This document shows, piece after piece, positions 1-25,397 of a stretch of 25,397 bases of DNA. The notes under the pieces are model-generated. The model had not been told where the DNA came from. It saw only the letters and a program-made list of their open reading frames with translations, and did no database searches. Source of the DNA: a virus (Duplodnaviria > Caudoviricetes); the IMG/VR virus record IMGVR_UViG_3300037296_000154, positions 1 to 25,397 of that record; one strand, 5' to 3'. The position numbers and the translations under genes were made by a program. Every line of letters begins with the position of its first letter. The first letter of the stretch is position 1.

Positions 1-359
1 GCGTCATTCAACCCGGCAATAGCCGATTGAATGTCGTAGCTTGATTTAACAAAGTCGGTTGATGACTTGCCATATTTAAGCGCGTAATCGTATGAATTTT
101 CAGTCAGCATTTTTAAGGCTGAATCACGCACCCCTAGAGATTTGACTTCGCCTAATGCCCTATCCATTTCAATGGCTGGCATCAATGCGTTTTGCAATGC
201 ATAACCACTGGCCGCAATACCGCCAATACCAGATGCCATTTGCATGGTTCCGGCTTGGTAGTTAGCAGACAAACCATTTAACCCTTTGCTGATTTTGGCA
301 ATCGGCTTGGTTATTTGGTCTATCAAACTAACTGTGAACGATAACGGGTTAAGTGACAT
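1..359 (-). CDS. Phage tail tape measure protein, N-terminal part (truncated by window edge)
   Basis: Not in the ORF track. Read by hand from ATG at 359: MSLNPLSFTVSLIDQITKPIAKISKGLNGLSANYQAGTMQMASGIGGIAASGYALQNALMPAIEMDRALGEVKSLGV..., open to the edge, directly after the tail chaperone genes. Confidence 0.88.
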   Translation of the reverse strand, partial: MSLNPLSFTVSLIDQITKPIAKISKGLNGLSANYQAGTMQMASGIGGIAASGYALQNALMPAIEMDRALGEVKSLGVRDSALKMLTENSYDYALKYGKSSTDFVKSSYDIQSAIAGLND

Positions 360-420
360 GTTAATCCCTAATTTTTACGAACCGCTGAGGGCTCTACCTG
401 TTTTTAAGTGCCGCTTAGGG

Positions 421-612
421 CTATTTACCACCAAACGCTTTGCAAACTGCGTTGGTGATAATGGCTTCTAAGTCTTCACGTTGGCGGTTAAACAACCAAG
501 CCGCCCTTGCTAAACTTCGCGGTTCATCATCTTCATTTGGCAATAAGTGCCGCCTTAAAATCATGAACTGCTCAAGCTGATTTGAATCAATCGATTCAAT
601 CAGCCCTGCTAT
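421..612 (-). CDS. -1 frameshift extension of tail assembly chaperone (lambda gpGT / P2 gpE+E' analogue)
   Basis: Slippery A AAA AAA (618-612) just before the TAG of 609..875. The -1 frame reads IAGLIESIDSNQLEQFMILRRHLLPNEDDEPRSLARAAWLFNRQREDLEAIITNAVCKAFGGK* to TAG at 423-421. Confidence 0.8.
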   Translation of the reverse strand: MAGLIESIDSNQLEQFMILRRHLLPNEDDEPRSLARAAWLFNRQREDLEAIITNAVCKAFGGK

Positions 613-875
613 TTTTTTACGGCAATTTCCAACACTGGCGAAAACTCAGCTTTTAACGTTGATGCTATTTGCAGTTCGGCACCTGGTGAGCTTTCAAGCA
701 CTTTTTTAAAGTCGTCTTTTTGGCCGTTGTCGATAGTGCGCATTACCATGTTGTGTGCGGCTGCGGTCATTGAACCGCCACGGGCAACACTGTCAACAAA
801 GTCGCTGTGGTCTTGCACTGTTACATTAAAGGTAAAATCAGTACCTGCGATGGTTAAAACGATTGGCTGTTTCAT
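609..875 (-). CDS. Phage tail assembly chaperone
   Basis: 88 aa, upstream of tape measure, ends ...AVKK on a slippery run; resembles HP1/K139-type chaperones. Confidence 0.8.
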   Translation of the reverse strand: MKQPIVLTIAGTDFTFNVTVQDHSDFVDSVARGGSMTAAAHNMVMRTIDNGQKDDFKKVLESSPGAELQIASTLKAEFSPVLEIAVKK

Positions 876-1135
876 GCTGAATCCTTGTTATTTCTGTTGG
901 TTAATAATTCTTTTAGGTTATCGAATCCGGCTTGCATCTGGCGTTCCATGCGGTCGCCTACGTCCTTAACATCATTTTTGGTGGCATAGGTTTCGGCTAC
1001 ATGGGTTTTATGGTTGCTTAATTCGTTACTGGTTTTGTGGGCCACACTGTTTAAGTAGGCAATTAATGGCATTGCAATGGTGAGCAATACACCAACAATG
1101 CCCAAAGTAACTAGCAACCAGCTGGTTAATTCCAT
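872..1135 (-). CDS. Small single-TM, coiled-coil protein of the lysis region
   Basis: N-terminal hydrophobic helix (WLLVTLGIVGVLLTIAMPLIAYL), then amphipathic helical segment; stop overlaps the next start (ATGA). Confidence 0.6.
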   Translation of the reverse strand: MELTSWLLVTLGIVGVLLTIAMPLIAYLNSVAHKTSNELSNHKTHVAETYATKNDVKDVGDRMERQMQAGFDNLKELLTNRNNKDSA

Positions 1136-1138
1136 GCG

Positions 1139-1702
1139 TTAAGCTCCTTTTATTGGTGGGCTTTGCGCATTACCCTTACTGATTAAACCCATTAACTTGT
1201 CTTTGTCGCTCGACTCTTTGGTTGAGCTCACCCAATAAGTCACGGCGCCAGCAACCAAGGTGAACAAGTTGCCTACTAGATACACAATCAAATCGCGGTT
1301 ACTTTCAATAACCGGACCGTAAAATAAGGCCCATAACACGGCGGCAAACAGTCCGAGTAATAACAGCGTTAACGCGGCTGGCATCCAATGGTCTTTGTGT
1401 TCGTGGCGTGCATTTTGGCGGTCAAGTAAATCTGCTTTATATTCATCTAAGCTGATGCGTTGTAATTCAATGTTGCCCTGGCGAATTTGTTCACGTTCTT
1501 GCTGGGCCCACTCTTGCAGTTTTAATGCTGCATTTGGGTCTTTGCGTAATGCGGCTTCAACGGCTTCGGGTGTATTGTCGGTACCGAGGGCACCCGCAAT
1601 TTGGCTGCCAATGCTAATGGCCAGACCAACAGGCCCACCCAGAAGTGGGGCAACGGCTCCGGCGATAGTGCCTACGGTTCCGCTAATTGCTTTCCAGTCC
1701 AT
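1139..1702 (-). CDS. Putative holin-like membrane protein (3TM/GTA-holin-like architecture)
   Basis: Gly-rich N-terminal hydrophobic segment (APLLGGPVGLAI), central coiled coil, two C-terminal TM helices; follows the endolysin. Confidence 0.6.
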   Translation of the reverse strand: MDWKAISGTVGTIAGAVAPLLGGPVGLAISIGSQIAGALGTDNTPEAVEAALRKDPNAALKLQEWAQQEREQIRQGNIELQRISLDEYKADLLDRQNARHEHKDHWMPAALTLLLLGLFAAVLWALFYGPVIESNRDLIVYLVGNLFTLVAGAVTYWVSSTKESSDKDKLMGLISKGNAQSPPIKGA

Positions 1703-1703
1703 G

Positions 1704-2255
1704 TTATATTCCCGCCATGTCTAAATAGTTCGCTTCACGATTTCTTCGGCTGTGGTATCGGTCGCCAAAATCACGTAATTCGATAGCCATTTGATGCCAG
1801 TTTTGTTGCGTAGCGGCTCGCCAAAAGTTAGGGCAACGGCGGGCTAAATTGCCGTACTGAAACGCCACTGACGCTATAACCGTTTGCTGTTGCTCTTTTA
1901 GTAGATCAAAAGGCAATACAGAATCTCGGTTGTATCTATGCTGCAGTTGTTCAAGTAATTGGCTTTTAACGCACAAATCAATCAGATTTGCGTCATCTGG
2001 CGTTATTGATAGCGGCGTATCATGCAAGGCTGTTACTGCATCATGTTTAGTTAGTCCGCAATATGGTGCTAACTTCTGCACCAATGCTTGTGGTAAAAGC
2101 GTTTGCAAATCGTTAACTGAGCGCTGACCAAGATCAAAGCCGGTGGCAATAGTGACGCCCGATTTTGAATACTTAGGATCAGGTACATAGCCGGTGCATG
2201 TTGGGCCACCTTCTAATCCTGAAATAAAGCCAAAATTTACTTTTGTTTTATTCAT
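1704..2255 (-). CDS. Endolysin, pesticin C-terminal-like (T4-lysozyme-fold) muramidase
   Basis: Motifs FISGLEG...GYVP...SGVTIATGFDLGQ and QTVIASVAFQYG...RRNREANYL typical of pesticin-domain muramidases. Confidence 0.85.
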   Translation of the reverse strand: MNKTKVNFGFISGLEGGPTCTGYVPDPKYSKSGVTIATGFDLGQRSVNDLQTLLPQALVQKLAPYCGLTKHDAVTALHDTPLSITPDDANLIDLCVKSQLLEQLQHRYNRDSVLPFDLLKEQQQTVIASVAFQYGNLARRCPNFWRAATQQNWHQMAIELRDFGDRYHSRRNREANYLDMAGI

Positions 2256-2260
2256 CGCTT

Positions 2261-2455
2261 CTACTCACTTAACGTTTTGCATTCAACACATAGCTGCACA
2301 CCTGGCATAAATTGGCGGCGCTGTTCAGGTATGTCGTTGTCACATTCAATACACTGTTTGGCGCTTGGCCGACTCGGCGGTGGCGTGGTTCGCTTGGCTA
2401 AGAATGCTTTTTCAAGGCGTTCTTGCTCTATGCCTGCTCTGTCGGCGTCATCCAT
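2261..2455 (-). CDS. TraR/DksA family C4 zinc-finger protein
   Basis: N-terminal DxxDxA (MDDADRA) and CxxC...IPEQRR...PGVQLCxxC. Confidence 0.9.
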   Translation of the reverse strand: MDDADRAGIEQERLEKAFLAKRTTPPPSRPSAKQCIECDNDIPEQRRQFMPGVQLCVECKTLSE

Positions 2456-2467
2456 TACTTATGTCAC

Positions 2468-2917
2468 CTATTGAACAATGTTTTCAATTTCATCTGGGCG
2501 CAGGTATGGCACGCCATCGATGTGTACAAAGTCAGGGTCGGTTACATCAAACGGAATTTTAAACAACGAGGCTTGACCGCCTTTTTTGTCGACATCTAAA
2601 ATATCGCTTAGCTTAATGCGACAACCAAAGGCTTCTACTTTCATTTCGTCTTGCGATGTTTTGGCATAAAACATCATGTCGAACGTTTTCATTGCACGCC
2701 ACGAACCGGCCGCTTTGGCTGCGTTCGATATCAACGCAAAGTTGCTAGCATTCACACTTAGCTCACCACTTGCTGATACGTCACCGTCGACATAGCCGTC
2801 GGGCACGCCACCCGTTTGGCTTACCGCGCTGTTGTCGGTAATACTTAAACTTGCTGTATCAACTTGGACCATAATGTCGCCCATGTTGACGTTAAAATTC
2901 ATTCCAGATAAACGCAT
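2468..2917 (-). CDS. Tail tube protein (HP1/K139-type, DUF2597-like)
   Basis: 149 aa, RLSGMNF...GGVPDGYVDGDVSA...VTDPDFVHIDGVPYL; directly after the sheath gene. Confidence 0.85.
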   Translation of the reverse strand: MRLSGMNFNVNMGDIMVQVDTASLSITDNSAVSQTGGVPDGYVDGDVSASGELSVNASNFALISNAAKAAGSWRAMKTFDMMFYAKTSQDEMKVEAFGCRIKLSDILDVDKKGGQASLFKIPFDVTDPDFVHIDGVPYLRPDEIENIVQ

Positions 2918-2928
2918 GATGGCGGCTC

Positions 2929-4035
2929 CTAGTTATTGCTAAGGTCAAGCATAATGTTGACGGTTATTTCTTTCGGGCTGTTGTACGGGCGAACCACCAT
3001 GTAAATCACTACGCTTTTGTTGGTCGGCCATGTGATTTCAATATCACCATCAATTGGCGGGGTGATATCACCTGGGAACTGCGTGCCTAAAATGGTGTAG
3101 CTTTTGCTCATGGTGCGCAGTGGCTTCATAAAATAAGCTTTGTTTAGCTCAATACTGTTTGGCGTTGAGTTCAGTACGCGATCAGCGATGCGGCGAATGG
3201 CTAGCACACGCACTTCACGGCTGGCTTTGTGCACTACACGTAGGTTTTCAATGTATTGATAGTCACCGCCTGCAGCGTCTAGGGTTGAACCATCGCCCCA
3301 ATACGTGCCCTCAAAATCGGAATACCACTGCGGCACACTAAAACGTGCAACGGCTAAGGTGTTTAATGTGGCCAGTGATAATGGCGCGGCTGCGCTGTCA
3401 ACTGGTGATGCACCTAACCCCATTACGCTTCCGGTAGCCACGCGCATTGGGCTGTCGGCAATACTGACGCTGTGGTTACATAAGCGCCCGGCTAATACGC
3501 CCACATTGTTGCCGTGTAATTGCGGTACTGGGATGGCTAAGTGATTAGCTAACCCGGTTACGAGTGCCACGCTTGCGGCTTCATAGGCTGACCATGTTTG
3601 GGTTGCCGCGTCGATACCTGGCACTGCAACAAGGCCAGATACAAAGCGACCTAGTTTGGCTTGCAAGCTAAACAAGTAATCGTGCTTTTCGCTGATATCG
3701 GTGGCGATGGTGGAAATGTCGCAAAACACCACGGTTTCAAAACTTTGCACTTCATTGCTGCGGTCGATGGCGTCAAATACGTCTTCGCCATCTGCCAGCG
3801 GGTAAACCGCGGCGGTCCAGTTTTGACCCGCGTTTAATTGCGCAGCGATCACTTGAGCGCGCAGGCCACTGTCGGCTAATGCGTCTTCAAGGTCTGTTTG
3901 TGCATTCACGCTAAACAGTTGGCTTTCTTCACCGGCTGCACCTGCGCGGCCAATAAATAGAAAGTGTCGTTCAATCGCAGCAATATCACCTTGCCCTAGA
4001 TTGAGGTTGTTAACTTGTACTTTACCTAGTGCCAT
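2929..4035 (-). CDS. Tail sheath protein (HP1/K139-type, DUF2586-like)
   Basis: 368 aa, VQVNNLNLGQG...ERHFLFIG, GVLAGRL...SIADSPMRVATG, YQYIENLRVVHKA. Confidence 0.88.
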   Translation of the reverse strand: MALGKVQVNNLNLGQGDIAAIERHFLFIGRAGAAGEESQLFSVNAQTDLEDALADSGLRAQVIAAQLNAGQNWTAAVYPLADGEDVFDAIDRSNEVQSFETVVFCDISTIATDISEKHDYLFSLQAKLGRFVSGLVAVPGIDAATQTWSAYEAASVALVTGLANHLAIPVPQLHGNNVGVLAGRLCNHSVSIADSPMRVATGSVMGLGASPVDSAAAPLSLATLNTLAVARFSVPQWYSDFEGTYWGDGSTLDAAGGDYQYIENLRVVHKASREVRVLAIRRIADRVLNSTPNSIELNKAYFMKPLRTMSKSYTILGTQFPGDITPPIDGDIEITWPTNKSVVIYMVVRPYNSPKEITVNIMLDLSNN

Positions 4036-4037
4036 GA

Positions 4038-4697
4038 TTAGCCTCTTTTGCTGTTAACTGATTCAATGATTTTTACTAATTCGCGTTGAACATTGTCGGT
4101 ACTATCACCCAAGAACGGGCGCGCTTTAACCGGTATTGACCAACGTGTTTTACGTGAGTTGTCGCGCAGTGTTTTTAAAATAAACCCTGCTTTGCGTTGA
4201 TTGAGGTTGGCGACAATCTCGGTAATCGTGGCGCGGCGATATCCTTTGCCTTTGGTTTTTTTGGTTTTGTAGCCCAAGGCAATTAATGCTTTTGCTTGGC
4301 TGCGGGTGGCTGGCGCGTCGTAATCAACCATGCCGTGAATACGTGCCATGCGCCCTGCTGTCATGGTTTCGCGGCCACCGTCTTGGTGCAATGCGGCAAT
4401 GCGGCCAACAGATGTTTGTTTATGCTTCAGTTCTAAGCGATTTGCCTTTTTCACAAACGGCTCTAAGGTGCGGCCCATGCGTTTAAGCATCTTGGCTTTT
4501 TTGCCATTGGCACGATTGGCAAACTTGCTACCGTCAACCGTGGTTTGGTTGCGTATGCGCTTGCGGGCTTTTTGGCGTTCAAAGCGGCCTAACGTTTTTA
4601 AAATACGGGTGCGCTTGTTGGCTGGCAGCGATAGCAGCAATAATTGATTTTTTAAGCTCAATGCTTGGTGCTTATTTGGGCTAATCACTAAACTCAT
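4038..4697 (-). CDS. Virion morphogenesis / tail completion protein (P2 gpS-like)
   Basis: Basic protein with RIRNQTTVDGSKF, IAALHQDG and C-terminal PVKARPFLG. Confidence 0.8.
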   Translation of the reverse strand: MSLVISPNKHQALSLKNQLLLLSLPANKRTRILKTLGRFERQKARKRIRNQTTVDGSKFANRANGKKAKMLKRMGRTLEPFVKKANRLELKHKQTSVGRIAALHQDGGRETMTAGRMARIHGMVDYDAPATRSQAKALIALGYKTKKTKGKGYRRATITEIVANLNQRKAGFILKTLRDNSRKTRWSIPVKARPFLGDSTDNVQRELVKIIESVNSKRG

Positions 4698-5179
4698 AAA
4701 TCACCCGTCTTTTGCTGTACGTCTACGGTTTCAGCAATGTTTAATGGCACTAATGACACGCGATAACGTTCGCCGTTAAATATTACTGGGCCTGTTTCGT
4801 CGGGTATTAAGTCAATGTCATCTATTAGCTGCAGCTCTATTAATACTGTCGCGTGGTCTTTGCTTACCACGTCAATATCCAGTTGCGGATCATCTAGGCC
4901 GTATTCGTCACGTTGCCAATTGCTGTCAATTAAAAAGGCAGCAACCATGGCTAACAGGTTGTAAGGGTTAACGCGGCGATGCGGAAAACGTTCTAACGCA
5001 ATCACGGCGTTGTGTTTCCACTTAGCCACTTGATAACCGTCATTACCTTTGTCTTCGCCGCTTAATATTAAGGTGCCGTTTTCTTGCCAAGCGTCGAGAT
5101 CATTGGCTTTTACTAGCGGTGACAAGCTAGCCAGCAAAAACTCGGCTAATTGTTGTAATTGGGTTTTTGTCTGGCTCAT
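4694..5179 (-). CDS. Tail completion protein (P2 gpR-like)
   Basis: 161 aa, between head completion and gpS-like genes; HNAVIALERFP motif. Confidence 0.7.
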   Translation of the reverse strand: MSQTKTQLQQLAEFLLASLSPLVKANDLDAWQENGTLILSGEDKGNDGYQVAKWKHNAVIALERFPHRRVNPYNLLAMVAAFLIDSNWQRDEYGLDDPQLDIDVVSKDHATVLIELQLIDDIDLIPDETGPVIFNGERYRVSLVPLNIAETVDVQQKTGDL

Positions 5180-5637
5180 AGCGAATGCACCCCGGCTCGG
5201 CCAAGGCCAAGCAGTAAACGAATGGCGCGGGTTGATTGCGCTAAAATGGCGTCTTGCTGGGCATCATCTTGGGCTTTGTTGTTGCCTGCATCTTTTTGGT
5301 CAACAGCAGAAAAATAGCCCAGCAAATCGGCATGAGAACGGGCATAAACAGCCCCGCGATAAATGCTAATTTGCTGCTCGCTGAAATCAGGAGCTAGGCT
5401 GGCGCCTAAGGCAAAAGTGACGTCCTTGTCGGTCGCTGCTGGGGATGTTACATAGTTCAAAAGTTGTTGCTGTACTTCGGCCACACTGCGGTTAAGCGAA
5501 TCGGCTAATACCGCCTCTTCAAAAAATTCAGGTATGCGGCGATGCTGGCGAAATTCGCCAGTTGACAGTGCAGGCCAGCCGCTATCTGTGTCGATAGCCA
5601 TGCTTGTTTGTTGTCCTGCGTCAAATCCAAAGCTCAT
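5176..5637 (-). CDS. Head completion/stabilization protein (P2 gpL-like)
   Basis: GWPALSTGEFRQHRRIP, YRGAVYARSHADLL, C-terminal AIRLLLGLGRAGVHSL. Confidence 0.85.
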   Translation of the reverse strand: MSFGFDAGQQTSMAIDTDSGWPALSTGEFRQHRRIPEFFEEAVLADSLNRSVAEVQQQLLNYVTSPAATDKDVTFALGASLAPDFSEQQISIYRGAVYARSHADLLGYFSAVDQKDAGNNKAQDDAQQDAILAQSTRAIRLLLGLGRAGVHSL

Positions 5638-5671
5638 ACATCACCTTTGTGTTGCATACATCAAATTGGGT

Positions 5672-5736
5672 TCAGTGCAGTTAGCGTCGTAGTGTTGTTT
5701 AACAGTCGCCTGTTAAGCACTCGGCTAGTGCACTGG
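5672..5736. other. Long imperfect intergenic stem-loop between small terminase and gpL-like gene
   Basis: CAGTGCA/TGCACTG outer arms, TAGC/GCTA, AGTG/CACT and inner TTAACAG-TCGC-CTGTTAA. Confidence 0.65.
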
Positions 5737-5750
5737 AGGGTTGGGAGTTG

Positions 5751-6545
5751 TTACGCTGGCTTTTGGCCAACTTGTTGCGAACCGCTTTCTTTAGAGCCAA
5801 TCTCTTGTGAGCCATAGGCCTCTAACGCACGTATTCGCATTTCAATTTTGTTTCTAATGGTTTTCACCTGGGCATGCTTGTGCAAACTGGCGGCTTTTTC
5901 GAGTAACGCATCAGCCTGTTGTAGGCGCTCAATGTCGCCCACTTGTGTTGGTGCAATGTCGCCGTTTGTTGCTCTAAGTAGTGCCAAACCCGCGAATTTG
6001 TAAAACTTGGCGGTAACCGGTTCTGGCAGTTTCCAATCATGAGCCACGCGCTTAAACACCATGCTGAAATACGGTTCAATGCTGTGGCCGTTTTGCGCTT
6101 GCACTTCTGCCCAATCAAATACAGTGTCGGCAATAAAGCCGGGCCACTGGCGACGAATACTGCCCGCCATAGGTTGCCCCAGTTCGATAGCGCGAAACGC
6201 GAATTCAATAGCTCGGCTAAGGTCGCCAACATCAAACAACCAGATAGTGCAATAAGCGTAAATAGGATGATCATCTAACCTTTCCTTTTCGGTTTGAGCG
6301 TCTAGTTTTTCTAGATACTCGGTGACGATGGGCAACCACTTTGGCAGTAACACGTCACGTTTATGGGCTATCTTGTCGCTGCGTCTGGCAAAGGCTTTAA
6401 GACGTTTTACATCGTCCTCTAGCTCTATCATCTGCAAGTGCAAGCTGGGCGCGTATTTTGCGTTACCCGTTAGCCTTACTTTTTCGAGTTGTTTTTTGCT
6501 TTTTCGCTCTTCACGCCAGGCGAGGATTTTGGCGCCGCCGATGGC
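5751..6545 (-). CDS. Terminase small (endonuclease) subunit, P2 gpM-like; frame open upstream of the track start and probably entered by -1 frameshift
   Basis: LEDDVKRLK...KIAHKRDVLLPKWLP, IWLFDVGDL..AIEFA..AIELGQPM, WKLPEPVTAKFYK are gpM-type motifs. The frame is open from 6569; there is no ATG before 6431 and no SD before TTG 6443. Confidence 0.85.
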   Translation of the reverse strand, partial: AIGGAKILAWREERKSKKQLEKVRLTGNAKYAPSLHLQMIELEDDVKRLKAFARRSDKIAHKRDVLLPKWLPIVTEYLEKLDAQTEKERLDDHPIYAYCTIWLFDVGDLSRAIEFAFRAIELGQPMAGSIRRQWPGFIADTVFDWAEVQAQNGHSIEPYFSMVFKRVAHDWKLPEPVTAKFYKFAGLALLRATNGDIAPTQVGDIERLQQADALLEKAASLHKHAQVKTIRNKIEMRIRALEAYGSQEIGSKESGSQQVGQKPA

Positions 6546-7066
6546 TTTTTTAGTTCGCTGGTCGCTTGTTTAATATCGTTCGCAGCATTGGCAATGCTGT
6601 CGGCGCTATACGCTAAGTCACTGGCACTGTCATCGATGTTTGAGGCGCTTTGGTCAACCTTGTCGGCTGCATAGCTCACTGAGTCAGCGGCATTGTTCAC
6701 GCTATCAGAGGCTTGGTTAACTGAGTCTGTCGCGTCGTTAACAGATTCGGTAATGGCGGTAATATTTCCGGCATCATCCGTGGTAATTTGTGCGGTTACG
6801 GTTTTGTCATCACCATTAGCTGGATCAAAATAATGTGGATTTTCGGCAAACATGTGCACTTCATCATCGACAATGTGCAGGCCTTTACCTACAAACGCTT
6901 CTGCTGCACCGATAGCTAATTCGTTAGAGCAATTGAACAGTTTGCCTAATAACCAAAGCGCTTCATTTTCTGGTGCTGGTGCTGGTACTTTGACTTTTTC
7001 AACATTTTTTTGTTGAGTGCGATTTTGTTGTTCACGACGTTTTTTAAAATTGGCAATGGCTGACAT
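6476..7066 (-). CDS. Heptad-repeat (coiled-coil) protein; probable N-terminal part of a frameshifted terminase fusion
   Basis: ATG with GGGA SD upstream; about nine 7-residue repeats (SVNDATD SVNQASD SVNNAAD SVSYAAD...) ending at CTA AAA AAG. Confidence 0.75.
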   Translation of the reverse strand: MSAIANFKKRREQQNRTQQKNVEKVKVPAPAPENEALWLLGKLFNCSNELAIGAAEAFVGKGLHIVDDEVHMFAENPHYFDPANGDDKTVTAQITTDDAGNITAITESVNDATDSVNQASDSVNNAADSVSYAADKVDQSASNIDDSASDLAYSADSIANAANDIKQATSELKKPSAAPKSSPGVKSEKAKNNSKK

Positions 7067-7094
7067 AACAATTTCCCGTTTTATCTAAAGGATT

Positions 7095-7188
7095 TGCTAG
7101 GCACTCATTGAGTGCCTAGCAATAAGGTTAAACCGTTGGTGCTAGGCACTCATTGAGTGCCTAGCAATAAGGTTAAACCGTTGGTGCT
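7095..7188. repeat. Exact 45-bp tandem duplication, each unit carrying a 27-bp perfect palindrome
   Basis: TGCTAGGCACTCATTGAGTGCCTAGCAATAAGGTTAAACCGTTGG at 7095-7139 and 7140-7184, then TGCT (7185-7188). Confidence 0.97.
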
Positions 7189-8201
7189 GCGCCAATATTC
7201 ATTGCAGCTTCATCGATTGCGCCGTATGCCTGCATTTCATCAACGGCATACCCTTCAAAGCGCCAATACTTGTCTTCCCAACGCTTACGGTCTTCTACGT
7301 TTTCAGACTTGCGTGAGCGGGTGCCTTTTTGGGTGTAGCAATGCAAGTTAGAAAGCAATGTCACCACTAAGCGTTTACCTGGGAAGAACGGCGGCGTGTA
7401 AGCGCGTAAACCACCAATCGATTTATCCATCATTTGCGCGGCAACACGTTCACTTGGCTTATCAGCTTGGTTCATCAACTTAGTCTGAGCGGCTGCGGTT
7501 AAGTCACTGCCAACTAATACAACCAAGCGTGGGTCGTTGCGGAATTGTTCAGGGATCAAGGTATTTTTAATTTCGGTAACAATGGCGTCTAGCGTTTTGT
7601 ATTCACCATCTTTCAAAACACCTGTTGCATCAGGGTTAAAGTAGATGGCATCTGTCATCACTTGGTCTGGCGCTTTGGTTTTAACTAATTGATGCCAGCC
7701 GACGTTAACGTCTTGGCCTAGCGGATTAGCTGTAGGGTCCGTGTCTGCTGCGGCAGAAGTACCATTAAAGCCAATGCGTAAAATGTCGAGGGCAAAACGC
7801 ATAGTGGCGTTTTCACTCATCAATTTCATGAATTGACGTTCACTGCCTGCATTGGCCCATACAGCTAATGTGCCCCAATCGACAAAGGCACAAGAGTCAG
7901 TTTCGACCAGTTCATAGGTATTACCGTTAACACCTTGCCCAGTAGTAAAGCGACCACCAGACTTACGCCCTGTGGCAATGCCTGTGTTACCTACGCTAAC
8001 GACTTGGCCTTTAATTTGGTCAACATCCATTGTGGTGATCAGTTTTAGAAACTCGACTGAATCAAGAATGGCGGCGCGCAGTTTGGTTTCCATTGGGCCA
8101 GTAACGCTAAATTGCTTACTCACGTCTGGTGTTTGATATCCGGTTGCCATGTTGCTGCTATAGGCAAGCAAACAGGCTAGTGCAATTGGTGTTAAATTCA
8201 T
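7173..8201 (-). CDS. Major capsid protein, P2 gpN family
   Basis: KQFSVTGPMETKLRAAI...FLKLI, ALDILRIGFNGTSAA..TDP..NPLGQDVNVGW, PPFFP...LSNLHCYTQ. Confidence 0.95.
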   Translation of the reverse strand: MNLTPIALACLLAYSSNMATGYQTPDVSKQFSVTGPMETKLRAAILDSVEFLKLITTMDVDQIKGQVVSVGNTGIATGRKSGGRFTTGQGVNGNTYELVETDSCAFVDWGTLAVWANAGSERQFMKLMSENATMRFALDILRIGFNGTSAAADTDPTANPLGQDVNVGWHQLVKTKAPDQVMTDAIYFNPDATGVLKDGEYKTLDAIVTEIKNTLIPEQFRNDPRLVVLVGSDLTAAAQTKLMNQADKPSERVAAQMMDKSIGGLRAYTPPFFPGKRLVVTLLSNLHCYTQKGTRSRKSENVEDRKRWEDKYWRFEGYAVDEMQAYGAIDEAAMNIGAAPTV

Positions 8202-8247
8202 GATGCTATCTCGCTGCTAATAAATGACTAAAGTGGTTTAGTGGGGC

Positions 8248-9147
8248 TTAAACCACTGAGTAAGAATCGCCTAGACCTGCTGGATCAGGTTCTTGGCCAC
8301 CAGTTTCTTTGCTTAGGGCGTTGAACTTGGTTTCCATCGTGCCTAGCTTTTCAGTTAAGCCGGTTAGCAGCGTTTCTACTTTACTGAACTGTTCAGCGCT
8401 AACACCTGGCGCTGTTTCATCTGTTACTGTTGCTGCGGGTGCTGCAGGTTCTGCGGGCGTTGGCGCTGGATTTTCTGGCTTTTTGCCAAAGGTTTCCACT
8501 TTGGTTTCAAGCTCTGTTAGCTTGGTGCCAAACGTTTCAAACTTACCCATAAGGGCGTCAAATTGTGCTTTGTCCATTGGTGGTTCCTCGGTTGGTTCGG
8601 TTGCCGTGTCTGGCTGAGTAAAGTAATCGCGTAGCATGGCAAACAAACCCTTTTCCGTTGGTTTTGCTTGTTCGGTAATGAAGTCGCTTTGTTGCAACTC
8701 TTCTAATTGGCTGTATTCGTGGTCGTGGTGGTTTTCACCGACTGAGAATTTAAGGCGGGTTGTGCCTGTTGAGGCTGGCGAGTCAGTCACGGCAATGCCT
8801 TGTAAATAGGCTTTGCCAGTGCTTTTATAATCAATGTTTGGCTCGATAGACATAAACAGCTTTTGGCCATCGGCGTTGGCGGCAAGTAGGTAATCATTAG
8901 CCGTTAACTTAACGAACAAGCGTAACTGACCATCTTTTTTAGCGGCTTTTACTTCGTCAACTGTGCCCCAGTTTTTACCTTCAAACGGTGCCCAAGATGA
9001 ACGGAAATGTTCAGGCCAAATAAGCGCTGTATATTCATCAACTGAATATTGCGCGGCCATGTCTTCAATCCACTGTTTGGTGATAGTGCGACCGTCGACT
9101 GTTGCGCCTTCAGTTGCTGCGATAACCCATCCAGTTTGCTTGCCCAT
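8248..9147 (-). CDS. Capsid scaffolding/protease protein, P2 gpO family
   Basis: WVIAATEGATVDGRTI...WIEDMA..Y, ALIWPEH, KAYLQGIAVTDSPASTGT. Start is 9147 (GCAGG SD) or 9162. Confidence 0.92.
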   Translation of the reverse strand: MGKQTGWVIAATEGATVDGRTITKQWIEDMAAQYSVDEYTALIWPEHFRSSWAPFEGKNWGTVDEVKAAKKDGQLRLFVKLTANDYLLAANADGQKLFMSIEPNIDYKSTGKAYLQGIAVTDSPASTGTTRLKFSVGENHHDHEYSQLEELQQSDFITEQAKPTEKGLFAMLRDYFTQPDTATEPTEEPPMDKAQFDALMGKFETFGTKLTELETKVETFGKKPENPAPTPAEPAAPAATVTDETAPGVSAEQFSKVETLLTGLTEKLGTMETKFNALSKETGGQEPDPAGLGDSYSVV

Positions 9148-9240
9148 GTTATTGCCTGCCATTTGTTGGTTTAAAAACTAAATATTGCTTTCAAGGCCTA
9201 CAGCTTATGGCTTTTACAAGGTGCAATCACTTGGCAAAGT

Positions 9241-9281
9241 TCGGCCTAATTCCGATTTTTGCGTTATCGGAATCTAGCCGA
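9241..9281. promoter_or_regulatory. Pair of TCGG-N7-CCGA palindromic boxes in the divergent late promoter region; candidate late-activator (Ogr-like) sites
   Basis: TCGGcctaattCCGA (9241-9255) and TCGGaatctagCCGA (9267-9281), between divergent gpO and gpP starts. Confidence 0.55.
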
Positions 9282-9349
9282 TATTTAGTGGGTTATGAGT
9301 GGCTTGATAGTCAATACACTGGCTACATTATTCATTTACCCCGAGTGAT

Positions 9350-11158
9350 ATGGCCTACTCACCTGAAATTCGCGAAGCTGCTAAACGGCTTTATTTGCGC
9401 CGCTATACACCAGACGAGATCCGCAGTGAGCTCGATTTGCCTACAAGGGTGGTGTACTACTGGGCGGATAAATATTGTTGGCGCGACATGTTGCGTGAAG
9501 AGGAAGTCGACGAGGCTATTGCACGTCGAATCGTGATGTTGACTGACATTAGCGATAAGTCGGGCAATCAGATTAAAGAGCTCGACATGCTGATTGAAAA
9601 GCATGTGAAGCTGAAAAAGCAGCGCTTAATCAGTGAGGGGCATTCGTTTGGTTCTGGTTCTAAAGCGGCTAACAATAAAGGTAGTAAAGGCGGCGATAAG
9701 CAAAGCAGTGATCAGCGATGTGACCAACAAGGTGACGAACCCAGCAAACGCAAAGGCCGCAAGCGTAAAAATGATGTTAGCCATTTAACTGCCGATGACT
9801 TTGCCGCTTGGCACGCATCGTTATTTGAATATCAAAAAACCATGTACGACAACCTGCATCATCGTATTCGTAACATTTTAAAAAGTCGTCAAATTGGTGC
9901 CACGTTTTACTTTGCGGGTGAGGCATTCGAAAACGCAGTGTTAACCGGTGATCCGCAAATATTCTTGTCAGCATCACGGGCGCAAGCCGAAGTATTCCGC
10001 AGTTACATTGTGCAAATGTCACAACAGTTTTTTGAGGTTGAATTAACCGGTAACCCCATTGTATTAAATACGGCGCACGGTGAAGCTGAACTGCGGTTTT
10101 TAAGTACTAACAGCAAAACAGCACAGAGTTATCACGGCCATGTTTATGTTGATGAATACTTTTGGATTGGTAAGTTTGACGAGTTAAACAAGTTAGCCTC
10201 TGCCATGGCCACGCATACCCGTTGGCGTAAAACCTACTTTTCAACCCCATCGACTAAAGCCCATCCGGGTTATTCGTTTTGGACGGGCGACCACTGGCGC
10301 CAAGGTAAAGCCGACCGCGAATATGTCGAGTTTCCCGGCTTTGTTGAAATGCAAGACAACGGCCGATTATGCCCAGATAAGCAATGGCGGTTTATTGTCA
10401 CCATTGAAGATGCGGTGCGTGGCGGCTGTGGCCTGTTTGATATTGACGAACTGCGCGACGAGTACAACGACAACGACTTTAATAATCTGTTTATGTGCAT
10501 TTTTGTTGATGATGCTGACAGCGTGTTTAAGTTCAGCGACCTTGAAAAATGCATGATAGATGCTGGCAAATGGCAGGACCACAAACCCAAAAATGCACGG
10601 CCGTTTGATAACCGTGAAGTGTGGTTGGGTTATGACCCATCACGCACCCGCGACAATGCCACCTTGGTTGTTGTTGCACCTGGTGAAAAGAAAGGTGAAA
10701 AATTTCGCGTGTTAGAAAAACACTATTGGCGCGGCTTAAACTTTTCACATCACGTTAGCGAAATTCAAAAGGTGTATGCACGTTATCGAGTCACTTACAT
10801 TGGCGTGGATACCACGGGTATGGGTGCAGGTGTGTTCGATTCTATCAGCACGCTTTACCCACGCGAAGCCACGGCGATTCATTACAGCGTTGGCAGTAAA
10901 ACCCGTTTAGTACTCAAGATGATTGATGTGATTGAGGGTGGCCGTATTGAATGGGACGCATCACACAAAGACATTGCTATGAGTTGTTTAGCTATTAGGC
11001 GCACTGTAACTGATTCAGGCGGTGCCATTACTTTTAAAGCGAGTCGGGACCAAGTGACCGGACACGCTGACGTTTTCTTTGCGATTGCCCATGCGGTGAT
11101 CAACGAACCTCTAAATCATGCACACAAAAGGTCATCATCATGGGCAATGCAACACTAA
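9350..11158 (+). CDS. Terminase large (ATPase) subunit, P2 gpP family
   Basis: N-terminal HTH ([14 protein letters not shown]), [52 protein letters not shown]. Confidence 0.96.
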
Positions 11159-12171
11159 CCGCGGCGAACGACGAAGCCGTGAACGACGCGGATCAACCAA
11201 AAATTAATAAACCTGTGGTGTTCAGTTTGCCCGAGCAAGTGATGCCTAATATGTGGCTAACTGATTACGACTCGCTTTATTACAACTCAAGCGACGAATA
11301 TTGGGAACCGCCGATTGATAGACAATTACTGGCTAACCTTACCCGTCGTAATGCCCAGCATGGCGGCATAGTGCAAAGCCGCGCCAATATGGCCGTGTCT
11401 CGTTTTGTGTCGGGTGGTATGAGTGCTCAAGAAATGGGTGCAGCGCTTTTAAACTGTGTACAGTTTGGTGACGTGGCGTTGTTGAAAATTCGTAATGGCT
11501 TTGGTCAGGTTGTGCGGTTATTCCCGCTGCCCAGTTATCGCAGTCGTGTGGGTAAGGATGGCGGCGCGGTGGTGTTAGAACGTGACCAACAATTTAAGCG
11601 TTACAAGGCTAAAGATATTATTTGGGTTCGTCAGTATGACCCTGTGCAACAGGTTTATGGTTGCCCCGATTATTTAGGCGGTTTGCAGGCAGCATTGCTC
11701 AATGAAGATGCCACTTTGTTTAGACGCAAATATTACATCAACGGTGCCCACATGGGTTTCATCATGTATGCCACTGACCCGAACCTAGACCCTGATGTTG
11801 AACAGGATATCAAAGAGAAAATTCAAGATTCAAAAGGCGTGGGTAACTTCAAATCACTGTTTGTGAATATTCCCAACGGTAAAGAAAAAGGCTTGCAGAT
11901 TATCCCCGTGGGTAATTTTGAAAGTAAAGACGAGTTTATGAACGTGAAGAACGTGTCGGCACAAGACGTATTAAATGCTCATCGTTTTCCGCCTGGCTTA
12001 GCCGGCATTATCCCCGCGAACACTGCTGGCCTTGGCGACCCTGCAAAATATGACTTGGTTTATTTTAAAAATGAGACTCGACCGCTGATTAACAATTTTG
12101 TCAATGCGGTTGAACGTGACCCAGAAGTTGGCGGCAAGTTAAAATTGGTTTTTGATATGGAATCAAATTAG
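11140..12171 (+). CDS. Portal protein, PBSX/P2 gpQ family
   Basis: [74 protein letters not shown]. Confidence 0.96.
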
Positions 12172-12879
12172 CTTAGAAATTTTGGCCACTCCATAGTAAT
12201 CAAATAAAAATAGCGGAAAACCGCTCAATACAGCCACATCGCCGGCAACAATATGTTTTTCTTTTTGTTTCATAAATATTTGGGCAGAAGGTAATAAAGT
12301 TGTTGGCATACAATATTCATCATTCACTAAATAATTAGCTTTTTGTAAGTTTGCAGAAATCAAACGTTTCCAACTATCTATTTTTAATGTTGTAAGATTT
12401 AAAAAAACTTTATCACCCTCTCTACTAGTAATACCTTTATATGATTTCCCTAATGATATTTTAGACACTAGATTTTGATAAACACTTAAGTCATCTAAAT
12501 GTCTTAAAGACTCTACCATAGGATAACTTATATAAAGTTTTCCCTTTTCTGTTTCCTCATTAAAAAAATCAAGCATATTCTGTAATTTCACATTACATGC
12601 TGTTGGTACATGCCCGTCATAATCAAAAAACAAATATATTTCAGCAATATCTGAAAAATCGATATGTTTCAGGATTTCCTTATTTTGGGATCTTTCCTTT
12701 AATATATAAAAAAGCTCTAAATCTTCATCTTTCTGCAAGGTATGATATAAGCTATAAATTTCCCCACAGAAAACACCAACGATTACAGTAGCATCGTTGA
12801 AAAAATGTTGTGCCATGCTTCTCTTTATACAAACTTCTGTCTTCTCGCCCTCAAAGACGAACAATATTGTATTAGTCAC
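12163..12879 (-). CDS. TOPRIM-like / RloB-like partner of the ATPase (putative anti-phage effector)
   Basis: GTG start overlapping the ATPase stop; ILFVFEGEKTE (TOPRIM conserved Glu), IYLFFDYDGH (DxD), LYISYPMVE (RloB-like SNPxFE position); AT-rich. Confidence 0.65.
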   Translation of the reverse strand: MTNTILFVFEGEKTEVCIKRSMAQHFFNDATVIVGVFCGEIYSLYHTLQKDEDLELFYILKERSQNKEILKHIDFSDIAEIYLFFDYDGHVPTACNVKLQNMLDFFNEETEKGKLYISYPMVESLRHLDDLSVYQNLVSKISLGKSYKGITSREGDKVFLNLTTLKIDSWKRLISANLQKANYLVNDEYCMPTTLLPSAQIFMKQKEKHIVAGDVAVLSGFPLFLFDYYGVAKISKLI

Positions 12880-13987
12880 CGAAAGAACCTGCTCTGTACA
12901 TTTTTTCAATATTATGAGCTTCTCTCAAATCTTTAGAAGTACTATTTGACAGAGATTCGATACCACTTTCTTTCAATAGAAAATAACAATCAGGTCTTAA
13001 AAGCTCGTTAGTCATAACAGATGTGTTGTGACTAGTGATCACAACTTGCGACTTTATCTCACGTAATCTTTTAATAATAGCTTCTGATAATGAATGGTGA
13101 TAAAAAGCATCAAACTCATCTATAAATAGAAAAGTTACTTTTGATTCACTACCTCTGAGCCTTTGTAACCAGAAATAAAACAATGCTAAAGACTTAGTCC
13201 CTTGAGATGCTATCTCATAAAAAGGGATTAGTTTTGAACCAAATGAAAAAGCTAAACCAGGTTTATCCGTTTCTTCAATTACTTCAAGTTTACATTTTAC
13301 TCCAACTTCATTAAGAAATGATTCGAAATCTTCTACATTTTTTCTTTCAACTATGTCTCCAGTTATAGTAGTTGACCCTTGTTCAAATCCAATATAATTA
13401 TTTTGTTCTAAAGATCTAAAAAAAAGCATTCCATTAACAAATTCAACAAACTTATAAAAACATTTATTCGTATCATTAGGTGTGAGTACTGTATTTTTTT
13501 TAATGTATGAGACTATGGAAATCTGTGAATCACCGATATCCCTAACTAAATTCTCTGCGCCATCAATATTAAAATTTGCTATTGTGTTTTTATTTCTATC
13601 TATTGCAGCAAAGAGCACATCATTAATATAAAGAGATTCCGAAATTAAAGTTTCTTTATCGCTTTTACTATACTCATATTGGACATTTCCGCAGTCAAAT
13701 CGAAAGTTATATTTGAACCTTGCAAATCCAGAGCTATTTTTTGCATTCAAGAAATTTGAATATCCCGATGAACCAGGATGCTTATCCGTCAAATGGCTAA
13801 TCAAATCTAAGAGGGCAAAACCCAAATTAGATTTCCCGCTTCCATTATGTCCATAAATCAAACTTTTATTAACAATATTATTTTTTACACAGTCAGTATT
13901 GAATGCGTAGTTGTTAGTTTTAGTAAAATCAAATACAAACTTTTTTTCAAAGTTTTTAAAGTTTTCGACTTCAAATCTAGCTAACAT
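12872..13987 (-). CDS. ABC-type AAA ATPase (AAA_21 / RloA / AbiLi-like)
   Basis: MLARFEVENFKNF start with GGAG SD; Walker A GHNGSGKS, signature-like ASQGTK, Walker B LFIDEFDAFYH, H-loop ITSHN, LLRPDC. Confidence 0.88.
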   Translation of the reverse strand: MLARFEVENFKNFEKKFVFDFTKTNNYAFNTDCVKNNIVNKSLIYGHNGSGKSNLGFALLDLISHLTDKHPGSSGYSNFLNAKNSSGFARFKYNFRFDCGNVQYEYSKSDKETLISESLYINDVLFAAIDRNKNTIANFNIDGAENLVRDIGDSQISIVSYIKKNTVLTPNDTNKCFYKFVEFVNGMLFFRSLEQNNYIGFEQGSTTITGDIVERKNVEDFESFLNEVGVKCKLEVIEETDKPGLAFSFGSKLIPFYEIASQGTKSLALFYFWLQRLRGSESKVTFLFIDEFDAFYHHSLSEAIIKRLREIKSQVVITSHNTSVMTNELLRPDCYFLLKESGIESLSNSTSKDLREAHNIEKMYRAGSFGD

Positions 13988-14046
13988 TACTGTACTCCAA
14001 GCGATTTTGTACTCTATTAGCTCGGATGATATCATAAAAAAATCAC

Positions 14047-14069
14047 CTACCGTAAAAAAATTACGGCAG
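14047..14069. promoter_or_regulatory. Operator-like inverted repeat upstream of the ATPase cassette
   Basis: CTaCCGTAA-AAAAA-TTACGGcAG. Confidence 0.5.
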
Positions 14070-14102
14070 ATTATGATGATTTATTTTTAATCAATGTAAG
14101 TA

Positions 14103-14122
14103 TACTGTTTAAAAAAACAGTG
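14103..14122. promoter_or_regulatory. LexA (SOS) box upstream of ogr
   Basis: TACTGT-TTAAAAAA-ACAGTG matches gammaproteobacterial CTGT-N8-ACAG; overlaps TATACT at 14101-14106. Confidence 0.75.
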
Positions 14123-14165
14123 TTATCGCTTAAACTATTTGCACTCTAACGATTGGGAGATCGAC

Positions 14166-14417
14166 ATGCGGGTGTTATGTACTAGTTGCGGTAAAAAAGC
14201 GGTTATCGGTAAAACCGACAGATTAAGTCTGGCACATGCTAATTTGTATTGTTCATGCTCTGACCCAGAGTGTGGCCATACATTCGTTGCAAACGTATCG
14301 TTTAGCCACACTCTGAGTCCTTCATCTAAAAACACTACTGAAGTTGTGTCAGCATTAGTCAAATCACTGTCACCATCTCAACGTAAAGAGCTACAACAAG
14401 AACTTGCTTTGTTTTAG
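14166..14417 (+). CDS. ogr: Ogr/Delta family zinc-finger late-gene activator
   Basis: MRVLCTSCGKKAVI...LYCSCSDPECGHTFVANVSFSHTLSPS; GGGAG SD before ATG 14166. Confidence 0.92.
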   Translation: MRVLCTSCGKKAVIGKTDRLSLAHANLYCSCSDPECGHTFVANVSFSHTLSPSSKNTTEVVSALVKSLSPSQRKELQQELALF

Positions 14418-14569
14418 TCTGATGTACTTTTATCTATTGCTTCGTACTCAACCAACTTCGCCAAAATCGACACCGCAACATCTTTTTTAGACTCACTTGT
14501 TTGCATAGTATACGTATCAATCAACATCTGTAATTGCTCAACTAAAATCATTTTGTCATCCATTTTCAT
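14414..14569 (-). CDS. Small unannotated protein downstream of gene A, possibly Tum-like antirepressor
   Basis: Below the ORF-track cutoff. MKMDDKMILVEQLQMLIDTYTMQTSESKKDVAVSILAKLVEYEAIDKSTSD*; GAG upstream; alternative starts 14563 or GTG 14587; stop overlaps the ogr stop. Confidence 0.55.
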   Translation of the reverse strand: MKMDDKMILVEQLQMLIDTYTMQTSESKKDVAVSILAKLVEYEAIDKSTSD

Positions 14570-14763
14570 GTTCTCATAATTAGGCACACCAATAGCGGTG
14601 CCTTAGTTATTCTCCACACATTTTCAGTCGCACAACCTTTCCAAAATTCAAAAAGCTAAAACAAAAAATGACTGTTTTTTATGTTAGGAATAAATGACTA
14701 ACATGATTCCAAAAACGCGCAACCTACTATTAATCAATGCATTAACTTTAAAATGTATAACAC

Positions 14764-14985
14764 TCACTTCCTACATCGCATGACCATAATGTTATTTAAT
14801 GTCACACGGCACTTTTCGCGCTGATCTTCGGGCAAACGTTCCAACCACTGGCGAACTGCTTGCTTATTCGCACTGTCTAATTTTTTTTTGCAAAGCTGAT
14901 AGCGATTTAAACATTCAACGGTAAATTGTTGTGCGTCGGCTATGGCCTTTAGGTCTGCTGGATTGTTACGGTTAAAAATCGGCAT
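14764..14985 (-). CDS. Hypothetical phage protein following gene A
   Basis: ATG 14985 with GAGG SD, overlapping the end of gene A: MPIFNRNNPADLKAIADAQQF... Confidence 0.65.
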   Translation of the reverse strand: MPIFNRNNPADLKAIADAQQFTVECLNRYQLCKKKLDSANKQAVRQWLERLPEDQREKCRVTLNNIMVMRCRK

Positions 14986-17284
14986 CGTCGTCCTCGCCAT
15001 CATCAAATGCTGTACTGGTTTCTTTTGCTTGATATACAAAAGGCGCGGCGTATTTTTCACGCTTATGCAGTTCAACTATTTCAGCTAATTGCTCAAGTGC
15101 CTGTTTTGCGGTGTCGATGTCCATTTCTTGCAGCCATTGATCAACATCGGTTAACCCATCAACCACCCGCCACGCTTGTTGGCGCAACACTTGGGTGTTG
15201 GCTTTGGTACTAGCGCGGGTATAAGCATCAAACTGAGAATTAAGTGCAGGATCATCCCAATCACTATGGGCTTGATGTGCATTGGGTGGTCTGCGACTCA
15301 CCAGTAACATGCCCTGGCGAATATAAATAAACTGCTCTTTACCATTAACAACCGAATTAATAATAGAACCCGCGCGTAGGCGTTTAAGGTCGTGATTATC
15401 TAACCCTAACTTTTTGCCCTCGGTTATTAAAATCCGATCACTATTTGGGGTTTTAATCGACTGCGTACAGTTATTGTCAGAACTCCAAGGTGCGCGGCTG
15501 TCGCCGCTTTTAGAATCAAGATCACAAGACAAATCAAAAGCCACATCAAAAGCCCGTTCATCTGCACTCTGCACATGTACATCGGCCTGCGGCTTGCGGA
15601 TTTCCCAGCCGTCTAAACGAGTATTAATAGTGGTGTGATTTTCTTGAGACAGTATGCCCATGATTTTTGATACCTCTTCACCATAAACATTGGTGGTTTC
15701 TTGAATGGCTTTAGCCAGTTGCACCGGTCTGTCAGCACGTTTACAAAACGTACCGCCCATCACTTCAACATAGCGTGCCCAATTACTGCCATCTGCTGCG
15801 CTGCGGGCACGTTCAACCACGTCGTCAAAATCAATGGCCTCACGTAAACGGCGCAGTTCACGCCACACGGTTACTGATGGACCACCAATTTGTTGAAACT
15901 GGCGAATGTTCCAAGTGCTAGACCACGCCGCGACATTACGCGCGCCTTGCTTGCCGCTGGTTTCTGCTTCGTGATCATCGTCTACCATGTGGCCGTCAAT
16001 GTTTTTAGCAATGTATTTAGCGATGTAACCTGTGGCACTGCCTTTGGCTGGGTCAATGGTTTTAAAATCAAAACGAGGTTTGTAACCTTGGTGGCGTGGG
16101 CTTTTTTTACCTTTGGCTGGGGCTAAATCATGTTTGTCATGCTCAAGTGCATATTTGCGCATAATTGAACGGGCGAGGCGTAATTGTTCCGGTTTAAAAA
16201 ACAATAATAAATGCCAGTGTGGTGTGCCGTCGTGATGTGGTTCAACTACCCGAAAACCAAACACTTCAATGTTTTCACGGGCCATTTTGCTGCGACACTT
16301 TGCCCACTGGTGGCACAAATACGCTTGGGTTTCTTTTGGATTAGCGCCATCGTATTTTTTATTAGAATACGTTGGGCCTTTAATGCTTTTTTTCCAGCTA
16401 TGAAAACGGCTAGGTGATGTCCATGTGTAGAACTCACCCACAAAACCTTGCTCTATGGCGAGGTCTTCAAATCCTCGCATCCTTACCATTAATTCAGCGC
16501 GGCGCACTTCTGGGTTGGCAACTGATGCTGCAACCGCATCGGCTAACGACAGTTCTAATCCGTGTTCATCATTGACTACTCGCATTTCATTCAGCCATGC
16601 GGCTGCGGCTTGTTTGCGTTGCTGCCATTCTTTAAAGGCGTGGTTGCTTACATAAGGCGATACGCCGCTACGCACTTTACCGATGATAATCGCCGCATGT
16701 TCTTGATAATGTAAATAGGCTTTATTGAGTTTGCGCAGCCACCAGTTTTCATCTGTTAACCTGGCAATGGCACCTGCAATTAGGTTGTACATGGCTGGCG
16801 CTTCATCAAAAACACCTTGGGCTTTTTTGTCTTCGTAATGATTAAAGTCTGGCAGTGCAGGACAAAAGCCCCATTGATCAGCTGGTAGTTTGATGGCTAA
16901 TAACAGTTCAAGCGCATCAATCTGTTTATTACCGAAGTCGGTCATGTTGTTTAATGTGGTGGTGCAACGGTCTGCCCATTCGGTAGCAATCACCTGGCGA
17001 CGATCTTCGGTGTTAATATGAAATATAGGGATAGGGAATTGATTGATAATTTCAGTTAATGATTTAACGCGTTTGCGCAACCAAATGTTTGCACTGCGGC
17101 CTGTGTTCAAGGCGCGACGTTTATAGCAATACGTGGCGAACAAACTCACCGCGATGTGTTCGGGTAAGTCGGCCACTTTTTTAGCCGACCACTTCAAATC
17201 AACTTGCGAATGATAAGTGGTAAAAAAAGCTGACGTATCGACGCCAGCTTTGCGGGTTAGGTCTTCTTGGCTAATCACAAGCAA
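14972..17284 (-). CDS. Rolling-circle replication endonuclease, P2 gpA family
   Basis: NPEVRRAELMVRMRGFE, TSPSRFH, GFRVVEPHHDGTPHWHLLLF (HUH), GYIAKYIAKNIDG (YxxxY), IRQFQQIGGPSVTVWRELRR, APWSSDNNCT. Confidence 0.96.
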   Translation of the reverse strand: MLVISQEDLTRKAGVDTSAFFTTYHSQVDLKWSAKKVADLPEHIAVSLFATYCYKRRALNTGRSANIWLRKRVKSLTEIINQFPIPIFHINTEDRRQVIATEWADRCTTTLNNMTDFGNKQIDALELLLAIKLPADQWGFCPALPDFNHYEDKKAQGVFDEAPAMYNLIAGAIARLTDENWWLRKLNKAYLHYQEHAAIIIGKVRSGVSPYVSNHAFKEWQQRKQAAAAWLNEMRVVNDEHGLELSLADAVAASVANPEVRRAELMVRMRGFEDLAIEQGFVGEFYTWTSPSRFHSWKKSIKGPTYSNKKYDGANPKETQAYLCHQWAKCRSKMARENIEVFGFRVVEPHHDGTPHWHLLLFFKPEQLRLARSIMRKYALEHDKHDLAPAKGKKSPRHQGYKPRFDFKTIDPAKGSATGYIAKYIAKNIDGHMVDDDHEAETSGKQGARNVAAWSSTWNIRQFQQIGGPSVTVWRELRRLREAIDFDDVVERARSAADGSNWARYVEVMGGTFCKRADRPVQLAKAIQETTNVYGEEVSKIMGILSQENHTTINTRLDGWEIRKPQADVHVQSADERAFDVAFDLSCDLDSKSGDSRAPWSSDNNCTQSIKTPNSDRILITEGKKLGLDNHDLKRLRAGSIINSVVNGKEQFIYIRQGMLLVSRRPPNAHQAHSDWDDPALNSQFDAYTRASTKANTQVLRQQAWRVVDGLTDVDQWLQEMDIDTAKQALEQLAEIVELHKREKYAAPFVYQAKETSTAFDDGEDDDADF

Positions 17285-17535
17285 TCGACCTTAACGTGAG
17301 CTTTTAGTTTATGGGTATAACGGCGAATACCTTTTGCAAGATTAATAAGGCCATTGCCCATTGCTTGCCAATAAAGGCATTCTAATGCGCCAACATGCTT
17401 GGCTAATGCAAACTCATTTGTGCGTTTTTGCCAAGCCAGTGAACAGGTAGAGTTTATAAGTAATGTTTGTCCTACTACGTTTTTTGTTCCACGAAAATGA
17501 GCTAGCAGATGTTTAAAAGCGGCGGGCTGTTTCAT
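17275..17535 (-). CDS. Hypothetical early phage protein
   Basis: ATGA-coupled start MKQPAAFKHLL at 17535 with GGTGG SD; overlaps gene A start. Confidence 0.6.
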   Translation of the reverse strand: MKQPAAFKHLLAHFRGTKNVVGQTLLINSTCSLAWQKRTNEFALAKHVGALECLYWQAMGNGLINLAKGIRRYTHKLKAHVKVDCL

Positions 17536-18083
17536 AGGCCACCTAACTTGGTAATTTCGCGTTGCAATCCTCTGGCTAATAGTCCCCACTCAAGTGCATC
17601 GACTTTAAAGAAATGACCATCGTCTTCATCACCAATATAAAAACTTGAGTTCATAGCAGCTTTAGAGCGTTGCATTTCGCGCAGTGCAAATTCACGAATA
17701 AAATCTAAATTCACCGGCTTCATTTTTTGAATGGCTGTGTAGTGGTTAAACTCTTCGCGAGTCATCCATACTAAATCTTGTTGTGGCGCCGAATCCTTTA
17801 ATTGCTGTATTTCTTTTTCTAACTTCGCGTTTTGACGAGACAACCATCTAATGCGGTCTTTTGCCGCTGTTAAATAAACAATGGGCGCCTTTATTTCACC
17901 TGAAAAGCGACTTGCTATAGGGAGTGCATTGTCTCCGTGAAGAAAAACGGCGTTAGCCATTTCATCGTCGGTTAACTCACCAAGAACAAGATCACCGCGC
18001 TCACACTGATATTGATTACCATGAGGGTCTTTTTCGCCTTTAAATTCCCACTTTGAACGTGGCGTTTTAATGTGCTGTGTCAT
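17532..18083 (-). CDS. Hypothetical early protein; C-terminal domain paralogous to the neighbouring ORF
   Basis: 183 aa, translationally coupled; contains LVWMTREEF. Confidence 0.7.
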   Translation of the reverse strand: MTQHIKTPRSKWEFKGEKDPHGNQYQCERGDLVLGELTDDEMANAVFLHGDNALPIASRFSGEIKAPIVYLTAAKDRIRWLSRQNAKLEKEIQQLKDSAPQQDLVWMTREEFNHYTAIQKMKPVNLDFIREFALREMQRSKAAMNSSFYIGDEDDGHFFKVDALEWGLLARGLQREITKLGGL

Positions 18084-18517
18084 GCTTCACCCCGCAAGCT
18101 AATTTCATTTATGCAAGCAGTAGATAACCCATTCCATCTCAAATAATCTAGATTAAGGCGGTTGTAGCTTTTATATATGTCATTAATTAAAAAGTCGGCC
18201 ATTGCATCGTCTTTAGATGCATTAGCTTTGGCGGCTGCGAAGTTCATCAAATCTTTTAAACTTGTAACTGACATTTCTTGCAACGCTAAACTGTTGCTGA
18301 ACTCTTCTCGAGTCATCCACACAAGGTTTTTGCTAGGATGTGAGAACCACTTTTCCTCAGCCTCTTCAAATATATTGTTAATACATGACTGCAACGTTTG
18401 GTTCATTTCTTTGGCATTTGTAGGTTCGCCAGGCTGTTCAAGCCCTGAAAAAAAATCACTTAACTCTGATTGAACTAACAGTTGAACTTGTTTTATTGCT
18501 GAATGTTGAATGCTCAT
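18080..18517 (-). CDS. Hypothetical early protein; C-terminal domain paralogous to 17532..18083
   Basis: 145 aa, translationally coupled; contains LVWMTREEF. Confidence 0.7.
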   Translation of the reverse strand: MSIQHSAIKQVQLLVQSELSDFFSGLEQPGEPTNAKEMNQTLQSCINNIFEEAEEKWFSHPSKNLVWMTREEFSNSLALQEMSVTSLKDLMNFAAAKANASKDDAMADFLINDIYKSYNRLNLDYLRWNGLSTACINEISLRGEA

Positions 18518-18696
18518 AGCGCCCCCATTTCTTGCAGACTTAGCCCCATTTCTCTGGCTAATTTAATGTCTTCAATTTTTCGTAAGCTGGTGCAACGTTT
18601 TTTAGACTCTGCGCTACGTTCGCGCTTAGTTGCTGCGGTTGGGCGATTATGAGTGCGGTTAAATAATCGCAGGCTTTCTGGCATATAACGGCTCAT
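18514..18696 (-). CDS. Small basic early protein
   Basis: 60 aa, ATGA overlaps on both sides; RKIEDIKLAREMGL ending. Confidence 0.65.
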   Translation of the reverse strand: MSRYMPESLRLFNRTHNRPTAATKRERSAESKKRCTSLRKIEDIKLAREMGLSLQEMGAL

Positions 18697-18947
18697 GCGA
18701 CTTTCTCCACTGGGCGGCTAATACGCAGTTTTTCTTCTGCAACACTGGCAAAAAATTCCGCATCGGCTTGAGTGAAGTCCTGTACCTCAATGGCATTAAC
18801 AGTGCGAGTGATTCCCCAGCCGTTATAGTCATGTGGTTTATATACTGTTTCTGTTTGAGGTTTATCAAAACCAAATTTTGTAAAGCTTTCTGATACCGTA
18901 ACCACACCGAACTCAGTGTCGAAATATTGGTTTATTTTTAAACTCAT
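18693..18947 (-). CDS. Hypothetical early protein
   Basis: Start MSLKINQYF at 18947 with GGAGG SD and ATGA overlap. Confidence 0.65.
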   Translation of the reverse strand: MSLKINQYFDTEFGVVTVSESFTKFGFDKPQTETVYKPHDYNGWGITRTVNAIEVQDFTQADAEFFASVAEEKLRISRPVEKVA

Positions 18948-19219
18948 GCTGCCACCTCCAACAAACATTCTTGCTGGGCATAAAGCGCACAAGACAATTC
19001 AAAACATAATGTGTGCAGCGTGTGATCAACCAATACATACAGCGCAACTTTTTCAAGGCCTTGCGCCATACCCTCATAACGTTTCATGGTGTTAAAAGAG
19101 CGACAATTGAATGCCAGCGTGTGTCGGCTGTAAATATCAGTCATTAATTTGCGCATAGCTAAATGCTGTGGATTAGTTAAATCGAATTGAACTGGTGTAA
19201 CCGTTGTAAAATGAGCCAT
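18944..19219 (-). CDS. Hypothetical early protein
   Basis: Start MAHFTT at 19219 after GGGG(TG) SD; ends ...LEVAA in typical phage operon coupling. Confidence 0.6.
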   Translation of the reverse strand: MAHFTTVTPVQFDLTNPQHLAMRKLMTDIYSRHTLAFNCRSFNTMKRYEGMAQGLEKVALYVLVDHTLHTLCFELSCALYAQQECLLEVAA

Positions 19220-19221
19220 AG

Positions 19222-19464
19222 TTATGCACCCCATTGAATTTGGTTGACCTGAATGTTGTTGCGAATAGCAACTAAGCGGATGTTGAGCGTTCGGGCTAAA
19301 TCAGGGGCCATAGGTTCGGCAACGGCTTTTAGTGACTCAAGTACAGACTCAACCGCAGTGCGATCAGCTGGATTGGGTAACTGTAGTGTGCGTATAACGC
19401 GATTAGCTTCTGCTGCAATTGCTTGCGCAAAAGGATTAGATGCTGGTATGCTTGATTTCATCAT
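19222..19464 (-). CDS. Hypothetical early protein
   Basis: Start MMKSSIP at 19464 with GGAG SD; helical sequence. Confidence 0.6.
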   Translation of the reverse strand: MMKSSIPASNPFAQAIAAEANRVIRTLQLPNPADRTAVESVLESLKAVAEPMAPDLARTLNIRLVAIRNNIQVNQIQWGA

Positions 19465-19497
19465 CTTGTAATCTCCAAAAATTACCGATTTGATACG

Positions 19498-19530
19498 AGC
19501 CACGACTGTTTCAGCAGTTGTGGCTTTTTT
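19498..19530 (+). terminator. Hairpin with T-tract on the plus strand (antisense to the early operon)
   Basis: AGCCAC-g-ACTG-tttcag-CAGT-t-GTGGCT followed by TTTTT. Confidence 0.5.
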
Positions 19531-19534
19531 GTGT

Positions 19535-20029
19535 CTAGTGTTCAGTGCTATTTCCATGTTCTAACTCACTCATTAATGTTTGTGCTTGTTGGCTAATTTG
19601 GCTCAACGCATCATCAATAGGCGTAGACTGGCTGGCCGTTGCGGTGTTTGGGGTTTTCGTGTTTGTCGACAGTGCGGTTTGACGTGGCGAAATAAACTGT
19701 TCACGGCTTAATGGCATGTTGCAAAATGCACGGCCTAAATCCGTTAAAGCAATTAACGACTGTCGAACGGCTTCACGTTCAGTAGTCGACAAACTCAATA
19801 GTGGGCGGTGAATGTATTCACTCGGTTTCAGTCGTGCAGCAAAAAACACTAATGCTTTTTGTTGTGAGCTCAATTTGTCGAACTGGCTTGCGGCACTGGT
19901 TTTACCTAGCATTTGGCGCATGGCTGCAATAGCACTGCGGCCAACATCGCCATGAGGCTCGTTTGCTGCGGGTATTGCGCGGTTATCAATTTGCGGTAAT
20001 GGCTGTTTTCTGGCTAAAGACATCATCAT
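19535..20029 (-). CDS. Early protein, possibly P2 gpB/DUF5347-like
   Basis: After cII; ALVFFAARL...LSTTEREAVRQSLIAL pattern is recalled from this family; weak call. Confidence 0.45.
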   Translation of the reverse strand: MMMSLARKQPLPQIDNRAIPAANEPHGDVGRSAIAAMRQMLGKTSAASQFDKLSSQQKALVFFAARLKPSEYIHRPLLSLSTTEREAVRQSLIALTDLGRAFCNMPLSREQFISPRQTALSTNTKTPNTATASQSTPIDDALSQISQQAQTLMSELEHGNSTEH

Positions 20030-20035
20030 TTCCTC

Positions 20036-20566
20036 TTACATAAAGCCCGGTGTGGGCATCACATCAAATGCAACTGACAAAACAGGTATTGCTTGAAACT
20101 TCTGTTCAACGTCGTGCATAAATATCGCTAATTCGGTCATTACATAACTCGCTCTTTTTATTGCTTCATTACGCATCGTTGCAGTTACTTTGCGCTGCGC
20201 TTTGGCATCTAATGCCAATGCGCCCAGTTGCGCGGCGTTCGCATTAATATCAAGTGCGCGATCGGTTAATGTCATCTTGTTGGCATCTGCAAAATCATCA
20301 GTGCAAACGGATGGCATACAGTTCAAATCCAATAACACCCCATCAATAATGCAGCGGTTTCCGCTGGCTTTAGCGATAGCGACTAACTCATGCACCGTGA
20401 GTTGGTGCGGTTGTTCGGGTAATAATTTATTGCGTAAAACCTGACTGCTTTTCATCCCTGCTTCACTTGCAACGTCTTTCATCACTTCATCCGTAGCAAA
20501 CTGGCGCATGGCGCCGACGACGTGTGGCTGTGATGCAAATTGTGTACTGCTCAATTGCGTATACAT
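20036..20566 (-). CDS. cII: Phage regulatory protein CII (186/HP1-type)
   Basis: VASEAGMKSSQVLRNKLLPEQPHQLTVHEL motif; follows cox; AAGGA SD before ATG 20566. Confidence 0.88.
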   Translation of the reverse strand: MYTQLSSTQFASQPHVVGAMRQFATDEVMKDVASEAGMKSSQVLRNKLLPEQPHQLTVHELVAIAKASGNRCIIDGVLLDLNCMPSVCTDDFADANKMTLTDRALDINANAAQLGALALDAKAQRKVTATMRNEAIKRASYVMTELAIFMHDVEQKFQAIPVLSVAFDVMPTPGFM

Positions 20567-20625
20567 TTCGCTAAAATCCTTTTCTGCTAACATTCAAATG
20601 ACAAACAATCACTCAAATGACAAGG

Positions 20626-20850
20626 CTAGGCCTTTTGGTATGGATACTCGGCGGCAAACTGGCCGTCAGCTTCTTTGATTAGGGCCAACATATTGATGAA
20701 TGGCTTCTCTTGTGGGCGGGTTTTAACGCGGATTGGCAAGCGACCTTCACGCGCTAGATTACGCACTGTGGCAACGGGAATACCCGCTAGACGGGCGTAC
20801 TCTTCATATGACACGAAAGGGGCGGCAATTTGAAATGCAGATGAACTCAT
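20626..20850 (-). CDS. cox: Cox/Apl-type excisionase-repressor
   Basis: APFVSYEEYARLAGIPVATVRNLAREGRLPI...PFINMLAL; first lytic gene, divergent from cI; AAGGA SD. Confidence 0.85.
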   Translation of the reverse strand: MSSSAFQIAAPFVSYEEYARLAGIPVATVRNLAREGRLPIRVKTRPQEKPFINMLALIKEADGQFAAEYPYQKA

Positions 20851-20946
20851 TTGGTGGTATCCTTTTATTTAATTGTGTTCAGTATCATTTCGCTGTGGCG
20901 GCTGGTTGATACTGAATATTTTGCTAACGAGTGGATTGTTGATCAT

Positions 20947-21633
20947 ATGAGTGGATACGTCAAGTATAAACATGACAAATTGTTTGAAAATCTAAGCAAG
21001 CCGTTAAATTGCGATGGTGGGAAAGTCTTAATAGAAAGATTAATCAGTCTTTTTGAAGTGAGAAATCGTGTCGAATTGAGTGACTTAATAGGTGTAACGC
21101 CTGCAACCCTTTCCACTTGGACAACTAGAGATACAACCTCACACGAGTTGTTGATCAGGATTCATCTGTTAACTGGCTGGCCGTTGGAATACCTGTGTTT
21201 TGGGGTTGGTGACCTGTCTAAAATAAAGGGCAAAACAATTACGCACTTTTCTGAACAGGTGAATCGAGTGGCTGAACCTACGTTAGCGTATAACCGCGGC
21301 GTACTTCAGGTTTACACCATCGATAACGGCCATTTGGCGCCCTATGAAAAAATTGAAGCCACCAGTAATTTAATTAATCACTTTCAGCCCAAAGGCCATA
21401 AAGATTGTGTGGTGGTTAAACAGCATGAAAACCTGTTGTTTATCGATACAACTCAAAACCAAGCCAACCAAGGACAATATTTATTTAAAGTAAATGAAGC
21501 CCATCAAATTGGTGAATTTAAGTTATTACCCGACGGTAAAATATATCTACTAGAAGATGGTGAACGCTACCCAGTTGACCCAAGCGTCACCCAAATAGTC
21601 GGCAAAGTGGTATCTGTTTTACAAAAATCTTAA
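20947..21633 (+). CDS. cI: CI immunity repressor (186/HP1-type, HTH + C-terminal oligomerisation domain)
   Basis: GGKVLIERLI...RVELSDLIGVTPATLSTWTTR...LTGWPLEYLCFGVG and C-terminal IVGKVVSVL; true start uncertain (20947 ATG or 20980 TTG). Confidence 0.88.
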   Translation: MSGYVKYKHDKLFENLSKPLNCDGGKVLIERLISLFEVRNRVELSDLIGVTPATLSTWTTRDTTSHELLIRIHLLTGWPLEYLCFGVGDLSKIKGKTITHFSEQVNRVAEPTLAYNRGVLQVYTIDNGHLAPYEKIEATSNLINHFQPKGHKDCVVVKQHENLLFIDTTQNQANQGQYLFKVNEAHQIGEFKLLPDGKIYLLEDGERYPVDPSVTQIVGKVVSVLQKS

Positions 21634-21657
21634 TAAATTAAAAACAAGGAAGTTTAT

Positions 21658-22587
21658 ATGTCCGTGGAAAGCGCTGTTGTTATTTGGCAAGGTAAGACTA
21701 AAGACATTGAATTTAGCTATACCGATTTTAAAGGCAATAAATCCCGAAGAAATATAACTGTAAACAAAGTGCTATTTGATGAAGATAGTGAAAACTTTTA
21801 TATCAATGGTATTTGCAAGGAACGCCAAGCAGAAAGAGACTTTAAAGAAAGTAATATTTCTACCATGATCAAAGTTGGCTCTAACAGGTATGACTTTCAA
21901 GAGTGGATGATTACATTAAATGTTGATACTTCTGAATGGTTAGATAAAAGCAATAATATAGCTAACAGCGAACATGTAGATGTTCCCAAAGAAAAAATAA
22001 GCTTTGCGGCTAAAATTGAAGATCATAACCGTAAACAGCAAATCAAACTTGATGAACTAAAAGCAAGTAAACCAAATACGAATATGTTTTTGAAAGTGCT
22101 ATTTTGGGTTGGTGTATTTATTGCCCCTTATATATTCGCGTGGTTTACATTGCGTAAAGGTAATTCAACTAAATCAAAAGTTATTGCGTTCGGATGGTTA
22201 GCTTTCTTTGCCATTGCTTATCTCAGTTCCCCTGAAAAAAATCCGGATGATGTAACGGCTAAAATAGGTGATAAAAAAGAGATAGAATGCAAGCAAACCC
22301 TGACGTGCTTGGCAGAAAAGCACATTATTTATGCTGGGGCTATTTGCCAATCACCTATTGAACGTTTATCTAAATATACTTACGAATGGACTGACGGTTT
22401 TGCTACGCCTCGCTTTAGTCATTACCGCTGGGTGAATCAGTCAAACGGCATTATCACTTATATCGGTGACCAAATAAAAATGCAAAATGGTTTTGGTGCG
22501 TGGTCCCATTACACCTATGAATGTGATTTCGATACGATAAATAAGACTGTTGTTGATGTTCGTGCAACGCAAGGCAGGATTCAATAA
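21658..22587 (+). CDS. WYL-like domain + 2 TM helices + Cys-containing C-terminal domain
   Basis: IEFSYTDFKGNKSRRNITV...YINGICKERQAERDFKESNI (WYL pattern); hydrophobic FLKVLFWVGVFIAPYIFAWFTL and VIAFGWLAFFAIAYL; C-terminal C..C..C..QNGFGAW..YECD; AAGGA SD. Confidence 0.7.
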   Translation: MSVESAVVIWQGKTKDIEFSYTDFKGNKSRRNITVNKVLFDEDSENFYINGICKERQAERDFKESNISTMIKVGSNRYDFQEWMITLNVDTSEWLDKSNNIANSEHVDVPKEKISFAAKIEDHNRKQQIKLDELKASKPNTNMFLKVLFWVGVFIAPYIFAWFTLRKGNSTKSKVIAFGWLAFFAIAYLSSPEKNPDDVTAKIGDKKEIECKQTLTCLAEKHIIYAGAICQSPIERLSKYTYEWTDGFATPRFSHYRWVNQSNGIITYIGDQIKMQNGFGAWSHYTYECDFDTINKTVVDVRATQGRIQ

Positions 22588-22652
22588 TTTAAATGTCAAT
22601 TACAAACACCAAAAACGCATATCCTGTATTTTTATAGTAGAGATGTAACCAA

Positions 22653-23234
22653 TTGAGCATAGAAACCCTATTTTCATCAAAAATCATAGTTCCAATTGTC
22701 GTCGCGTTTATTGGCTTTTTAGTCGCAGTAACGACAGCCGTCATCGCAAAAGAACACAAAATATCTGAATTTAGGCAAAAATGGATTGATGATATAAGGT
22801 CTGATTTAGCTATTGCTCTACAAAGTTCATACGACTGTTTATATGAACTTCATAATCCATCGACCATAGAGAGTGTTGAGAAATATAATGTATCTTATAG
22901 AGAGTTAGAATTTAGGTGTAACTTAATAATAATCAAGCTTAACCGTAAAAAAGACGCTGTATTTATTGAGCTAATTAGAACACTTCTTAAAGAGCTTTTT
23001 GTGGTTTCCCAAGATACTACAGATCTAAATAGGCAAAGCTGCCAACAAACAGCTACACAGTTTCAGAAAATGAGTCATGACCTCTTAAAGAATGAGTGGG
23101 AAAGAGTAAAAAAAGGGGAAAAACATTTTCTGATATTTAGAAGTTTTGGCGAGTTATGCTTATTTGCATTTGTCACAGCTTTCTTGATCATACTTGCAGT
23201 ATCTAAGTTCCCTGAATACTTTCTTATTACATAG
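22653..23234 (+). CDS. Hypothetical membrane protein (N- and C-terminal TM helices)
   Basis: IIVPIVVAFIGFLVAVTTAVI, then KEHKISEFRQKWIDDIR, and LLKNEWERVKKGE before a C-terminal TM; AT-rich. Confidence 0.7.
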   Translation: MSIETLFSSKIIVPIVVAFIGFLVAVTTAVIAKEHKISEFRQKWIDDIRSDLAIALQSSYDCLYELHNPSTIESVEKYNVSYRELEFRCNLIIIKLNRKKDAVFIELIRTLLKELFVVSQDTTDLNRQSCQQTATQFQKMSHDLLKNEWERVKKGEKHFLIFRSFGELCLFAFVTAFLIILAVSKFPEYFLIT

Positions 23235-23260
23235 ACAACTTGATTGTTGGAGTACGAAAA

Positions 23261-23686
23261 TTGCCAATAAGTTATTCACCCAAAGTTGGACAAATCTTGA
23301 TGTGTGATTTCACAACTGGATTTATCGAGCCTGAAATGGTAAAAAAACGTCCCGTCATTATATTAGCAACAAGACCTAACGGTCATAAACTGGTTACCGC
23401 GGTTTGTTTGAGCACTGTCAGACCTGAACCACAGCAACCTCACCACATGATTTTAGATCAAGCTCACCTACCTAAATTAAAGTTTTTCGAATCAGGTAAG
23501 GAAACTTGGGTAAAAGGAGATATGATTTACTCTGTTAGTTTTGACAGGCTTGAGCTTATTTCGATGGGAAGAGCTGGCGGTAAGCGAGTTTATTTTATTA
23601 ACCGCCTTAGCCGAGAAACAATGAGGGAGGTATATAGTTGTGCTCTCAATGGTTTAAACCTCGGAAAATTAAGTCAGCACCTTTAA
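23261..23686 (+). CDS. PemK/MazF-family endoribonuclease toxin-like protein (orphan)
   Basis: PKVGQILMCDFTTGFIEPEMVKKRPVIIL...LVTAVCLST...WVKGDMIYSVSFDRL; TTG 23261 with GGAG SD (track start 23240). Confidence 0.85.
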   Translation: MPISYSPKVGQILMCDFTTGFIEPEMVKKRPVIILATRPNGHKLVTAVCLSTVRPEPQQPHHMILDQAHLPKLKFFESGKETWVKGDMIYSVSFDRLELISMGRAGGKRVYFINRLSRETMREVYSCALNGLNLGKLSQHL

Positions 23687-23747
23687 TATGTTATTGGTAC
23701 ATATACGCACAATACGACACAATGTCGCACCTTATAACTTTTTAATC

Positions 23748-23775
23748 TTGCGTATAGGCAAGATTTTGTTAAGAT
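23748..23775 (+). promoter_or_regulatory. Sigma70-type promoter
   Basis: TTGCGT (23748-23753), 16-nt spacer, extended -10 TG-T-TAAGAT (23770-23775). Confidence 0.65.
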
Positions 23776-23781
23776 GGTCCT

Positions 23782-23915
23782 GTTACAGCTTCACTGGGTT
23801 TATCCAGTACGGAGCACTCGAGACTACTACTAGTGAGTAGCCAGCCCATAATTGGCGATGACAAGCCCTATGGCGCTGCTGATAGCCCTCTTTTTTGGAG
23901 GGCTTTGTCATTTTT
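23782..23915 (+). ncRNA. Candidate structured small RNA (~130 nt) downstream of the PemK/MazF-like gene
   Basis: Between promoter and intrinsic terminator; two hairpins, a possible H-type pseudoknot and a 5'/3' closing stem; no convincing ORF. Confidence 0.55.
23884..23915 (+). terminator. Intrinsic terminator
   Basis: AGCCCTC-TTTTTTG-GAGGGCT followed by TTGTCATTTTT. Confidence 0.7.
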
Positions 23916-23967
23916 AGCATTCCCTTAAAGTTTCTACATCCCTCAAAATTCTCATTGATAGGCCTTT

Positions 23968-24990
23968 ATGTCAGTTAGAAATCTAAAAGACGGTAGCGAT
24001 AAACCTTGGAAGTTAGATCTTCGCCTTGGTGGTCGTGATGGCAAACGTATCAGAAAAGTCTTTGCCACAAAGGGCGAGACAATCGCTTATGAAACTTTTG
24101 TATTAAAACAGGTAGACGATAAACCGTGGCTTGGTGAAAAGGAAGATCCCCGCAAACTATCTGAATTGATTAAACGTTGGTATGACTTGCACGGCCAGCA
24201 ACTAGCCCAGCCGCAATCGCGTTTAAGAAAGTTAGAACTGACTTGCTTTGGTATGGGAGACCCAATAGCCAGCAAGATGACAGTCAATGATTTTGCCAGT
24301 TATCGACAAATGCGACTGGATGGTGAGATAGAAGATTTTCAAGGTAAGAAAAACAAAGTAAAGCCAAACACAATCAATCACGAACATGCCTACTTAAATG
24401 CGGTGTTTAGCGAATTAAAACGCCTTGGCGAATGGACTTTACCCAATCCACTGGACGGTTTACCTCAATTCAAAATTGAAGATACCGAACTGGCCTATCT
24501 CTACCCAGAAGAAATCCCCATTGTGTTGGCCGAATGTCGCAATGCAGAATATGAACACCTGGTAACGATTGTCATGGTTTGCTTGGCAACAGGCTGCAGA
24601 TGGTCAGAAGCCGAAAACCTCAAAGGCAGTCAAATAGCACACAACCGGATTACCTTTGTAAAAACTAAAGGGAAGAAAAACCGAACTGTACCCATAGCCC
24701 AAGGGTTAGCCGACTTGTTACCCCGCGTTCGTGGTCCATTATTCAGACCATGCCGAAGATCATTCGAACGAGCAATAAAACGAACCGGCTTAGTTTTCCC
24801 AGACGGACAAATGACCCACATATTGCGTCATACATTCGCCAGTCATTTTATGATGAACGGTGGTAACATTTTAGTGTTAAGACAAATCTTAGGCCATGCT
24901 GACATTAAAGACACCATGCGTTACGCCCACTTTGCACCCGATCACTTAGACGACGCCATAACCAAAAACCCAATAGCCAATCTATTATAA
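23968..24990 (+). CDS. int: Tyrosine recombinase phage integrase (HP1/186-type)
   Basis: Catalytic set: TGCRWSE (R), KTKGKK (K), HILRHTFASHF (HxxR), ILGH, TMRYAH (Y). Confidence 0.96.
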   Translation: MSVRNLKDGSDKPWKLDLRLGGRDGKRIRKVFATKGETIAYETFVLKQVDDKPWLGEKEDPRKLSELIKRWYDLHGQQLAQPQSRLRKLELTCFGMGDPIASKMTVNDFASYRQMRLDGEIEDFQGKKNKVKPNTINHEHAYLNAVFSELKRLGEWTLPNPLDGLPQFKIEDTELAYLYPEEIPIVLAECRNAEYEHLVTIVMVCLATGCRWSEAENLKGSQIAHNRITFVKTKGKKNRTVPIAQGLADLLPRVRGPLFRPCRRSFERAIKRTGLVFPDGQMTHILRHTFASHFMMNGGNILVLRQILGHADIKDTMRYAHFAPDHLDDAITKNPIANLL

Positions 24991-25100
24991 ATGTCCACAA
25001 ATTGCCCACGCAGCGCGCGGAACACCACAAGAACCAGCCAACAATCAACACTTAACCTTTTGTTTTAACTGTAAACCTTTGATTTGCAACCCCCACAATT

Positions 25101-25148
25101 AGAATGTAGGCTTTCTGGACGCGGGTTCAAGTCCCGCCGCCTCCACCA
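25101..25148 (+). other. ssrA: att core: duplicated 3' end of tmRNA (ssrA), prophage right boundary
   Basis: ATGTAG...GGACGCGGGTTCAAGTCCCGCCGCCTCCACCA gives the T-arm and acceptor 3' strand with U for the G3-U70 pair and CCA; the 5' part of the gene is absent upstream. Confidence 0.88.
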
Positions 25149-25156
25149 ATTTATAG

Positions 25157-25190
25157 AAGGGCTTAGCAGCAATGCTAAGCCCTTTTTGTT
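25157..25190 (+). terminator. Intrinsic terminator (native ssrA terminator)
   Basis: AAGGGCTTAGCA-GCAA-TGCTAAGCCCTT followed by TTTGTTT. Confidence 0.9.
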
Positions 25191-25397
25191 TGTCTATTTT
25201 TGGGTGGCAACATTTTATACTTCGATTAACTGGTCGTAATCATTCAACTTAAAAATAACATCAACGTCGCGGCGCTTCGCCCACACCCGACCAAGAAGGG
25301 AAAAACTGCTTTCCCCTCTTGGATCACCCCAGCAGCTCCGACAAAGTGTTGATCCTCATAGCGATAATAAAAATCGCCTAACGGCTCAGATGGTACA

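Follow-up and report, generated by a model that had tools for sequence, protein, structure and literature searches.

A slippery heptamer conserved across a lineage of P2-like phages very probably joins a predicted coiled-coil gene to the small terminase frame

Here we describe a -1 recoding signal, the slippery heptamer A AAA AAG, in a P2-like phage genome, where it connects a gene for a predicted coiled-coil protein (ORF1) with the frame encoding the small terminase (gpM). Judged by comparative sequence analysis, the signal is real, lineage-wide and strongly selected, and ORF1 and gpM very probably constitute one recoded gene from which the small terminase would be synthesized by -1 ribosomal frameshifting. 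The mechanism is already known in kind; the controlled gene and its coiled-coil partner are what is new.

The window (the whole stretch of DNA analysed, a 25.4-kb virus record) displays a P2/HP1-type gene layout, with integrase, repressor, cII, replication nickase, portal, and large terminase genes on the first strand, and scaffold, capsid, the ORF1/gpM locus, head completion, tail terminator, sheath, and tube genes on the opposite strand. Profile matches reveal gpN-M-L synteny at the locus, the features of which are as follows.

7173..8201, minus strand: major capsid gene gpN, upstream in the same operon (phrog_70, E 2e-111; PF05125, E 3e-95)
7095..7188, minus strand: hairpin behind the capsid stop, present in two copies (7165-7140 and 7120-7095) within a 45-bp tandem duplication
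6476..7066, minus strand: ORF1, 196 aa, 20.8 kDa, pI 4.9
6545..6551, minus strand: slippery heptamer A AAA AAG (site kept in 112/112 loci), then CC
6476..6544, minus strand: dual-coding stretch, comprising the 22-codon tail of ORF1 (frame 0) and the N-terminal helix of gpM (frame -1)
6525..6539, minus strand: GGCGG, then ATC 7 nt later; a candidate weak non-canonical gpM start, or plain Gly-Gly-Ala-x-Ile
5751..6551, minus strand: gpM small terminase frame with putative entry at the heptamer, 264 residues past the two lysines
5176..5637, minus strand: head completion gene gpL, downstream (phrog_71, PF05926)

A strong stem behind the capsid stop, differing in sequence, was recovered in nearly all of the 45 gaps folded; its likely role is to shield the end of the capsid mRNA or to damp read-through. 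Relatives carry a single hairpin as opposed to the two of the window, and ordinary P2-like gpM loci leave no room for one. Rfam returned sub-threshold hairpin matches only, and promoter and terminator scans of the region gave hits at chance level only. Elsewhere in the window, a two-gene cargo after the portal gene (12163-14035, minus strand), consisting of an AAA ATPase and a partner, matches the candidate defence system PDC-M12A/B (E 3e-157 and 2e-83); a WYL-like membrane protein, a membrane protein without assignment, and a PemK/MazF-like nuclease are encoded between repressor and integrase (21658-23686, plus strand); and the gene in the lysis position (1704-2255, minus strand), which matches only PHROGs of unknown function (phrog_24780, E 1e-71), is possibly an unannotated type of endolysin.

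The ORF1 codons at 6553-6545 read CTA AAA AAG, which places A AAA AAG in the phase that suits a -1 slip. The -1 frame opens past the TAA at 6572-6570, six codons before the heptamer, and closes at 5751; a slip would yield a product of 438 aa, made up of 174 residues of ORF1 and all of gpM. These recomputed frames agree with an earlier note on this DNA, which had described a 196-aa ORF with an in-phase A AAA AAG at 6551-6545, a gpM frame opening at the same TAA six codons upstream, and a fusion of about 438 aa. Its assignment of the -1 frame to gpM is borne out by profile matches (phrog_74, E 9e-57; PF05944, E 4e-28, 98.4 bits against a cut-off of 29.4), the PHROG match beginning at residue 24 of the open -1 frame, before TTG 6443 (residue 43). 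While A AAA AAG occurs 20 times in the window, long open frames lie on both sides of this one only (178 codons upstream in frame 0 and 266 downstream in frame -1). The ORF1 stop (G AAA AAG TAA) was considered as a further slip site and rejected, since this motif is broken in at least 9 of 44 representatives.

Related loci were collected using protein queries and seed patterns that did not include the heptamer, together with six annotated phages. The resulting 219 sequences (218 loci and the window) comprised 217 that could be anchored, 138 of them distinct; L154 and L173 (no anchor) and L038 and L206 (which end short of the site) were left out before counting. There were 114 distinct loci with gpM at least 54% identical to that of the window, of which 112 (window included) span the site. 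All 112 carry A AAA AA(G/A) in phase, with G at position 7 in 110 and A in 2, and the spacing between heptamer and anchor is 102, 105 or 108 nt, i.e. it changes by whole codons only. ORF1 is open and in phase over 75-251 codons in the 108 loci where this was measurable, a stop shuts the -1 frame 1-41 codons ahead of the heptamer, and the first ATG, GTG or TTG of the gpM frame falls anywhere from codon 27 to 126, none being conserved. The earlier note had named two findings that would speak against its frameshift interpretation, namely relatives in which an extra A creates a single ORF, and independent initiation at TTG 6443 or ATG 6431. The extra A occurs in 0/112 loci, neither start is conserved among relatives, and heptamer and frame offset persist in divergent copies (112/112), so the interpretation is supported. 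Named relatives of the locus come from Shewanella, Rheinheimera, Alkalimonas, Colwellia, and Pseudoalteromonas, and the isolated phages C5a (Catalunyavirus) and PY3 share a layout identical to that of the window.

Outside this group the arrangement is different: an ATG sits 28-33 codons ahead of the anchor, immediately behind the capsid gene, in all 24 outgroup loci (gpM at most 50% identical), and none of the 24 has the heptamer at the site. A tree of gpM bodies (48 shift-type and 24 plain rows) splits the groups by one branch (100/99) and, being midpoint-rooted, is compatible with a single origin without proving it. An independent PF05944 search of the host order gave matches in 61 of 401 genomes, at 73 places; the 50 places inspected comprised 47 with an ATG of their own, 1 of shift type, 1 seemingly broken, and 1 too distant for the profile. 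A 408-codon open frame in one genome (G070) turned out to be an ordinary gpM whose upstream openness is due to chance.

No in-frame fusion of ORF1 and gpM was found in searches, weak ones, for longer proteins using gpM and an ORF1 alignment, and none of the 267 ORF1-profile matches listed has a gpM-profile match. Long ORF1-profile matches, considered as candidate fusions, proved to be generic heptad proteins (16 scanned). In a distant gpM group (L262-L265, L267), gpM is a single ORF with an N-terminal extension, and a short motif in that extension resembles one located midway along ORF1 (hhalign E 0.008, probability 5%). A further locus (L268, 1405-2349) contains a 314-aa gpM-like ORF among tail-like genes that has, in frame, both a basic N-terminal helix and an acidic helical segment; its architecture recalls that of the fusion, and homology to ORF1 was not detected.

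Substitutions were mapped on a tree of 107 shift-type loci with 9.2 changes per site in total (five loci with fewer than 200 gpM codons omitted). The first A of the heptamer underwent 0 changes while its codon underwent 22 (CTA, TTA, ATA, GTA, GCA); the fourth A likewise underwent 0 and the seventh base 2, compared with 4-18 changes in ten invariant gpM Lys columns and 15 in the Glu codon just upstream. In ORF1 as a whole, AAG accounts for 20% of Lys codons (AAA 80%) and ATA for 7% of Ile codons. Codon differences were compared among 44 representatives (<92% identity). The synonymous share before the site is 0.32 in frame 0 versus 0.08 in frame -1, whereas it is 0.14 versus 0.54 in codons 3-8 after the site and 0.12 versus 0.67 in codons 26-75. 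Coding constraint thus changes frame at the heptamer, as it should if this is where ribosomes pass into gpM. In keeping with the same frame, Ala7 of frame -1, upstream of ATC, is invariant in spite of 22 third-position changes.

The earlier note had also proposed alternative stems in the GC-rich segment 3' of the heptamer. This segment folds at -7.9 to -14.9 kcal/mol in the window, no better than shuffled sequences (z +0.6 to +1.3), and is not conserved in the 44 representatives: RNAalifold detected no conserved downstream RNA structure among them, single folds had a mean z of -0.11 against synonymous shuffles, and a scan for all helices downstream produced one 4-bp helix only at 80% pairing. 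The proposed stem is therefore not a selected element. Two other candidates emerged. The two bases following the heptamer are CC in 103/112 loci, the 3' context in which, according to passages of PMC5009743, A AAA AAG shifts most readily in E. coli. An SD-like signal 5' of the site, of -5 kcal/mol or better, is found in 43/112 loci versus 10% background (counts not corrected for the tree) and is weak in the window. Passages of PMC5009743 describe some tailed-phage frameshifts that act at low level without stimulators, and such motifs without stimulators shift weakly in E. coli, as stated in part of PMC4066793. With respect to decoding, one closed host genome with a shift-type prophage (the host of a relative) has at least seven tRNA-Lys genes, all UUU, among 98 tRNA genes found with 150 of 289 candidates scored.

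ORF1 consists of a basic N-terminal helix, a variable middle, an acidic heptad helix (about 109-172), and a basic Ser/Lys tail, and is preceded by SD-like GGGA 9-12 nt ahead of its ATG. No family was found for it in PHROG, in NCBIfam, or in Pfam above cut-off, and its mean column identity is 36%. In the 49 residues before the lysines, however variable the protein, one heptad position is a large hydrophobic residue in 93% and two others are Ala, and indels in the heptad region are of 7 or 14 residues. AlphaFold predicts a single 64-residue helix at 109-172, the rest of the model being uncertain (pTM 0.23); this helix and the heptad periodicity match the coiled coil that had been read from the sequence beforehand. 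Comparison of the model with viral structures gave no match, and the Atlas returned unnamed clusters only. The label methyl-accepting chemotaxis protein borne by some homologues was rejected, as PF00015 scores 23.3 bits against a cut-off of 34.6 and the likeness is that of generic heptads. The N-terminal helices of ORF1 and gpM, compared as possible duplicates, match at E 0.03 only.

Several features of the overlap concern the unshifted product. ORF1 tails of at least 19 codons are present in 43/44 representatives versus 41.5% expected, T-ending gpM codons make up 3.6% of the overlap versus 25% elsewhere in gpM, and the tail, as translated in frame 0 only, keeps clear of stops and hydrophobic residues, with KK at its end in 83/120 homologues. 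In a Pseudoalteromonas obscura contig (L070), a stop directly follows the heptamer, leaving no ORF1 tail, and T-ending codons amount to 5/22 in the overlap versus 29/926 (Fisher p 0.0007, drawn from one lineage only). Given the tail length, the codon bias, and its relaxation in L070, both products appear selected, the unshifted ORF1 product among them in its own right. The position of ORF1 behind the capsid gene and the conserved hairpin point to a role in head assembly or packaging. The shortest ORF1 (75 aa) is that of L155, the locus in which folding revealed no hairpin; together, the L070 and L155 variants mark the minimal parts.

The gpM model is predicted to be all-helical and TPR-like (pLDDT 81.7), with weak TPR matches only in the PDB (best E 5e-3). 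P2 gpM is needed for cos packaging with gpP, as described in part of PMC7552001, and by homology we infer that gpM would have this role here.

Whether gpM might be initiated on its own deserves closer weighing. The earlier note held that the gpM frame has no SD-supported start, and this is correct for ATG, GTG, and TTG; it does not hold for ATC 6527-6525, which lies behind GGCGG 6539-6535. Codon 9 of gpM is ATC in 108, CTC in 3, and ATT in 1 of the 112 loci, and GGNGG stands 7 nt ahead of it in 110/112. If gpM came mainly from this non-canonical AUC start as a 258-aa protein, the fusion would be minor or absent, and one could account for the single synonymous change in the ATC column (versus 11-16 in control Ile columns), for anti-SD pairing of -5 or better before ATC in 109/112 loci (versus 7% background), and for a position 27 codons before the anchor, near the 28-33 of ordinary gpM starts. 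An AUC start, however, leaves the invariant heptamer and Ala7 unexplained. Moreover, the heptamer is kept both in three intact loci with CTC for ATC (21-30 nt apart over 732 nt) and in two loci where GGNGG is missing; C occupies the central position of GGNGG in 79/112, which fits Gly codons and not an SD; and C-ending codons are favoured throughout the overlap and relaxed in L070, where the frame-0 tail is untranslated. The C-ending codons are attributable to the frame-0 tail. These observations together argue against the AUC codon as main route, which we regard as improbable. An AUC start that supplies minor free gpM beside the frameshift is less far-fetched, though still unlikely. IS911 uses both routes, a frameshift and a start of its own, the latter reportedly a non-canonical AUU.

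The remaining alternatives accept the fusion and differ in its origin or purpose, or dismiss it as an artefact. RNA polymerase could slip on A6 and add one A, such that the fusion would result from normal translation of a minority of transcripts; an A-run is indeed present in all loci, extends to A7 in 2/112, and would give an identical fusion protein. Polymerase slippage usually needs longer runs, and selection for it should lengthen the run, whereas the run is just six long and G-capped in 110/112 loci although AAA is the predominant ORF1 Lys codon (80%). A run so short and so capped disfavours this route, which is very improbable. The chance that the offset is a sequencing error, a recent inactivating indel, or a deletion scar in a decaying prophage is negligible: the window is one assembled contig, but the identical offset recurs in 112/112 loci drawn from collections of viruses, metagenomes, and genomes, and in two isolated phages, and no indel within 6545-6551 was seen among the contigs (not reads) of four runs, one of them perhaps the source of the window. 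Such conservation excludes error or decay. Lastly, the frameshift may be real and yet a mere dose limiter with the short product as by-product, an alternative of purpose only, its mechanism overlapping that of the best explanation. The variability of ORF1 (75-251 codons, mean column identity 36%) and the loss of its tail in L070 would fit, whereas the retained heptad register, with indels of 7 or 14 residues, and a tail that avoids stops and hydrophobic residues and has KK ends (83/120) would not, and we find this alternative rather doubtful.

Under the preferred reading, -1 ribosomal frameshifting, ribosomes would start at ATG 7066, and most would stop at 6476 and release the 196-aa predicted coiled-coil protein. 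A minority would slip by -1 on A AAA AAG, presumably through tandem slippage of two tRNA-Lys(UUU), and produce the 438-aa fusion, likely the main source of small terminase. The shift would be inefficient, perhaps at a few percent, as its sole candidate stimulators are the 3' CC and, in some members of the lineage, the 5' SD-like sequence. Its purpose is probably to keep gpM scarce at a set ratio to an abundant partner, in the manner of lambda G/GT. By analogy with such systems, the short protein may self-associate via its heptad helix and bring the rare fusion to the packaging or prohead complex, a proposal to which we give slightly less than an even chance. More speculatively, and with a distinctly smaller likelihood, the packaging module might have been rebuilt on G/GT logic, in which an abundant coiled-coil protein forms an oligomer, a rare frameshifted copy displays the small terminase on that oligomer, and the site is tuned without RNA structure, perhaps by ribosomes pausing 18 nt downstream at the SD-like/AUC element, which might also yield free gpM.

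ORF1/gpM would work like the tail assembly chaperone G/GT family and is not a member of it. Lambda G/GT and P2 E/E+E', according to passages of PMC5009743 and PMC3091744, link an abundant short product and a rare C-terminally extended one by a conserved heptamer, at low level and often without a stimulatory structure, as ORF1/gpM is predicted to do. G/GT, however, are chaperones encoded between the tail tube and tape measure genes, whereas the present locus lies between gpN and gpL and its -1 frame is an entire small terminase; the P2 E/E+E' heptamer is T TTT TTG and not A AAA AAG. E. coli dnaX and IS3-family elements (IS911) share A AAA AAG and a single tRNA-Lys logic, but rely on a 5' SD and a 3' structure, of which the former is partial here and the latter is not conserved, and in dnaX the shift truncates the product where here it would extend it. 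The gpM proteins of P2/HP1 type (PF05944, phrog_74), such as those of K139, phiO18P, and SMHB1, are homologous (39-45% identity) and share the order N-M-L, but each is encoded by a single ORF whose ATG immediately follows the capsid stop, with neither the hairpin-plus-ORF1 insert nor the heptamer. T7 gene 10 and Lactobacillus phage A2 likewise make a pair of head-region products that share their N-terminus; in those cases a structural protein gains a domain through the shift, whereas here the capsid gene ends normally and a separate gene would shift.

The closest printed case, going by part of PMC10732093, is the recoding proposed in a gene for terminase in the Streptomyces phage Hau3. It affects the large subunit and consists of UUA-triggered bypassing of 10-nt inserts within the gene (3/100 genes), whereas in the present lineage the small subunit would be reached by a -1 slip throughout, alongside a distinct short product that appears to be under selection. 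Searches of the open full-text literature turned up no account of frameshifting in gpM or in a small terminase. This literature includes PMC10885494, PMC10612066, and PMC6211511, in the accessible portions of which no small-terminase frameshift appears; the word terminase is absent from PMC3711429 (article text plus one of its two supplements), and the word frameshift from the accessible portions of PMC9611059 and PMC13100340.

If the reading holds, a small terminase would join tail chaperones and virion proteins among the phage products made by frameshifting. The lineage includes cultivable isolates (C5a and PY3) and many Shewanella prophages, and gpM would be annotated too short in both isolates (176 aa in C5a and 178 aa in PY3, versus 242 residues after the shift), just as homologues of ORF1 are unlabelled in annotations or mislabelled as chemotaxis protein. 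The locus may offer a handle on small terminase dose in a P2-like phage and on the question of an N-terminal tether that gpM may tolerate or put to use; its relatives would constitute a set of naturally occurring A AAA AAG sites maintained without a 3' structure.

Follow-up and report, generated by a model that had tools for sequence, protein, structure and literature searches.

Comparative sequence analysis indicates that a structured non-coding RNA next to a YifN-type PemK/MazF-family gene in a P2-type phage is real and belongs to that toxin gene, and that the two genes travel as a unit. We propose, with a probability of roughly 0.7, that the RNA is the antitoxin of the YifN-type toxin and that it would act in a type III-like manner, binding the protein instead of base-pairing with the toxin mRNA. 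This proposal is drawn from the linkage of RNA and toxin, the freedom of their layout, and the lack of an antisense signal.

The window, the whole 25,397-nt stretch of DNA that was analyzed, is a P2-type phage record in which portal, terminase, gpA, CII, CI, and integrase genes were recognized. From cI to int, the order is a 309-aa gene, a 193-aa gene, the PemK gene, and the RNA gene, with the following features:

21658-22587, + strand: 309-aa protein after cI; weak WYL match at the N-terminus, two TM segments; L283 and L285 carry relatives
22653-23234, + strand: 193-aa two-TM protein upstream of the toxin; context only, not the partner
23249-23252, + strand: GGAG ribosome-binding site ahead of the toxin TTG start, from the sequence; homologues align from the same start
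23261 (TTG)-23686, + strand: YifN-type PemK/MazF-family protein, 141 aa, predicted endoribonuclease and homodimer
23748-23775, + strand: predicted sigma-70-type promoter of the RNA, TTGCGT-16-TAAGAT with extended TG
23782-23915, + strand: structured non-coding RNA of about 130 nt, G23782 being its predicted +1; the family start GUU lies 6-7 nt past the -10 box
23788-23815, + strand: P1 hairpin, diverged from the family CCYG-CUC form; predicted fold, with a compensatory change in L282 and L388
23816-23840, + strand: conserved single-stranded linker ending AG(A/U)C, then the P2 hairpin (23824-23840)
23842-23878, + strand: long stem P3 (23842-50 with 23869-78), P4 cap (23854-56/23865-67), and conserved loop GAUGACAA (23857-64)
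23884-23904, + strand: intrinsic terminator hairpin, its position conserved in relatives
23905-23911, + strand: 3' tail UUGUCAU, complementary to loop 23858-64 (predicted pseudoknot)
23968-24990, + strand: P2-type integrase; context only

An earlier note on this DNA had claimed a PemK/MazF gene without a small antitoxin gene beside it, and both statements held. The protein matches Pfam PF02452, and only that family, with 40 bits (curated cut-off, 23.1; E = 5e-10), and no small antitoxin ORF accompanies it in the window; NCBIfam and PADLOC gave no match to the toxin. JGI names its relatives "YifN (PemK superfamily)," its closest named homologue is a Shewanella protein (91% identical), and an ESM Atlas search returned PemK clusters only. 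The family, E. coli YifN included, comprises 831 clusters at E ≤ 1e-10 when clustered at 50% identity. In a structure model of the toxin (pLDDT 93.9), the best fold match was S. aureus MazF (Z 13.6, rmsd 2.5, 113 residues aligned). The type III toxins scored lower, CptN with a Z of 9.2, ToxN with 6.1, and AbiQ with 5.9, and CptN and ToxN ranked below 10 MazF/Kid-type entries; TenpN, which was not among the matches listed, may nonetheless be alike. Residues R30 and S51, invariant in 73 sequences, align to the RP and (S/I)T motifs of S. aureus MazF, positions that we take to be those of the catalytic Arg and Thr/Ser of MazF. Homodimer prediction gave a score of 0.78 (best control, 0.01), with contacts at least 98% alike between runs and a pLDDT of at least 89; 20 of 30 solved dimers attain the mark used for this score, as does 1 of 23 monomers, and the toxin may have passed it through its resemblance to MazF dimers of known structure. 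On these models, the protein is predicted to be a toxic dimeric RNase of the PemK/MazF superfamily, YifN type.

The RNA is predicted to have its own transcription unit. A separate promoter had been claimed about 60 bp past the toxin stop, and one was found there: TTGCGT at 23748-53, a 16-nt spacer, and TG-N-TAAGAT with TAAGAT at 23770-75, 61 bp past the stop. Its score is low (7/12 plus the extended TG), and it was missing from the output of a consensus scan; in relatives, however, the corresponding position carries a promoter. The intrinsic terminator that had been proposed after the RNA was likewise located, at 23884-23904. Covariance model R2, built from viral relatives only, matches the window RNA with 58 bits (E = 3.5e-11). 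The fold of the window RNA beats 200 of 200 shuffles (z = -3.64), and no internal repeats were found in it.

Across the family, the RNA is built of P1, a linker ending AG(A/U)C, P2, one C, a long P3 with P4 and the loop GAnnnCAA, the terminator, and a tail. Bases A40, C43, and G59 are invariant in 50 of 50 sequences, and P2 pairs have both sides changed in up to 31 of the 50. Compensatory changes occur in all nine P3 pairs and all three P4 pairs (alignments A3 and A5). In A3, which was not fitted to a model, 89.1% of cells pair, compared to 74.2% when shuffled and 34-41% when slid; in the held-out, model-fitted A5, 94.3% pair compared to 40-47% when slid, with both-side changes in 31 of 32 pairs. 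Run on a 50-sequence MAFFT alignment, RNAalifold found P2, P4, and a portion of the terminator but neither P1 nor P3, both of which were out of register. The hairpins at 23788-23815 and 23824-23840 agree with those drawn in the earlier note, and in the close relatives L282 and L388 a G-C pair of the first is replaced by A-U, a compensatory change.

The H-type pseudoknot suggested for this RNA fared differently. Its helix S1 (23840-44/23852-56) has a pairing probability of 0 in the nested ensemble, because 23854-56 is occupied by the GGC/GCC stem P4 (probability at least 0.997), and only 5 of 77 relatives could form all five of its pairs. The S2 pairing is real but belongs to a nested stem, and the proposed 5'-3' closing stem is absent among pairs above 0.05. 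In place of that pseudoknot, we predict pairing between the loop and the 3' tail, which covaries at two positions in the sequences compared. It is not universal, since 36 of the 133 distinct RNAs with a terminator lack UUG in the tail. In the other 97, the next two loop-tail positions are Watson-Crick in 87 and 73, compared to shuffled means of 59 and 42 (maxima of 73 and 54 in 5000), counts that are inflated by relatedness and by motif-selected loci; the third position past UUG gave no covariation signal in these 97 RNAs (44 compared to 41 shuffled). A toxin tree with 66 labelled tips shows 11 changes of the loop base, 8 of the tail base, and 13 of the pair, which lends the predicted pairing modest support. 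Seven loci (L023, L067, L069, L098, L152, L155, and L158) have no separate terminator hairpin, the U-tract following P3 directly. In three acidobacterial loci (L072, L074, and L075, about 3415-3480), the minimal RNA is one hairpin plus a terminator; from these forms it is possible that P1 and its linker are the core of the RNA.

The linkage of RNA and toxin was assessed in 80 genome loci and 80 viral loci with toxin homologues, which group into 132 clusters when the toxins are clustered at 90% identity. Of 77 hand-parsed RNAs, 24 were selected on the ground that MAFFT had kept them in register, and model R1 was built from these. R1 matched 75 of the 80 genome loci (23 of them in training) and 67 of the 80 held-out viral loci, while R2 recovered the window and 14 of the 18 loci missed by R1. 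In total, the full RNA adjoins the toxin in 156 of 160 loci; the remaining four are the three acidobacterial loci, whose short form has the first hairpin and terminator only, and L150, where the contig ends inside the toxin. All but two loci have one model match, and the extra matches in those two are weak. The association was also evident when the search began from the RNA. A metagenome motif scan yielded 32 loci, all of them model matches and 31 with a YifN match, several of these loci being identical, one YifN match being a fragment and one lying in two pieces. A loose pattern scan of viral contigs found 120 loci, of which 80 were scanned; these matches were mostly chance, 12 of the 80 being real. 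Nine of the 12 have the toxin (six on already-counted contigs), one lies at a contig edge, and two are without toxin. In 150 further genomes of one order, with 23 RNA candidates scored per genome, neither toxin nor RNA was found, and among the sequencing runs listed in a search for the RNA there was no holder.

Other partners were considered and set aside. Were the RNA a leader of int, it should track with the integrase; among 80 integrase loci, one carries the RNA and none the toxin, and the RNA instead follows the toxin. The 193-aa protein encoded upstream does not behave as an antitoxin in these comparisons: none of the 160 toxin loci carries a homologue, and homologues occur in L284 and L286 where toxin and RNA are absent, so that each gene occurs without the other. 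The largest family of neighboring ORFs (at least 40 aa, within about 600 bp) covers only 7 of the 132 clusters. A peptide antitoxin inside the RNA is not conserved, an ATG being present in the RNA loop in only 65 of 133.

Of the 143 RNAs placed with R1, the window's included, 131 lie downstream of the toxin on the same strand, seven are convergent, and five lie upstream in the promoter-RNA-terminator-toxin order of toxIN. The earlier proposal of a single-copy, separately transcribed RNA partner is strongly supported by comparison, but its reversed layout is not universal, given the upstream and convergent forms. A sigma-70 match scoring at least 8/12 immediately precedes the RNA start in 54 of 77 RNAs (controls, 1.6%), and the same test gave 36 of 56 (control, 1.7%) and 16 of 24 (control, 3.5%) in further RNA sets. 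In half of the clusters (66 of 132), TTGAC falls within the final 30 nt of the toxin gene. A Shine-Dalgarno-like site precedes the toxin in only 26 of 132 clusters, which suggests that the toxin is weakly translated.

No evaluable toxin lacks an RNA. The converse does occur, as the RNA is found without a nearby toxin in L175, L176/L282, and L386, and also in E. coli K-12, where yifN is broken. The RNA alone is tolerated and the toxin is never alone, the usual asymmetry of toxin-antitoxin pairs. L176/L282, a close P2 relative, shares the integrase and keeps the RNA intact, but a different small gene pair lies upstream. In this relative (1-582), the divergent pair found where the PemK gene would be resembles what we take to be a GNAT toxin-antitoxin module. 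The contig begins 468 nt before the RNA, and a toxin may lie farther off. The RNA of L176/L282 is possibly a relic or a decoy, and intact RNAs without a nearby toxin (L176/L282 and L175) could mean that the RNA has a second role.

E. coli YifN belongs to the same protein family as the window toxin (32% identity). Used as a search query, it found no viral relative, and a toxin tree for its ancestry was set aside on account of a long unreliable branch. Among seven fetched plasmid, phage, and chromosomal homologue regions, four carry the long RNA (E ≤ 2e-4); E. coli p5217 has it in convergent order. The other three carry a short RNA, among them the chromosomal yifN region between rep and ppiC, where the RNA lies directly downstream of the gene. 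This form has a TTGACA-17-GATAAT promoter, a terminator, and two small hairpins spaced by 23-28 nt. In L407, the short RNA is in convergent order. L412 and L414 show the two-hairpin repeat clearly; it is weaker in L408, L409, L411, and L413 and not significant in the K-12 short RNA (p = 0.38). L412 (938-1417) is a Glaesserella plasmid in which the YifN-clade gene and its two-repeat RNA lie beside lnu(C). The short element is present in 4016 of 5426 complete E. coli genomes. K-12 yifN (b3777) is a pseudogene.

An E. coli sRNA of 79 nt, ecr3777(d+), has been reported at 3957925-3958004; it was also seen by Conway 2014 and is among five northern-positive sRNAs (Romero 2014, PMC4681348). The available text of that report gives it neither a function nor a toxin link. 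A GlmZ offset of 1977 places ecr3777(d+) on the K-12 promoter-to-terminator unit beside yifN. In the probe table of the PMC4681348 supplement, the probe labelled ecr3777 does not match the locus and the one labelled ecr2775 is the exact complement of the yifN-side RNA, and the two labels therefore appear to be swapped; both RNAs were northern-positive. The long-form model did not match the E. coli short RNA significantly (E = 0.38), and so its expression is evidence by position and family rather than by RNA homology. What connects the short and long RNAs is their position, the protein family beside them, and the likeness of one small hairpin, not demonstrated homology.

In the mechanism that we favor, the RNA would be made constitutively, in excess over a weakly translated toxin, and its unpaired conserved segments (the AG(A/U)C linker and the CAA loop) would act as a pseudo-substrate, sitting in the grooves where the dimer binds RNA, while loop-tail pairing would protect the RNA 3' end. 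Upon a stop in transcription, through loss of the element or phage host shut-off, the RNA would decay and the RNase would be freed, the possible benefit being addiction or abortive infection. An anti-phage role gained no support from the neighbors of the toxin loci, since only 1 of 78 upstream neighbors matched a PADLOC defence entry (78 of 96 listed neighbors were submitted, after duplicates and likely antisense frames were dropped).

The co-occurrence and covariation data would also fit if the RNA were a cofactor, forming a ribonucleoprotein in which it acts as nuclease scaffold, sensor, or activator. Its invariant bases sit in unpaired segments, and it is bigger and more complex than ToxI-type repeats. 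We nevertheless consider this unlikely: no variable segment resembling a guide was observed, only one or two small hairpins are left in the acidobacterial and E. coli-clade RNAs, and the finding of RNA alone, never of toxin alone, fits an inhibitor better. The RNA might instead control the toxin mRNA, by antisense or transcriptional interference where the genes converge and as a 3' UTR or attenuator in the other layouts. The spacing is suggestive, the RNA end lying within about 26 nt of the toxin stop in the seven convergent loci and the terminator 6-14 nt before the toxin start in the five upstream loci. However, the identical fold is kept across all three layouts. Moreover, in 111 downstream-sense loci, the duplex energy with the 5' region was -56.0 for cognate and -54.1 for non-cognate pairs (sd 12), and the longest RNA-toxin complement was 7.8 nt and 7.7 nt, respectively. 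Type I antisense action was rejected on this basis, and mRNA control in general seems distinctly unlikely.

That the protein is a non-toxic RNA-processing or RNA-binding factor serving a functional RNA, or that the RNA is mainly an insulating terminator, strikes us as improbable. RNAs without toxin (L175, L176, and L386) speak for a non-toxic factor, as do long-standing chromosomal sites (between two conserved genes in seven clusters, and rep/ppiC in E. coli) and the frequency of the short RNA among E. coli genomes, with K-12 expressing it next to a pseudogene. Against this, orphan RNAs are few and the active-site positions of the protein are invariant, and an insulating terminator would need neither its own promoter nor three covarying upstream helices. 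Finally, the fold and predicted dimer match type II MazF, as they would if the toxin were an ordinary type II MazF with its protein antitoxin elsewhere or in a small missed ORF. This we regard as highly improbable, as there is no shared neighboring ORF of at least 40 aa, the ATG in the RNA loop is found in fewer than half of the RNAs, and the RNA would be left unexplained.

An RNA antitoxin for the YifN-type toxin, which we continue to prefer, invites comparison with the type III families ToxIN/AbiQ, CptIN, and TenpIN, in which, as described in the sections of Blower 2012 (PMC3401426) at hand, a MazF/Kid-fold toxin likewise lies beside a non-coding RNA with promoter and terminator. The promoter-RNA-terminator-toxin order is shared by five loci here. 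A pseudoknot is predicted as well, its loop-tail pairing covarying at two positions in 97 RNAs and being absent in 36 of 133. In contrast to those families, the window's family has no tandem array: it has one multi-helix RNA, mostly downstream or convergent, with its own promoter. Two-unit repeats are found only in distant YifN-clade (E. coli-clade) loci, and the antitoxin and terminator lie upstream in only 5 of 143 placed RNAs, the window's being downstream. The toxin is also nearer in fold to type II MazF than to ToxN, CptN, or AbiQ, and is a predicted dimer. With type II MazEF/PemIK, it shares the fold, the positions of the active-site Arg and Ser/Thr, and the predicted homodimer; where those systems have a protein antitoxin gene, an RNA gene stands here. 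A precedent outside ToxN for an RNA-held RNase is the AbiF type III system, whose RNase is, in the passages available from PMC13064643, kept inactive by a directly binding non-coding RNA; AbiF differs in its HEPN fold and upstream RNA. E. coli yifN and ecr3777(d+) provide a case in which an RNA directly downstream was detected experimentally (PMC4681348, available text), and differ in the 79-nt form without P3 and P4.

From the comparative data, the module is real and widespread and likely works like a type III system, yet it falls outside ToxIN, CptIN, and TenpIN. The loci described here would escape the search of PMC3401426, whose criteria, in the sections at hand, are an upstream terminator and tandem repeats; earlier type III searches would thus miss such loci, because they required upstream tandem repeats. 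A "pemK" RNA motif of Rfam is named in the available text of PMC11061315. No Rfam 15 family matches the RNA in the window, in 20 of 80 related loci, or in the E. coli locus. We take the "pemK" motif to be associated with PemK-domain genes, an association that it would share, together with its name, with the RNA here. The RNA motif is absent from Rfam; the 79-nt RNA in the corresponding position in E. coli was already known (Romero 2014). A full-text literature search returned no description of the toxin-RNA pair, although supplements of RNA-motif surveys and of bioRxiv papers may list the motif. If the antitoxin reading is true, the RNAs form a large new antitoxin family that controls a type II-like MazF dimer. 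Both E. coli yifN and the 79-nt sRNA, known since 2014, would then acquire a function. It may also explain some "solo" MazF genes, for which small-RNA antitoxins were raised as a possibility (PMC2701414, in the part available). More tentatively, and at somewhat less than even odds, YifN-type proteins may be dimeric MazF toxins of an unrecognized class, kept in check by a structured RNA that is transcribed separately and in any orientation, and may bridge types II and III; the E. coli clade would use two short hairpin repeats, the window clade one multi-helix pseudoknotted RNA, and RNA-only phages a decoy against the toxin.

Close relatives of the window phage bear on how the module arrived. 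In L283, the 309-aa gene directly abuts int, and in L284 and L286 the 193-aa gene does so; toxin and RNA are both absent from all three. L388, in contrast, has the toxin (91% identity), RNA, and int. Because a neighboring gene abuts int in these relatives without either element, toxin and RNA appear to have been inserted into the phage cargo region as a single unit. Positions 22584-22603 match the junction where int begins in L283, and likely are a remnant of the old int start that marks the cargo insertion point. At about 25100-25150 (+ strand), the sequence resembles what we take to be a tmRNA 3' end, followed by a terminator, and is likely the attachment site; ARAGORN found no full tmRNA gene.

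Several further settings were observed. In seven Rhodobacteraceae-type loci (L034, L037, L041, L044, L065, L066, and L071), toxin and RNA occupy a constant chromosomal site between a 372-aa gene and a 365-375-aa gene, which we presume to be dnaN and recF. Vibrio Vinavirales-type phage elements (11 records; L400, 2995-3669) carry the toxin and long RNA after a LexA-like repressor, and in a Saccharibacteria genome (L053, 3611-5423) a group II intron lies directly downstream of the RNA. Elsewhere in the window, between the portal and replication genes (12163-14035, - strand), is a two-gene candidate PDC-M12A/B defence system, an ATPase and its partner, with PADLOC E values of 2.6e-157 and 2.2e-83.
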